A stretch of 53,319 bases of DNA from a virus (Duplodnaviria > Caudoviricetes). This document shows positions 1 through 53,319 of the stretch, piece after piece. The notes beneath the pieces are model-generated. The model was not told the origin of the DNA, ran no database searches, and worked only from the letters and a program-made list of their open reading frames with translations. The stretch covers positions 1 through 53,319 of IMG/VR virus record IMGVR_UViG_3300049795_000015; one strand, 5' to 3'. The translations under genes were made by a program, and so were the position numbers. The stretch's first letter is position 1; the number at the start of each line of letters is the position of its first letter.

Positions 1-242
1 TCAGGCGCTACCCTCACCACGCTGACAGTCAGGCGCTACCCTCACCACGCTGACAGTCAGGCGCTACCCTCACCACGCTGACAGTCAGGCGCTACCCTCA
101 CCACGCTGACAGTCAGGCGCTACCCTCCCCAGGCTGACAGTCAGGCGCTACCCTCCCCAGGCTGACAGTCAGGCGCTACCCTCACCACGCTGACAGTCAG
201 GCGCTACCCTCACCACGCTGACAGTCAGGCGCTACCCTCACC
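1..242. repeat. 28-bp tandem repeat array, ~8.6 copies (TCAGGCGCTACCCTCACCACGCTGACAG); continues from window end
   Basis: Head-to-tail units with no spacers; copies 5-6 are the variant ...CTCCCCAGGCTGACAG; unit junction forms palindrome CTGACAGTCAG. Confidence 0.97.
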
Positions 243-484
243 TATCGCAACGCCTATGTGGCTTGAGCACAGGCCCGTAGCGAGGTTTAAACGGCTTAGT
301 GGTCACTACCCTATGTGGCGGCTTTACGCGTTGCCCGTGGGCGTTGTGCCGCGATACGCGCTAAGCGGTCCTATCGCGTCGCTACGCTGCGCATTACTAA
401 TCATGCTATGGCGCCCTTGCTTCCGTCGTGATCGTGCCGTAGCGGGGTCAGGGCGTTGCTTGTAACGCGGGTTTTGGGTGAAGC

Positions 485-631
485 GGGTCCCTCTTCAGGG
501 GGCAAAACAGTCGCGGGGGGCGCTGAGCGCGGTAAGAGACAATTTTTATTTTTTAGTTGCCTAGGTGCAACGTTACAAGCAACGAAATACGGAGAGGCCC
601 TTTTTCCGACTTTCTGGGTTTCGTTGCTTGT
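485..631 (+). other. Putative lambda-like cos packaging site (cosQ-like 485-491, cosN ~516-527, cosB-like repeats)
   Basis: GGGTCCC lies 24 bp before a GC-rich 12-mer flanked by CGCG on both sides (lambda: cosQ GGGTCCT, then cg|GGGCGGCGACCT|cgcgg); repeated CGTTGCTTGT motifs at 454-467, 571-587 (inverted) and 619-631; lambda-type GpA terminase is encoded. Confidence 0.65.
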
Positions 632-684
632 TGGCAATAAAATGCGCCATGTGACGAATGTGATGGTTTTTCTTCGATCAAGTC

Positions 685-807
685 GGGTACCCCATACGGT
701 GTAAATTAGTACACTATTATTAATACTGCTATTACACAACACATTTATGCTACTATGCGTTAGTAATAATAATAATAGTGTACTAATTTACACCCTAGTG
801 GGTACCC
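685..807. repeat. AT-rich long inverted repeat
   Basis: Perfect 25-bp arms at 698-722 and 770-794 (GGTGTAAATTAGTACACTATTATTA), extended imperfectly by GGGTACCC; 47-bp loop. Confidence 0.9.
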
Positions 808-870
808 AATAGGAATGAAGAAAAAGTATCACATTTAGGGGTAAAACCATCACATGAAAGGTTACTAGAT

Positions 871-1479
871 ATGAAGATTTTGCAAAACTTGGAAGAAATT
901 CGGGCTGAAATTCGAAAAATGTTCGCGGCAAAAGCGGGAAAAGTGTTACTAGATGAGGTGGCGCTGGCCGAAGAACTAGGTACGTTTTGGCGAGATACGC
1001 TGTCAATCGAGGTTGACCACTGTTGCGGTGAAACTTCACCGTACCGCCCAAAAAGTATCCGAAACACGGAAACGGGCCAATTGTTTCTAGAAATACCCGC
1101 CCCATCGGCCCCTGCGAAACCAGTTCCGGGCGACACTTGGACCCTAGAACGGCGGGTTTTGAAGCCGGCGTCACCCCGCGCCCGCGTCGATGCACTACTG
1201 GAACTCTTGAAAGCGCCGGAAGAGGGTTTGTTACTCGACGCTGAAGAAATAGGTCTCTCTGCCGCGACAATGCGGGCATCCGTGCATGCGCTCAGTCAAG
1301 GCACGGCGTTTTCGTACTCGGTGCGGGCTTTGGACAGCGCAGGGCGCTACTTGGAAGTGATCGCGTACCCGAAAGGGCGGGCGGTAGACGTGCGGTACAG
1401 GTCGGAAAAAGTAAAGGCCGAAGTATTGGCTAAATACTTGGCCTTGAAAGGGGAAGAAGACGACGGACTAGGGCTGTGA
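871..1479 (+). CDS. Hypothetical protein
   Basis: 202-aa ORF with protein-like composition and acidic C-terminus. Confidence 0.7.
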   Translation: MKILQNLEEIRAEIRKMFAAKAGKVLLDEVALAEELGTFWRDTLSIEVDHCCGETSPYRPKSIRNTETGQLFLEIPAPSAPAKPVPGDTWTLERRVLKPASPRARVDALLELLKAPEEGLLLDAEEIGLSAATMRASVHALSQGTAFSYSVRALDSAGRYLEVIAYPKGRAVDVRYRSEKVKAEVLAKYLALKGEEDDGLGL

Positions 1480-1752
1480 ATACTTCCGGCCCCAGTACCA
1501 CGACGGCGGATTAGCCAGTGCGCCATACAGCCACTCACACGCGCGCACTGCTTCACTCAATACCTCGGGATCGCCCCCCGTATAATCGTGAATCGTCTTC
1601 ACGAGACCCGGTTTATCGACCAAGGTCTGCACTTGGGCGTCGATCGCCACATGGTTATCATCGCGGAAGGCGTTTAGACGCGGCACTGTCGCTTTAAGTT
1701 CTAGCAACGCCTTGATTTCGATTTTTATTTCACTATCCTTGCGCATTTCCAT
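1468..1752 (-). CDS. Hypothetical protein
   Basis: 94-aa ORF, AGGAG upstream, last gene of the leftward operon. Confidence 0.7.
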   Translation of the reverse strand: MEMRKDSEIKIEIKALLELKATVPRLNAFRDDNHVAIDAQVQTLVDKPGLVKTIHDYTGGDPEVLSEAVRACEWLYGALANPPSWYWGRKYSQP

Positions 1753-1759
1753 CTCCTAG

Positions 1760-2107
1760 TCACAACATAAAATCGCTACGGATGCGCCACAACTCCGTCG
1801 CCTGACACGCGGACCCCGGTTGCCCGAACACGTCGGACAAACCGGACGTAGCGCATAGCACACGAACAAGGTGCGGGTTTTCCGCGATGTACTGATCCCA
1901 CAACGACGCGTAATACTCGCGCACTTCACGTTGGTTGACGCCAGCGCGGCCCTTCGGATTTCGGCCTACGTCACCATTTTCGAATTTCTTCGCACCCTGG
2001 TATAAATCTTCAATCGACTTGCCGCCGACCTTCGCGTAGAACGCGCTGAAACGTTTGTCGCCCTTGCTGCTGCATTCGAGGTAAGGCGCTTCGCCGTGGC
2101 GGATCAC
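1760..2107 (-). CDS. NADAR-like protein (putative ADP-ribosyl hydrolase)
   Basis: LECSSKGDKRFSAF...SIEDLYQGAKKF resembles NADAR/DarT1-antitoxin motifs; GTG start overlaps the upstream stop (GTGA). Confidence 0.5.
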   Translation of the reverse strand: MIRHGEAPYLECSSKGDKRFSAFYAKVGGKSIEDLYQGAKKFENGDVGRNPKGRAGVNQREVREYYASLWDQYIAENPHLVRVLCATSGLSDVFGQPGSACQATELWRIRSDFML

Positions 2108-2535
2108 AGCGCCCACAACGCAGCGCGGTATTTCATAGCGGCGATGCACAAGGCGTGCGCCGGCCGCAGCTTACAGCCGTCGCGATGGTGCCAAAATTGA
2201 CGCGCCACACCCGGCAACCAGAACCGAAGACCGACACAGGTGAAGGTCTCGCCGTCCGGCGTGCCCGTCACGGTCATCTCGTAGTCGCCGTTACGCGGCA
2301 GGAGGGTCAAGGCGGCGTCGAACACGGACGTATAGAGGGGCGTCGTCTCCGCGATCAACGGAAGCCCACGGTGCGCTTCGTAGGCGCTCTCGTAGTCATG
2401 TTTCAGTTCGTGCTGCCGGAAGGACGCACTGCAGTGCCCGTAGTCGAACTGCACGTGGCGGGCGATCTTCAAGTCCAGGTCGCGACTTGCTTCTTCGGCG
2501 CTGACTAATTGAATCAGTACATCTTCGACACTCAT
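2104..2535 (-). CDS. Hypothetical phage protein
   Basis: 143-aa ORF, ATGA-coupled to the upstream gene; motifs SRDLDLKIA and PLYTSVFDAALTLLP. Confidence 0.75.
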   Translation of the reverse strand: MSVEDVLIQLVSAEEASRDLDLKIARHVQFDYGHCSASFRQHELKHDYESAYEAHRGLPLIAETTPLYTSVFDAALTLLPRNGDYEMTVTGTPDGETFTCVGLRFWLPGVARQFWHHRDGCKLRPAHALCIAAMKYRAALWAL

Positions 2536-3239
2536 AGTTCATCTCCCTGATAGGTACCCCAGGTAGCGGCCATTGCGTCCGCCATCCCGAGGTAGGTTGT
2601 GCTACGAAGTTTCCAACGGTCTTTACTCGGCCCGAGGTTGTTCTGACCGCTTGGGGTTTGATTCGCCCAAATTGCTTTTGCAGGCAGATCGCCGAAGCAA
2701 TTCGGGCATCCGTACTCGCCTGCGGTTTCCGGGAAACGTTCTCCGCACCGGCAACGATAGGTGGGCGGTACTATTTTCGTAGGAACTAGCAACGGAAGGT
2801 TCTTTAACCAGAAACAAGTGCTTTTTGAGGCGTCGTCGCCGAACATCCACGGCTGTACGCATTGGTCGGCCGGCCGAATGCGCGTTCCGATACACCCTAT
2901 CGGGTTTTCGAGTGCGATCTTCGGAATGTTGGCGTCAAGCAGTAGCTGTACGAATTCGAGGGCGGTTTCGGTTTGGGCGCCGCCGAAGCGCGGACTCTTC
3001 GGGTTTTGATTCCAATGCAAACCGCTAGAGCAGAGAAAGGTGCAGTCAGGGTGTGCGACCATGCCGTCCCATTCTTGATCGATAATATCGCGTACATCAC
3101 CTCGGTAGTGCGGCCCCGGTACGTCAGTAGGTAGCAGATCGCAGCTCATGGCGTCATGCCCGTGGCGGATGAAGGCATCGCGCACACGCCCGCTGTATTC
3201 GCAGGCAATAAGCCATCTCTCTCTCTCTCTCTTAGCCAT
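2532..3239 (-). CDS. DNA cytosine methyltransferase-like protein
   Basis: LIACEYSG..RDAF, SCDLLP, HPDCT (PC-like catalytic motif), ENP motif; Cys-cluster insert CRC..CPNC. Confidence 0.7.
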   Translation of the reverse strand: MAKRERERWLIACEYSGRVRDAFIRHGHDAMSCDLLPTDVPGPHYRGDVRDIIDQEWDGMVAHPDCTFLCSSGLHWNQNPKSPRFGGAQTETALEFVQLLLDANIPKIALENPIGCIGTRIRPADQCVQPWMFGDDASKSTCFWLKNLPLLVPTKIVPPTYRCRCGERFPETAGEYGCPNCFGDLPAKAIWANQTPSGQNNLGPSKDRWKLRSTTYLGMADAMAATWGTYQGDEL

Positions 3240-3257
3240 CAGTGTTCCTCTTCGCGG

Positions 3258-5879
3258 TCACAGACCATCTCCTGTTTCGTCCAACACCGTGAACGGATCG
3301 CCAACGCCTTCGACGACAGCAAGACGATGACCTTTGTACTTCGAAACGCCTGAATGATTTACGCGCAACACGCCAAGAGACTCCACGGCGTTGTAGAATT
3401 TGTTGCGGCCCAAAGGCTGTCCGGCGTATTCCCAGTGGCGCATCCACTCCATATAGCAGGAGTAGACATCGCTGACCGCCACGTCGTTGTCTGCGTCTGC
3501 GATCAACATTTGCGTCTTGAAGCGCACCAGGGCGTTTGCGTTTGACATCAGGCGCTCACGAGCGCTCAAGCATTCGGCAGGTACGGAGAACACGCTGCCG
3601 CGACGCAGGAAGCGTTGAAAGCCGGCGATGAACAGGTTCAGCACGCCGGGGAGTTCGTCACGCAAGATCGTGATACGGTGCAGGGGGCTTTTCTCCCCCG
3701 GCAGCAGCTTATGGTCGGCTTCGAACGCGATGATGCGGCGCTGCAGACCTTCGGACATATCGGAGGTCGACGGCCACGTGTTCGTCAGGATCACGGGGAT
3801 CGCCCGACCGATAAATTCGAACGTCTTGAGGCCCTTCGGGTTTGCGGTCATCAGCTTGCGTTCGCTGAGTTTCTTCAACCAGTCGTCCGGCAACAAGGTA
3901 TTCGTGCGGAGGTCATCGTCATACAGCATCAGCTTGCCGACAAGCGAATCCTGGAAGTGGGCATTGGCGTTTTTCCCGATTTCGGCGAGGGACACTGCGA
4001 TCACGGATTTAGGCCCCATTAAACTGGACACGATGTCCATTAAAAACGTTTTACCGTTCGACCCCGGCCCCTTGAACATCATCCACATGGCCGCGTCGCG
4101 CGTCGGCTGCAGTAAGTAGCCCATTACCTCACAAAAATGGCGGATCACTTCGGGGGGGTCTGCGGCTTCCTGGAACACGACGTGAAGAGCGTTGCTGAAG
4201 GTCGGGCATTCGCCGAATACGTCGTACTCCGTTGCTAGTTGCGCAGTCAAATTGTGCCGGGGGTCGTGGTCCTTGTAGGTCATTTCACCATCGTCTGCGA
4301 ACCATAACTCGCCATTGGTGCAGTTCATGACGCGAGGCGCTTGAAAGGCGCGCAGATTGAGGGGGTCAGACTCGCTCGATTGCGCGACAAGAGTACGGAG
4401 CACCGAAAAAATTGTGCTGCACAGGGCGTCGAGACGATCGCCTCGGCTTTCTTCGATGTCGCCGAGCAGCTTACGCATTTCATCGCTGTCTTCGCGTTTC
4501 AGGCGCACCAGGGTTTCAAGCACAGCACGGCGTATGATCGTCGCGTCTTCACGCCGCCAGTAGCCTTCCTGATACACCCACCACGTATCCGAGATATTCT
4601 TGACGCGCGACCCCTTGGCGTAGTGCTGTTGGAGCACGCGTGCGGCGAGAACCATCTCAAGTTCTTCGGCGCGCGCAACGGAACGCTCACCTTTTGCATC
4701 GGCAATGGCCTTCGTGATGACGCGAGGACTGACAGCGGCACCAGACAACTTTTTCAGGCGCGTCTGCATTTGTTTGACCAGCACTTCGATGTCGTAGTTG
4801 CTGAGTTCCGCGTGGGCGATTTCACTGACGATATCGCGCATTAGTTCGGCCTCAGATGTTGCCTCGGCCACGCGTGCGCGCAACATGCCTACCTGTTCGG
4901 CTGCGTGTTGTTTGCGGAGTACCTTTGCTTTTTGTAGCAAGGACGCGAAAGTTGTCGGACTCCGACCGTCAGTCAGCGTTGCTTTGTACGAGCCGTCCCA
5001 CCGAGAACGCAACGCGTCGTAGGCGTAGTTGCCGCCTTGCTGTGACCACTCGTCCCACAGATCAAAACCGGATTCGTCGCCGCCGAACTGATGGTAGAGG
5101 GCCATGCCGGTCTTGTTCCATGCTTCGTAATCTTCGAAGTCCTTCAGATCGAACAAGGCCGCACGAATTTCTTGATCGGTGAGAAGTAACGGCTGCTTGA
5201 AGCCAACCGTGAAGTCGTCATCGGTAGCGTCGAAAGGCGCGGTGCGGCTGCTGCTACGCGATCCTTGCAACGTCCATCCGCGCAACGCGGCACGGCGTTC
5301 GAACTCTGATACGATTTCGTGCGCTTGTTCGCGCGAGAGCGACGGTAAGTCGTCAACGTGTATATCGCGCAGGTCGTCGAACGAAATCCATTCGTATGGC
5401 TTCTTCGTATCAGGGTGCGTGCCGTAGCCGACGAACTGCTGGCCCGTGCCGAGCACTTCGACGCGGTGCTTCGCGCCATCAGGCGACACATAGAACGCGG
5501 AAGTCACCTTGGTAAAAGGGGCCTCGGTGCGGAACACGAGAAGGCGTTTCGGCGCCCGACCGACCCGCACAGGCGCATCGCCAGCGAGCGACGACACATA
5601 CGACTCCATCTCGCACGCGAACCCGCCGTCGAGGATATCGAGGTCGACGGCCGGCGTGCGTTCGGTGAGGATGCCGACGTTGCCGTGCGCGTAGCCAGTC
5701 TGCCCTTTCAACGCCGGGTCATCGCTCTTGACGTACGGGCGCGTCCACTTGTCCAGGTGCGAAGGGTCGGCGATCGTTTTTTCCCACTCGTCGAACACAG
5801 GGCCTTTTTTCCCGTGAGGTATCGGGATTATCCGGTAGCCGCGATCTAGCAACGCAGCGCCGATCGATTTGAAGGTCAT
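3258..5879 (-). CDS. DNA primase-helicase (Prim-Pol, PriCT-2, D5_N, SF3 helicase)
   Basis: N-terminal IIPI..KKGP, NVGI, AVDLD; PriCT-2 DYEAW..GMAL..WDEWS; Walker A GPGSNGKT. Confidence 0.92.
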   Translation of the reverse strand: MTFKSIGAALLDRGYRIIPIPHGKKGPVFDEWEKTIADPSHLDKWTRPYVKSDDPALKGQTGYAHGNVGILTERTPAVDLDILDGGFACEMESYVSSLAGDAPVRVGRAPKRLLVFRTEAPFTKVTSAFYVSPDGAKHRVEVLGTGQQFVGYGTHPDTKKPYEWISFDDLRDIHVDDLPSLSREQAHEIVSEFERRAALRGWTLQGSRSSSRTAPFDATDDDFTVGFKQPLLLTDQEIRAALFDLKDFEDYEAWNKTGMALYHQFGGDESGFDLWDEWSQQGGNYAYDALRSRWDGSYKATLTDGRSPTTFASLLQKAKVLRKQHAAEQVGMLRARVAEATSEAELMRDIVSEIAHAELSNYDIEVLVKQMQTRLKKLSGAAVSPRVITKAIADAKGERSVARAEELEMVLAARVLQQHYAKGSRVKNISDTWWVYQEGYWRREDATIIRRAVLETLVRLKREDSDEMRKLLGDIEESRGDRLDALCSTIFSVLRTLVAQSSESDPLNLRAFQAPRVMNCTNGELWFADDGEMTYKDHDPRHNLTAQLATEYDVFGECPTFSNALHVVFQEAADPPEVIRHFCEVMGYLLQPTRDAAMWMMFKGPGSNGKTFLMDIVSSLMGPKSVIAVSLAEIGKNANAHFQDSLVGKLMLYDDDLRTNTLLPDDWLKKLSERKLMTANPKGLKTFEFIGRAIPVILTNTWPSTSDMSEGLQRRIIAFEADHKLLPGEKSPLHRITILRDELPGVLNLFIAGFQRFLRRGSVFSVPAECLSARERLMSNANALVRFKTQMLIADADNDVAVSDVYSCYMEWMRHWEYAGQPLGRNKFYNAVESLGVLRVNHSGVSKYKGHRLAVVEGVGDPFTVLDETGDGL

Positions 5880-6106
5880 TCGCGCGACAGGTCGTCAGCA
5901 GGGGCGAGGTCGGCCCCGAAACGGCTCTCCAGGCCGCGCGCAGTAGTCAAAGGCATGTACCCTTTGTGTATCCAGCGCATGATCGCGTTCACGTTGACGC
6001 CGAGGTTCGGCGCGAGAATTGTAAAGCGCGCGTCAGCGTCGAATCGCAAGGCCAGGGTACGCATACGACGACGCATTAGCTCTTGCCGTTCTTTTTTAGT
6101 AGCCAT
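5876..6106 (-). CDS. Cro-like HTH protein
   Basis: LAPNLGVNVNAIMRWIHKG HTH pattern; sits at a divergent junction. Confidence 0.65.
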   Translation of the reverse strand: MATKKERQELMRRRMRTLALRFDADARFTILAPNLGVNVNAIMRWIHKGYMPLTTARGLESRFGADLAPADDLSRE

Positions 6107-6248
6107 GAGTTGATACTTCCTGTTGTCGTCATTTGGATACTACACATTTCAATTAAACTGCTTGCATTCTATATCGCAATGTGTTTTCATAGCAACTCAG
6201 AAATGAATTTAATTCTGAAACCCACACACTTACTCACGGAGAAAAGCA

Positions 6249-6776
6249 ATGGCCCTCGAAGAACAACTCAACACACTGAACGACAATCTCGCGGCGCTGA
6301 TCGGCGTCTTGATCGCAACCAATGCGATTGCTACAGGCGGCGACAACAAAAGCGCTGCAGCAGCTTCGGCTCCTGCTGCAACAACTGCCGCCGCAGGTAA
6401 GGGCAAGGGCAAGGGCACGCGGCCTAGTGCCGAAGAAGTCGCAGCAAGCACTGCTGCAAGCGCTCCTAAGGTGGAAGCGGCCACCGACGGCTTTGGCGAC
6501 GAGGGCGGGGATGGCGACCCCTTCGGGATGGGTGGAGACGATGATGACGCAATGGGCGGTAACGAGCCTGCTGTAACCCTGGAACAAGTAAAGGCGAAGT
6601 TCCTCGCGCTGCGCGACTTGGCGATCGAGAAGCAGGGCAAGGACGAAGGCATGAAGAACGTTCGCACGCTGATGAACAAGTTCGCACCGAAACTCGACGA
6701 CATCCCGGCCGACAAGTTCGAAGACGCGATCGCGGCCGTCGACAAGGCAACGACCGGCCTCAACAAGAAAAAGTAA
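6249..6776 (+). CDS. Ala/acidic-rich hypothetical replication-module protein
   Basis: GGAGA RBS; precedes the DUF2800 gene as in chi-like phages. Confidence 0.8.
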   Translation: MALEEQLNTLNDNLAALIGVLIATNAIATGGDNKSAAAASAPAATTAAAGKGKGKGTRPSAEEVAASTAASAPKVEAATDGFGDEGGDGDPFGMGGDDDDAMGGNEPAVTLEQVKAKFLALRDLAIEKQGKDEGMKNVRTLMNKFAPKLDDIPADKFEDAIAAVDKATTGLNKKK

Positions 6777-6783
6777 TACCTTC

Positions 6784-6806
6784 TGCCGTCTTCGGACGGC
6801 ATTTTT
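6784..6806 (+). terminator. Rho-independent terminator
   Basis: GCCGTC-TTCG-GACGGC stem-loop plus T-run. Confidence 0.75.
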
Positions 6807-6838
6807 ATGCGTCATCTCCCGCGAGTCGGCGCATAAAA

Positions 6839-8092
6839 ATGAAAACAGAAATTCTCGTTCCCGGTACGCACTCGATCTTTGCCCCCTCATCCGGGCACCG
6901 GATCGTCGTGTGCGGCGCATCGCTTCACGCGACGAAAGATTTGCCGGACGAAGGCAGCTTCGAGGCGATCGAAGGGACAGTCGGACACGAGATACACGAG
7001 AAATGCTTGAAGCAACGCGTCTCGGCAATCGCGTTTCTAGGTACGGTGTACGAAATTCAGGAGCACGGGCGCGACTACCGCATCGAAGTTGACGAAGCAA
7101 TGGCGAACTACATCCAGGAGTCCGTCGATTGGTGCCTTGAGCGCGACGGCGAACACTTCGTCGAAGTGCGGGTCAGGATCGACCAATGGACGCCGATACC
7201 GAATCAGTCAGGCACGTGTGACCACGCGCTGATCTACGTCGACGAGTGGGGCTTCTACGTTCTCGTCATCACTGATTTGAAGTACGGCAAGGGAGTGCAG
7301 GTTTTCGCAGAACGCAACGTGCAGTTGGCGCTCTACGCCCTTGGTTTCATGGACGCGTACGACTGGCTGTATGAGTTCGACCGGATCGAGATTCGCATCT
7401 CACAACCGCGCCTGGATCATCGTGACGTATGGGAGGTGACGGCCGCAGAGTTGTACGCATTCGGAGACTGGATAAAGGGGCGCTTCGCAATCGCGTATGC
7501 GCCGGGAGCGCCGTACAAACCGGAGAAGCACGCATGCCAGTTTTGCAAGCTGAAGCCGCACTGCCCCGCCTTGGCGGAACTGAGCGCGGAAATTTGCGAA
7601 GGTCTGTTCGACGACTTGTCGAGAGACCGCCACAACCCGATGCTGCCGAACACGTGGCCGGAGTTTGCGCCTGACGTGAGCGCCATGACGCCGGCACAAC
7701 TCGGCGCGGTCAATGAACACAAGTCGCTTGTCCTCGGCTTCATGGAGTCGGTTGAACGGCGCATCGTTCACGTTTTGATGCACGAAGGCGAGATGCCAAA
7801 CTGGAAACTGGTCGAGGGGCGTAGTCGCCGTCGATTTACGCAAGAGGCGCAGGCAGTCGCGTATCTAGTTGCGCGTCACGTGCCGATGAATAAGATCAAG
7901 ATTGAAAAAACCATTTCTCCTGCGGTAGCGGAAAAGCTATTGCCGAAGAAAGAAAGAATCGGCCTTGCTGAATTCGTCAGCAAGTCGGTAGGGAAGCCAA
8001 CACTGGTTCCGGCCAGTGACAAGCGACCCAAATTCGCCCTCACGCCGGGTATGTTGTTTGACGACATATCAGACGACGAGGAAATAGAGTGA
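6839..8092 (+). CDS. DUF2800 PD-(D/E)XK (Cas4-like) exonuclease
   Basis: HSIFAPSS..C, GT..HE, GTCD, DLKYG, QLALYALG, CQFC..KPHC, WKLVEGRS. Confidence 0.88.
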   Translation: MKTEILVPGTHSIFAPSSGHRIVVCGASLHATKDLPDEGSFEAIEGTVGHEIHEKCLKQRVSAIAFLGTVYEIQEHGRDYRIEVDEAMANYIQESVDWCLERDGEHFVEVRVRIDQWTPIPNQSGTCDHALIYVDEWGFYVLVITDLKYGKGVQVFAERNVQLALYALGFMDAYDWLYEFDRIEIRISQPRLDHRDVWEVTAAELYAFGDWIKGRFAIAYAPGAPYKPEKHACQFCKLKPHCPALAELSAEICEGLFDDLSRDRHNPMLPNTWPEFAPDVSAMTPAQLGAVNEHKSLVLGFMESVERRIVHVLMHEGEMPNWKLVEGRSRRRFTQEAQAVAYLVARHVPMNKIKIEKTISPAVAEKLLPKKERIGLAEFVSKSVGKPTLVPASDKRPKFALTPGMLFDDISDDEEIE

Positions 8093-8113
8093 ACCCTTGA
8101 AGCGAGTAAAACT

Positions 8114-8734
8114 ATGAACGCAGTAACTAAAACCGCCGACCCTATGGTCATGAAGATCAACAACGTTGTGCTGTCCTACCCCCACTTGTTCGAACCTTAC
8201 AGCGGAGGTCCCGGCGACAACGGGCAACCGCAAAAAGCCAAATACAGCGCCACGTTCCACCTCGATAAGGCGTCGCAGGCCGACCTCATCAAAGCCGTAA
8301 TCGGAAAGATCAAAGAATGTGCCGCGACAACCTGGCCGATCCAACCGGGCAAGAAGCAGTTCCTGCCGCCGTCCGATAAATTGTGTTTGCGCGACGGAGA
8401 CCAGGCGAACGACGAAGAGGTCGAAGGCAAGTGGACGCTGAAGGCATCGGAAATCTCGAAGCCGTATGTCGTTGACCAGCAACGCCGTCCTCTCGCAAGC
8501 GAAGACGACAAGATGTATCCCGGCGCGATCGTCAACCTGGTCGTCCGATTTTGGGGCCAAGACAACAAGTTCGGCAAGCGCGTCAACGCAAATCTCATCG
8601 GCGTGCAGTTCGTGAAAGATGGCGAACGTCTTGCCGGCGTGTCGCGTCCGCAACTCGAAGATGCGTTCGACATGGTTGACGGCGGGGATTACGGCGACGA
8701 CATGAGCGGTAACGACGACGATCCTTTTGCGTAA
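8114..8734 (+). CDS. ssDNA-binding protein (DUF2815)
   Basis: LSYPHLFEP, KYSATF, LRDGD, YPGA, GVQFVKDGE; acidic DDDPFA tail. Confidence 0.88.
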   Translation: MNAVTKTADPMVMKINNVVLSYPHLFEPYSGGPGDNGQPQKAKYSATFHLDKASQADLIKAVIGKIKECAATTWPIQPGKKQFLPPSDKLCLRDGDQANDEEVEGKWTLKASEISKPYVVDQQRRPLASEDDKMYPGAIVNLVVRFWGQDNKFGKRVNANLIGVQFVKDGERLAGVSRPQLEDAFDMVDGGDYGDDMSGNDDDPFA

Positions 8735-8738
8735 CTAG

Positions 8739-8765
8739 GAAGCGGCCTTCGGGCCGTTTCGTTTT
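8739..8765 (+). terminator. Rho-independent terminator
   Basis: GAAGCGGCC-TTCG-GGCCGTTTC plus T-run. Confidence 0.65.
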
Positions 8766-8775
8766 CGGAGGGAGC

Positions 8776-9072
8776 ATGTGTCAATACTGCTTGCTAGACG
8801 ACTATGAGGCGCCGACTATGACAGACGAAATTGCAGAATTCCGAGAGAGGCGCAACGCCGCGCTTAGGACACTAGACATGTCCTTCGCGAGGAAGATGCT
8901 GCCGGCAGCGAGCGACGAAGTTCGTTTGATCGCGATGCACAAGGGCCGTTACGAATGCGTCGACATCGATGCGTCGTTGCGCAAAGAGAGCGAACAATGG
9001 CTTCGCGAACGTAACTATCAACGTATGTACGGCTGCGGCGATTGGCCCACGGACGGCACGCTACCTGAATGA
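8776..9072 (+). CDS. Hypothetical protein
   Basis: GGAGGGAG RBS; ATGA overlap with the polymerase gene. Confidence 0.7.
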   Translation: MCQYCLLDDYEAPTMTDEIAEFRERRNAALRTLDMSFARKMLPAASDEVRLIAMHKGRYECVDIDASLRKESEQWLRERNYQRMYGCGDWPTDGTLPE

Positions 9073-12059
9073 CTAAACTCAATCACGACTTCGAGACACG
9101 CTCGCGCGTCGACTTGCCGAAGCGCGGCCTCGACGTGTACGCGCGTGACCCTTCGACGAAGGTCCTGATGTTATCTTGGGCAGTTGACGACGGCAAGGTA
9201 TCGCTGTGGGAGCCGCACAAGGGAAAGGCTCCTGCGGAGTTGCGCGATGCCTTGCTCGATCCGCACGTTGAGAAGCACGCGTGGAACGATAATTTCGAGC
9301 GGACGATATTCGAGCACGTGCTGAAGATCAAGGTGCCGGGAACTTGGCGCGACACCATGAAGAAGGCGCGGTATCTCTCTCTGCCGGGAGCGCTGTTCGA
9401 ATGCGGCCCGATTGTCGGTATCGACGCGGACAAACAGAAAATGTCGTCCGGTCGTGCGCTCATTAATAAATTTTGCAAACCGCGCACCGAAAAACAGCGC
9501 ACAGCAGCGAAACCCTGGGAGTTCAACGATTGGACGACGGACCCGGAAGCGTGGGATGAGTTCGGGCGCTACTGCGTGATCGACACCGAGGCGGAACGCG
9601 CGATTGCGAAGAAGTTTGACGCCTACCAGATGCCGGAGCGCGAATGGGAAATTGCCGCGCTTGATCGCGTCATCAATTTGCGCGGACTGCCGATCGACGT
9701 GCCGTTCGTGATGAGCGCCATAACAATGGCGGATCGCGCAAAACTCGATCTGAAACGCGAACTGAGAGACCTCTGCGGTGCGGTCAACGTAACCGGCGTG
9801 GCAGCGTTTCAGGAGTGGGCGAAGAAACTCGGATATCCCTTCAATGACATGCGCAAGGACACGGTGAAACGAGCACTGAGCGACTTCCTGAAAGAGAAGG
9901 ACGCGAATACGCTTCTGCTACGCAAAGCGCTAGGCGTGCGGTCTGATGCGACCAAGACGGCAACGTCGAAGTACAACGCGCTCATGGATCGGCAGCACGA
10001 AGGCATTCTGCGAGGCACGTTCGAGTTCTACGGCGCACAGCGCACGGGCCGATGGGCGGGCCGAGGATTTCAACCGCAGAATCTGAAGAAGCCCGACAAG
10101 AATATCGCGAAGAAACTCGACTACGTGACGCAGCTAGTGCGTGACGACGACTATGACAACATCGATTTCGAGTTCGGGTATCCGATTCGCGTGCTAGGGT
10201 CAGTCGTTCGGTCCTCGATACGTGCGCGGCCGGGGAAGATTTTGCGCGTTGCGGATTTGAACGCGATTGAGAACCGGGTACTCGGATGGCTTGCCGGATG
10301 CAAGCGCACACTAGGCGTCTTCGAGCGCAACCTCGACCCGTACAAGGCGTTCGGTGTACATCTCTATCAGACGCCATACGACCAGATTACGGCAGAACAG
10401 CGCACCGGAAGCAAGCCGGCCGTCCTCGGCGCCGGCTACCGCCTAGGGGGCGGCACGCTGATGAAAAACAAAAAAGGCGATATCGTGAAGACCGGCTTGT
10501 GGGGCTACGCCGAGAACATGGGGATCGTCATATCGAAAGAAGAGTCATGGCAAGCCGTTGCGGTCTTTCGCGAGATTCATCCGGCGATCGTCAAGTTCTG
10601 GTACGCGCTTGAAGAGGCGGCGTTACGCGCAGTCAATCAGCGCATACCTACCCGCGTCGGGCATCTCGTTCTCGATTATGTGAAAGGGTTCTTGCGGATC
10701 AAGCTGCCGTCAGGCCGGCACCTCTACTATCTTCGGCCGCACTATAAATCGGTGAAGTTTATCGGTCCTGAGGGTCCGTACTACAAGGACTGCCTGCACT
10801 ACGAAGGCGTCGATCAAGTAACAAAACGATGGGGGGTTTTGACGACGCACGGCGGGAAGATTTGCGAAAATTGTCTCGGCAGTAAAACTCGCGTTTTGAC
10901 ACCATCCGGCGTACAATTCATTTCGGATATTCGTAAAGGAGACTCGGTGTGGGACGGCATGGAATGGGTGACGACGGAAGGGGTGATAAATCAGGGGACG
11001 CAGCCCGTAGGGGAGTGGATGGGAATCCGAGTAACGCGAGAGCACCTGATAAACGATGGGAACTCGTGGCGACCAGTGTGCGAGATGGACGCCAATACAA
11101 GTCGCTCCGCCCTAAAGTTGGCGCACGATTTGGACACCTCGTCGTTGTCGCCCCCGGGACTAGTACCTACGAGCCAACGGGGTGCCTGTGCGACTGCGGG
11201 AAGGGCTGCACAATCGACACACGCCGCCTTTGGCGAGAGCAAGTGGGGCAGTGCAAAGATTGCGGTTGGGCCAAGGCGGGGCAGCGGAACCCGCAGTACG
11301 TCGGTCTGTTCCCCACTAAAGAACTTCAAAACACTTGGAGCCATCGCTATACGGGAATGGTTTCGCGGTGTACTGACATGTTTCACGACGCCTACGACAA
11401 CTACGGTCGGCGAGGCATCACAGTCTACAAACCGTGGCTCGACGACCGAATGGTATTTTTCAGATACATTAAACACCTTCGCGGGTGGAACCGAGCGGGC
11501 CTCGATCTGGATCGCAAAGACAACAACAAGGGCTATGAGCCGGGAAATCTCAGGCTCGTTTCCCGCTCGGTCAACACCCTCAATAGGCGCAATACACGCT
11601 TCGTCAAACACGACGGTCGAAAAATGCGGTACAGCGATTTTTGGCGGGAGTTCTGCCCCAAGTGGTCCTACAACACCGCTATTCGGCACTTCAACGAAGG
11701 GGAGCACTCCCGATGGATCGTGGAGAGATACCGGGCAACGAGAGGAAGTGTTTGACTTGCTAGACTGCGGCCCCCGGCATCAGTTTGCCGTCGTGACGGA
11801 CTACGGCCTGGTCATCGTGCACAACTGTTGCCAAGCCGTCGCGCGTGACGTGCTCGCCGAGGGACTGCTTGAAGCGGAACGAGAGGGGTTCTACACCGTG
11901 GGGCACGTACACGACGAAATAATTACGGAGCAAGATGTTGACGACACCTGCCACACACACGAATTGCTCGAACAGGTAATGTGTCGAAAGGCCAAGTGGG
12001 CCGAAGGACTGCCCCTTGCGGCAGCAGGGTTCAGCAGCGAAATTTACAAAAAGGATTGA
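9069..12059 (+). CDS. polA: Family A DNA polymerase with intein
   Basis: Exo I HDFETRS, TGRWAG, motif A ADLNAIENR, motif B K.AVLGAGY, GGK..EN/..QAVARD, motif C HVHDEI. Confidence 0.95.
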   Translation: MTKLNHDFETRSRVDLPKRGLDVYARDPSTKVLMLSWAVDDGKVSLWEPHKGKAPAELRDALLDPHVEKHAWNDNFERTIFEHVLKIKVPGTWRDTMKKARYLSLPGALFECGPIVGIDADKQKMSSGRALINKFCKPRTEKQRTAAKPWEFNDWTTDPEAWDEFGRYCVIDTEAERAIAKKFDAYQMPEREWEIAALDRVINLRGLPIDVPFVMSAITMADRAKLDLKRELRDLCGAVNVTGVAAFQEWAKKLGYPFNDMRKDTVKRALSDFLKEKDANTLLLRKALGVRSDATKTATSKYNALMDRQHEGILRGTFEFYGAQRTGRWAGRGFQPQNLKKPDKNIAKKLDYVTQLVRDDDYDNIDFEFGYPIRVLGSVVRSSIRARPGKILRVADLNAIENRVLGWLAGCKRTLGVFERNLDPYKAFGVHLYQTPYDQITAEQRTGSKPAVLGAGYRLGGGTLMKNKKGDIVKTGLWGYAENMGIVISKEESWQAVAVFREIHPAIVKFWYALEEAALRAVNQRIPTRVGHLVLDYVKGFLRIKLPSGRHLYYLRPHYKSVKFIGPEGPYYKDCLHYEGVDQVTKRWGVLTTHGGKICENCLGSKTRVLTPSGVQFISDIRKGDSVWDGMEWVTTEGVINQGTQPVGEWMGIRVTREHLINDGNSWRPVCEMDANTSRSALKLAHDLDTSSLSPPGLVPTSQRGACATAGRAAQSTHAAFGESKWGSAKIAVGPRRGSGTRSTSVCSPLKNFKTLGAIAIREWFRGVLTCFTTPTTTTVGEASQSTNRGSTTEWYFSDTLNTFAGGTERASIWIAKTTTRAMSREISGSFPARSTPSIGAIHASSNTTVEKCGTAIFGGSSAPSGPTTPLFGTSTKGSTPDGSWRDTGQREEVFDLLDCGPRHQFAVVTDYGLVIVHNCCQAVARDVLAEGLLEAEREGFYTVGHVHDEIITEQDVDDTCHTHELLEQVMCRKAKWAEGLPLAAAGFSSEIYKKD
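10872..11825 (+). mobile_element. Intein (318 aa, class 1) in PolA, with no in-frame endonuclease
   Basis: Block A CLGSKTRV, block B VTREH, block F VFDL, block G IVHN|C(+1); removal restores GGKICEN-CCQAVARD. Confidence 0.92.
10949..11755 (+). CDS. HNH-family endonuclease in an alternative frame inside the PolA intein (true start probably GTG at 11066 or 11078)
   Basis: GARFGHLVV, CLCDCG, CKDCG, M..RC, YDNYGRRGITV..W, LDRKDNNKGYEPGNLRLVSRSVNTLNRRN. Confidence 0.85.
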   Translation: MGRHGMGDDGRGDKSGDAARRGVDGNPSNARAPDKRWELVATSVRDGRQYKSLRPKVGARFGHLVVVAPGTSTYEPTGCLCDCGKGCTIDTRRLWREQVGQCKDCGWAKAGQRNPQYVGLFPTKELQNTWSHRYTGMVSRCTDMFHDAYDNYGRRGITVYKPWLDDRMVFFRYIKHLRGWNRAGLDLDRKDNNKGYEPGNLRLVSRSVNTLNRRNTRFVKHDGRKMRYSDFWREFCPKWSYNTAIRHFNEGEHSRWIVERYRATRGSV

Positions 12060-12062
12060 CCA

Positions 12063-12407
12063 GTGCAACCGCTCAAACTCGTCCCGAAAGAGAAACAAGT
12101 AAAGAAAAAAGACGAGAAGAAACGCGAGTCGTATATCGAGGGCAAGGTCAAAGACCGTGCGCGCGACATCGGCTTTTGGGTTCGGAAATTCGTGAGTCCG
12201 GGGCACAAGTCATCGCCGGACGACATTTTTGTTGAGCACAAGAATGGCAAAATCGTTCGATGGTTTTTCATCGAATTCAAAGCAACCGGCGAGGCGGAGA
12301 CACTGGCACAACACGACTGCCACGTCGAGATGAGGGAGGCGGGCATGACGGTATATGTCGTCGACAACGTGGAAGACGGCTATGCGATTCTCGAAGGCAT
12401 CGCGTGA
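12063..12407 (+). CDS. VRR-NUC nuclease
   Basis: ESYIE, KFVSPG..SPDD, FIEFKA, Q..H..MR..G..VYVVD. Confidence 0.88.
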   Translation: MQPLKLVPKEKQVKKKDEKKRESYIEGKVKDRARDIGFWVRKFVSPGHKSSPDDIFVEHKNGKIVRWFFIEFKATGEAETLAQHDCHVEMREAGMTVYVVDNVEDGYAILEGIA

Positions 12408-13867
12408 TCCTGCAACGCGATCAACTGCATGCGTATCAAGAACGCTTCGTTGCGTTCATCCTCCGCGTCGCGTGCTGCGCCGGATGGATCGACCTCGGCC
12501 TCGGAAAGACCGTCTCGGCGCTGACGGCGTTCAACGATCTGCGCGAAAAGTTCCTCGCGCATCGCTGTCTGGTCGTCGGGCCTCTGCGCGTCGTCACGAG
12601 CACGTGGCCCGATGAGATTGCGAAGTGGGCGCACCTGCGGCACCTGACCTACAGCGTTGTGTGCGGCACCGAAGAAGAACGCCTGACGGCGCTACGCAAG
12701 CCGGCCGACATCTACCTCATCAACTTTGACAATCTCCCGTGGCTAGAGAAGCAGATCGGCATGCACAAAATGCCGTTCGACATCGCGATTATCGACGAGT
12801 CGAGCGCGTTCAAGAACCGAGACGGCATCCGGTTCAAGGTCATGCGCCGTATGGCGCGACTGGCAACGCGAGTAATCGAGTTGACGGCGACGCCGGCGCC
12901 TAACTCCTACCTCGAACTGTGGCCGCAGTTCTACCTCGTAGACGGCGGCGCGCGACTGTTCGACAACATCACGGAATACCGCAATCGCTACTTCAGTTAC
13001 GTCGGTGCGTACGGCGAGGGCAAGTGGGTCATCAAGAAAGGGGCGAAAGAAGTCATTCAAGATCGCATCCGCGACATCACCATGACGATGCTGTCGAAAG
13101 ACTATCTGAAGATGCCGCCGATCTTGCCGCCGAACGATATCGTTATCGAACTCAACAAGGCAGACCGCAAGCGCTACGACGACGCGGAGAAAAGTTCGAT
13201 TCTGAAACTGACAGACGGCGTACAGGTGCGCGCGCCGAACGCCGTAGCCCTTGCGATCAAGCTAATGCAGTTGGCGAACGGCGTCGTGTACGACACGGAC
13301 AAGGTGCAGCACGACATCCATACGCAGAAGATCGAGGCGCTGAAAGAGATACACGACTCGGCCCTCGGTGAGCCGCTGCTAGTTACGTATCAGTTCAAGA
13401 GTGACAAGGATCGCATCCTGCGCGCGTTTCCCTCGGCGGTCTTGCTCGACAACGACCCCGAGACGATACGCCGTTGGAACCGGGGCGAAATCGACATCCT
13501 GCTCATGCACCCCAAGAGCGGAGGACACGGCCTGAACCTGCAATTCGGCGGCAACGTCATCGTATGGTATTCCCTCGGATGGTCGCTTGAACTGTACCTG
13601 CAGTTGATCGGGCGTCTGCGCCGGCAAGGGCAGACGCGGCCCGTGTCGGTCTATCGCCTCATCGTACGCAACACCGTCGACGAAATTCTGCGCGACGTTC
13701 TTGCGTACAAAGGGTCGCAACTCGAATCACTCCTGGAGGCGATGAAGGTCACGGTCGACGACGAAGAGATACCGATGCCGACGAAGGAAGTGCTCGCAGC
13801 GGAATTGACACGCCACTTGATGAAGCGATTGACAGCCGAGTCGAAGGCCGATACTGTCTGCACCTAG
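12404..13867 (+). CDS. SNF2-family helicase
   Basis: LHAYQ, DLGLGKT, IIDESS, LTATP, GHGLNLQ, QLIGRLRRQGQ; GTG start overlapping the VRR-NUC stop. Confidence 0.92.
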   Translation: MILQRDQLHAYQERFVAFILRVACCAGWIDLGLGKTVSALTAFNDLREKFLAHRCLVVGPLRVVTSTWPDEIAKWAHLRHLTYSVVCGTEEERLTALRKPADIYLINFDNLPWLEKQIGMHKMPFDIAIIDESSAFKNRDGIRFKVMRRMARLATRVIELTATPAPNSYLELWPQFYLVDGGARLFDNITEYRNRYFSYVGAYGEGKWVIKKGAKEVIQDRIRDITMTMLSKDYLKMPPILPPNDIVIELNKADRKRYDDAEKSSILKLTDGVQVRAPNAVALAIKLMQLANGVVYDTDKVQHDIHTQKIEALKEIHDSALGEPLLVTYQFKSDKDRILRAFPSAVLLDNDPETIRRWNRGEIDILLMHPKSGGHGLNLQFGGNVIVWYSLGWSLELYLQLIGRLRRQGQTRPVSVYRLIVRNTVDEILRDVLAYKGSQLESLLEAMKVTVDDEEIPMPTKEVLAAELTRHLMKRLTAESKADTVCT

Positions 13868-13963
13868 GTGGCCGTATTGAACGCGAAGCGAATCGACATC
13901 CCCTTACACGAGTCGTCATAGCCAGTTCGACCACCACCGGTCTCCCTCTGTGCGTGGCGCTTT

Positions 13964-13993
13964 AGGCCGAGGCTCACCCCTCGGCCTCTTTTT
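13964..13993 (+). terminator. Rho-independent terminator
   Basis: AGGCCGAGG...CCTCGGCCT stem plus T-run. Confidence 0.7.
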
Positions 13994-14033
13994 CTCTTCC
14001 CTTTTATCTTCAGGTGCTATATACAGGCACCCC

Positions 14034-14240
14034 ATGAAGACAGTTCTGCACCAACTTGAGAGTTTCCTGCTGCGCGGCCCGGTCGAGGCGGCGAAGACGC
14101 TCGGCGTAAGCTACTCAAGCTATGCCGCGATGAAAGCAGGCTCCCGCGAAATCCCCCTCTACGTGCGATACCATGCCGAGACGATCCAGGCGCTAGACGC
14201 CGATCGGCTACACCGACTACTCAAGGATCGATTGAAATGA
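14034..14240 (+). CDS. Small HTH protein
   Basis: EAAKTLGVSYSSYAAMKAG HTH pattern; ATGA-coupled to terS. Confidence 0.7.
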   Translation: MKTVLHQLESFLLRGPVEAAKTLGVSYSSYAAMKAGSREIPLYVRYHAETIQALDADRLHRLLKDRLK

Positions 14241-14839
14241 ACGCTCGCGTACCTAGTCACACGGAGATTGCGCTCGGCCTCACGGCGGCACAACTCGCTA
14301 AGATTTTTCGCACGAGCACGATCAACGTTCAGCGCAAGGTCAGCCTCCTGTCGCCGGTCGGGTTCCGAAACAATGCACCGATCTACGATATCGCGGAGGC
14401 GGCGCAGTTCCTCGTCAAGGCCACGGCGGACATCGAACAACTGCTCAAAGAGATGCGTCCTTCCGATATGCCGGCGTCGCTGCAGAAAGACTTCTGGGGC
14501 GCGCAGTTGCAGCGGCAGACGTACGAGGAAAAGGCCGGCAAACTGTGGAAAACGGATCGCGTGCAGGAAGCCTTCGGCAGCATCTTCAAACTGATTCGGC
14601 AACGCGTGGTGCTATTCACGGATACCGTCGACCGACAACACGAATTGAGTACGTCGCAGCGACTAGTCGTACAAACAATGGCTGATGCCCTCCTGGAGGA
14701 CATCCGCCTCGGCGTTGTCGATCTGTTCGAGAACAACTACGATCCGGCCGGCGAGCGCGATGACGTGTTCGAGAACGGCCCGCCGAAAGCAAAAGGCGGG
14801 GGCGATTTCGAAGAATTCGAGGATGAAGATGGCCTCTGA
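14237..14839 (+). CDS. terS: Terminase small subunit (DUF1441/Nu1-like)
   Basis: N-terminal wHTH (LTAAQLAKIF), LQKDFW, directly upstream of terL. Confidence 0.85.
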   Translation: MNARVPSHTEIALGLTAAQLAKIFRTSTINVQRKVSLLSPVGFRNNAPIYDIAEAAQFLVKATADIEQLLKEMRPSDMPASLQKDFWGAQLQRQTYEEKAGKLWKTDRVQEAFGSIFKLIRQRVVLFTDTVDRQHELSTSQRLVVQTMADALLEDIRLGVVDLFENNYDPAGERDDVFENGPPKAKGGGDFEEFEDEDGL

Positions 14840-17800
14840 GGAACGGTACAACAGCATAGGCAGCATCGCGCTCGACATGGGCGATACGCTACGCCCTCCG
14901 CAACGCCTGACAGTCGCCTCGGCAGCAGAGAAATATCGGCACCTTAATAACCCCGGATCGTACGTCGGCCCGTGGATGCACGCGACTACGCCGTACTTGG
15001 TCGAGCCGATGGAGTCGCTGACGGATCGCGATCACGACGCCGTAGTTTTCGTAGGTCCCGCACAATCGGGGAAAGCGCTTGCGGTAGACACCCCCATTGC
15101 AACGCCGACAGGATGGACGAACATGGGGGGCCTGCAAGCGGGTGACGAGATATTTGACGAGCGCGGAAAGCCCTGCCGCGTTACGTTCGTTACGGGCGTG
15201 ATGCAGGATCGCGTTTGCTACGAGGTTGCGTTTGACGACGGCGAGGTCATCGTCGCGGATGCAGAGCACCTATGGGCGGTCAACGACACATGGGGGGCAG
15301 GTAAGACGGTCACGACAGATTGGCTCAAAGAGCGCTACCGCATCGCGCACCGCAAAACGGGCAAGGCCCGTTATCGTTTTTCGATACCCGTTACTGCGCC
15401 TCTCGACACCCCGAAGAAAGCGCTGCCGATACCGCCGTACGTACTCGGCGCGTGGCTCGGCGACGGCGCATGTCATACGGCGCATTTCACCCTCAACACG
15501 TACGACGCGGAGGACATAACGCGCATGTGCGCAGAGCACGGATGGCGGGCGAAAGAACACTTCTACAACGGGCAAGGGAGCCGCGACTTTACCCTGTGGC
15601 GCGACGGCGTTAGTCTGCACTCAGTATTGAAAAAGCACATCGGGGCGAAGCACATACCGGAAGGGTATTTGCGCGCGTCGAGAAAACAACGTCTTGACCT
15701 ACTGGCAGGACTGCTCGACACAGACGGCGGTATCGAGGGCGGATCGCAGTGCTTCAGCACGTCCAGTGCGGTTCTCGCGGGGCAAGTTGCGGAATTGCTC
15801 TCGACGCTAGGAATTAAATTTGCGCAACGAAGCGCAATTCCGTTCTACACGTACAAAGGGGAGCGGAAGCAGGGGCAACTCTCCTACTCTTTAGACTTCA
15901 CGTCGTCGCACTGCTATCTGCGTGCGAGCCGTAAAGTGGCGATGTTCAACGCGTTCGGAAAGAAACGGCGCGATAGCCACACGACCCGCCGATGGATACG
16001 CGACATTCGCCTGGTCGAGTCGGTGCCTGTGAAGTGCATCACGGTCGACTCATCCTCGCGACTTTACCTGTGCGGAAAGGGCATGGTCCCGACGCACAAT
16101 ACCGAAATAACTCTAAATTGGATTAATCACTCAGTCATTTGTGACCCGATGGACATGATCGTCTACGACAAATCGCAAGTCTCCGCACGTGATTTCTCGA
16201 AGCGTCGTGTCGATCGTATGCACCGGCACAGCCCCGAGGTCGGCGCGCGCATGATCCAAAAGGCCGACGCGGATAACGTCTTCGACAAGATATACAAGAG
16301 CGGCATGATCCTCACACTATCGTGGCCTTCGATCGCGGAGTTATCGGGGCGCCCCGTGGGGCGCGTCGCACAGGTCGACTACGACCGCATGCCGGAAGAC
16401 GTAGACGGGGAAGGCTCCCCGTTCGACCTCGGGCGCAAACGGACAACGACGTTCGGCTCGTCTGCCATGACCTTGGCTGAGTCCTCGCCGGGGTACGAGA
16501 TTACGGATACCAAGTGGATGCGACGTACGCCCCACGAAGCGCCCCCGTCGAAAGGCATTCTCTCGCTCTACAACCGAGGCGATCGCCGCCGATGGTACTG
16601 GCACTGTGAGCACTGCCGCGAATGGTTCGAGCCGGAGTTCTCGCTGCTCAAGTGGGTCGAGAAGGAAGACGCCGTAGCGACGGCTAAGTCGGTGCACCTC
16701 ATGTGCCCACATTGCCAAGTGTTGATCCCCCCGAGCGACAAAGCGCGAATGAACCGACAAGGCCGATGGGTCTCGGAAGGTCTCAAGATACGGCGCGACG
16801 GATCGCTCGAAGGCACGCCGGTTAGGTCCGACATCATCAGCTACTGGCTCAAGGGACCTGCTGCGGCCTTCGCCCCGTGGCACACATTGGTCAGTCGGTA
16901 TCTCGCGGCAGAACAAGAGTTCCTTCGCACGGGGTCGCAGGAAGCGCTCAAGGCCACGGTCAACACGGACCAGGGCGAACCCTACTACCCGCGCGGCACG
17001 CAGTCTGAGCGCCTTCCTGACGCGTTGAAGGAACTCGCGATCGATCTGCCGAAGCACGTCATTCCCGAAACGGTGAATTTTCTGATCGCCACGGCCGACG
17101 TGCAGAAGAACCGATGGGAGATACAGATCACGGGCGTCGGGCCGGGGGCGCCGTTCGCCCTGACGGTCATCGATCGTTTCCCGATCGTGAAGTCGAAGCG
17201 CCTGGACGATGAAGGCGATCCGCTATGGGTCAAACCTGCAGCCTTTCTCGAAGACTGGGCACTGCTAGAAACGGAAGTGTTAGAAAAGCGCTACGAGACG
17301 CACGACGGCGGGTCGATGGGCGTCGCCTTCCTCGGTTGTGATTCGGGTGGTCGCGAAGGCGTTACCGAGAAGGCGTACGACTGGTTCCGACAGTTGCGCA
17401 AAAAAGGGGCCGGCGAACACAACCGGGTGTTCCTCATCAAGGGCGATCACACACCGGCGTCGCCTCGGACCCGCATCAGCTACCCGGACTCGGCACGCAA
17501 GGATCGCAAGGCAGCGGCCCGCGGCGAGATACCCGTGTTGCTCCTGAACGTCAACATGCTTAAAGATCAAATGCAGAATATGCTGGAGCGCAACGACACG
17601 ACGATCCCGGCGATCACCTATCCCGCGTGGCTCCCTGACGACTGGTTCAACGAAATGTGTGCGGAACGACGCACTGTCAAAGGATGGGAGAACCCACGCA
17701 AGGCGCGCAACGAGGCATGGGATTTGACGAACTATGCGATCGGCATTTGCGTGCATAAAAAGGTCGATCGTCTCAACTGGGAAGACCCGCCTGCCTTCGC

Positions 17801-17921
17801 GGCACAGTCGGAAAAGAACCCGTATCTAGTCCGACCTAGCACAAATGCGCAAAAAAGTCTTGATAAAAGTCCAAAAGGTCAATACTCTTCGCTCCGTGAA
17901 CTAGCGGCAACACTTACTTGA
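14829..17921 (+). CDS. terL: Terminase large subunit (lambda GpA family) with intein
   Basis: TPYLVEPM, Walker A GPAQSGK/T, CEHC..CPHC, GCDSGG, RNEAWD; GAGGA RBS before ATG 14829. Confidence 0.95.
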   Translation: MASEERYNSIGSIALDMGDTLRPPQRLTVASAAEKYRHLNNPGSYVGPWMHATTPYLVEPMESLTDRDHDAVVFVGPAQSGKALAVDTPIATPTGWTNMGGLQAGDEIFDERGKPCRVTFVTGVMQDRVCYEVAFDDGEVIVADAEHLWAVNDTWGAGKTVTTDWLKERYRIAHRKTGKARYRFSIPVTAPLDTPKKALPIPPYVLGAWLGDGACHTAHFTLNTYDAEDITRMCAEHGWRAKEHFYNGQGSRDFTLWRDGVSLHSVLKKHIGAKHIPEGYLRASRKQRLDLLAGLLDTDGGIEGGSQCFSTSSAVLAGQVAELLSTLGIKFAQRSAIPFYTYKGERKQGQLSYSLDFTSSHCYLRASRKVAMFNAFGKKRRDSHTTRRWIRDIRLVESVPVKCITVDSSSRLYLCGKGMVPTHNTEITLNWINHSVICDPMDMIVYDKSQVSARDFSKRRVDRMHRHSPEVGARMIQKADADNVFDKIYKSGMILTLSWPSIAELSGRPVGRVAQVDYDRMPEDVDGEGSPFDLGRKRTTTFGSSAMTLAESSPGYEITDTKWMRRTPHEAPPSKGILSLYNRGDRRRWYWHCEHCREWFEPEFSLLKWVEKEDAVATAKSVHLMCPHCQVLIPPSDKARMNRQGRWVSEGLKIRRDGSLEGTPVRSDIISYWLKGPAAAFAPWHTLVSRYLAAEQEFLRTGSQEALKATVNTDQGEPYYPRGTQSERLPDALKELAIDLPKHVIPETVNFLIATADVQKNRWEIQITGVGPGAPFALTVIDRFPIVKSKRLDDEGDPLWVKPAAFLEDWALLETEVLEKRYETHDGGSMGVAFLGCDSGGREGVTEKAYDWFRQLRKKGAGEHNRVFLIKGDHTPASPRTRISYPDSARKDRKAAARGEIPVLLLNVNMLKDQMQNMLERNDTTIPAITYPAWLPDDWFNEMCAERRTVKGWENPRKARNEAWDLTNYAIGICVHKKVDRLNWEDPPAFAAQSEKNPYLVRPSTNAQKSLDKSPKGQYSSLRELAATLT
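15075..16100 (+). mobile_element. Class 3 intein (342 aa) with LAGLIDADG endonuclease
   Basis: Ala1 ALAVDTPI, block B ADAEHLW, LGAWLGDG and LAGLLDTDG, block F VKCITV, PTHN|T(+1). Confidence 0.93.
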
Positions 17922-17930
17922 AGGCACACA

Positions 17931-18155
17931 ATGGCAACTTTGACTGACGCGCAACGACTGACCGCCGCACGCGACGCCCTGCACTCCCTGAACACGGGTA
18001 CGGCGGCGCGGGTCGTCGTCGACCAGAACGGCGAGCGCGTCGAGTTCAACACAGCCAACGCGGATCGCCTGCGGGCCTACATCGCCGAACTCGAAACCCT
18101 CGTCGCGACAGGCACACGTCCCTCCCGCCGTCCGATGATGCCGTTTTTCTCCTGA
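17931..18155 (+). CDS. Head-tail adaptor gpW-like
   Basis: ARDALHSL.TG..VV..NGERVEF...LRAYIAELE; lies between terL and portal. Confidence 0.88.
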   Translation: MATLTDAQRLTAARDALHSLNTGTAARVVVDQNGERVEFNTANADRLRAYIAELETLVATGTRPSRRPMMPFFS

Positions 18156-18157
18156 CC

Positions 18158-19786
18158 ATGAAAAAGATCGCCAAAACCTCGCCGCTGAAGCCTTCCGTCA
18201 ACGGCGGGTACGACGGTGCGTCGCGCACGTCGCGTGAACTCGCCGCGTGGTCGCCGATCATTCGCTCGGCGGATCAAGACATCAACTGGGATAAACCGCA
18301 GATCGACGCCCGTGCGATCGACATGACGCGCAATGAGGGCTACGCCCTCGGCGCAGTCAACATCCACAAGGATTCGATCGTCGGCGGGCAGTACGTTCTC
18401 AATGCATTACCCGACTGGGAAACGCTCGGCGCGACCGAAGCCTGGGCGGAAGAGTTTCAGAAAGTCGTCGAGACGAAGTTCGGCCTGTGGGGCGAGTCTG
18501 CGCAAAACTGGCCGGACGCGTCTCGCATCAATACGTTCACGTCGCTCGTCCGCTTGGCGGTCGGCATCCATACCGTCTGTGGCGAAGTGCTTGCGACGGC
18601 CGAGTGGATCACGGCTCCCGGTCGTGCGTTTAAGACGGCCGTCCAAATGGTCGACGTGGCCCGCCTCTCGAACCCATACGACCAGGCAGACCACGACGAC
18701 ATGCGCCGAGGCGTGCGCAAAGACAGTTACGGGGCGCCCCTTTCGTACTTCATCCGCACCACGTTTCCAAATCAGATTTACGCAGGCGGAAACTACGCGC
18801 AGAATCCGTTCGTGTGGAAAGAAGTGCCAATTCGCAAACCGTGGGGCAGGCTCCAAGTCGTTCACATCTATGAGCAAATGCGCCCGGACCAATCCCGTGG
18901 CGTCAGCGACATGGTTGCGGTGCTCAAGGAAATGCGGATGACGAAAACGTTCCGCGACATCACGTTGCAGAACGCCGTGTTGCAAGCAACGTACGCGGCA
19001 TCGATCGAGTCGGACCTGCCGGCCGATATGATATGGGAGCAAATGGGTGTCGGCGCGGACGACGGTCAACTCAACACGTACCTGAATCAACTCGCGGCGT
19101 ATGCGGGCGGGGCCAAGGGCTTGGCGATCGACGGCGTGAAAATTCCGCACCTGTTTCCCGGTACGAAGATGAAACTGCAACCGGCCGGCACTCCGGGCGG
19201 TGTGGGCACAGGGTTCGAGGAAAGTCTGCAACGGCATATCGCGGCAGCGCTCGGTCTGTCCTACGAAGAGTTCAGTCGCGACTACACCAAGACCAACTAC
19301 TCTTCGGCGCGCGCCTCCATGCTCAACACGTGGAAGTCGATGCAGTCGAAGAAGAAGAACGTGGCCGACCGCTTCGCCAATGCGATCTATGATCTGTGGC
19401 TCGAAGAGTTCATCAACTCGGGCGAGTGCCCTATGCCGGCCGGCAAAACCGCTTCGCACTTCTACGAAGGCTTGAACAAAGAAGCCTACACGAATTGCGA
19501 TTGGATCGGCGCGTCTCGCGGGCAGATCGACGAACTGAAGGAAACGCAAGCGGCCGTGTTGCGCATCCAGAATAACCTGTCGACTTACGAAGACGAGATT
19601 TCGAGAGGCGGCAAGGATTTCCGCCGTGTGTTCGCGCAACGCAAACGCGAGAACAAGATCATGCAGGAAGACGACCTGGTCAACGTGGCCGCGACGACTG
19701 CCGTACCCGGACAAAAGCCAAACGGCCAACAGGATTTAGCCACTGCGAACGACGGTCAAGCGTCCGCTTCGCACGACGGCCTCTAG
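18158..19786 (+). CDS. Portal protein, lambda family
   Basis: YDGASR, RPDQSRG, SRDYTKTNYSSARAS, IDELKE. Confidence 0.95.
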   Translation: MKKIAKTSPLKPSVNGGYDGASRTSRELAAWSPIIRSADQDINWDKPQIDARAIDMTRNEGYALGAVNIHKDSIVGGQYVLNALPDWETLGATEAWAEEFQKVVETKFGLWGESAQNWPDASRINTFTSLVRLAVGIHTVCGEVLATAEWITAPGRAFKTAVQMVDVARLSNPYDQADHDDMRRGVRKDSYGAPLSYFIRTTFPNQIYAGGNYAQNPFVWKEVPIRKPWGRLQVVHIYEQMRPDQSRGVSDMVAVLKEMRMTKTFRDITLQNAVLQATYAASIESDLPADMIWEQMGVGADDGQLNTYLNQLAAYAGGAKGLAIDGVKIPHLFPGTKMKLQPAGTPGGVGTGFEESLQRHIAAALGLSYEEFSRDYTKTNYSSARASMLNTWKSMQSKKKNVADRFANAIYDLWLEEFINSGECPMPAGKTASHFYEGLNKEAYTNCDWIGASRGQIDELKETQAAVLRIQNNLSTYEDEISRGGKDFRRVFAQRKRENKIMQEDDLVNVAATTAVPGQKPNGQQDLATANDGQASASHDGL

Positions 19787-19796
19787 GAGAAAAGAA

Positions 19797-21113
19797 GTGA
19801 ATCCAATTTACGGCCTGATCGGACGACTGAGCACCGTTCCTGCGTTACTAGCAGCACAGGGCGCGGGATCGTTGCAGGCGTCGCTTCGCTACGCTCTCGC
19901 GCATTCGGACATGAAGGCCGAGACCAAAAAGCACCTGGCGAACGTGGCGATGTCTTACGGCGCGGACTACTACGACGAGAGCGACGCAGACTGTCCGTAC
20001 GCGATCTACCGAGGTATCGCGATCATTCCGATTCAGGGCACCCTGGTTAATCGTTGCGGATGGGCGTGTTCATGGGTCACGGGGTATGACTACGTGCAGA
20101 TGGCGGTGCTCGACGCGATGCAGAATCCGCAGGTAAAGGCGATCGCCTTCGACGTGGATAGTTGCGGCGGCGAGGCGCAAGGATGCTTCGAGACCGCCGA
20201 CCTTATCAAGTCCATGCGCGGCAAGAAACCGATGACTTCGTTCGTCAATGCGAACGCACTGTCAGGCGGCTACATGTTGGCGTGCGCTGCCGACAAGATT
20301 GTGCTGACGCCAACGGGTAATACCGGCTCGATCGGCGTCGTCATCATGCACGTCGACTACTCGAAAATGCTGCAGGAAGAAGGTATCGCGATCACCTTTA
20401 TCTACGCAGGCGACCATAAGAAAGACGGTAATCCATACGAGGCATTGCCGCCTGAAGTGAAAGCGAACCTGCAGGCACAGGTAGATCGGTTTTACGAAAT
20501 GTTCACGTCTACGGTTGCGAGCAACCTCGGACTGACGGTTGAAGCAGTCAAGGCGACACAGGCGCAAGTGTACGACGCGTCAGAATCCTTGAGTCTCGGC
20601 CTTATTCACGCAGTTGAAGCGGCACCTTCCGCCTTGGCTGCTTTTTGTAACGAGCTTTCCGGCTCATCATCTTCGGAGATTACTATGGGTACGAAAGAAA
20701 ACGCCGCTGAAGCTACGGCAGAAAGCGCTACTACGGTTGCTGTCGCAGCAGTCACAGCACCGGCCGTCGCGGCTCCGGCAGCAGTAGCTGCTACGACTGT
20801 CGACGCTGCCGGCGCTGAACGTGCTCGCATTCAAGGCATCACTGGCAGCGAAGAAGCGAAGGACCGTACGGCCCTCGCGAACCATCTCGCGTTCAACACC
20901 ACAATGGGCGTCGACGAAGCCAAAGCACTGATGGCCGTCGCCCCTCTCGCCGCAAAGAACGACGGCAATGCGTTTGCGGCGGCGATGAACGGAACGGAAA
21001 ATCCGAAAGTTGGCGCGGACGACCAAGCGTCGGCGGCAGGGCAAAGCGCCGTCGCCGTTGACGCGAGTCGCATTTTGTCGGCGCATTCGATGGCGACCGG
21101 CGTCAAGCATTAA
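19797..21113 (+). CDS. S49 head maturation protease with C-terminal scaffold
   Basis: DVDSCGG, SGGY, TGSIGV, GDHKKDGNPYE; Ala-rich scaffold tail ERARIQGI. Confidence 0.92.
   Translation: MNPIYGLIGRLSTVPALLAAQGAGSLQASLRYALAHSDMKAETKKHLANVAMSYGADYYDESDADCPYAIYRGIAIIPIQGTLVNRCGWACSWVTGYDYVQMAVLDAMQNPQVKAIAFDVDSCGGEAQGCFETADLIKSMRGKKPMTSFVNANALSGGYMLACAADKIVLTPTGNTGSIGVVIMHVDYSKMLQEEGIAITFIYAGDHKKDGNPYEALPPEVKANLQAQVDRFYEMFTSTVASNLGLTVEAVKATQAQVYDASESLSLGLIHAVEAAPSALAAFCNELSGSSSSEITMGTKENAAEATAESATTVAVAAVTAPAVAAPAAVAATTVDAAGAERARIQGITGSEEAKDRTALANHLAFNTTMGVDEAKALMAVAPLAAKNDGNAFAAAMNGTENPKVGADDQASAAGQSAVAVDASRILSAHSMATGVKH
20685..21113 (+). CDS. Nested scaffolding protein (Nu3-like internal start)
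   Basis: In-frame ATG preceded by GGAG at the protease/scaffold boundary. Confidence 0.65.
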   Translation: MGTKENAAEATAESATTVAVAAVTAPAVAAPAAVAATTVDAAGAERARIQGITGSEEAKDRTALANHLAFNTTMGVDEAKALMAVAPLAAKNDGNAFAAAMNGTENPKVGADDQASAAGQSAVAVDASRILSAHSMATGVKH

Positions 21114-21180
21114 GAAATAAAAGGTAGCAAGCAACGTTGTTGCATGCAACAATTACGTCAATGAAATTTAGGAGAACAAA

Positions 21181-21858
21181 ATGAATTTTCTCGCATCTTC
21201 TTCGGTTCCGAGCGACACCTACACGCCGGAACAACTGCTGACCGGCGACGGCGTTCGCACCATGCCGAAAGTCTTCAAGTCCGGCAATAACGTTCTGCGT
21301 CTGACCGTCTTGGCCGCGATGTTCGTCGCCACTGCGGTGTCGTCGGTCAAAGCCTCGGGTGCGAACACCGGCAACGGCACGCTCACCGTGGACGCTACCG
21401 CTCCGGTTACGACCGCAGCACAACCCGGCGTCTACACCGTGCGTTGCGTCACGGCCGCAACTGACGCAGGCACCTTGCGCGTCTATGACCCGAGCGGAAA
21501 CGAAATCGGCGAAGTGGCCGTTGGCGCGACGTTCAGCGCGGAAATCAAATTCGCCACGGCGGACGGCTCGACCGACTTTATCGTTGGCGACGGTTTCGAC
21601 ATCGCGGTCTACGGCACGCACAAGATGGTGCCTTGCGTTCGCACTGCGACCAACGGTTCGCAGATCGCATGCGCAATCGCAGTGGAAGATACCGACGCGA
21701 CCAGCGCCGATGTCACCGGCCCGATCTACGTTGACGGCGAATTCGCAATGCAAGGCTTGGTGTGGGACGCGTCCTTCACGACGGCAGCGCAGAAACTCGA
21801 CGCCTTCCCAGTCGGGTCGTCCATCGTCATCAAGCAACTGGGGTACTCTGGCGGCTAA
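21181..21858 (+). CDS. Head decoration protein (gpD-like) with inserted domain
   Basis: Lies between protease and MCP; ..DATSADV..IY..GEF; central ~95-aa GANTGNGT insert. Confidence 0.8.
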   Translation: MNFLASSSVPSDTYTPEQLLTGDGVRTMPKVFKSGNNVLRLTVLAAMFVATAVSSVKASGANTGNGTLTVDATAPVTTAAQPGVYTVRCVTAATDAGTLRVYDPSGNEIGEVAVGATFSAEIKFATADGSTDFIVGDGFDIAVYGTHKMVPCVRTATNGSQIACAIAVEDTDATSADVTGPIYVDGEFAMQGLVWDASFTTAAQKLDAFPVGSSIVIKQLGYSGG

Positions 21859-21925
21859 TAGCTGACAGTTCGAATCACACGAGTTGTAACTATTAACAGC
21901 AATAAGACTTTAAGGAGTACCTAGC

Positions 21926-22957
21926 ATGTCCATCAACGTCTACGACACCCATACCCTCCTGGGCGTCATCTACAAACTGCCTCCGGTAAAAACGTTCTGG
22001 CTCGACCTCGCCTTTCCGCGAGTCCAGACGTTCGACACGGAGTTTATCGATTTCGACGTAGTATCGCGTGGCCGTCGCCTCGCGCCGTTCGTCGCGCCGA
22101 CTGCACAAGGCAAGCCAATGCTGCAGGAAGGCTTCAACACGAAACGTTTTAAGCCGGCGTATGTGAAGCCGAAGGACTCCGTGGACCCACGTCGCGTGTT
22201 CAAGCGCATGCCGGGTGAAGGCTTCATGGGCACTATGTCGCCGCAACAGCGCCGTGACGCAATCGTCGCGGATATCCTGACGCAGCACATGGATATGCAC
22301 AAACGCCGGCAGGAGTGGATGGCGGCGCAAGCGATCATCGGCGATTCGGTAACTGTCGCAGGCGATAACTACCCGACGACCGTCATTTCGTTCGGTCGTA
22401 CTGCGAACCACACCGTCACCCTCACGGGCGGCGCATGCTGGGGTCAGTCGGGCGTCAGCATCACGAACTTGCTCGAAACATGGATGTCGCGTATCCAGTT
22501 GGATTCGGGTTACGCACCGACCATGTTGGTGCTCGGCGTCGACGCATGGAACGTGTTCCGTCTTGACGCAGGTGTCATCGCGCAACTCAACACCCTGGCT
22601 CGCGGATCGGTCGGCAATTTGCAAACCGGCCTTGGCGACGGCGAACTCGTGCAGTACAAAGGCACCCTGGGCGCATCGCTTCAGGTGTGGGTCTACAACG
22701 ACATCTACGAGGATGACAGCGGCGTGAATCAGCCGATGATGGACCCGAAGAAAATCGTTCTGCTAAACCCGGCAGGCGTCGAAGGCGTGCGTTGTTTCGG
22801 CGCCATCCTGGACGCGCAAGCCGGTTACATGGCGACCGACGTATGGCCGAAGAACTTTTTCCAGGATGACCCTTCGGCAGAGTTCGTCATGACGCAAAGC
22901 GCCCCTCTTATGGTGCCGAGCCGTCCTGACGCCGTACTCTGCGCCTCGGTCGTCTAA
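21926..22957 (+). CDS. Major capsid protein (gpE family)
   Basis: LAPFVAP, FKPAYVKPK, EWMAAQA, TQSAPL. Confidence 0.95.
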   Translation: MSINVYDTHTLLGVIYKLPPVKTFWLDLAFPRVQTFDTEFIDFDVVSRGRRLAPFVAPTAQGKPMLQEGFNTKRFKPAYVKPKDSVDPRRVFKRMPGEGFMGTMSPQQRRDAIVADILTQHMDMHKRRQEWMAAQAIIGDSVTVAGDNYPTTVISFGRTANHTVTLTGGACWGQSGVSITNLLETWMSRIQLDSGYAPTMLVLGVDAWNVFRLDAGVIAQLNTLARGSVGNLQTGLGDGELVQYKGTLGASLQVWVYNDIYEDDSGVNQPMMDPKKIVLLNPAGVEGVRCFGAILDAQAGYMATDVWPKNFFQDDPSAEFVMTQSAPLMVPSRPDAVLCASVV

Positions 22958-22978
22958 GGCATTTCACGCAGCACGACT

Positions 22979-23011
22979 ATCCGTCAGGCGGGAAACCCCT
23001 GACGGATTTTT
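22979..23011 (+). terminator. Rho-independent terminator
   Basis: ATCCGTCAGG...CCTGACGGAT plus T-run after MCP. Confidence 0.8.
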
Positions 23012-23032
23012 AAAACCACAGGAGAACCTAAC

Positions 23033-23275
23033 ATGAATCGTTTAATCGCAATCGGGGAAGTCCATCTCGACGTTAGCGTCATCGTCGCTCCCGGCGAGCC
23101 GTTCGAGGCCGCAAGCCAGCGTCAAGAGGCGTACATGATCGCCAACGGTATCGCCCACTTGGAAGACGCGACCGAAACGCCGGAAGTGAAATCGGCAGAA
23201 GCGGCAATGCAAAAGAACATCGCCGCAGGCAAGAGCAAAGCACGCGGCAAGAAATCTGATATCGACCTGGACTAA
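23033..23275 (+). CDS. Small virion/head-associated protein
   Basis: AGGAGA RBS; position after MCP. Confidence 0.7.
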   Translation: MNRLIAIGEVHLDVSVIVAPGEPFEAASQRQEAYMIANGIAHLEDATETPEVKSAEAAMQKNIAAGKSKARGKKSDIDLD

Positions 23276-23280
23276 GCACC

Positions 23281-23616
23281 GTGGGCAACTGGACTGAAAT
23301 TCGCGCAGCGGCACGTTCGATCGTCCAAGAGACGTTCGGCGTACCTGCGCAATACACCCCACCGGGGATAGGCGCAGTTCCGGTTGCCGTGACAGTTCGG
23401 TTCCGCAGCAAGAATTTGCAGTTCGGCGACTTGATCCGCGAAGGCTACGCGAAGGTCGTCGAAGACATCAATCAAATCGTGCTTCAGAAAAGCGAAGTGT
23501 CGACGACGCGTTTAGGCGTTGTCACTCTCGCGAACGGTGCGCGATACAAGTTAGACCTTCGGGTGCCGGACGACGGCAGCGACTTTGCAACGTGGGACGT
23601 GGAGCAATTAACATGA
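23281..23616 (+). CDS. Head-tail joining protein (gpFII-like)
   Basis: Position; W..IR..AR..V.ETFGVPA.Y. Confidence 0.7.
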   Translation: MGNWTEIRAAARSIVQETFGVPAQYTPPGIGAVPVAVTVRFRSKNLQFGDLIREGYAKVVEDINQIVLQKSEVSTTRLGVVTLANGARYKLDLRVPDDGSDFATWDVEQLT

Positions 23617-24236
23617 GCGTCAACGTCAAATTGCGCGGCTTGGAAGACCTCGAAAAGTATTTCGAAGGGTTCCCTGCGGCCAGTCGTGAGGCAGCGAAAC
23701 TCGCGGTGAATGACGCGGCGCGTTACGGTGCTCGACGCGGCAGCGAAGCGATTCGTCGCGAGGTCGCGTTCTCCCGTACCTACATCGGCGATGCGAGCAA
23801 CGCAAGCGCCCGCCTGCGCATCACGCGCGTGGCGCAAGGCGGCGACATGGAAGCGGTCATCGGCGCACGGTCGGAGCCTACGTCGCTTGCGCGCTTCGCG
23901 TCCGGCACGCCGACCTTCGGGCGTCGCGCTCGCGGCCCTCGCGTCAAGGTGAAAACAAGCGGCCCCTCGAAGACGATCAAGGGCGGCTTTTTCATGAAGC
24001 TGAAACGCGGCGATGGTTCGGGCGACGGCTTCAACATCGGTCTCGCGATCCGGCTTAAGCCGGGTGAGCGCGTGCGCAACAAGGCGCAAATGAAATCGAT
24101 CGGGAAGGGACTATACCTTCTCTACGGCCCAAGTGTCGATCAAGTATTCAGCACCGTGCGCGAGGAAATCGCTGACGACATCGCAAGTCACATGCAGATC
24201 GAGTTTCTGCGGCAGTTCACGAGGTTGACAGCATGA
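23613..24236 (+). CDS. Neck/minor tail protein (gpZ-like)
   Basis: Basic protein; AVNDAAR, TSLARF, LYGPSVDQVF. Confidence 0.8.
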   Translation: MSVNVKLRGLEDLEKYFEGFPAASREAAKLAVNDAARYGARRGSEAIRREVAFSRTYIGDASNASARLRITRVAQGGDMEAVIGARSEPTSLARFASGTPTFGRRARGPRVKVKTSGPSKTIKGGFFMKLKRGDGSGDGFNIGLAIRLKPGERVRNKAQMKSIGKGLYLLYGPSVDQVFSTVREEIADDIASHMQIEFLRQFTRLTA

Positions 24237-24763
24237 CCACCGACTATCCTAAACGTCTCATGGCGTTACGTGCATTGACGGCGCAGCTAGAAACGGTCAC
24301 GCCGGCAAACGGTTACGTCAATGACCTATCGCCGGTTAGCGCGGAGGTGCCGCGCGTGTATCGCGGCAGAGCGCTATTCGGTGACGACGATCCACTGCCT
24401 TGCGTTTCGATCCTGGAAGCGTTGCACCCAGACGTACAACCGGATGAAGCCGACGCCGGCCTACGTCGAAAGGACAAATGGATACTGCTTGTCCAAGGGT
24501 GGGCGTTGAAAGAAGAGAACGAAGTGCACCCGACAGATGCGGCGCACATCCTCATGGCCGACGTGGTGCAAGCCCTCGGTCGCGTATTGCATGACGAAGT
24601 ACCGCAAGCGAACTACATGCTCGGCGGCGCAATTGAAGGCATGGCGATCGAACCAGGGGTCGTTCGACCTCCTGACGAAACGTCGTCCCGCAGCTTTTTC
24701 TACCTACGCGTCATAGTAGAAATTGCAGAACGTCTCGACGATCCGTACGGGGTCATTGAGTAA
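24233..24763 (+). CDS. Tail terminator protein
   Basis: TVTPANGY..DL, VYRGR..FG; precedes the tail tube gene. Confidence 0.75.
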   Translation: MTTDYPKRLMALRALTAQLETVTPANGYVNDLSPVSAEVPRVYRGRALFGDDDPLPCVSILEALHPDVQPDEADAGLRRKDKWILLVQGWALKEENEVHPTDAAHILMADVVQALGRVLHDEVPQANYMLGGAIEGMAIEPGVVRPPDETSSRSFFYLRVIVEIAERLDDPYGVIE

Positions 24764-24787
24764 TTTAACTTGTAAAGCGAGGAAACC

Positions 24788-25741
24788 ATGAACAACTACA
24801 CCCTTGGCCGAGGCAAACTGTACTTCGACAAATTCGCTAGTTCGTCTAGCGTTGTCTTGACCGGCGAGCGCTACTTCGGCAACACCCCGTCATTTGGCAT
24901 CTCGGTCGCGTCGACTGCGCTCGATCATTTCGACGCGGACAACGGCATCAAAGTCAAAGACGATTCCGTCACCCTGGAACTGAACCGCACAGGTACGTTC
25001 GTGACCGACAACATCGAGCCGAACAACGTTTCGCTGTTCCTGCTTGGTGTCGCGGGCACCCAGGTGCAGGCAGCAGCGTCAGGCCAAACGTACGCGATCC
25101 CCGGCGCCCTCCAGGATCGTTACTACCAAGTCGGCGCGAGTTCGTCGAACCCTTCCGGCGTGCGCGACATCACAACCGTCGTCGTCACTGCGCCGGACGG
25201 AGCGCCCGCAGCACGCGCCAACACGACCGCCTACTTGGTCGGGGCCTTCTATGTTCCGGCCATCGCCAACGCGCACTACTACAAGTGCACCATTGCGGGT
25301 ACTTCGGCCGGCGCTCCGCCGACCTTCAAGACAGACGGCACCACGTTTGCAGACGGCACGGCAACGTTCATCGATATGGGCCTTATCATCAAGGCGCTGA
25401 CGACGGACTACACCGTTGATACCGACATGGGCCGCATCTACATCGTGACAGGCGGCGGCATCTCGGCGGGAGAACCGCTGTCGGTGTCTTACTCAACGCT
25501 CGCCAAGAGCCGTTCGCAGATCATCACAGCGTCGACCTCGACGATCGACGGTGCTCTGCGATTCATCGCAACGAACCCGAAGGGCATCCAGACGGACTAC
25601 TACATGCCTAAGGTCCGCTTGTCGCCGAACGGTGAGTTCCAGCTTAAGGGCGACGCGTGGCAACAACTGAGTTTCAACCTTGAAATCCTGAAACTCAGCG
25701 ACACCGTGGAAGCCGTCTACGCAGACGGTCGGCCGTACTAA
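24788..25741 (+). CDS. Major tail tube protein with inserted surface domain
   Basis: NYTLGRGKLYF, ERYFGNTP, LSPNGEFQLKGD.WQQL. Confidence 0.85.
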   Translation: MNNYTLGRGKLYFDKFASSSSVVLTGERYFGNTPSFGISVASTALDHFDADNGIKVKDDSVTLELNRTGTFVTDNIEPNNVSLFLLGVAGTQVQAAASGQTYAIPGALQDRYYQVGASSSNPSGVRDITTVVVTAPDGAPAARANTTAYLVGAFYVPAIANAHYYKCTIAGTSAGAPPTFKTDGTTFADGTATFIDMGLIIKALTTDYTVDTDMGRIYIVTGGGISAGEPLSVSYSTLAKSRSQIITASTSTIDGALRFIATNPKGIQTDYYMPKVRLSPNGEFQLKGDAWQQLSFNLEILKLSDTVEAVYADGRPY

Positions 25742-25755
25742 GCGTAACAGGCAAC

Positions 25756-25780
25756 GACAGGCCCTCCGGGGCTTGTCTTT
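25756..25780 (+). terminator. Probable terminator hairpin
   Basis: GACAGGCCC-TCCG-GGGCTTGTC followed by TTT. Confidence 0.55.
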
Positions 25781-25801
25781 CACCTCAATAGGAGAAAAGT
25801 A

Positions 25802-26071
25802 ATGTCATATTCGTTCAGCGCTCGTGCCGCGAGCAAAGCCGCCGTCATCGAAGTTGTGCGCGCCAAGCTTGCCGAGGTAGTCGCGCAACAGCCGGTACAT
25901 GCGGCGGATCAAGCACAGGCGCAAGCAGCTTCGGAAGTTTTCATCAACATGCTCGTAGACGACGACACACGCGACGTGTTCATATCGGTCAACGGGTCGG
26001 TTTGGCAAACGCCGGAAGGACTGCAGAGCACCGGATTCGGGATTAACGCGTCGCTTCAGGCGCGTATCTAA
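25802..26071 (+). CDS. Hypothetical protein inserted in the tail operon
   Basis: AGGAGA RBS, 89 aa, hairpins on both sides. Confidence 0.75.
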   Translation: MSYSFSARAASKAAVIEVVRAKLAEVVAQQPVHAADQAQAQAASEVFINMLVDDDTRDVFISVNGSVWQTPEGLQSTGFGINASLQARI

Positions 26072-26116
26072 AACAGCGGACCCTTCGGGGTCTTTCCGCA
26101 CAACAAGGGGAACCAT

Positions 26117-26572
26117 ATGTCCTTATCTCAGGTAGTAATCGAAACACGTAACATCAAATTCAAGGGCGGCGAATTCTCGCTGTCCGGCCTCACCTTTAAC
26201 GAACTGACCGGCATCTTGTTACGAGACGGCGATGAGGTCAGCGCGGCTTACAAACTATTCGAGAAACACGCAGGACCGAACGTCGAGAACGGCGAGGAAG
26301 GCATGCAGAAATTCGGCCTGGCGCTCGTCAATCTCTTGCCGGACCTGACCGCGAAACTTATCGCCGCATCGTGCGGCGAGCCGGAAGCATGGGCGGTCGC
26401 CCGGAAACTCCCGGCGCCGATTCAAACTGAAGCGCTCGTCGCGATCGCGCAACTCACTTTCGAGGAACCCGCCGCCGTAAAAAAGTTCATCGAGAACTTG
26501 ATCCTGGCAGCGAAGGCGAGTTCGGACACAATGGCAGCAGTAGAGACGCTGATCCCGAACGCCCTTGGATAA
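26117..26572 (+). CDS. Tail assembly chaperone (gpG-like)
   Basis: Upstream of tape measure; carries slippery A-AAA-AAG. Confidence 0.85.
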   Translation: MSLSQVVIETRNIKFKGGEFSLSGLTFNELTGILLRDGDEVSAAYKLFEKHAGPNVENGEEGMQKFGLALVNLLPDLTAKLIAASCGEPEAWAVARKLPAPIQTEALVAIAQLTFEEPAAVKKFIENLILAAKASSDTMAAVETLIPNALG

Positions 26573-26850
26573 GGCTGTACAACGTATGCCGGGGTGAAGT
26601 AAGCCTCCTGGTCTCGCAGGGGCACCCGGAAGCAAGGCACTACCCGTTGTGTGTTTTGCATCGTGAAGCGCAGATAGCAACGCAAAGATCGAATCAGCAG
26701 GTTGTAACCGATGGCGTTATGATTCAGCACGCTATCGGTTCGATCTTCGGAGGAAAGGACGGCGGCAAGCTGTTCCGTGATCTACTTAAAAGGTTGAGCG
26801 ACGATGGCAACGACACGCAAGGAAGTCGAGTTACGGATAACGGCGAATGA
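26117..26850 (+). CDS. Tail assembly chaperone gpGT, -1 frameshift at 26479-26485
   Basis: In-frame A AAA AAG; the -1 frame stays open through SLLVSQGHPEARHYPL into ORF 26647-26850. Confidence 0.8.
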
Positions 26851-29800
26851 CCTTGGCAACAAGTCGCTCGAAGACCTGTTAAAGACGTTTCACGACCTCA
26901 AGACGGCCCAAGAAGATTTCGCCAAGTCGGGCGACACGTCAACCAAGAGTCTGCGGGAACTCAAGCAAGACCTTAACGACCTTCGCGCTATCGGGCAGCA
27001 ACTCGCGTCCCGTGGCGCGTTGATCGATTCCTTCGAGAAAACTGCTACCGCCGTCGACCTTGCCGCGAAGAAGGTCGAGGAAGCACGGCAGCGCCTCCAA
27101 GCGTTTCAAGCAACACAGAAGGAAGGCGAAACCCTTTCCCGCAAGCAGGCGTCCGAGTACGCGAACCTGCAGAAGTCTCTCGCGAGTGCGGAAAAGGGCT
27201 TCACGAGCGCGACGACGCGCGCTGCCGCGTTGCAGGCACAACTCAAGACGATCGGGTCGGGCGACACCGACGCGGCCAAGGCAGGCCTGATTTCATTCGC
27301 GTCTCAAGTAGGCGAATCCCTCAAGAATTCCGAGTCGTCAATCCGCTCCTACGACGCCGCATTGCGCATCAAGCGCGAGGGCGAAGAGAGCGCGGTGCAG
27401 ACGACGGCCAAACTGGCCGAAGCGCAGCGCGAAGCCCTGGCGATGAACAAGGCGTTCGACGAGAAGGCCGGATTCAACAAGGTCGGACATGACGCCCTCG
27501 TCGCAGCGAATGCCGTCGACGTGCTCACGCGTGACTTCGAAAAACTGGCCGCGTCCGGCGTTCGGGGCGGTGACGGCATTCGCGCAATCCTAAACCCTTC
27601 GCAGGAAGCGATCAAAACACTGTCCGGCCTTGAAACCGAGATTGCAGCCGTCAACGCCAAACTCGACAGCGCCAAGACCGACAACGCTCTGCGCAACGAA
27701 ATCAAGGGTCTGCGCAGTGAGTACCTCGGCCTTGCGAGCGATGCCGGCAAAGCCGCGTCTCAGATCGCGGACGACATCGGCAAATACAAAACGCAGGAAG
27801 GCGTCGTCAATGACCTGCGGGAACGCTTCGTCGTCGCGCGCGAGGCCGTCCTGCAGTTCGCCAATCAAGTCGCGAAAGCAAACGCCCCTACGGACGAACT
27901 GAAGCGTTCTCTCGGCACGGCGCAGGCCGAACTCGCGTCTGTCGCGACGCAAGTCGAACGGGAAAGTGCCGCCTTCGCCAAGTTGCGGGCGACGCTGAAC
28001 GCCGCAGGCGTCGACGTAAAGAACCTAACACAGTCGGAAGAGCGCCTGAAAGCCGTGGCCGTCGAGGTCACGTCCGCACAAGACAAACTTGGCCTGTCGA
28101 CCCGCCAAGTTGGCGCTGGAGCAGCCGAAGCGGGTAAAGGCTTGTCGTTCTTCGAAAGCAACGGACGAACGAGCCTGTCGGTCGTGCAGCGCCTCCGTGG
28201 GCAGGTACTGAGCCTCATCGCTGCGCACATTGGCCTGGTTGCCGCCGTCAACCTGGTCAAAGAAGCGGTCAACAACCAGAACACGTTCCGCTCGATCGAA
28301 ATCGGTCTGCGCGTCGTGAGCGACGACGACAAGGTGAAGGCGACGGCGGATGTCGCCTACCTGCACGGTCTCGCGAATCGCCTCGGCGAGGTCTACGTCG
28401 ACCTCGGTAAGTCCTTTGCCAAGGTCGCGTTCGCCGGCAAAGCGGCCGGTCTATCGGATAACGCGATCAAGGCCACGTTCGAATCGTTCCTGGAAGTGTC
28501 AAAGGTATTCCATCTCACGCGCGAAGAGATTGACGGCGTGTTCCTGGCGCTGCAACAGGGCTTGTCGACCGGGCGCGTCAAGGCGCAGGACTTGAACCAG
28601 TTGGCGCAACGCCTGCCGGGTGCGTTCTCCGTCATCGCCGAGGCGTTGAAACAGCCTAACCAATCGATCAAGGACTTCAAGAAAGAACTGAGCGACCCGA
28701 ACAAGGGGTTCGACTCGAAGGGCTTTGTGCTTTTCGCGGACACCTTCCGGCAGAAAGTGGGCAAGGAATTGCCTGACGCGACGAAAAGCCTGCTGAGTGA
28801 AATCAACCGACTGCGCAACGCGATTAACGATCTGCTGAATGAGAAGTTCGGCGGCGACATGGAGTCGACACTGCGTCGCCTCGTGAGCCGTCTCGTCGAT
28901 TTCTTCCGGTCGGACGAAGGCAAGAAATTCGCGCAAGGACTCGCGGACACCTTCGCTAAAGTTTTTGAGGTACTGCGTGTCACGATCGATTACGTAAATG
29001 AAATCGTGATTCTGCTGAAGATCATGACCGGCCTGAAGGTAGCGGGGTTCTTCCTCAACATCGCGGCCGGCGCTACCGCAGCGTCGGTTGCCGGCGGGCG
29101 GTTTGCGACGATGCTTGCGGGTATTGGCACTCTGTTGAAGTCGTTGACGCTTCTGTCCGCAGTGTTCTTCGTCGTGTTCCAAATCGGTAAATACCTCGAC
29201 GACCAGTTCTACATCGTGCGCGCAGCGAGCAACAACATTGCCGAGTCGATCCTGTCGTTGATGCGTTCGGTGCCGGAATACTTCACCGTAGGGTGGGAAA
29301 AAGCGAAGGCAGTTTTCTATTCCGCCCTCGGCCTTATCGTCGAAGCGGTCTCCCTCGCAATGGGGCAGATCAACACGAAGACGGCCGGCACATTCGAAGC
29401 GCTGTCCAAGGTGCCGGGTCTAAGCGCACTGAGCAATGCCGCACAAGCGTTATTCGTCGAAGGGCAGAAGACGGCAACGGCGTTCGCAGACGGCTACGCG
29501 GCGAAGGCGAAAGAGGCGCAGAAGCGCGTAGCTGAGAGCAATGACCGTATCGCGGCCGAGATGAAGAAGTTTCAGTCGCGGCAGATGGTTGTGCAACTGG
29601 ACGATCCGCGATCGCCTATCAAACTGAAGACCGGCGCGGGACCGGGATCGACTCCGACCACGTTGACGGACGCCGAGCGGGAGCAAATCCGTAATGAGCT
29701 ACGCGGCCCCACTGGTCCGGACAAGAAACTGGAGGCGCTTGCTAAGTCGCTGTCGGACGACGTGTCGAAGATCATCGAAGACTTGGACAAGAGCGCGCAG

Positions 29801-31213
29801 GGCAATCTCGAAAAGCAGATCGAGGCGGCGACGCAGCACTTCGTCCTCCTGCAGAGCAAACTCAATGTTCTCGCCAAGGCGAGCCACAGCATCACCGTGG
29901 GAGACGAACAGTTCTCAGTCGCCCAAGTGCGCAAGCTGATTGGCGAGTACGAAGAGGTCATCAAGAAACGCATTACCGAGAAGTTCTATCAAGAGCAAAG
30001 CGCTAAGAATCAAAAGGCGTTCACCGATCTGGTCACGGAAAGCAAAGACGCGATCGCCGAAGTCGACGACAAGGTTGCGGCGGGCCTCATCACGCGCGAA
30101 CAAGGCTTGGTCAAACTTGCGGCAATCGACTTCAAGTATTCGGACTCGATCAAGAAAAACGCCGACATCGCCGTCGACGCCTTGCGCGCCATGCCTGCGG
30201 GAGTCTTCGAAAAACTCGGCGGTGAGAAACTGATTTCGGACATCGCGAAAGCGTCGGCCGGCGTCGAGGCCCTGAGTGCCAAAACGCGCGAAAACTTCTT
30301 CAAGAAAGACGTAACGACGGCCGAGAAAACGATCAACGACTTGCTCGACGTTCGCCGCTCAAAGGTCGAACTCGTCAACGCAGAAGTTGAACTCGGTCTA
30401 AAGACGCAACTGGAAGGCCAAGCAGAAATCAACAAGATCAATGTCCAATACTCGGGCGCGATCCTTGAAAATGCCGACAACCTGGTCAAACTGCTGCAGG
30501 CGTTGCCCCCGGACCTGTTCGTCAAACTCGGCGCCGAGAAGCTGATCGCGGACATACAGAAATCCGTGCTCGACGTGCGCGCCTTGCGTACCGAGGCGCA
30601 GAAATTAGGAAAGCAACTCGAAACCGAATTCGGCGAGGGCATGGGCACGGTCGTCGTCACGCTCGGGCAGGAACTCGGCAAGGTGCTGACCCACGCTGAA
30701 TCCCTTGGCGATGCCTTCCGCAATGCCGGTCGCGCCTTCCTGCAGTTCGCCTCGGATTTTCTGCTGAAGATCGCAGGTATGATCGCGAAGCAAGCAATCC
30801 TTAATGCGTTGCAGGCGGCGGCAAAAAGCAGCAGTAGCGGCAGCATCTTCACGACAATCGCGACGGCCATTGCGGGCAGCGCGCACGGCGGCGCGATCAT
30901 CGGCGGTAGCGGTATGGTGCCGCGTGAAGTAAGTCCGGCCTGGTTCCAAAATGCGCAACGTTTTCATACGGGCGGCATGCCCGGTTTGCGCGCCGACGAA
31001 GTGCCGGCCATTCTGCTGACGGGTGAAGAGGTCTTGAATAAGACGGACCCGCGCAATCGGCTCAACGGCGGCGCGTCAGGCGGCGGTACGCGCATTGTCA
31101 ACGTGCTCGACCCCGACCTCGCACGTGATTTCATGGAGTCGTCGGCCGGCGAGAAGATCATCCTAAACCATATCAAGCGTAACGGCAGTGCCGTCAAGCA
31201 GATCGTAGGATAG
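26804..31213 (+). CDS. Tape measure protein
   Basis: 1469 aa, Ala-rich helical; QDLNQLAQRLPGA; C-terminal FHTGG..EVPAIL..GEEVL. Confidence 0.93.
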   Translation: MATTRKEVELRITANDLGNKSLEDLLKTFHDLKTAQEDFAKSGDTSTKSLRELKQDLNDLRAIGQQLASRGALIDSFEKTATAVDLAAKKVEEARQRLQAFQATQKEGETLSRKQASEYANLQKSLASAEKGFTSATTRAAALQAQLKTIGSGDTDAAKAGLISFASQVGESLKNSESSIRSYDAALRIKREGEESAVQTTAKLAEAQREALAMNKAFDEKAGFNKVGHDALVAANAVDVLTRDFEKLAASGVRGGDGIRAILNPSQEAIKTLSGLETEIAAVNAKLDSAKTDNALRNEIKGLRSEYLGLASDAGKAASQIADDIGKYKTQEGVVNDLRERFVVAREAVLQFANQVAKANAPTDELKRSLGTAQAELASVATQVERESAAFAKLRATLNAAGVDVKNLTQSEERLKAVAVEVTSAQDKLGLSTRQVGAGAAEAGKGLSFFESNGRTSLSVVQRLRGQVLSLIAAHIGLVAAVNLVKEAVNNQNTFRSIEIGLRVVSDDDKVKATADVAYLHGLANRLGEVYVDLGKSFAKVAFAGKAAGLSDNAIKATFESFLEVSKVFHLTREEIDGVFLALQQGLSTGRVKAQDLNQLAQRLPGAFSVIAEALKQPNQSIKDFKKELSDPNKGFDSKGFVLFADTFRQKVGKELPDATKSLLSEINRLRNAINDLLNEKFGGDMESTLRRLVSRLVDFFRSDEGKKFAQGLADTFAKVFEVLRVTIDYVNEIVILLKIMTGLKVAGFFLNIAAGATAASVAGGRFATMLAGIGTLLKSLTLLSAVFFVVFQIGKYLDDQFYIVRAASNNIAESILSLMRSVPEYFTVGWEKAKAVFYSALGLIVEAVSLAMGQINTKTAGTFEALSKVPGLSALSNAAQALFVEGQKTATAFADGYAAKAKEAQKRVAESNDRIAAEMKKFQSRQMVVQLDDPRSPIKLKTGAGPGSTPTTLTDAEREQIRNELRGPTGPDKKLEALAKSLSDDVSKIIEDLDKSAQGNLEKQIEAATQHFVLLQSKLNVLAKASHSITVGDEQFSVAQVRKLIGEYEEVIKKRITEKFYQEQSAKNQKAFTDLVTESKDAIAEVDDKVAAGLITREQGLVKLAAIDFKYSDSIKKNADIAVDALRAMPAGVFEKLGGEKLISDIAKASAGVEALSAKTRENFFKKDVTTAEKTINDLLDVRRSKVELVNAEVELGLKTQLEGQAEINKINVQYSGAILENADNLVKLLQALPPDLFVKLGAEKLIADIQKSVLDVRALRTEAQKLGKQLETEFGEGMGTVVVTLGQELGKVLTHAESLGDAFRNAGRAFLQFASDFLLKIAGMIAKQAILNALQAAAKSSSSGSIFTTIATAIAGSAHGGAIIGGSGMVPREVSPAWFQNAQRFHTGGMPGLRADEVPAILLTGEEVLNKTDPRNRLNGGASGGGTRIVNVLDPDLARDFMESSAGEKIILNHIKRNGSAVKQIVG

Positions 31214-31214
31214 C

Positions 31215-32387
31215 ATGACGATCTTCGCCTTCCGCCCCAACTGGTCCGATCCGTTTCTCGATCGCCTTGAGTGGCTAACGAACGTTCTGCCGTCCCGCAA
31301 CGGCACGGAACAACGCGTTCGCTTGCGGGACGTGCCGCGTCGGTCATTCGAGTTTTCCGTAGCAGCCGTCAGGAATGAGTTCCAATACCTCGACACTTTG
31401 CTCGCGGCGAAGCAGTCGAACCTCTTGACCGTACCCTTCTGGCCCGATAAAAGTAGCCTACCGATCACTTACGCGTCGGGGGCTACCGTTTTTGCGATTG
31501 ACACCTCTTGCCGGGACTATCACGTCGGAGGAAAGCTGGTCCTTGGCACCGATGCGCTACATTGCGAAGAACTGACTATCTTGTCCCTGACGAGTTCGAG
31601 CGTCACAACGGTCGCGGGGTCTCTGCGAACATGGCTCGCAGGATCGTACATCGTGCCTGCGAGGGCCTGCCGTCTCAATCCGAGTATGTCGGTAGTGCGC
31701 CCTACGGCGAAGGTCTCTACCGCCCGCGTGCAGTTCACGGTAGACGACCTGACATCGATCGACGCCGCTTGGGATACTTCCTATCAGTTCGCAAGCGTTG
31801 AAGTAATGGTGCGTAAGCCGAATCGCGTTGATAACGTGACGGCGGAATATCGACGACTGCAGGAAATCCTCGACTACACGACCGGCGTTACCGAGATTGA
31901 CGATTTAGGCGCGCGCCCTTTCAACGTTCGCAGCTACTCCTACTTGCTGAAAGATCGGGCTGCGATCCAGGCGTACCGCGCATGGCTGCACCAGCGGGCG
32001 GGGCAAGCCGAGCCGTTCTGGTCCCCCACGTGGGAGCGCAATTTCGAACTGCACGGAACCCAAGACGGCGGCGCTACGCTCATCGTCGAGAACCAAGGCA
32101 TGTCGACGTACCTCAACGGAGTAGGCGGGCGGGGCAATATCGCAATGCGGCGTAGGGACGGCACATGGGTCTTTCGCGCGATATCTAGCTGCGCCACAAA
32201 TGCGGACCCCGACTTAGAAAACATCGTACTGGCAACTGCGGTAGGGGGCGGCACAACTACTCCGAGCGACTGGTCTTTGTGTTGCTTCATGGAACACGTT
32301 GTACTAAACTCGGACGCAGTTGAAATTTCCTACGTGACGAATTCCGTAGCGACAGCCAACGTAGCCACGCGGAGTGTGACCGTATGA
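31215..32387 (+). CDS. Minor tail (distal tail) protein
   Basis: PNW..LEWLT.V..S..GTEQR..LR..PRR; follows TMP. Confidence 0.85.
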   Translation: MTIFAFRPNWSDPFLDRLEWLTNVLPSRNGTEQRVRLRDVPRRSFEFSVAAVRNEFQYLDTLLAAKQSNLLTVPFWPDKSSLPITYASGATVFAIDTSCRDYHVGGKLVLGTDALHCEELTILSLTSSSVTTVAGSLRTWLAGSYIVPARACRLNPSMSVVRPTAKVSTARVQFTVDDLTSIDAAWDTSYQFASVEVMVRKPNRVDNVTAEYRRLQEILDYTTGVTEIDDLGARPFNVRSYSYLLKDRAAIQAYRAWLHQRAGQAEPFWSPTWERNFELHGTQDGGATLIVENQGMSTYLNGVGGRGNIAMRRRDGTWVFRAISSCATNADPDLENIVLATAVGGGTTTPSDWSLCCFMEHVVLNSDAVEISYVTNSVATANVATRSVTV

Positions 32388-33199
32388 GTTTCCTGTCTAC
32401 TGAACTAAGCGCCCTATTCGGAAGCCCCTTCGAGCTGTACGAGTTCACGAACGGGTCGACTACGTGGCGGTACACCAGTGGGCGTACGGCGCGCGACTCT
32501 ATGGGGCACACGTGGGAACCGCGCGCTCTCAAACGAAGCGCGATCGAAGAAAATAGGGAATTCTCACGTTCAGCGATTAGCGTTTCTGCGCCCCGGACTC
32601 TCCCGGTCGCGGTACAGTTTATCGCGTCGCCCCCCGAAGGGGTCCTGCAACTCGTAATTTACCGGGGACACGACCGTGACGACGCGCATGATGTCGTTGT
32701 ATATTGGCGCGGGCGTGTTGCCGCCGTGGGGTTCTCGGGGAGCGAAGCGACGCTCAAATGCGATACGGCGTACACGGGCATACAGTCTTCCGGTCGGCGC
32801 GTCACTTACTCAATCCCTTGTCAGCGAAGTCTCTACAACCCTGGCTGCAACGCCAATCGGGACCTGTTTAAAGTGAGCGGTTCTGTCGCGTCTTTCACTG
32901 GGTCGAGCGTGACCGCTGACGCGTTTGGCACGCATCCTGACGGGTGGTTCGCCGGCGGGGAGTTCAACGTCACCATCGGGGGGGAAGTATTACGTCGACT
33001 AATCCTAGACCACGTTGGCACAACAGTGCTCTTAATGGGCGCACCCTACGGCCTTGCGGTATCCGATACCTTTGACGCCTTTGCCGGGTGCGACCGTAGC
33101 GCTCCTGTGTGCCACGGAAAGTTTGACAACATCCTCAACTACGGCGGGTTCCCGTGGAAGCCCTTGAAAAACCCTTTTACCGGCGATAGCGTCTACTGA
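32384..33199 (+). CDS. Tail tip/hub protein (BR0599-like, Fe-S Cys)
   Basis: PFELYEF, CQRSLY..GC, GCDRS..C..KFDNILNYGGFP. Confidence 0.88.
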   Translation: MSFLSTELSALFGSPFELYEFTNGSTTWRYTSGRTARDSMGHTWEPRALKRSAIEENREFSRSAISVSAPRTLPVAVQFIASPPEGVLQLVIYRGHDRDDAHDVVVYWRGRVAAVGFSGSEATLKCDTAYTGIQSSGRRVTYSIPCQRSLYNPGCNANRDLFKVSGSVASFTGSSVTADAFGTHPDGWFAGGEFNVTIGGEVLRRLILDHVGTTVLLMGAPYGLAVSDTFDAFAGCDRSAPVCHGKFDNILNYGGFPWKPLKNPFTGDSVY

Positions 33200-33200
33200 C

Positions 33201-33434
33201 ATGTTTATACAACTCATTATCGCGATCATCATCGCACTCGTTAGCTACTTGCTTGCGCCTAAGCCGCCGCGACCGACCGACGCCGTGCCCCAAACCCCGG
33301 ATGGCATTCCGACGATCGACGACACCGCCGTGGTCGGGGTATTGTTCGGCACGCGAGTCTTGAAACAAAACAATGTCGTGTGGTACGGGGACTTGAAGAC
33401 GACGCCAATTAAGCTGTCGAGCGGAGGTAAGTGA
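33201..33434 (+). CDS. Small tail assembly protein
   Basis: Hydrophobic N-terminus; VLFGT..NVVWYGD. Confidence 0.8.
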   Translation: MFIQLIIAIIIALVSYLLAPKPPRPTDAVPQTPDGIPTIDDTAVVGVLFGTRVLKQNNVVWYGDLKTTPIKLSSGGK

Positions 33435-33625
33435 TGTCGCTAGTTACTCACACGCACGCCAAGGAACTCGGCTATTGCAACGCCGGTTTGCGCCGTTGGT
33501 GTGCAGTGACAGGCGTTGACTACCGCGAGTTCCTGCTGCACGGAATTTCGTCCGTTACGCTGAAGTCGTTCGACGACGCAATGGCTACACGTTTAGCCGA
33601 ATACGTCGAGGGGGGATCGCGATGA
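33434..33625 (+). CDS. Small tail assembly protein
   Basis: GYCNAGLRRW..G.D..EFL..GI..DAMA. Confidence 0.8.
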   Translation: MSLVTHTHAKELGYCNAGLRRWCAVTGVDYREFLLHGISSVTLKSFDDAMATRLAEYVEGGSR

Positions 33626-36600
33626 GCAAAAAAGGCGGCGGCGACGTTACCGTAGGATTTCGCTATTTCCTGGGCCTGCACATGGCGATTTGTCACGGGC
33701 CGATCGACAAATTGCGCGAAGTCATCGTAGGCGACGCAACCGTGTGGCCTCTTGCGGTCAATTCTCCGACGCTCGATACGACCGATGCGCAGGCGATCGG
33801 TCGTGCGGCAGCGCCCTATGCGAATCCGTCCGGGCGTGCCTCAGGGGCCGCGCCTCTTCCTGAAGGCGCGACGGCTCCGGTCCCGACCGTAGGCCCCGTA
33901 GGGCTTGCAACGACCCCGCTTACGTCCAGTGGGACGATCTACATCAATGCGCCTGAAGTGTTCGGCGGGGACAAGAAAGAAGGCGGCGTGCAAGGATTTG
34001 TCGACGTTATGTTCGGCGAAGCTACCCAAGGGGCTAACGCCTACTTGCAAAACATCCTCGGGGCGGCGATGCCCGCCTTTCGCGGGGTGTTGAGTATCGT
34101 CGCGAAACAAGTGTACGTTGCCTCGCTCAATCCCTACCTCAAACCTTGGTCGATTTATGCTACGCGCATTTATACCGACTATAAAGGCGACACTCAATGG
34201 TACGCGGAGAAGGCGGGCATCCGCACGCCGAATACAGACGCGTCTACTACCGAAACAATTGACGGCTATTTCTTCGTCGCCGCAGGCACCGCATGTGCCG
34301 TAGGACCGGGGACTTTTACCTCCGACTTCCAGGGGAACGTAATGGAGGTCGGGTTTGCCGCCGTCGCAGTAGGAAATGCGGCGCGTCACGCGGCAGACCC
34401 GAGCGCAACGCTGTACTACATGACACGAGCGTACTGGACGCCTGCAGTAGACGGCACGGGCGAGCACATCATCGCGATGGGCAACTCGAATAACAACGCG
34501 TACGAAGAGGACATCGGAATTTCTTCGATTCACGTTACTAGAGTGTGCCCGACTGGGTACGCAACGTCAACCGCCCCTGATACGGTGAACGATGTAATCT
34601 GCACCTACACGATCCCTTCCGTTACCGACCACACGGAAACGGTCTTCGGGACTTTTCAATTAGCTGTGATGACTGCGGACAACGCCGTCGTACCGGAAGG
34701 CGCCCTGGCCCCGATGACCGGGACGATCGCCGATATCGGACGTGCCGCCGTGGCCGCGCGCAATGTCGCAGATGGACCGGGCGGCAGCTACGGGTCCGGC
34801 ATCGTCTCTACTTTCGTAGATGCATACCTTGACGACGGAACGGGAGGCGTATTTCCCCCCGGACCCTTCGGCGTCGACCTCGCAAGAGTACAGGCGATGG
34901 GCACTGCGGTAGTGGACCCGCCGTACAACCCCGTGCATCACGACTATGCGTACGGCGGCATCGCGGCCGTCTTCGTAAAACCCCTCTGCCCTGCGGGATA
35001 CACAGCATCGTGGGACGGCACAAATGTTGTGTGTTCTATCCACGTTTCGGCGCACGACATTTCCGTAGTCACAGTCGAGGGAACCCCGTTGTGCCCTCCC
35101 GTGTCGGGCTACCCGGACGGGGTAGCGGCCAATGCCGACACCGATAAAGTGATCTGCACGCGGGAAGTCGCTGCTGACGTTCTTGACATGAACCCGGCGC
35201 ACATGATCCGCGAGTGTCTGATCGTGCCAACGTGGGGTAAAGGATACGCCCCGGAACTGTTGGATGACATTTCGTTCGTTGCTTGCGCCGACACCCTTTA
35301 CGCGGAAGGCTTGGGGATGTCGTTGGAGTGGGTTGACACTGGTGACGTTGATGCGCTAATCGACGTGATCCTGCAGCACATAGACGGGGCGTTGTACTCC
35401 GATCGCGCAACGGGCCTGTGGACGCTCTCCCTCGTCCGCGGCGATTACGATGTAGAAACGATCCCTTCCTTCACCCCGGAGAACATTCAGAACCTGCAGG
35501 ACTTCCAGCGGCCTGCTACGTCGGAACTCATCAACCAAGTGATCCTGACGTACTGGAACCGACAGACGCGCAAAGACACTCCGCTCACGATCGATAATCA
35601 ACCGCTGCAAAATGCCAATGGCGGCATCGTGAGTTCCCGCGCGGTAGACCGAACCGGGTTCTCCGACGCAACCGTAGCGTCTCGAATCGCGCAGCGCGAA
35701 TTGCGGTCAGTGTCCACGCCGTTGGCGTCCGGCACCTTGCTCGTCAATCGTGCGGGCTTGGCCCTTCACATCGGCTCGCCTTTTAAACTCACTTGGCCGG
35801 AACTCGGTCTTGCTGATCTTGTCATGCGTGTCGCAGCGATCGACTACGGAACACTTACAGAGGGCGGCATTCGCGTGACGGCGATAGAAGACGTGTTCGC
35901 GACGCCGACGACGCAACTCATCGTAACCCCTATGACCTCGTGGGTTGACGGACGGCAGGCTCCGCAGGCCCCTTCTTACCGCTACGTTGGCGAGACCCCT
36001 TACTGGACGATCATCAAGCAAATAACTGGCGAGTCCACAACGTACAGCCAGTTGGACCCGACATCCGGCCTCTTGGCGGTTTCGGGCGTGAGGGCGAGCG
36101 CCGATACTACGGAAGCAAACGTATGGACACGACAAGGAACCGCAGGGTACACCAAGGCGGGTCCTGGCCTTATGTGCGCAACCGTCGTGATTGCAGCGGC
36201 CGCAAACCGCACCGACTCCATGTTTGCGTTCTCGGCGGCGGTCGATTCGGATCGCATCCGTTCGGGGTCCTATGCCGCGTGGGATGATGAGTTCGTCTTG
36301 GTGTACGACTTCAACGCCGAGACCGGAGTAATAACCTTGGCCCGTGGCGTACTAGATACGATCCCTGGAGCGCACGGCGTCAACTCCCGTTTGCTGTTTA
36401 TTGAAGGGTTTCAGTACCTGGGTGTCGATGAGTACGCAGATACCGAAGTTGTCGACGTAAAAATTCTACCGAAGACCGGGAGCGGCGAACTTGACTTGGC
36501 TGCGGGCGTCGAAGACGTGTACACCTTCGCGCACCGGCATATCCGGCCGTATCCTCCGGGGAACGTGAAATTACAAAACGCCCGCTGGCCGGCGCTCATC

Positions 36601-36954
36601 AACGGGGTCGCCACGCTGACGTACGCGCATCGAAACCGCCTTACGCAAACGGCGTACTTAGTAGGCTTTTTCGAAGGCAGCGTTGCGACGGAGGCCGGGG
36701 TCACGTACTGCGTGGATATCCACGGCGATGGCGGCACGTTGAAGAGGTCCGTCACGGGACTGACGGCCGCTAGTTACTCCTACGCCGAAGCGGATGAGTT
36801 AGCCGACAACGGAGGGCAACCGAACAGCACCTTGACGTTCGACGTGTGGTCGGTTCGCGGCACCTACGCCTCGTGGCAGCGATACACGAACATTTCTCTC
36901 CGGTACGACTACGGAACCGGCTACGGAAATTATTACGGCGGCGCTCTCTCCTGA
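33622..36954 (+). CDS. Central tail fibre/tip attachment protein
   Basis: GFRYFLGLHM..CHGP, FGGDKKEGG, DMNPAHMIRECL, RGVLDT, RPYPPGNV. Confidence 0.9.
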   Translation: MSKKGGGDVTVGFRYFLGLHMAICHGPIDKLREVIVGDATVWPLAVNSPTLDTTDAQAIGRAAAPYANPSGRASGAAPLPEGATAPVPTVGPVGLATTPLTSSGTIYINAPEVFGGDKKEGGVQGFVDVMFGEATQGANAYLQNILGAAMPAFRGVLSIVAKQVYVASLNPYLKPWSIYATRIYTDYKGDTQWYAEKAGIRTPNTDASTTETIDGYFFVAAGTACAVGPGTFTSDFQGNVMEVGFAAVAVGNAARHAADPSATLYYMTRAYWTPAVDGTGEHIIAMGNSNNNAYEEDIGISSIHVTRVCPTGYATSTAPDTVNDVICTYTIPSVTDHTETVFGTFQLAVMTADNAVVPEGALAPMTGTIADIGRAAVAARNVADGPGGSYGSGIVSTFVDAYLDDGTGGVFPPGPFGVDLARVQAMGTAVVDPPYNPVHHDYAYGGIAAVFVKPLCPAGYTASWDGTNVVCSIHVSAHDISVVTVEGTPLCPPVSGYPDGVAANADTDKVICTREVAADVLDMNPAHMIRECLIVPTWGKGYAPELLDDISFVACADTLYAEGLGMSLEWVDTGDVDALIDVILQHIDGALYSDRATGLWTLSLVRGDYDVETIPSFTPENIQNLQDFQRPATSELINQVILTYWNRQTRKDTPLTIDNQPLQNANGGIVSSRAVDRTGFSDATVASRIAQRELRSVSTPLASGTLLVNRAGLALHIGSPFKLTWPELGLADLVMRVAAIDYGTLTEGGIRVTAIEDVFATPTTQLIVTPMTSWVDGRQAPQAPSYRYVGETPYWTIIKQITGESTTYSQLDPTSGLLAVSGVRASADTTEANVWTRQGTAGYTKAGPGLMCATVVIAAAANRTDSMFAFSAAVDSDRIRSGSYAAWDDEFVLVYDFNAETGVITLARGVLDTIPGAHGVNSRLLFIEGFQYLGVDEYADTEVVDVKILPKTGSGELDLAAGVEDVYTFAHRHIRPYPPGNVKLQNARWPALINGVATLTYAHRNRLTQTAYLVGFFEGSVATEAGVTYCVDIHGDGGTLKRSVTGLTAASYSYAEADELADNGGQPNSTLTFDVWSVRGTYASWQRYTNISLRYDYGTGYGNYYGGALS

Positions 36955-36972
36955 CACTAACGAAAGAAAAAC

Positions 36973-39171
36973 ATGGCAGCGAAAACAGGACCTAATTTCG
37001 GAATTCAGTACGGATGGAATTTAGGCGAAACATACAAAACAGGAATGGACTTCAACCTTACGCGTGTAGACGCCGTAATGCAGTTGTCCGTACGGTCAAA
37101 AACGACTGCGGCCCCTCCGGGGTCGCCCGCGAATGGGGATCGGTACATCATCCCTTCCGGGGCGTCAGGAGTGTGGGCCGGAAAAACGGGGCAGATCGCG
37201 GTACGGCAGGAGGCGGCGTGGATTTACCTTACTCCGTTTCTCGGATGGCGTTGCAACGTAGAAGACGTGGACACGATGTATCGTTTCGACGGCTCCGCAT
37301 GGGGGCAACAAGCCGTCGTCGCCCATCCTTCGTCCTTGAACGACGATTTCGCGCAAGATACCGCGACGACGACCGGCACCACGTACGGGTACAAGGCCGG
37401 GAGAATCGCTTTGCGCGGCATCGTCGCGCTTGTCGCCTCAAGCACGATCGCCCTCACCGTGAGCGCAACGAATTACGTCGAGGTGTCGGGAGCGGGAACG
37501 GTGAGCGCGAATACCACGGGCTTCACGGCAGGTAAATTCGCGATGGCTATCGTCGTAACTAGTTCTAGCGCGATAACTAGCGTTACTGATAAGCGGTATT
37601 TCGTAACGGCACCGAGAGAAGTCATATCAGGCGGGACGATCGGGCAACTCCTGGCGAAAAACAGTTCCTCAGATAACGACACAACTTGGGTCGACCCCTC
37701 GTCCGTTTCGTACGCCCTGCCTGTCTCTACTGCATCGGTATTAGGCGGCATCAAGTTCGGGCACCGGCTAACGGTCAACAGCAGTAGCGGCGTGGCCGAC
37801 GTGATTGACCCCTCTACGGGAGACCTCACGGACTTCGCGCAAGATACCGCGACGACGACCGGCACCACGTACGGGTACAAGGCCGGGGGTATTCGATCCG
37901 ACGCAGTGCCCGCGTCCGTTTCGGCGGGAACAATAGCCCTCACCGTGAGCGCAACGAATTACGTCGAGGTGTCGGGAGCGGGAACGGTGAGCGCGAATAC
38001 CACGGGCTTCACTCCCGGCCGCCTCGCGATGGCTGTCGTCGTAACTAGTTCTAGCGCGATTACAAGCGTCACTGATAAGCGGGCCGCGTACAGCATTTCG
38101 TCGGCCGTAAGCGGCACGGCCCCCGTTACGATAGCGTCGTCTACGACCCCGGCCATTGGCGCGGCAACGTCTCAAGACGTGACCCTCTCGGGCACAGCGC
38201 TTGTAACGGGGTTCGACACCTGCGCGGCGGGAACCAAGCGTTTTGTGACCTACAGCGGCGAAGTGCCGATGGCACATAATGCGGTTTCTCTCATTCTCGT
38301 CGGGTCTCAGAACCGTACGAACCACGTAGGCGACGTGTCCCTCTTCCAGTCCCTTGGCTCTGCCAATTGGAAGGAGCTAGACTTCCAGCGGGTGGCCGGG
38401 GTGCGAGAAGTGCTGACGGCGGCGCGTACCTACTACGTTCGAACAGATGGCAGCGATAGCAACAACGGCTTGGCGAATACCGCAGGGGGCGCTTTCCTGA
38501 CTATACAAAAAGCCGTTGACGTTTTGTGTAACACCCTGGACAACAACGGCAACGCGGTAACGATCCAGGTCGCCGATGGCACGTACACGGGAGCCGTTTC
38601 TTTAAAAACGTATGTAGGGTCCGCAATGCCCACGGTTCAGGGGAATAACGGGGCGCCCGCCAACGTACTGATATCGGTCACGTCAGCGAATGCGTTCGCC
38701 CTGTCCTCGGCTGCGACCTGGCAGATAAACGACTTAAAGATCGTGACGACTACGAGCGGATACTGCATCACCGCTACCAATAACGCACGCATAGGTTTTT
38801 CCAATATCAACTTCGGCGCCGGCGCGTCAGGCCACATCCTCGGTCAGAACTACGGCGTGCTAACGGCCACGGGGAACTATGCGATATCAGGCGGCGCTCC
38901 GTTCCACATTATCGGCACGGACGGCGCAGCTATCACCATTGCGGGCATGACCGTTACCCTGACCGGCACCCCCACGTGGGGAACGGCGTTCTGTTATCTG
39001 CGCACCTTGGCGATCCTCTCGACTAGTAACACAGCGACCTTCACCGGTGCCGCAACTGGCTCCCGCTACAACATCTCGCTAAACGCGGCGGCGTTCGTAA
39101 ATGGACAGGGGACCGCGTACTTCCCCGGCAGTACCGCAGGGGCTACCGCCACGGGAGGGCAATATGGTTAA
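36973..39171 (+). CDS. Tail fibre (DUF2793-like N-terminus, internal duplication, beta-helix-like C-terminus)
   Basis: PPGSPANGDRYII..G.WAG; YYVRTDGSDSNNG..AFLTIQKA..IQVADGTY. Confidence 0.85.
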   Translation: MAAKTGPNFGIQYGWNLGETYKTGMDFNLTRVDAVMQLSVRSKTTAAPPGSPANGDRYIIPSGASGVWAGKTGQIAVRQEAAWIYLTPFLGWRCNVEDVDTMYRFDGSAWGQQAVVAHPSSLNDDFAQDTATTTGTTYGYKAGRIALRGIVALVASSTIALTVSATNYVEVSGAGTVSANTTGFTAGKFAMAIVVTSSSAITSVTDKRYFVTAPREVISGGTIGQLLAKNSSSDNDTTWVDPSSVSYALPVSTASVLGGIKFGHRLTVNSSSGVADVIDPSTGDLTDFAQDTATTTGTTYGYKAGGIRSDAVPASVSAGTIALTVSATNYVEVSGAGTVSANTTGFTPGRLAMAVVVTSSSAITSVTDKRAAYSISSAVSGTAPVTIASSTTPAIGAATSQDVTLSGTALVTGFDTCAAGTKRFVTYSGEVPMAHNAVSLILVGSQNRTNHVGDVSLFQSLGSANWKELDFQRVAGVREVLTAARTYYVRTDGSDSNNGLANTAGGAFLTIQKAVDVLCNTLDNNGNAVTIQVADGTYTGAVSLKTYVGSAMPTVQGNNGAPANVLISVTSANAFALSSAATWQINDLKIVTTTSGYCITATNNARIGFSNINFGAGASGHILGQNYGVLTATGNYAISGGAPFHIIGTDGAAITIAGMTVTLTGTPTWGTAFCYLRTLAILSTSNTATFTGAATGSRYNISLNAAAFVNGQGTAYFPGSTAGATATGGQYG
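37345..38082 (+). repeat. 252-bp (84-aa) direct repeat in the tail fibre: 37345-37596 and 37831-38082
   Basis: DFAQDTATTTGTTYGYKAG...SSAITSVTDKR occurs twice, 486 bp apart. Confidence 0.92.
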
Positions 39172-39619
39172 ATGGTTCGATCGACGCGGACGCCCCCTAC
39201 CGCGCTCACTCCTCGGCGTCTTTCGCAAGACGCTCCTGCTCGCCGACACGACAACGATTCGCGTACTCCTGGCGAACGCCTCTCTCCTGTGGGCGGTTGC
39301 CTTGGCGTACGACACCGATGCCTTCCGGCACGGATGCTGCGGCCTGATGAACACGTTCGGGGACGAAACCACATGGGCGTTGCTGTTCAGCGCTTATTTT
39401 GTTCTCACGTATTGGCGCTTAATCGACCGGAGGGCGAGGCCGCGATGGGCGGTAGCCGTGAACACTTTCGGCTTGTTTTTGTGGCTAACCTCCACGTTAT
39501 CTATTAATATTGCGGCAGGGCATTTCGACCCTTCTACTGCCCTGGAATGGGTGCTGTGCGCTGCGAGTGCTTGGGCGCTCTACCGAACGGGCCTGAAAAC
39601 GGAGGTAGTCACCCCATGA
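39164..39619 (+). CDS. Multi-pass membrane protein (lysis region)
   Basis: About 4 hydrophobic segments; GGGAGG RBS before ATG 39164. Confidence 0.7.
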   Translation: MVKWFDRRGRPLPRSLLGVFRKTLLLADTTTIRVLLANASLLWAVALAYDTDAFRHGCCGLMNTFGDETTWALLFSAYFVLTYWRLIDRRARPRWAVAVNTFGLFLWLTSTLSINIAAGHFDPSTALEWVLCAASAWALYRTGLKTEVVTP

Positions 39620-40065
39620 GTGCCGAAAAACAGCAATCTTTGGCGTCTCTGTACCTCCCCGCAGAGCTGCCTTTCGGGATGCAGTCCGGGGGCGTTCTGG
39701 CAACCGTACTATCCGTTATCGCCGTCGTTTTGTGGCTACGTCGACGTGTTAGTCGAGACGGTCTAGAGATGACCAAGGATCACAGCGAAAAAACGCTAAT
39801 CGAAAAGCTACGAGAAGAGCGAGATAAGGCCCTCTCGCACGCAGAAGAAGCCTGGGGCCGCCGCACCGATGACGCTGCGGCAATCGCCAAGTTGACCTCC
39901 GAAGTTGGTCATCTATCCGCGAACAACTTCGCCCTTACGCAGCACGTAGTTCGGCTCGAAGAAAAAGTCACGCAACTTAGTCGGCTCATCGCTCAGTTCG
40001 CGCCGAGTGAAGTAGGCCAATTGTTCGGCAAAGACACTAACCAAACGGGGAGGAGTTCAATATGA
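39616..40065 (+). CDS. Single-TM coiled-coil protein (holin/antiholin-like)
   Basis: One TM followed by RRR and a coiled coil; GGAGG RBS. Confidence 0.65.
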   Translation: MSAEKQQSLASLYLPAELPFGMQSGGVLATVLSVIAVVLWLRRRVSRDGLEMTKDHSEKTLIEKLREERDKALSHAEEAWGRRTDDAAAIAKLTSEVGHLSANNFALTQHVVRLEEKVTQLSRLIAQFAPSEVGQLFGKDTNQTGRSSI

Positions 40066-40379
40066 AAATGCTCGACAAATGGATCGGCCGAGGTAAGGCC
40101 CTGGTAGACGGCAGCGCATGGCTCATGATTCTGCCGTTTTTGTTTTTAATGTGGTACATCGATCCGATCGAGACCAAGACCAAGTTATTGTTCCTGCTGC
40201 AGCTACCTGTCATCGTCGGCGTGGCCTTGATGCTTGCGCGCGTGGCCGTGCCTGCGTTGAGCATCACCGAGTTGATGCGCGAGGTGAGAGCCGGGAACGT
40301 CGCGGCCGGCGTCACGTTGCTCGGCCTTCTCGTGTTTGTCGGCCTGGTCGTGATGACTGCGGCCGGTTGGACGAAGTAA
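40062..40379 (+). CDS. Putative holin
   Basis: 105 aa, 3 TM segments, directly upstream of the endolysin. Confidence 0.65.
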   Translation: MKMLDKWIGRGKALVDGSAWLMILPFLFLMWYIDPIETKTKLLFLLQLPVIVGVALMLARVAVPALSITELMREVRAGNVAAGVTLLGLLVFVGLVVMTAAGWTK

Positions 40380-40380
40380 C

Positions 40381-40992
40381 ATGATTTCCGCTGCCGCCAA
40401 GTTGTACATCGGTATGCTTGTGGCCTTCCAGGTGCAGTATTGGCCGTCAGCGTATCTCCCGTCTTTCATGGCGTCGATGGTCGAGGCGGAGTCGCGCTGG
40501 AACCCGAACGCACAACTGAAATCCGATCGCGAGTGGGGAACGTCGTTCGGACAATGGACCACGGCGTATAACAAAGACGGCTCCGTCCGGTTCAATGCGT
40601 GGGCCGACGTGAAGAAGGCGCACCCCGACGAGTTAAAAGGATGGGCCGACCGCTTCGAGCCGGCCTACAACCTCAAAGCGGTCGTCTTGTCTAACCGATC
40701 TACCTGCAAAGCGTTTGAAGGGCTTGGCGCCACGCCTGACGACGTTCTACGCATGTGCGTATCGGCGCACAACGGCGGGGCCGGATCGGTGAGGCAGGAT
40801 CGCTTGAAGTGCCGCATGACTCCGGGCTGCGATCCGACGCGATGGCGAGGCAACGTAGAGGCAACGAGTTACAAGTCGAGTCAACCGTCGCAATACGGGC
40901 GGTCGTATCTCAAGATCAATCGGGATTATGTCGTACGGGTCGTCGACGAGTACCGACCGAAATATGATCCTTACTTCAGGAGCGCACAATGA
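40381..40992 (+). CDS. Endolysin, SLT-like lytic transglycosylase
   Basis: VEAESRWNPNA, GQW, SAHNGGAG, INRDYV. Confidence 0.85.
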   Translation: MISAAAKLYIGMLVAFQVQYWPSAYLPSFMASMVEAESRWNPNAQLKSDREWGTSFGQWTTAYNKDGSVRFNAWADVKKAHPDELKGWADRFEPAYNLKAVVLSNRSTCKAFEGLGATPDDVLRMCVSAHNGGAGSVRQDRLKCRMTPGCDPTRWRGNVEATSYKSSQPSQYGRSYLKINRDYVVRVVDEYRPKYDPYFRSAQ

Positions 40993-41468
40993 TTTCATTC
41001 CTAGACCCTCGCCTGTGGCTCGCGACGATCGCCCTGATCGCGGTGTCGTTCATGGCCGGCGATTGGAACGGCGTGCATAGCGAGAAAAAGAAGACCGAAC
41101 TACGCGACAGTAAGGTCGCGGTTGAAACCCTAACCGCAAAACAGGACATCGACAGGGAAATGCGCAAAGGGGTCGACGCCTTGATTGCGCAAAACCAAAC
41201 GGAGAAACAAAATGCGAAAACTAGCAACGATAATCTGCATACTGCTTTGCTCACTGGTGCTAAGCGGTTGTCCGTCGCCGTTACTTCGGCCTGTCCAAGC
41301 GGAAATACCGGCGCTGCCGCTACAGAAACGCGAGCCGACCTTTTGCCAGCGGTTGCTGTCGCTATTCACGACATCGGAGCCGAAAGCGACGATGCGGTGC
41401 GGGACCTCAACACTTGTATCGACGCCTACAACGCAGTGAGAGACACCAACAATACGAAAGGAAAATAA
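40989..41468 (+). CDS. Inner-membrane spanin (Rz-like)
   Basis: N-terminal TM, coiled coil, G.KRLSV..C, L..C..AY. Confidence 0.85.
   Translation: MISFLDPRLWLATIALIAVSFMAGDWNGVHSEKKKTELRDSKVAVETLTAKQDIDREMRKGVDALIAQNQTEKQNAKTSNDNLHTALLTGAKRLSVAVTSACPSGNTGAAATETRADLLPAVAVAIHDIGAESDDAVRDLNTCIDAYNAVRDTNNTKGK
41212..41439 (+). CDS. Embedded outer-membrane spanin lipoprotein (Rz1-like)
   Basis: GGAGA RBS; signal MRKLATIICILLCSLVLSG|C lipobox; Pro-rich; +1 frame within Rz. Confidence 0.85.
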   Translation: MRKLATIICILLCSLVLSGCPSPLLRPVQAEIPALPLQKREPTFCQRLLSLFTTSEPKATMRCGTSTLVSTPTTQ

Positions 41469-41535
41469 CGATGCCGTTCCTACTGTTCTTATGGATGTTT
41501 TTGTGCGTGCCGATCTTCGCGATGATCGGATAGCT

Positions 41536-41562
41536 AAGACGGCTTCGGCCGTCTTTTCTTTT
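41536..41562 (+). terminator. Terminator between convergent operons
   Basis: AAGACGGC-TTCG-GCCGTCTT plus T-run. Confidence 0.8.
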
Positions 41563-41964
41563 TCAGAATAGCGATAGTTGTTCACCCCACGTGTCGGGCC
41601 ATACCCACGCGCCTTTCTGTGCGTTCGGTTTCCAGTGGATGACTTGCAAATTCCAAGGGACGTGCAGGCCGCTGACCGTCTTGCCGCACTTCGGAACGAT
41701 ATGATCGACGACATGCAGTTCCCCGGTTTCTTCGGTCCTCCTGCGCGCCTCCGCGTAAAATGCGGCGATCGCCTTCATGTCCGCCCACGGCGGCGTGCGG
41801 CGCTTGGTCTGCGCCCGATGGACCATACCTTCTTTACCGGGAGGGCAGGCCAATGGTCGCTTGATCACAATAAGGAACAAAGGACCGATATGATACCCGC
41901 CGACAAGTGCGAGGGGCTTAGTCATCGCCCTGTTCCCGTTGTGCCTGCCCGTAGGCACGATCAT
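41563..41964 (-). CDS. HNH endonuclease with C-terminal QLSLF
   Basis: RTPPWAD, VDHIVP..G..VSGLHVPWNLQVI..N..K; start uncertain. Confidence 0.8.
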   Translation of the reverse strand: MIVPTGRHNGNRAMTKPLALVGGYHIGPLFLIVIKRPLACPPGKEGMVHRAQTKRRTPPWADMKAIAAFYAEARRRTEETGELHVVDHIVPKCGKTVSGLHVPWNLQVIHWKPNAQKGAWVWPDTWGEQLSLF

Positions 41965-42116
41965 AGGCGTCTTGGACCAGTTTTTACATGGGCGGCGACG
42001 TGTGCCCGGTCGCGGGTGAACTGGCGACATGCCTTGACATCGTAATCGCATTCGCAGCCGCAATTCGGTTCGCACGTCCAGTTGTCCCGTGCGAAGCGTT
42101 CAGAAAGGGCAGACAT
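41961..42116 (-). CDS. Small Cys-rich protein (51 aa; not in ORF track)
   Basis: GGAGG RBS; MSALSERF..CEPNCGCEC..C; stop overlaps the HNH ATG. Confidence 0.5.
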   Translation of the reverse strand: MSALSERFARDNWTCEPNCGCECDYDVKACRQFTRDRAHVAAHVKTGPRRL

Positions 42117-42585
42117 CGTTTCCTCCTACGGGTGTACCGAAGCACTCAAGCGGCATATCGTCCTCGCTCACTCCTCGCCGCTTCAGTTGATTGTAAAGGC
42201 CACGGGGGTGCGAATCGCACTCGGGGTGCGTCGTACGATGCGGGAAGTGATTTCCCTTGCTCGCGTCAGGCCCGCTACAGTGACACAGGTTGCGCCTGTT
42301 GTACGCACGGCCCTCGATACGCCATCCTTTGCGGTTATTGCACACCGGGCACCGAGGCACGATCTTGTAGTCGTCCGGGTGCATCGAGGTGACGCGACGA
42401 TGCCGACACGCGTTATGTCGACAACGAACGGAGTAGGTCGTCACGTTGTTTTCGCTTTCCGGTAGCGCTCCGGTCTGAAACGTTGATCTGCGTTGGCGCA
42501 GCCATTGTGCTGTAGTTGCCGCTTGCCGTTGCGCCGGACGAAGTGCCCTTGCCCTGCCGATACGGTTTTTCGGCAGTGTACGCAT
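42100..42585 (-). CDS. Cys/His-rich Zn-finger protein (start may be GTG 42444)
   Basis: C..C, CPVC, CHC..FPHR..C. Confidence 0.65.
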   Translation of the reverse strand: MRTLPKNRIGRARALRPAQRQAATTAQWLRQRRSTFQTGALPESENNVTTYSVRCRHNACRHRRVTSMHPDDYKIVPRCPVCNNRKGWRIEGRAYNRRNLCHCSGPDASKGNHFPHRTTHPECDSHPRGLYNQLKRRGVSEDDMPLECFGTPVGGNDVCPF

Positions 42586-42600
42586 AGGCCGGGAAATTTG

Positions 42601-42828
42601 TTATTCACGGTCGAGGCCGAACGGATCGAGGCGGTTCATTATGGCGGGTCGAGGCGCACTCGACATCGCGCGCACAGGCCGGATAATCTCGTCCATGCGA
42701 GGCACGACCCCCATGCGCTCGACGGTGTGCCCCGCAGCCTCGAAGCGCTGCGCGACATCCGCCTCCCGTACGACGGTCGTGCTACAATCCTGATGCGTAA
42801 CTAGCCACGCTTCCCGATGTTTGCACAT
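42601..42828 (-). CDS. Hypothetical protein
   Basis: 75-aa ORF in operon order. Confidence 0.55.
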   Translation of the reverse strand: MCKHREAWLVTHQDCSTTVVREADVAQRFEAAGHTVERMGVVPRMDEIIRPVRAMSSAPRPAIMNRLDPFGLDRE

Positions 42829-42831
42829 GAC

Positions 42832-43554
42832 CTATTTCCGAATAGTCCAAAAGTCATCGGCCAGCTTGCGACTGGCGAGGTAGTCGAACGGCATCGTGAA
42901 GTACCCGCCTTGCCCCCACTGGTCGCCCCAAGAGTTTCGTACCTTGAAGCGTTGCGCGGCCAGGTCGTAGCCGACTGCTTCGACGGCGTGACCGCCGAGG
43001 ATCGACTCGCCGTGTTGCGGCAGATTGACGGCGCCCGTCGTCGCGACTTCTTCGCTCTCGAAAGAATCGTAGACGGTGAAGCCGAACACGAAAGGGCTTT
43101 CCATCGCGAGGCAGTTCAGCATGTCGTCGACAGTCGAGAGGCGCATGTACTCCGAAATCTTGAACGGCAAGGCGTCGTCGAAGCACTTCGCGGGCGGTTT
43201 TTTCTTGAAGTTCTCCGGCGTGTAGGGCCATTCGGCTTCGAGGCAGCAGCCGGCTTTGGACAGGAATTTCACGCCGTCGCGGATTCGGGCGCCGGCATCG
43301 GTGCGGATAGTATGCTCGATCGCGCGCTCCCCGCGGTAGATGAACTGTCGCGAGAAGATTTGATCGCCGTGTAGGAAGGCCATCTGCCCGCCGAGAGCAT
43401 TGGCCGTGCACGAGCCTTCCTGCCCTTGGTCGAACGGCGGCGGAAACTTGGCGGTCAAGTCGATCGAAGGCGGGCGCGCGATACCGTGCGGCAGGGCGAA
43501 TACGTGATCGCGCGGGTCGTGCTCATCGGGAAGCCAGTTGTAACGTTTTTTCAT
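42832..43554 (-). CDS. Papain-like (C1A) cysteine peptidase
   Basis: DQGQEGSCTANA (Gln, Cys), GGHAV (His), VRNSWG..WG..GYF (Asn). Confidence 0.93.
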   Translation of the reverse strand: MKKRYNWLPDEHDPRDHVFALPHGIARPPSIDLTAKFPPPFDQGQEGSCTANALGGQMAFLHGDQIFSRQFIYRGERAIEHTIRTDAGARIRDGVKFLSKAGCCLEAEWPYTPENFKKKPPAKCFDDALPFKISEYMRLSTVDDMLNCLAMESPFVFGFTVYDSFESEEVATTGAVNLPQHGESILGGHAVEAVGYDLAAQRFKVRNSWGDQWGQGGYFTMPFDYLASRKLADDFWTIRK

Positions 43555-43555
43555 A

Positions 43556-43861
43556 TCAATCCTTCTTTGCTGCGGTATTACCTGCGATGGGTGCAGGACC
43601 CCCTATCGCCGCGACGCGCAAGGCGTTTTCCGCGACGAGTGCTACGCGACGATGCCAGTCGTTGATGCTCGTACCTGGCAAGCGTTGCTTGGCGTCGATA
43701 ATAAGACGCAACGCCTCTTCGTACACGGCGAGTTTGCGCTCCGTGTCGGGATTGATCGCGAATACGTCGGCCTGTACTGCGAGACAGCAGGAGTCCGCAC
43801 CGGGGTCCGACGAGAAGACGGAGGCGTTGCAGTGTTTGCAGAGGTATGCGGTGACGATCAT
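43556..43861 (-). CDS. Hypothetical protein
   Basis: CKHC..CC N-terminus; operon coupling. Confidence 0.6.
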   Translation of the reverse strand: MIVTAYLCKHCNASVFSSDPGADSCCLAVQADVFAINPDTERKLAVYEEALRLIIDAKQRLPGTSINDWHRRVALVAENALRVAAIGGPAPIAGNTAAKKD

Positions 43862-44022
43862 GTCTTTTTACTTTCAGTCTTGGCGCCGGCCGCACGCAGC
43901 ACGTCGCATTGTTTGTGGATGACGCGCCACTGGCCGTTGACCTTTTCGATGTAGCCTGCAAGGGGCGCTACGGACTCTCCGCAGCGGCAGCAGACCCCTC
44001 CGAATACATTGGTGCGCTGCAC
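43858..44022 (-). CDS. Small Zn-binding hypothetical protein (54 aa; not in ORF track)
   Basis: N.FGGVCCRCG..V..G...H..C; stop overlaps the next ATG. Confidence 0.55.
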   Translation of the reverse strand: MQRTNVFGGVCCRCGESVAPLAGYIEKVNGQWRVIHKQCDVLRAAGAKTESKKT

Positions 44023-44024
44023 GG

Positions 44025-44273
44025 CTACAGTTCCAACTCGATCGGGTCAAGCGCAGCGCGAATAGCCTCTTCGAGTCGCCCCGTAGGCGGCGTCGTCTGA
44101 CCGTTCCACGTGAGGACGTGTTCGGAAATGCTCTTGCCGAATCCGGTCTGTGTCTCTTGCCAGTATTCGCCGTTCCACCAACTGCGCGTAGTCGTCAGGT
44201 CGTCGAGGTCGGTGTCGTACCATCCGATATGTTCGGGCGGTGTGTTCGCGGGGTAGGACGGCGATACGTTCAT
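44025..44273 (-). CDS. Hypothetical protein
   Basis: PEHIGWY..SWWNGEYW; ATGA coupling. Confidence 0.7.
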   Translation of the reverse strand: MNVSPSYPANTPPEHIGWYDTDLDDLTTTRSWWNGEYWQETQTGFGKSISEHVLTWNGQTTPPTGRLEEAIRAALDPIELEL

Positions 44274-44518
44274 GGCATCTCGATATCGTGAGGGATGTTT
44301 AAGGCGTCGAGCAAAGCGATTGCGCGTTCAAGTCGTCGCGTCAGAACGAAGTTAGTCGCCTCGACGGACTCCCCCGCAGTTATCCTCGCCGCCCACTCCG
44401 GCAGGTTCAACGCCGCAGTACGATCGTCGGAGAGGCCCGCGCCCGGTTTCTCGCGGACCATCTGCCGCACGGCCTCGCTTACCGGATCGTTCTTCGAAAG
44501 CCATTTGAAAAAGTTCAC
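44270..44518 (-). CDS. Hypothetical protein
   Basis: GTGA coupling, GGAGA RBS. Confidence 0.65.
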   Translation of the reverse strand: MNFFKWLSKNDPVSEAVRQMVREKPGAGLSDDRTAALNLPEWAARITAGESVEATNFVLTRRLERAIALLDALNIPHDIEMP

Positions 44519-44883
44519 AGTCCATCTCCCTGCAGCATTGCGTAAAGTTTCTCAACGACGTATCGTTCACCGGGCGTCGCCGAGTCGTACGGGTCGAAGT
44601 ACCCCTGGAAGCGTTTCTGCACGCCCGCCACGGGGTTAAGTCGCCTCACCATAGCCTCATAGTAGTCTGCCGGCGCGGAGGGCACCGTGGGCGCGCTAAC
44701 AGGCCCGAAGTCGTCTTCGTCAGGGGCGCCGGCCGCGCCGTTCAAGATCGTCGCCCACTCGGCGAAGACTGTGAGCGTGTTCGAATACTGCCGCACGTCC
44801 GGGCCGAAGGCGTTGCCCTTCGCGCAGGATGCGTTGAAACCTTCGATGACCTCTTCGTACAGCGACTGTGCGGTGTACCTCAT
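44515..44883 (-). CDS. Hypothetical protein
   Basis: 122 aa, ATGA coupling. Confidence 0.7.
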   Translation of the reverse strand: MRYTAQSLYEEVIEGFNASCAKGNAFGPDVRQYSNTLTVFAEWATILNGAAGAPDEDDFGPVSAPTVPSAPADYYEAMVRRLNPVAGVQKRFQGYFDPYDSATPGERYVVEKLYAMLQGDGL

Positions 44884-45110
44884 TTCGATAGCAACACGCC
44901 GTTGAGCGCGAGCCTGTTTGTCACTGCGGTTTCCATGTCGACACCGAGGGCATCGGCCAGTGCCAATACGCCGAGGAACACTTTAGCGAGGTCCGCGTCA
45001 GTAGCGCGGTGAGGCGCTTCGCACGTATCCTCGCAAGCGTCTTCGAGGGTCCACGTGGCTTTCGTAGCGGATACCTTCGGCAAACGCCGTTGCAAGTCAC
45101 GGATATCCAC
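44880..45110 (-). CDS. Degenerate MazG-like protein
   Basis: DLA.V..V..LADALGVDMETAV..RL..N pattern. Confidence 0.45.
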   Translation of the reverse strand: MDIRDLQRRLPKVSATKATWTLEDACEDTCEAPHRATDADLAKVFLGVLALADALGVDMETAVTNRLALNGVLLSK

Positions 45111-45577
45111 TAGTCGTCTCCGTTCAGGTATTCGTTGTGCGGTGTAATTTCGCTAGGGCGAAACGGCGATTTCACGAACCCCCAGTGGTGCCGCTTGCGG
45201 AACGTGATGAACAGCGTCCAAGTTGTTGTGCCTTCCGGCAGTTCGAGTTTGTGGGCGTCGGTGTGACGGCGAAACAAGATCGATCCGGCGCCGTAGCGCT
45301 TGAGCGACGTACCGACGTAATAACCGTGACGGTAGACATGCCGTTCTTCCTTGTACTCGCCTTCGAGAAGGATCGAGACGAAGGCCCACGGGTGATTGTG
45401 ATGCGCTCGGTCTAAATCGCTTCGCAAAATATGGTGTACGCGAATCGATGGGAGCCATGCGCGGTAGTTCGGCGCGTAGTACGAGTTGAACAGCCAGTAT
45501 CGCTCCATGTAGCCGACGAGATGCGTATAAGGCGTTTTGCGGGCGCGTGCGATGGTCCATTTTGTCAGGCGGGTCAT
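45110..45577 (-). CDS. Cupin-like phage protein
   Basis: HHILRSD.DR.HHNHPW.F.S..L.G.Y.E...H...WTLFIT..WGF. Confidence 0.7.
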   Translation of the reverse strand: MTRLTKWTIARARKTPYTHLVGYMERYWLFNSYYAPNYRAWLPSIRVHHILRSDLDRAHHNHPWAFVSILLEGEYKEERHVYRHGYYVGTSLKRYGAGSILFRRHTDAHKLELPEGTTTWTLFITFRKRHHWGFVKSPFRPSEITPHNEYLNGDD

Positions 45578-45774
45578 GGCGTTCTCCCTGTTTTGCCGCA
45601 GGCAGGCGGGTACGGATCGTTCATGTCCCATCCGATACCGCACTCGTCGCAGAGCATTTGGTCGGAGCGCTGCGAAGCCGCGCAACGTGCTTGAGGCACG
45701 AATATCTTGCCGTTGTCGATCGCGATGCCCTTGGCCGTTTCAAGATCAAACTTACACACGAGAGACAGCTTCAT
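45574..45774 (-). CDS. Small Zn-ribbon protein
   Basis: C..SDQMLCDECG..WDMNDP.PP.C; ATGA coupling. Confidence 0.6.
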   Translation of the reverse strand: MKLSLVCKFDLETAKGIAIDNGKIFVPQARCAASQRSDQMLCDECGIGWDMNDPYPPACGKTGRTP

Positions 45775-45920
45775 TCGTCGTCTTTCTTCAAAAATATGGT
45801 TAGCAATTCGCACGACAGAAACAATACGCAGCCAACTCGCGGGTAGTCCATCGCGGCCAGTGTAATCGCGATAGCGGTGTAGGCGAGCGCGACGACAACG
45901 TGGCGGCGATCGATCTTCAT
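45771..45920 (-). CDS. Small membrane protein (49 aa; not in ORF track)
   Basis: Two hydrophobic stretches; ATGA coupling at both ends. Confidence 0.5.
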   Translation of the reverse strand: MKIDRRHVVVALAYTAIAITLAAMDYPRVGCVLFLSCELLTIFLKKDDE

Positions 45921-46522
45921 TTGCTCCGCCGATCAAGCGTTTTGCCTGAACGGCGGTCGGGCGCGGCGAATGCTTTGTTGAGACGATCACCGATCGCCTT
46001 CGCCGAGTCCGGCGTAGTCCACACGACGGTGCGACCCTCCGCGCGATGTACAATCTCAGTGCAGTGTTCGTTGACTTCGCGAAGGAAGAACGTGTCGGCT
46101 AGGGGAGCCGCCACGGGTTCGCCGCCGTCGACGCTGACCGTGCCGGATTGATACTCGTAGAGGAGGGCCTTTCTGAGGTTTGCGGCCCCCTCTAAAATCT
46201 CACGGACCAAGATCACAGCCGCGTCTTCCGTGGCGTCCTCGCTGAAACCGCGAAGGGCCTCGTCGACATGCGGCAGTTCGGAGACCTTAAGCGCAAAAGC
46301 CCAAGACTCGGCTTGCGAAGGGGCTTTAAAGGGAGCGCCGTGGTCGACAAGTACGCCGCCGATGCGAAGGTTGCTGCCTTCGGGTAGCGCCTGGACGTTC
46401 CGAAGCGGCATCGTCGTATGGTAGGAATAGGAGTCCGTCCGTTTGCCCGCCAGTGCGCTTTTCTCACACACTCCGGCTGTCTGACAGCCTGCCGGAAATT
46501 TGCAATCGTTGCAGAAAATCAT
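45917..46522 (-). CDS. Hypothetical protein
   Basis: Start MIFCNDC via ATGA overlap. Confidence 0.6.
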   Translation of the reverse strand: MIFCNDCKFPAGCQTAGVCEKSALAGKRTDSYSYHTTMPLRNVQALPEGSNLRIGGVLVDHGAPFKAPSQAESWAFALKVSELPHVDEALRGFSEDATEDAAVILVREILEGAANLRKALLYEYQSGTVSVDGGEPVAAPLADTFFLREVNEHCTEIVHRAEGRTVVWTTPDSAKAIGDRLNKAFAAPDRRSGKTLDRRSK

Positions 46523-46671
46523 AAAAACACTCCGGTTAAAACCAAGACTGCGACTAGAACTAGAAACGTCGTTGCCGAACGAACCGACGCCGCTTCGGCG
46601 TCTTCTGCGCGTATGCCGAAAAACGCAATTACGCTCCCCAGTGCGAGTAAAAGCGTGATGAGCGCCTTCAC
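46519..46671 (-). CDS. Small 2-TM membrane protein
   Basis: Two hydrophobic helices; GTGA coupling. Confidence 0.55.
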   Translation of the reverse strand: MKALITLLLALGSVIAFFGIRAEDAEAASVRSATTFLVLVAVLVLTGVFL

Positions 46672-47000
46672 GCTTTGACCGCCACGCTTGCGTAGGCACG
46701 AGAGACCCACCCTTCAATGTCCTCGACGGACATCGTTGTGCGTTGCGCGATAGCCCGCACGACGGCTAACTTACGCGCATCGTGCAACAGGTGATACGGC
46801 GTCAGCAGCGCGACGATCTGCCGCTCCGTGCAGAAAAACGCGGTGCCGTCCGCATTCGCCATCTCGAAACCGTGGTGCAGCGCGGCCTCGATCATATACG
46901 ACTGCTTCTCCGTCAGCGTCATTGTCGGCACAGGTGTTGCGATCGCGACCTTGCGAAACTCTTTAATGAGACGCGCTAAACGCAGTAGCCGCGCTTTCAC
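46668..47000 (-). CDS. Hypothetical protein
   Basis: 110 aa, coupled at both ends. Confidence 0.6.
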   Translation of the reverse strand: MKARLLRLARLIKEFRKVAIATPVPTMTLTEKQSYMIEAALHHGFEMANADGTAFFCTERQIVALLTPYHLLHDARKLAVVRAIAQRTTMSVEDIEGWVSRAYASVAVKA

Positions 47001-47227
47001 GATGCAGCCTCAGGCGCCGGCAACATCGCTCTCAATTCGCGCACTGGCAGGCCGGTCATCTCGCTCCAGCGGACCAACAGACTCGCCCCGACCGGCAGCG
47101 CACCTCGGCGCACGTGGCCGATATGCGGCGGGGAGACGCCCGTCGCCTCCGCGAACGCGGCGTCCGTCTTGATGCCGAAACCTTCCTTCAAGAAATCGAG
47201 CAACTTGTGCGGCGTAACTTTTTTCAT
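46997..47227 (-). CDS. HTH DNA-binding protein
   Basis: KTDAAFAEATGVSPPHIGHVRRG..VGASLL. Confidence 0.75.
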   Translation of the reverse strand: MKKVTPHKLLDFLKEGFGIKTDAAFAEATGVSPPHIGHVRRGALPVGASLLVRWSEMTGLPVRELRAMLPAPEAAS

Positions 47228-47409
47228 TTTGCCTTCCTTCGGTTTTTGATTTTCTCATCGCACGAATCGCAAATGTGTCCGTGCCTCCCATTAGCCCGCA
47301 TCTTGGGCCTCACTTGGCCTGACGGCTTCGGTGAACAACACCAGTTGCAGCCGGTAGTACCCATCGCCTTGTCCACGGCGTCTCGCACGACCTTGTGCAA
47401 GCGCCTCAC
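47224..47409 (-). CDS. Small Zn-finger protein
   Basis: CNWC...ICDSC; GTGA coupling. Confidence 0.55.
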   Translation of the reverse strand: MRRLHKVVRDAVDKAMGTTGCNWCCSPKPSGQVRPKMRANGRHGHICDSCDEKIKNRRKAK

Positions 47410-47633
47410 CACGGGAGCGCCGATCGCAGACGTTCGCGGAACGGCGGCGCAGGTTTGCCCAACAACGCCAACTGCAAACGCTCGTCGTCGGCCGACTGAT
47501 CCGGGTAACACTCTTCAAGTCGACCGCTCGCAGTCCGCAGTACCGTTCGCCCGCTCGGCGCACGGCTCGAAATCTTGACGCCTTTAACCGCGAATCCGGG
47601 TGCCGTGGCGCATAGTTTTATCGTTGGACTCAT
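47406..47633 (-). CDS. Hypothetical protein
   Basis: ATGA coupling; D.ERLQLALL. Confidence 0.55.
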   Translation of the reverse strand: MSPTIKLCATAPGFAVKGVKISSRAPSGRTVLRTASGRLEECYPDQSADDERLQLALLGKPAPPFRERLRSALPW

Positions 47634-48073
47634 GCGGGAAGCGCTCTGTCGAGATGTTCGATGAGGTACTTCGCGTAAGTCGCGAGAAACGTGTTGCCGT
47701 CGAAGGTAAATTCGGCGAGTCCACAACCGACCGCCGTGTTGTACGTTTCTTGAAAACGCTTGAGAGCGGGGCGATCGAACTGGACGAACCGTTGGCCCCT
47801 GCCCTCAGGATCGACGCGGGCTATCTCGTCGGGACTCACTGCCTGCGCGTTCTCCGTGCCGTCGAATTTGACCCATAGGAACCCCGGCATACCCGTTGCC
47901 CCTTGTACGAAGCCGCCTGTCTCGCGTTCGACCGGATCGCGCAACTTCGCCGGGTCTCCGATGAATACGACACGATCGCCGTCGTTAAAATCGAGCTGCA
48001 TGTGCTTCTCCCGAAAAGGCAAAACCATTTCACAAAACCGTTTTGCGTAAGGCGCTTCGTTGTTACGCGTCAT
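47630..48073 (-). CDS. Hypothetical protein with SH3-like segment
   Basis: FNDGDRVVF..G.V...WVKFD; C-terminal FTFDG..LATYAKYLIEHL. Confidence 0.7.
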   Translation of the reverse strand: MTRNNEAPYAKRFCEMVLPFREKHMQLDFNDGDRVVFIGDPAKLRDPVERETGGFVQGATGMPGFLWVKFDGTENAQAVSPDEIARVDPEGRGQRFVQFDRPALKRFQETYNTAVGCGLAEFTFDGNTFLATYAKYLIEHLDRALPA

Positions 48074-48375
48074 TGTGCATCCTCGACCCGGCTAAGACCG
48101 ACGCCGACGACTACGTTGCCGGCCGACGTGACGGACACCAAGGTCTCCATCATATACGCACGACCGGGGTGCACTTGTCTCACTCTCGACGTGGTGCATG
48201 TTGCATCGCTCCATAGGCTCCGCTTGGTGCGATCGATCGCCGCAGCGATCGGTTCCTCGTCGTCTATCTCGACCTCGCGTACTTTCCAGTGGTGCCCGCC
48301 TATCGGCAGGGCCGCTACCTGCGCTACCTGCGACAGCGTGCGCCGGCTCCGCTTGGTGGGGTCTGCTGACATCAT
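48070..48375 (-). CDS. Hypothetical protein
   Basis: GGAGA RBS; first gene of the leftward operon. Confidence 0.65.
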   Translation of the reverse strand: MMSADPTKRSRRTLSQVAQVAALPIGGHHWKVREVEIDDEEPIAAAIDRTKRSLWSDATCTTSRVRQVHPGRAYMMETLVSVTSAGNVVVGVGLSRVEDAQ

Positions 48376-48415
48376 CGTAATCTCCGTGTACTGCGTGTTC
48401 TGCTTCGATGTCCGT

Positions 48416-48445
48416 AAGGTATCAGGTTGATAAATGCGCTGTCAA
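48416..48445 (-). promoter_or_regulatory. Sigma70-like promoter, leftward
   Basis: TTGACA-18 bp-TACCTT with extended TGn. Confidence 0.6.
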
Positions 48446-48960
48446 GGGGTTACGTCAAATATTTTTAGGAATTCGCCCAAGGGGCAAAGTAGCAGAGCGA
48501 CATCGGGGTCCCTGTTAAGAGCGTTTAGGTACGCTCGAACGGCCCGTTACGGCGGGAGGATTGCACCGTGGCGAGCGTTGCGGCGGTGCCCGGGACGTGG
48601 TGCGTTGATCGACCTGGTTGCACCACTTGGCGCGCGGCGCCCTGGTCGTGTTGCCGTAGTGCGACTTGCCCCCTGGACTTGCGCCCTTGCGTCCTTGAGC
48701 GCGATGCCGCGTAATGTCGTACGGCCTTTTGTTTTCTCAGGCCGTTTCAGAAAATTTTGGGGTCAACGGCAAGTGGCAAAGTAGCAGCGCGATTTCCGAA
48801 AAACACGTACGCCCGGGGGGCGCCCGTTCACCCTGGCGAATTACCTACGTCGGAATGACCGTCTGGGACGTTGCTAGAAACGGTGATGTTGTCGAAAAAA
48901 CATCGTTTGTTAGTTTCTAGCAACGCGTTGAAAATAGTTGCGCCTGGTCGCAAAAAGCGC

Positions 48961-48989
48961 TTGTGAAACAGCGTAACTAGTTCTATGCT
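48961..48989 (+). promoter_or_regulatory. Sigma70-like promoter, rightward
   Basis: TTGTGA-17 bp-TATGCT with an A-tract upstream. Confidence 0.55.
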
Positions 48990-49025
48990 TAAGCCGTGGT
49001 CAAAACATTTACTGGGAGATTTGAA

Positions 49026-49091
49026 ATGCTTGGAATTTTGCTCATTACGCTTGCGATTGAAGTCGCTATTTATTGGAGGTCCAAACTGTGA
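49026..49091 (+). CDS. 21-aa hydrophobic peptide
   Basis: GGGAGA RBS; MLGILLITLAIEVAIYWRSKL. Confidence 0.45.
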   Translation: MLGILLITLAIEVAIYWRSKL

Positions 49092-49202
49092 ACCCTTTTA
49101 TTTTTTACCGCGTAACGCGTGGTTTGCCCTACGGTATCGCGCACGGTTCTAACTACCTTGCCGCTTACTATTTCCTTCAGATTGAAGAGGTGTAAAAAGC
49201 GC

Positions 49203-49231
49203 TTGACAGTGTAACTAGCAACGAGCACAAT
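49203..49231 (+). promoter_or_regulatory. Sigma70-like promoter, rightward
   Basis: TTGACA-17 bp-CACAAT with an A-tract upstream. Confidence 0.55.
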
Positions 49232-49265
49232 ACCGATTCTTAATTACGTTACAGGAGTTTCCGAA

Positions 49266-50126
49266 ATGAAAGCATTGATACACGGGTATGTTTTCGATAC
49301 GCGCAACGCGGACGAAAACGACGCATACAAAGAGTTGTGCAAACGGTTGAAAAGCCTCGGCCTAAAATGTTTTGAGACGCACGGGGGTGCGTCACATTGT
49401 TTCCCTTTCACCTTAGGGGTGAATCGCGATAGTGGCGTTGAGATTGAATTGGAAACGGCACATCTGTTCGATAATCAATGGAATACCGCACCTATCGAGG
49501 GCGTTTCCGAATCGGGTTTGCGCGTGTTCGATTGGGCGCAAGATTACAACCCCCACGGCAATAAACATCTCAAGCGCGGGCACTGGCTAGATCAAACCGA
49601 AGATATGCGTGAGGCGCGGCGCAATACTTGCGCATGCGGGTATTGCGGCAAACAAGAACCCTCACAGAAAGGGTATGTGTTTTGTCCTCATTGCATCGGC
49701 TCAGAATACTTAAAGGCGTCCGACCTATATTTGACACGCATGCAGCGTGTCGACATCCGCAAGAGTCGCGCACCGCTTACTCAGTCCGAAAGCGAGTATC
49801 TACTTCCGTTTTATCGGGAGGCGCAACTGCACGGACGTACCGAACAGGACAAAAAGCGAATTGCGAAAGAACGCGAAGATTTAGAATCGTCCTACAAAAA
49901 AGCGGTATACGTTGCCAAGGTTGAGCACGACGGTTTTTTGTGGTTCATGGATCGCGGTATCAGAACCGATAACCTTATTTACTATGCACACACTGACCGT
50001 TTTTGCTTCGGTTGGCGTAATCCGATAGACGCGGAAATGCTTTCCGGCGTTCTCGAAGTTATCTCTGAGTTTCCGTTTTCGTACGATATTAAGTGCGCCG
50101 ACGGTCAAACCCGCTCAGGAGATTAG
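49266..50126 (+). CDS. Early protein with Zn finger
   Basis: AGGAG RBS; CGYCG..FCPHC. Confidence 0.8.
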   Translation: MKALIHGYVFDTRNADENDAYKELCKRLKSLGLKCFETHGGASHCFPFTLGVNRDSGVEIELETAHLFDNQWNTAPIEGVSESGLRVFDWAQDYNPHGNKHLKRGHWLDQTEDMREARRNTCACGYCGKQEPSQKGYVFCPHCIGSEYLKASDLYLTRMQRVDIRKSRAPLTQSESEYLLPFYREAQLHGRTEQDKKRIAKEREDLESSYKKAVYVAKVEHDGFLWFMDRGIRTDNLIYYAHTDRFCFGWRNPIDAEMLSGVLEVISEFPFSYDIKCADGQTRSGD

Positions 50127-50129
50127 ACC

Positions 50130-50318
50130 ATGAATAACGCGGGAGACCGATTTATAGCAGGGTGGAACATGCCCGGATATCTGCCCGATTCCGAACCGTC
50201 TATTTTTTGCGACCTTGGCGACGCGCTTGCAGGTCCGTGCTCGATTGGAGCGCACTGTCTTGTGCTCGTCAAAATAAAGGGGATTAGATCATGTCCGCAC
50301 CACGATATTTGCAATTGA
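50130..50318 (+). CDS. Hypothetical protein
   Basis: AGGAGA RBS; AGWNMPGYLPDSEP. Confidence 0.55.
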   Translation: MNNAGDRFIAGWNMPGYLPDSEPSIFCDLGDALAGPCSIGAHCLVLVKIKGIRSCPHHDICN

Positions 50319-50977
50319 ATAAAGGCGGATCGTACGCACGCCTCGCTATCTTGCGCAGTCTATCGATACAAAGCAGGGACGGTTTTAAACCTCCGTCCAT
50401 GTCGCTTGCAACGTGGCGCGACGCGAGACAATGGACGTTCGGCAATTGGCGCGCTGCATTTGGCGAACTAGCGCAAGGGTTCAACGGTGAAGGATACGCG
50501 CGCAAAGCGATTTGGTACGCGCACACAGGCGAACAATTCCGCAATGAACGCGACGCGAACGACATAGACGGCGCGCGAGGGTATGCCGGATGGTTCACCG
50601 ATGCTTATGGCGATGAAAAAGCTATAGGCATTGTGGGCATGTTGACGCACGGGCGCTATGTTGCGGGGTATCGCTGGACCAGCAACGACGAACGCGTTTA
50701 TTTTGACGAGGTTTTTTCCGATGAGGTCGACGCGGCAAAATATGCGGACCAATGCGCGGAAAGTTTCGCAGAGAAAGAGCGCGACTATTCCGAACAATGG
50801 CAAGCGGCGCGCGCATTGGAGGATGCAACGGAAGACGCACTAACTCGATTGCGTGAGTGCATCGCTTTGCGCCATGTTCAATGTATGCAATACGTGCGCG
50901 ATGAGGCGCGCGGATTGGTTGAAACTATCCGCGCCAATCGTGAGAAGTTGCGCACAGATTACAAAGATTATGCGTAA
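50291..50977 (+). CDS. Hypothetical early protein
   Basis: 228 aa; GWFTD, AA..AD..AE..AE.ERDY. Confidence 0.75.
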   Translation: MSAPRYLQLNKGGSYARLAILRSLSIQSRDGFKPPSMSLATWRDARQWTFGNWRAAFGELAQGFNGEGYARKAIWYAHTGEQFRNERDANDIDGARGYAGWFTDAYGDEKAIGIVGMLTHGRYVAGYRWTSNDERVYFDEVFSDEVDAAKYADQCAESFAEKERDYSEQWQAARALEDATEDALTRLRECIALRHVQCMQYVRDEARGLVETIRANREKLRTDYKDYA

Positions 50978-51053
50978 CTTTTTCGCGGGGTTATTAGCTG
51001 GCGTCGCGATGTTCGCACCTACACTTGTCGCAATTTTCCTAAAGGCTTTTTGA
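50970..51053 (+). CDS. 27-aa hydrophobic peptide
   Basis: MRNFFAGLLAGVAMFAPTLVAIFLKAF fills the gap between two genes. Confidence 0.45.
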   Translation: MRNFFAGLLAGVAMFAPTLVAIFLKAF

Positions 51054-51055
51054 TC

Positions 51056-51370
51056 ATGGACATTAACAAGATTTTGCGCGCCAATATGCGCAACTGTTCG
51101 CGCGGCGCACCCATGGGTGATAGTAATTTTCGGGACACTGAATCCCGGCTGTATCTGCAAGCGATTCGCTTTGTGGAGGGCGACTATGCGCCCGATGCAA
51201 CCTACTGGGGAGGGGGCTTCGGCAGCAAACGTCTTTACTGTGCGTTCAATGGTGAAGATGCAGATTTTGCACCTGCTATGGGCGCTCGAATTTACGTGCG
51301 CGCAAAGAACCGTGCCGAGGCGAAACGCGAAATATCGGAGATGTACCCCGATGCAAAATTCTATAGGTGA
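51056..51370 (+). CDS. Hypothetical early protein
   Basis: RGAPMG, GDY...YWG, VRAKNRAEAK. Confidence 0.75.
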   Translation: MDINKILRANMRNCSRGAPMGDSNFRDTESRLYLQAIRFVEGDYAPDATYWGGGFGSKRLYCAFNGEDADFAPAMGARIYVRAKNRAEAKREISEMYPDAKFYR

Positions 51371-51374
51371 GAAA

Positions 51375-51749
51375 ATGAGAACCGTATTCCAATCCGATAC
51401 CGGCGATTTGGTCCGCCGATCTGACTGCAAGGTGGTACGCGAGAAATACTCCTATACGTTCTCGCGTATTGAAAACTCGCTGCAGCTACGCGCGACGCTA
51501 CGTAATCCAAAATACACATACGGTGGATATCCTCTGTTCCTCATTTTCGGAGATGGTGAACCGTGCTGTTTTGACTGTGCGCGGAAAGAGTTTAAGCGGA
51601 TCGCGCGCGACATGAGAGAAGGTTACGACGCATCGTTTCGTATCGTCGCATGTGATATTAACTATGAGTGCAATGATTTATTTTGCGCACATTGCAATAC
51701 GAAAATCGAATCCGCTTATAGGGGAGGTGATGATGATGAGAACCTATAA
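51375..51749 (+). CDS. Zn-binding early protein
   Basis: GGYPLF..DGE..C..C...INYE..L.C..C..IESAY. Confidence 0.75.
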   Translation: MRTVFQSDTGDLVRRSDCKVVREKYSYTFSRIENSLQLRATLRNPKYTYGGYPLFLIFGDGEPCCFDCARKEFKRIARDMREGYDASFRIVACDINYECNDLFCAHCNTKIESAYRGGDDDENL

Positions 51750-51894
51750 AACATATGTTCGATTCGGTTTCATAATAACCCGTTCGTGCGGGGTCGACGC
51801 ACCGTGGCGCGGATGGAAGGATGGGGTTTCTTTCCGCGCTGATACGCTGCATGGCGCATTTTATTTAGCTAAGGAATACAACCATGCTAACTAA
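51730..51894 (+). CDS. Small hypothetical protein
   Basis: GGAGG RBS; FRADTL. Confidence 0.5.
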   Translation: MMMRTYKTYVRFGFIITRSCGVDAPWRGWKDGVSFRADTLHGAFYLAKEYNHAN

Positions 51895-51967
51895 AATTGC
51901 GCTCTACGCCCTTGCGGAATTACTCGCGACTGCATCCCTTGTTTTCGTTGTTTTGACCTTAGGGTGA
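51884..51967 (+). CDS. 27-aa hydrophobic peptide
   Basis: AAGGA RBS; MLTKIALYALAELLATASLVFVVLTLG. Confidence 0.45.
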   Translation: MLTKIALYALAELLATASLVFVVLTLG

Positions 51968-51970
51968 CAC

Positions 51971-52132
51971 ATGGAACTGTATAACCTGTTCTGTGTCGCG
52001 CTTGTCGCGTTGCTAGGCGGCGCAACGGTAAAACACTTTTGGCCGTTTACCTGCTATCGGCTTGTCGTTGCTATCGTGTTAGTATTGTTGCTAGCATCGA
52101 TTGCTAAATTCGTTTTAACTAAGGGAGAATGA
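51971..52132 (+). CDS. 53-aa 2-TM peptide
   Basis: Two hydrophobic helices; in operon order. Confidence 0.5.
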   Translation: MELYNLFCVALVALLGGATVKHFWPFTCYRLVVAIVLVLLLASIAKFVLTKGE

Positions 52133-52135
52133 CAA

Positions 52136-52888
52136 ATGCTTAAGAACTTGAAACGCATAACGGGCTTGAGGGGCAACGTGTCAGGCTTGAGGGGCTACGT
52201 GTCAGGCTTGACGGGCGACGTGTCAGGCTTGACGGGCAACGTGTCCCGCTACTTGACGGGCAACGTGTCAGGCTTGACGGGCGACGTGTCGGGCTTGACG
52301 GGCGACGTGTCAGGCTTGACGGGCTACGTGTCAGGCTTGACGGGCGACGTGTCAGGCTTGACGGGCGACGTGTCCCGCTTGAGGGGCAACGTGTCAGGCT
52401 TGACGGGCGACGTGTCAGGCTTGACGGGCAACGTGTCAGGCTTGACGGGCGACGTGTCAGGCTTGACGGGCAACGTGTCCCGCTACTTGACGGGCGACGT
52501 GTCAGGCTTGACGGGCGACGTGTCCCGCTTGAGGGGCAACGTGTCAGGCTTGACGGGCGACGTGTCAGGCTTGAGGGGCAACGTGTCAGGCTTGAGGGGC
52601 AACGTGTCAGGCTTGACGGGCGACGTGTCAGGCTTGACGGGCAACGTGTCCCGCTACTTGACGGGCAACGTGTCAGGCTTGAGGGGCGACGTGTCCGGCT
52701 TGACGGGCGACGTGTCGGGCTTGACGGGCGACGTGTCGGGCTTGAGGGGCGACGTGTCCGGCTTGACGGGCGACGTGTCGGGCTTGACGGGCGACGTGTC
52801 GGGCTTGACGGGCGACGTGGACCTTTGCGACTTGAGCGAAGAGGAACGCGCTACAGGCGTTGACGTTACAAATCTAATTGGAGAATAA
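52136..52888 (+). CDS. Heptapeptide-repeat protein (GL[T/R]G[D/N]VS, ~31 copies)
   Basis: 21-bp tandem repeat kept in frame; GGGAGA RBS; short unique termini. Confidence 0.8.
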   Translation: MLKNLKRITGLRGNVSGLRGYVSGLTGDVSGLTGNVSRYLTGNVSGLTGDVSGLTGDVSGLTGYVSGLTGDVSGLTGDVSRLRGNVSGLTGDVSGLTGNVSGLTGDVSGLTGNVSRYLTGDVSGLTGDVSRLRGNVSGLTGDVSGLRGNVSGLRGNVSGLTGDVSGLTGNVSRYLTGNVSGLRGDVSGLTGDVSGLTGDVSGLRGDVSGLTGDVSGLTGDVSGLTGDVDLCDLSEEERATGVDVTNLIGE

Positions 52889-52894
52889 CGCATC

Positions 52895-53122
52895 ATGGTC
52901 AAACCACTTATTGTTTCACAAGGTCCAAAAACCGCGAATGAACGCGTTAGCGCATACCGCCAGCGAAATATCAAACAAGGCGGTCGCACGATCTACGGCA
53001 ACATTCAAGCCGAGGCAAACGTAGCGCTCGAAGCCATCATGGAGAAGAAGGGCTATTCCCTTGTGGGCGCTATCGAATACGCCTTACTTCGCACTGCTAA
53101 GGACGTAAATCGAACACGCTAG
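52895..53122 (+). CDS. Putative ribbon-helix-helix DNA-binding protein
   Basis: KTANERVSAYRQR..GGR, then a strand and two helices (AIEYAL). Confidence 0.55.
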   Translation: MVKPLIVSQGPKTANERVSAYRQRNIKQGGRTIYGNIQAEANVALEAIMEKKGYSLVGAIEYALLRTAKDVNRTR

Positions 53123-53150
53123 CATCGATCGCTAAATTCGTTTTAACGCG

Positions 53151-53179
53151 AAAGGCCCGCTATATGCGGGCTTTGTTTT
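53151..53179 (+). terminator. Rho-independent terminator
   Basis: AAAGGCCCGC-TATAT-GCGGGCTTT plus T-rich tail. Confidence 0.75.
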
Positions 53180-53181
53180 GT

Positions 53182-53319
53182 GCGCTACCCTCACCAGGCT
53201 GACAGTCAGGCGCTACCCTCACCACGCTGACAGTCAGGCGCTACCCTCACCACGCTGACAGTCAGGCGCTACCCTCACCACGCTGACAGTCAGGCGCTAC
53301 CCTCACCACGCTGACAGTC
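53182..53319. repeat. 28-bp tandem repeat array, ~5 copies; continuous with 1-242
   Basis: Same unit as at the window start. Confidence 0.97.

What the first reader, a model, noticed from the sequence alone, without database searches (positions are those of the whole stretch)
10872..11825. Dual-coding intein: homing-type endonuclease encoded out of frame inside the PolA intein
Seen: PolA is interrupted at GGKICEN|CCQAVARD by a 318-aa intein with intact splicing blocks (C1, TxxH, VFDL, HN-C+1). The ~230 aa where an endonuclease normally sits are Ser/Thr/Gly-rich filler (TTPTTTT, SSAPSGPTT) with no nuclease motif. The same DNA in the -1/+2 frame (ORF 10949-11755) encodes an HNH-family protein (G.RFG.LVV, CLCDCG, YDNYGRRGITV, DRKDNNKGYEPGN..N..N). 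Its recognisable part begins just after block B and its TGA falls inside block F (GTG-TTT-GAC), and both frames stay stop-free. Known: canonical inteins carry their endonuclease in frame. Inference: a free-standing endonuclease invaded a mini-intein out of frame, using splicing to remove its footprint from an essential gene, and is translated separately (GTG 11066/11078) or by -1 frameshift, uncoupling homing from splicing. Caveats: the motif has DR rather than DH, so activity is unproven, and alternative-frame intein endonucleases may have some literature precedent that should be checked.
Basis: partly seen in the sequence, partly recalled or inferred. Interest (0 to 1): 0.93.

Follow-up and report, generated by a model that had tools for sequence, protein, structure and literature searches.

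The report
Hidden endonuclease gene inside polymerase intein
A soil phage's DNA polymerase gene carries a self-splicing intein whose middle also encodes, in a shifted reading frame, a separate homing-endonuclease-like protein; this overlapping layout is common and evolutionarily maintained in phages, although similar layouts were recently described for other inteins.

Summary
The phage PolA gene (9069-12059) is interrupted at GGKICEN|C by a 318-aa intein (10872-11825). A 268-codon ORF (10949-11755) lies inside it in the -1 frame.

That ORF belongs to a phage family annotated as HNH endonucleases (PHROG E=3.6e-28). With an alignment it folds confidently (pLDDT 89.4) and contains a beta-beta-alpha-metal core.

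It is not a sequencing artefact or a relic. Of 248 related loci examined, 136 have the same nested, out-of-frame layout, 110 are free-standing genes, and none is an in-frame intein domain.

In every pair tested, wobble-position substitutions follow the PolA frame in the exteins but switch to the endonuclease frame in the intein centre. This holds for both frame offsets.

The invariant "DR...GY.P.N" motif resembles PacI, an active nuclease in which a tyrosine replaces the catalytic histidine.

No slippery site is conserved, so internal initiation is the likeliest route. For the window the best candidate is GTG 10949 with an AAGGAG seven bases upstream.

The architecture has precedent (Gorbalenya 1998; two preprints, 2025 and 2026). 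I found no report of this HNH-type, PolA-borne family. One Jerseyvirus record annotates its member as splicing domains only.

Expression, splicing and cleavage remain untested.

The parts
9069..10871 (+). PolA N-extein (family A DNA polymerase, phage type)
   Evidence: phrog_17 DNA polymerase E=3.6e-93. Pfam DNA_pol_A scores 33 bits, just under its cut-off. 31% identity to Salmonella phage PolA.
10872..11825 (+). Intein, 318 aa, in the PolA frame (Cys1 ... His-Asn, followed by Cys+1)
   Evidence: In a 79-intein alignment C1, T55, H58, D295 and N318 are invariant. The profile matches solved inteins: PI-MtuI RecA mini-intein 4.5e-5, Spl DnaX mini-intein, NEQ068. Exteins are continuous in an allele empty at this site.
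10936..10941 (+). AAGGAG, Shine-Dalgarno-like, 7 nt before GTG 10949. In the PolA frame it is part of the Lys-Gly-Asp codons.
   Evidence: L091 and L094 have AGGAG/AGGGAG at the same spacing before a start at the same intein codon.
10949..11755 (+). Nested ORF in the -1 frame, 268 codons plus TGA: HNH-like (PacI-like DR/Tyr variant) homing-endonuclease candidate. Alternative starts: ATG 10964, GTG 11015.
   Evidence: AF2 with an 82-sequence alignment gives pLDDT 89.4. BFVD gives 94 matches at E<=0.001, among them phage proteins named HNH, AP2 or HTH homing endonuclease.
10949..11117 (+). Zone coding in both frames: intein N-terminal splicing domain (block B Thr 11034-11036, His 11043-11045; Trp66 11067-11069) over the N-terminal part of the nested protein (DKRWELV hairpin).
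   Evidence: All three codon positions are constrained here. L095/L096 show 15 changes in 156 sites, against 136/420 in exteins and 126/591 in the centre. L001/L003 show 10/165.
11118..11747 (+). Intein centre. In the PolA frame it is a Thr/Ser/Ala/Gly-rich, unconserved linker. In the -1 frame it is the folded endonuclease-like protein.
   Evidence: (composition; amino-acid identity is higher in the HNH frame in all 10 pairs).
11189..11263 (+). CxC...CxxC zinc-ribbon-like motif of the nested protein (C76, C78, C97, C100 in the numbering that starts at ATG 10964).
   Evidence: Nearly invariant in the 82-sequence alignment.
11501..11584 (+). Predicted beta-beta-alpha-metal core of the nested protein: Asp183-Arg184 (11510-11515), Tyr191 (11534-11536), Asn195 (11546-11548), Asn207.
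   Evidence: DSSP of the model: strands 180-184 and 196-200, helix 201-206. R184, Y191 and N195 are invariant in 82/82. The motif aligns to PacI 3ldy residues 81-114.
11630..11746 (+). C-terminal helical module of the nested protein (helices 223-230, 236-244, 249-261), shared with the window's own clade.
11753..11755 (+). TGA stop of the nested ORF, formed by the last base of Phe (TTT) and the first two of Asp (GAC) in intein block F.
11748..11825 (+). Intein C-terminal splicing region (VFDLLDCGPRHQFAVVTDYGLVIVHN).
11826..12059 (+). PolA C-extein, starting with Cys+1 (11826-11828), stop codon included.
   Evidence: phrog_7766 DNA polymerase 2.4e-49.

Best explanation
The window's PolA gene carries a composite selfish element. 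It is an intein whose DNA also encodes, in the -1 frame, a complete gene for a homing-endonuclease-like protein.

Ribosomes that read polA go straight through in the PolA frame. [quoted passage not shown] The intein then excises itself and restores the polymerase. This step is inferred.

The endonuclease-like protein is made separately by internal initiation on the same mRNA. GTG 10949, with AAGGAG 7 nt upstream, is the best candidate; ATG 10964 and GTG 11015 are alternatives. This step is also inferred.

The protein has a zinc-ribbon-like motif, a beta-beta-alpha-metal core with the PacI-like motif Asp-Arg...Gly-Tyr.Pro.Asn, and a helical C-terminal module. It most likely cuts or nicks intein-free polA alleles so that the whole unit is copied in by repair (inferred from family and context).

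Shown here: the ORF is real, it is conserved, and it is under purifying selection in its own frame. The PolA frame is kept open across it. The layout recurs in 136 of 248 related loci, at several insertion sites and in both alternative frames.
For: 1. Family membership of the -1 frame. There are 8 PHROG hits, 5 of them named HNH endonuclease (best 3.6e-28). tblastn finds 689 phage records, and 28 of the 30 best rows lie under DNA polymerase annotations.

2. Same offset elsewhere. In all 4 phage PolA genes checked, the match is offset +2 from the annotated CDS, and the longest offset-2 open frame (248-272 aa) sits inside the intein.

3. Counts of layouts. Viral contigs: 40 nested at frame +1, 5 nested at +2, 39 free-standing, of 84. 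Metagenome: 47, 10, 23, of 80. Genome contigs: 10, 20, 48, plus 2 long non-intein fusions, of 80. No in-frame intein version was found.

4. Codon-position test. Exteins change mostly at PolA position 3. The intein centre changes mostly at PolA position 2, which is HNH position 3. L001/L003: 6/41/15 changes at positions 1/2/3, of 193 sites each. L095/L096 (window clade): 14/84/28 of 197, p=1.7e-18. Window/L091: 71/136/81 of 194, p=1.3e-9. This held in all 17 informative pairs. In frame +2 loci the peak moves to PolA position 1, as predicted, in 5 of 5 pairs.

5. Amino-acid identity of the centre is higher in the HNH frame in 10 of 10 pairs, for example 0.84 against 0.52.

6. Folding. pLDDT is 89.4 with the alignment and 32 without it.

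7. The PolA frame is stop-free by chance in only 0.9-2.8% of resamplings. In free-standing relatives that frame is closed.

8. Intein identity.

9. The tree places the nested lineages among free-standing genes.
Against: There is no direct evidence of translation, splicing or cleavage.

Nuclease identity is weakly supported. The canonical catalytic His is absent (Arg in 82/82). No Pfam or NCBIfam HNH model matches. Foldseek against the PDB finds nothing at E<=0.001. The PacI and I-HmuI sequence matches are weak (E 0.49-1.2 and 0.22).

Two free-standing relatives (L213, L228) combine this module with a canonical DH-type HNH-like motif. The DR module could therefore be a DNA-binding part in some contexts.

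The start codon is not settled. The three conserved candidate starts (intein codons 26, 31 and 65) all derive from conserved Trp codons of the intein. Only 28 of 79 first ATGs have an SD-like 4-mer upstream.

The window has no close relative; the best has 47-49% identity in the HNH frame. Selection on this particular copy is therefore inferred from its clade.

Identical inteins in diverged polA genes (L114/L115, L139/L140) lie in identity blocks that extend well beyond the intein. They do not prove homing.
Confidence: 0.8

Rival explanations
1. The nested protein is real and selected but is not itself a nuclease. It would be a sequence-specific DNA-binding or accessory protein (for example a targeting, regulatory or maturase-like factor), with cleavage done by another enzyme or not at all.
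For: The catalytic His is replaced by Arg in 82/82 sequences. There is no Pfam HNH match and no PDB fold match. L213 and L228 pair this module with a canonical DH-type motif. Several BFVD relatives are named AP2 or DNA-binding proteins.
Against: The family behaves like homing-endonuclease genes: free-standing copies in many phages, nested copies at several sites and in two frames. [quoted passage not shown]
Confidence: 0.13
2. The endonuclease is joined to the intein by programmed ribosomal frameshifting. Either a -1 shift after the N-terminal splicing domain gives a fusion, or a -1 then +1 pair puts the domain in frame.
For: The ORF lies exactly in the -1 frame, and its recognisable part begins after block B.
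Against: A canonical XXXYYYZ heptamer is present in only 12 of 81 loci, at scattered positions, and is absent from the window. Lineages with the ORF in the +1 frame also exist (35 loci). The PolA frame is kept open through the whole centre, which obligatory shifting would not require. Clade members have ATG preceded by AGGAGG, AGAGG or GGGAG.
Confidence: 0.04
3. The -1 ORF is a decaying relic of a formerly in-frame HNH intein domain, displaced by two compensating indels and no longer functional.
For: The ORF occupies the place where intein endonuclease domains normally sit. In-frame HNH inteins exist (cited in the passage read).
Against: The wobble periodicity follows the HNH frame in every pair tested. 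The ORF is intact in 136 nested loci. No in-frame relative was found among 248 loci.
Confidence: 0.02
4. Sequencing or assembly artefact: two compensating indel errors hide an in-frame endonuclease domain.
For: None was found. The window comes from a metagenome assembly.
Against: The same offset is seen in 4 isolate phage genomes and in 132 further contigs from three collections. An independent contig assembly is identical with no indels, although possibly from the same sample.
Confidence: 0.01

Closest known systems
Cyanobacterial DnaX intein with a LAGLIDADG endonuclease in the +2 ORF (Phillips, DeSimone & Gogarten, bioRxiv 10.64898/2026.09.14.751524: abstract and section 17 read; Gorbalenya 1998 'Non-canonical inteins': only cited there, not read)
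   Same: An intein whose endonuclease is read in another frame of the same strand. The in-frame centre is unconstrained. Low dN/dS in the endonuclease frame is the evidence of function. The authors propose secondary invasion of a mini-intein.
   Different: The endonuclease family differs (LAGLIDADG there, PacI-like HNH variant here). The host gene differs (bacterial dnaX there, phage family A polymerase here). Here there are many insertion sites and both alternative frames. Here the nested ORF also overlaps splicing blocks at both ends.
Actinobacteriophage non-canonical inteins (Gosselin, Arsenault & Gogarten, bioRxiv 10.1101/2025.01.02.630785: abstract, sections 8 and 15 and searched passages read; supplements not available)
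   Same: [quoted passage not shown] Relatives are free-standing genes. The model is invasion of the intein by a free-standing endonuclease gene.
   Different: In that survey the HNH endonucleases are in frame. The out-of-frame type is endonuclease VII-like. [quoted passage not shown] Their hosts are Actinobacteria phages. Their 'DNA polymerase' host category could not be checked against the supplementary tables.
ShiLan-domain hidden HNH endonuclease in mycobacteriophage DNA methylase genes (Arsenault et al. 2025, PMC11855218: abstract, sections 3.6 and 4.3 read)
   Same: An out-of-frame HNH-type ORF inside a host gene whose frame stays open. It starts at an internal GTG. How it is translated is unresolved.
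   Different: No splicing domains are present there. The insert is thought to be tolerated as a loop, not removed by protein splicing.
[quoted passage not shown] 2009, PMC2677866: abstract and searched passages read)
   Same: [quoted passage not shown] The paper gives a model for how inteins acquire endonucleases.
   Different: There the host gene is broken into two ORFs and the intein works in trans. Here one continuous ORF is kept (tested), and the endonucleases are GIY-YIG or Vsr-like there.
PacI restriction endonuclease (PDB 3ldy/3m7k), His-Me finger group 20 (Jablonska et al. 2017, PMC5714182; Taylor & Stoddard 2012, PMC3384342: searched passages read)
   Same: A beta-beta-alpha-metal core in which Asp-Arg replaces Asp-His and a loop tyrosine takes over. 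The motif DR.D...GY.P.N.RL aligns. Zinc-binding cysteine motifs flank the core.
   Different: The sequence match is weak (E 1.2 for the single sequence, 0.49 for the profile). PacI is a 142-aa homodimeric restriction enzyme, not a mobile-element gene. Fold comparison with the PDB gave nothing.

Membership tests
Intein (Hint fold, class 1) | Cys/Ser at position 1, block B Thr-x-x-His, C-terminal His-Asn, nucleophile at +1 | tested here: met
   C1, T55, H58, D295 and N318 are invariant, and H317 nearly so, in 79 related inteins. The window has Cys+1.
Intein (Hint fold, class 1) | Insertion interrupts a host protein that is continuous in other alleles | tested here: met
   BLASTP against the Salmonella phage PolA joins GGKICEN and CCQAVARD to THGGKACENIVQALCRD.
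Intein (Hint fold, class 1) | Sequence similarity to known inteins or curated Hint models | tested here: inconclusive
   The 79-sequence profile hits solved inteins at 4.5e-5 to 7.9e-4. No Pfam model matches the window's intein, and only 2 of 79 members match Vint.
Intein (Hint fold, class 1) | Protein splicing activity | not testable with these tools
   Inferred from intact blocks in a replication gene.
HNH / His-Me finger nucleases | Beta-beta-alpha-metal fold | tested here: met
   The AF2 model (pLDDT 89.4) has strands 180-184 and 196-200 followed by helix 201-206. This is a prediction, and there was no PDB fold match.
HNH / His-Me finger nucleases | Catalytic histidine at the end of strand 1 | tested here: not met
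   Arg184 in 82 of 82 aligned sequences.
HNH / His-Me finger nucleases | Match to curated HNH profiles | tested here: inconclusive
   PHROG families named HNH endonuclease match (3.6e-28). Pfam and NCBIfam give none. I-HmuI E=0.22.
PacI-like His-Me finger (group 20) | His replaced, with a tyrosine in the loop between the strands taking its role | tested here: inconclusive
   Tyr191 lies in the 185-195 loop and is invariant, and the motif aligns to PacI. E-values are 0.49-1.2, and the chemistry is untested.
Non-canonical intein with an out-of-frame endonuclease | Endonuclease ORF inside the intein in another frame, intein frame open, purifying selection in the endonuclease frame | tested here: met
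Fractured gene / split intein with free-standing endonuclease gene | Host gene broken into two ORFs | tested here: not met
   A single 996-aa ORF.
Programmed -1 ribosomal frameshift site | Conserved slippery heptamer in the zero frame | tested here: not met
   12 of 81 loci, at scattered positions; none in the window.

The most novel reading that the evidence does not exclude
The out-of-frame overlap is an adaptation, not an accident. A large family of phage inteins, until now taken for endonuclease-less mini-inteins, is driven by a tyrosine-dependent (PacI-like) HNH variant. This enzyme is translated independently from start codons and Shine-Dalgarno-like sequences built into conserved intein codons. 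Because its start and stop lie inside splicing blocks, the endonuclease gene and the intein cannot easily be separated or lose each other. This would let the pair keep homing among several polymerase sites and escape the usual decay to a mini-intein. That none of 136 nested copies is in frame would then reflect selection against fusion.
Probability: 0.3. Interest if true: 0.75.

Novelty: new variant of a known kind. Interest (0 to 1): 0.6.

Why it matters
1. Annotation. One Jerseyvirus record (vB_SenS-Ent1) annotates its PolA intein as 'encoding splicing domains' only, and gene callers skip the overlapping ORF. About 190 Salmonella and Escherichia phage records in the phage collection match it, but only six of them were examined here.

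2. Evolution. The family supplies many natural intermediates between a mini-intein plus a free-standing endonuclease gene, a canonical in-frame intein, and a fractured gene. It occurs in both alternative frames and at several sites, so the 'splicing first, endonuclease later' model can be tested comparatively.

3. Overlapping genes. The codon-position shift is a clean, control-rich example of dual coding. A ~170-nt zone is constrained in both frames.

4. Enzymology. If active, these proteins would be a large natural set of PacI-like, tyrosine-using site-specific nucleases.

Tried and rejected
- blastn of 10600-12059 against phage genomes found no match. A single-protein scan of viral contigs with PolA found nothing, and with the nested ORF only 4 distant loci. 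The window therefore has no close relative in these collections, or such relatives are withheld.

- Single-sequence AF2 of the nested protein failed (pLDDT 32). It was replaced by the alignment-based model.

- Foldseek against the PDB gave no match at E<=0.001; the top rows were polo-box domains at E 0.3-1 and were treated as noise.

- The protein-atlas look-up gave only unnamed viral clusters. The nearest named ones carry I-HmuI_NUMOD-like or NUMOD1 domains on a minority of members, so they are leads only.

- Identical inteins in diverged polA genes (L114/L115, L139/L140) were examined as a sign of recent homing. The identity blocks extend 328-603 nt upstream, and in one case more than 2 kb downstream. 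Ordinary phage mosaicism explains them equally well.

- 'No in-frame copy' as proof of selection was rejected. The tree shows about four nested lineages, and (2/3)^4 is about 0.2.

- The antisense open frame 10991-11707 matched no PHROG family and was treated as a by-product.

- Expression: no RNA holder was listed for this stretch. Only contigs of one DNA run could be laid on the sequence.

- Literature. Searches found no report of an out-of-frame HNH in a PolA intein. Supplementary tables of Gosselin et al., which list their non-canonical inteins and host genes, were not available and may bear on this. Gorbalenya 1998 and Shen et al. 2010 were not read; they are known only from citations and review passages. 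The I-HmuI catalytic residue numbering is recalled and was not used as evidence.

Full report
**What is in the window.** The window is a complete 53,319-bp virus record with direct terminal repeats. One holder run is labelled soil metagenome.

One search lists a 996-aa ORF at 9069-12059. It is a phage family A DNA polymerase: phrog_17 E=3.6e-93, and Pfam DNA_pol_A at 33 bits, just below its cut-off. Its neighbours are replication genes:
- an exonuclease
- a Gp2.5-like ssDNA-binding protein
- a small endonuclease
- an SNF2-type helicase
- terminase subunits

The translation reads ...THGGKICEN|CLGSKTRVLT...VTREH...VFDLLDCGPRHQF...VIVHN|CCQAVARD.... BLASTP against a Salmonella phage PolA that is uninterrupted here aligns the two flanks to one continuous stretch, THGGKACENIVQALCRD. 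So 10872-11825 is a 318-aa insertion with intein hallmarks.

A 79-sequence alignment of related inteins has C1, T55, H58, D295 and N318 invariant. Its profile matches solved inteins: PI-MtuI RecA mini-intein at 4.5e-5, Spl DnaX mini-intein, and NEQ068. Pfam Hint models do not match the window's intein.

**The second frame.** ORF 10949-11755 lies at offset +2 (-1) to polA. It matches 8 PHROG families, 5 of them named HNH endonuclease (best 3.6e-28). It matches no Pfam or NCBIfam model.

The in-frame centre of the intein is 52% Thr+Ser+Ala+Gly and matches nothing.

Given the -1-frame protein, synonymous resampling leaves the PolA frame stop-free in 0.9% of 20,000 trials. Codon permutation leaves it stop-free in 2.8%.

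A second assembly of a soil-metagenome run gives the identical sequence with no indels. It may be from the same sample.

**It is a conserved architecture, not an accident.** tblastn of the nested protein against phage genomes finds 689 records. Of the 30 best rows, 28 lie under DNA polymerase annotations. Weaker rows are free-standing genes, several annotated HNH endonuclease.

I fetched four of these polymerase genes: two Jerseyvirus-like Salmonella phages, EBPR siphovirus 2 and Pseudomonas phage MR14. In all four the match is offset +2 from the annotated CDS. The in-frame intein centre is again filler. The longest offset-2 open frame (248-272 aa) sits inside the intein.

Their intein sits at a different PolA site (IGKA|C...HN|CELGLGY), which the window has uninterrupted. 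The window's own site is uninterrupted in them.

Profile-guided scans gave 80 loci from each of three collections, and the scans were capped. I called a locus nested when another frame is stop-free across the whole match and is more than 60 codons longer than the HNH open frame. The counts are:

| Collection | Loci | Nested, PolA = HNH frame +1 | Nested, frame +2 | Free-standing | Other |
|---|---|---|---|---|---|
| Viral contigs (including the 4 loci) | 84 | 40 | 5 | 39 | 0 |
| Metagenome contigs | 80 | 47 | 10 | 23 | 0 |
| Genome contigs | 80 | 10 | 20 | 48 | 2 |

The two 'other' loci have long ORFs in the HNH frame. They have no intein N-domain and are multidomain free-standing proteins.

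With the four phage loci this makes 136 nested and 110 free-standing of 248. None has the domain in frame with an intein.

Intein junctions were checked on the covering ORFs:
- 49 of 50 (window, 4 phage and 45 viral loci) hit an N-terminal intein HMM, and 48 of 50 have an HN[CST] junction.
- Both junctions were located in 43 of 57 metagenome loci.
- I did not verify that every covering ORF is a polymerase. A few junction contexts look different (L014, L131, L136, L153).

Insertion sites include K..|C/S-G-[YF]-G (the motif B region), EN|C.Q..AR (the window's site) and a position three codons upstream of it (L090, L095, L096).

**Which frame is under selection.** In every aligned pair, extein substitutions peak at PolA codon position 3. 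In the intein centre they peak at PolA position 2, which is the third position of the nested frame.

| Pair | Region | Changes at positions 1 / 2 / 3 | Sites per position |
|---|---|---|---|
| L001/L003 | N-extein | 55 / 36 / 229 | 447 |
| L001/L003 | Intein centre | 6 / 41 / 15 | 193 |
| L095/L096 (window clade) | Extein | 30 / 17 / 89 | 140 |
| L095/L096 (window clade) | Intein centre | 14 / 84 / 28 | 197 |
| Window/L091 | Intein centre | 71 / 136 / 81 | 194 |

The p-values are 1.7e-18 for L095/L096 and 1.3e-9 for window/L091. Eight pairs were run and eleven. Two pairs had identical inteins and were uninformative, so 17 of 17 informative pairs agree.

As an internal control, in frame +2 loci the peak moves to PolA position 1, as predicted, in 5 of 5 pairs.

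Amino-acid identity of the centre is higher in the nested frame in 10 of 10 pairs, for example 0.84 against 0.52.

Where the nested ORF overlaps the N-terminal splicing domain (intein codons 31-82), all three positions are constrained. L095/L096 show 15 changes in 156 sites there, against 136/420 in exteins. That zone appears to code in both frames.

**What the nested protein is.** With an 82-sequence alignment the model reaches pLDDT 89.4 and pTM 0.65; alone it reaches 32. The model shows:
- an N-terminal beta hairpin
- a CxC...CxxC motif
- helices
- a beta(180-184)-loop-beta(196-200)-helix(201-206) unit
- a helical C-terminal module

Invariant residues are R135, Y147, R150, G151, I152, R184, Y191 and N195. 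Nearly invariant are D183, P193, N207, R209 and the four cysteines.

BFVD gives 94 matches at E<=0.001. The best is a 247-aa uncharacterised protein of Salmonella phage LPSE1, and others are proteins named HNH, HTH homing endonuclease or AP2. Foldseek against the PDB finds nothing. The VIA libraries were unavailable.

The best PDB sequence match of the core is PacI: LGVDRSDSFEGYSPQNARL against LDLDRKDNNKGYEPGNLRL, at E 1.2 for the single sequence and 0.49 for the profile.

Two reviews state that PacI lacks the histidine and that a tyrosine in the loop takes its role, possibly as nucleophile (passages read in PMC5714182 and PMC3384342). Tyr191 lies in that loop and is invariant. This is a motif-level argument with weak statistics. 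It makes nuclease activity plausible but does not show it.

L213 and L228, which add a canonical DH-type motif downstream, caution that the DR module may not always be the catalytic one.

**How it is probably made.** A canonical slippery heptamer is present in 12 of 81 frame +1 loci, at scattered positions, and not in the window. Frame +2 lineages also exist. Frameshifting is therefore unsupported.

Candidate starts recur at intein codons 26 (51/81), 31 (67/81) and 65 (64/81). Each is NTG formed with a conserved Trp codon, so their conservation is partly a by-product of the intein.

In the window's clade the open frame of L090 and L096 begins only near codon 40, and that of L095 near codon 36. 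L090, L093, L095 and L096 have ATG at codon 48, preceded by AGAGG, AGGAGG or GGGAG at 7-8 nt. L091, L094 and the window have a start at codon 26, preceded by AGGAG, AGGGAG or AAGGAG at 7 nt.

For the window I therefore favour GTG 10949. ATG 10964 and GTG 11015 remain possible. GTG 11066 or 11078 would delete the conserved DKRWELV hairpin.

Stops also fall inside splicing blocks. The window's TGA is made from TTT-GAC of block F. In 9 loci the stop is TAA made from the final His-Asn codons.

**Origin.** In a FastTree of 148 endonuclease sequences the frame +1 loci form one large clade of 77 (support 98) and the window's own clade of 9 (support 99). The frame +2 loci form two clades: one of 7 (support 95) and one of 6 (support 96). 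The clade of 6 lies inside a 47-row, otherwise free-standing clade (support 99).

The tree is unrooted, uses local supports, and flags long branches. It fits repeated capture of free-standing genes by inteins, the model of Dassa 2009 and Gosselin 2025, but does not fix the direction.

**What is known.** Out-of-frame or antisense endonucleases in inteins are on record:
- The Synechocystis DnaX intein (Gorbalenya 1998, as cited).
- Cyanobacterial dnaX inteins with a +2 LAGLIDADG ORF and frame-specific dN/dS.
- Actinobacteriophage inteins with frame-3 endonuclease VII-like and antisense LAGLIDADG or VSR-like genes; in that survey HNH was in frame.
- A hidden HNH in a methylase insertion that is not an intein.

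Eight literature searches found no report of an out-of-frame HNH-type gene in PolA inteins. The vB_SenS-Ent1 record annotates this intein as 'encoding splicing domains', in contrast to its LAGLIDADG helicase intein. Supplementary tables of the 2025 preprint could not be seen.

**Verdict.** I rate it a new variant of a known, recently described kind. It is notable for its abundance, its two frame arrangements, its overlap with splicing blocks and its PacI-like motif. Expression, splicing and cleavage are untested.

Noticed in passing
window 15075-16100 (within ORF 14667-17918, +): The large terminase subunit (GpA_ATPase 6.5e-64, GpA_nuclease 7.2e-60) carries a second, canonical intein of 342 aa. 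It is inserted in the Walker A motif (GPAQSGK|ALAVDTP...VPTHN|TEITL). It starts with Ala rather than Cys/Ser and has an in-frame LAGLIDADG_3 domain (aa 343-384 of the open frame, E=1.6e-5). The same phage therefore holds one in-frame and one out-of-frame endonuclease intein.
   Followed up: partly
window 10991-11707 (-): A 238-codon antisense open frame spans the intein centre, so three of the six frames are open here. It matches no PHROG family. Comparable antisense open frames are irregular in relatives. It is probably a by-product of the double coding constraint and the 56% G+C.
   Followed up: partly
L213:3429-5078 and L228:3357-5042 (genome contigs, MAGs labelled Casimicrobiaceae and Burkholderiales): Free-standing 550- and 562-aa proteins combine an N-terminal DR-type module of this family with a downstream canonical DH-type HNH-like motif (ADHINMDTRDDRPGNLRW) and Cys-rich C-terminal parts. 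This may bear on whether the DR module is catalytic.
   Followed up: partly
L114 vs L115; L139 vs L140 (metagenome contigs): The inteins are 100% identical (897 and 945 nt) while the surrounding polA differs by about 9% and 2%. However, the identical blocks extend 328-603 nt upstream, and in one pair more than 2 kb downstream. This is a mosaic pattern compatible with homing plus co-conversion or with ordinary recombination.
   Followed up: yes
L045 (viral contig), L068, L087: The PolA-frame open stretch ends or begins inside the endonuclease ORF. L045 has no N-terminal intein hit, although its endonuclease frame is 92% identical to the Jerseyvirus one. These are possible broken or 'fractured' versions of the arrangement.
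   Followed up: no
L171:4215-4567 (Salmonella phage vB_SenS-Ent1): The neighbouring helicase gene of this Jerseyvirus is annotated with a separate LAGLIDADG intein. Jersey-like phages therefore also carry both intein types in their replication module.
   Followed up: no
window 12063-12407 / 12260-13867 (+): The small endonuclease-like ORF (phrog_93, 1.8e-20) overlaps the start of the helicase ORF (phrog_62, 2.9e-139) by about 150 nt as listed from the first start codon. The true helicase start is probably further downstream.
   Followed up: no
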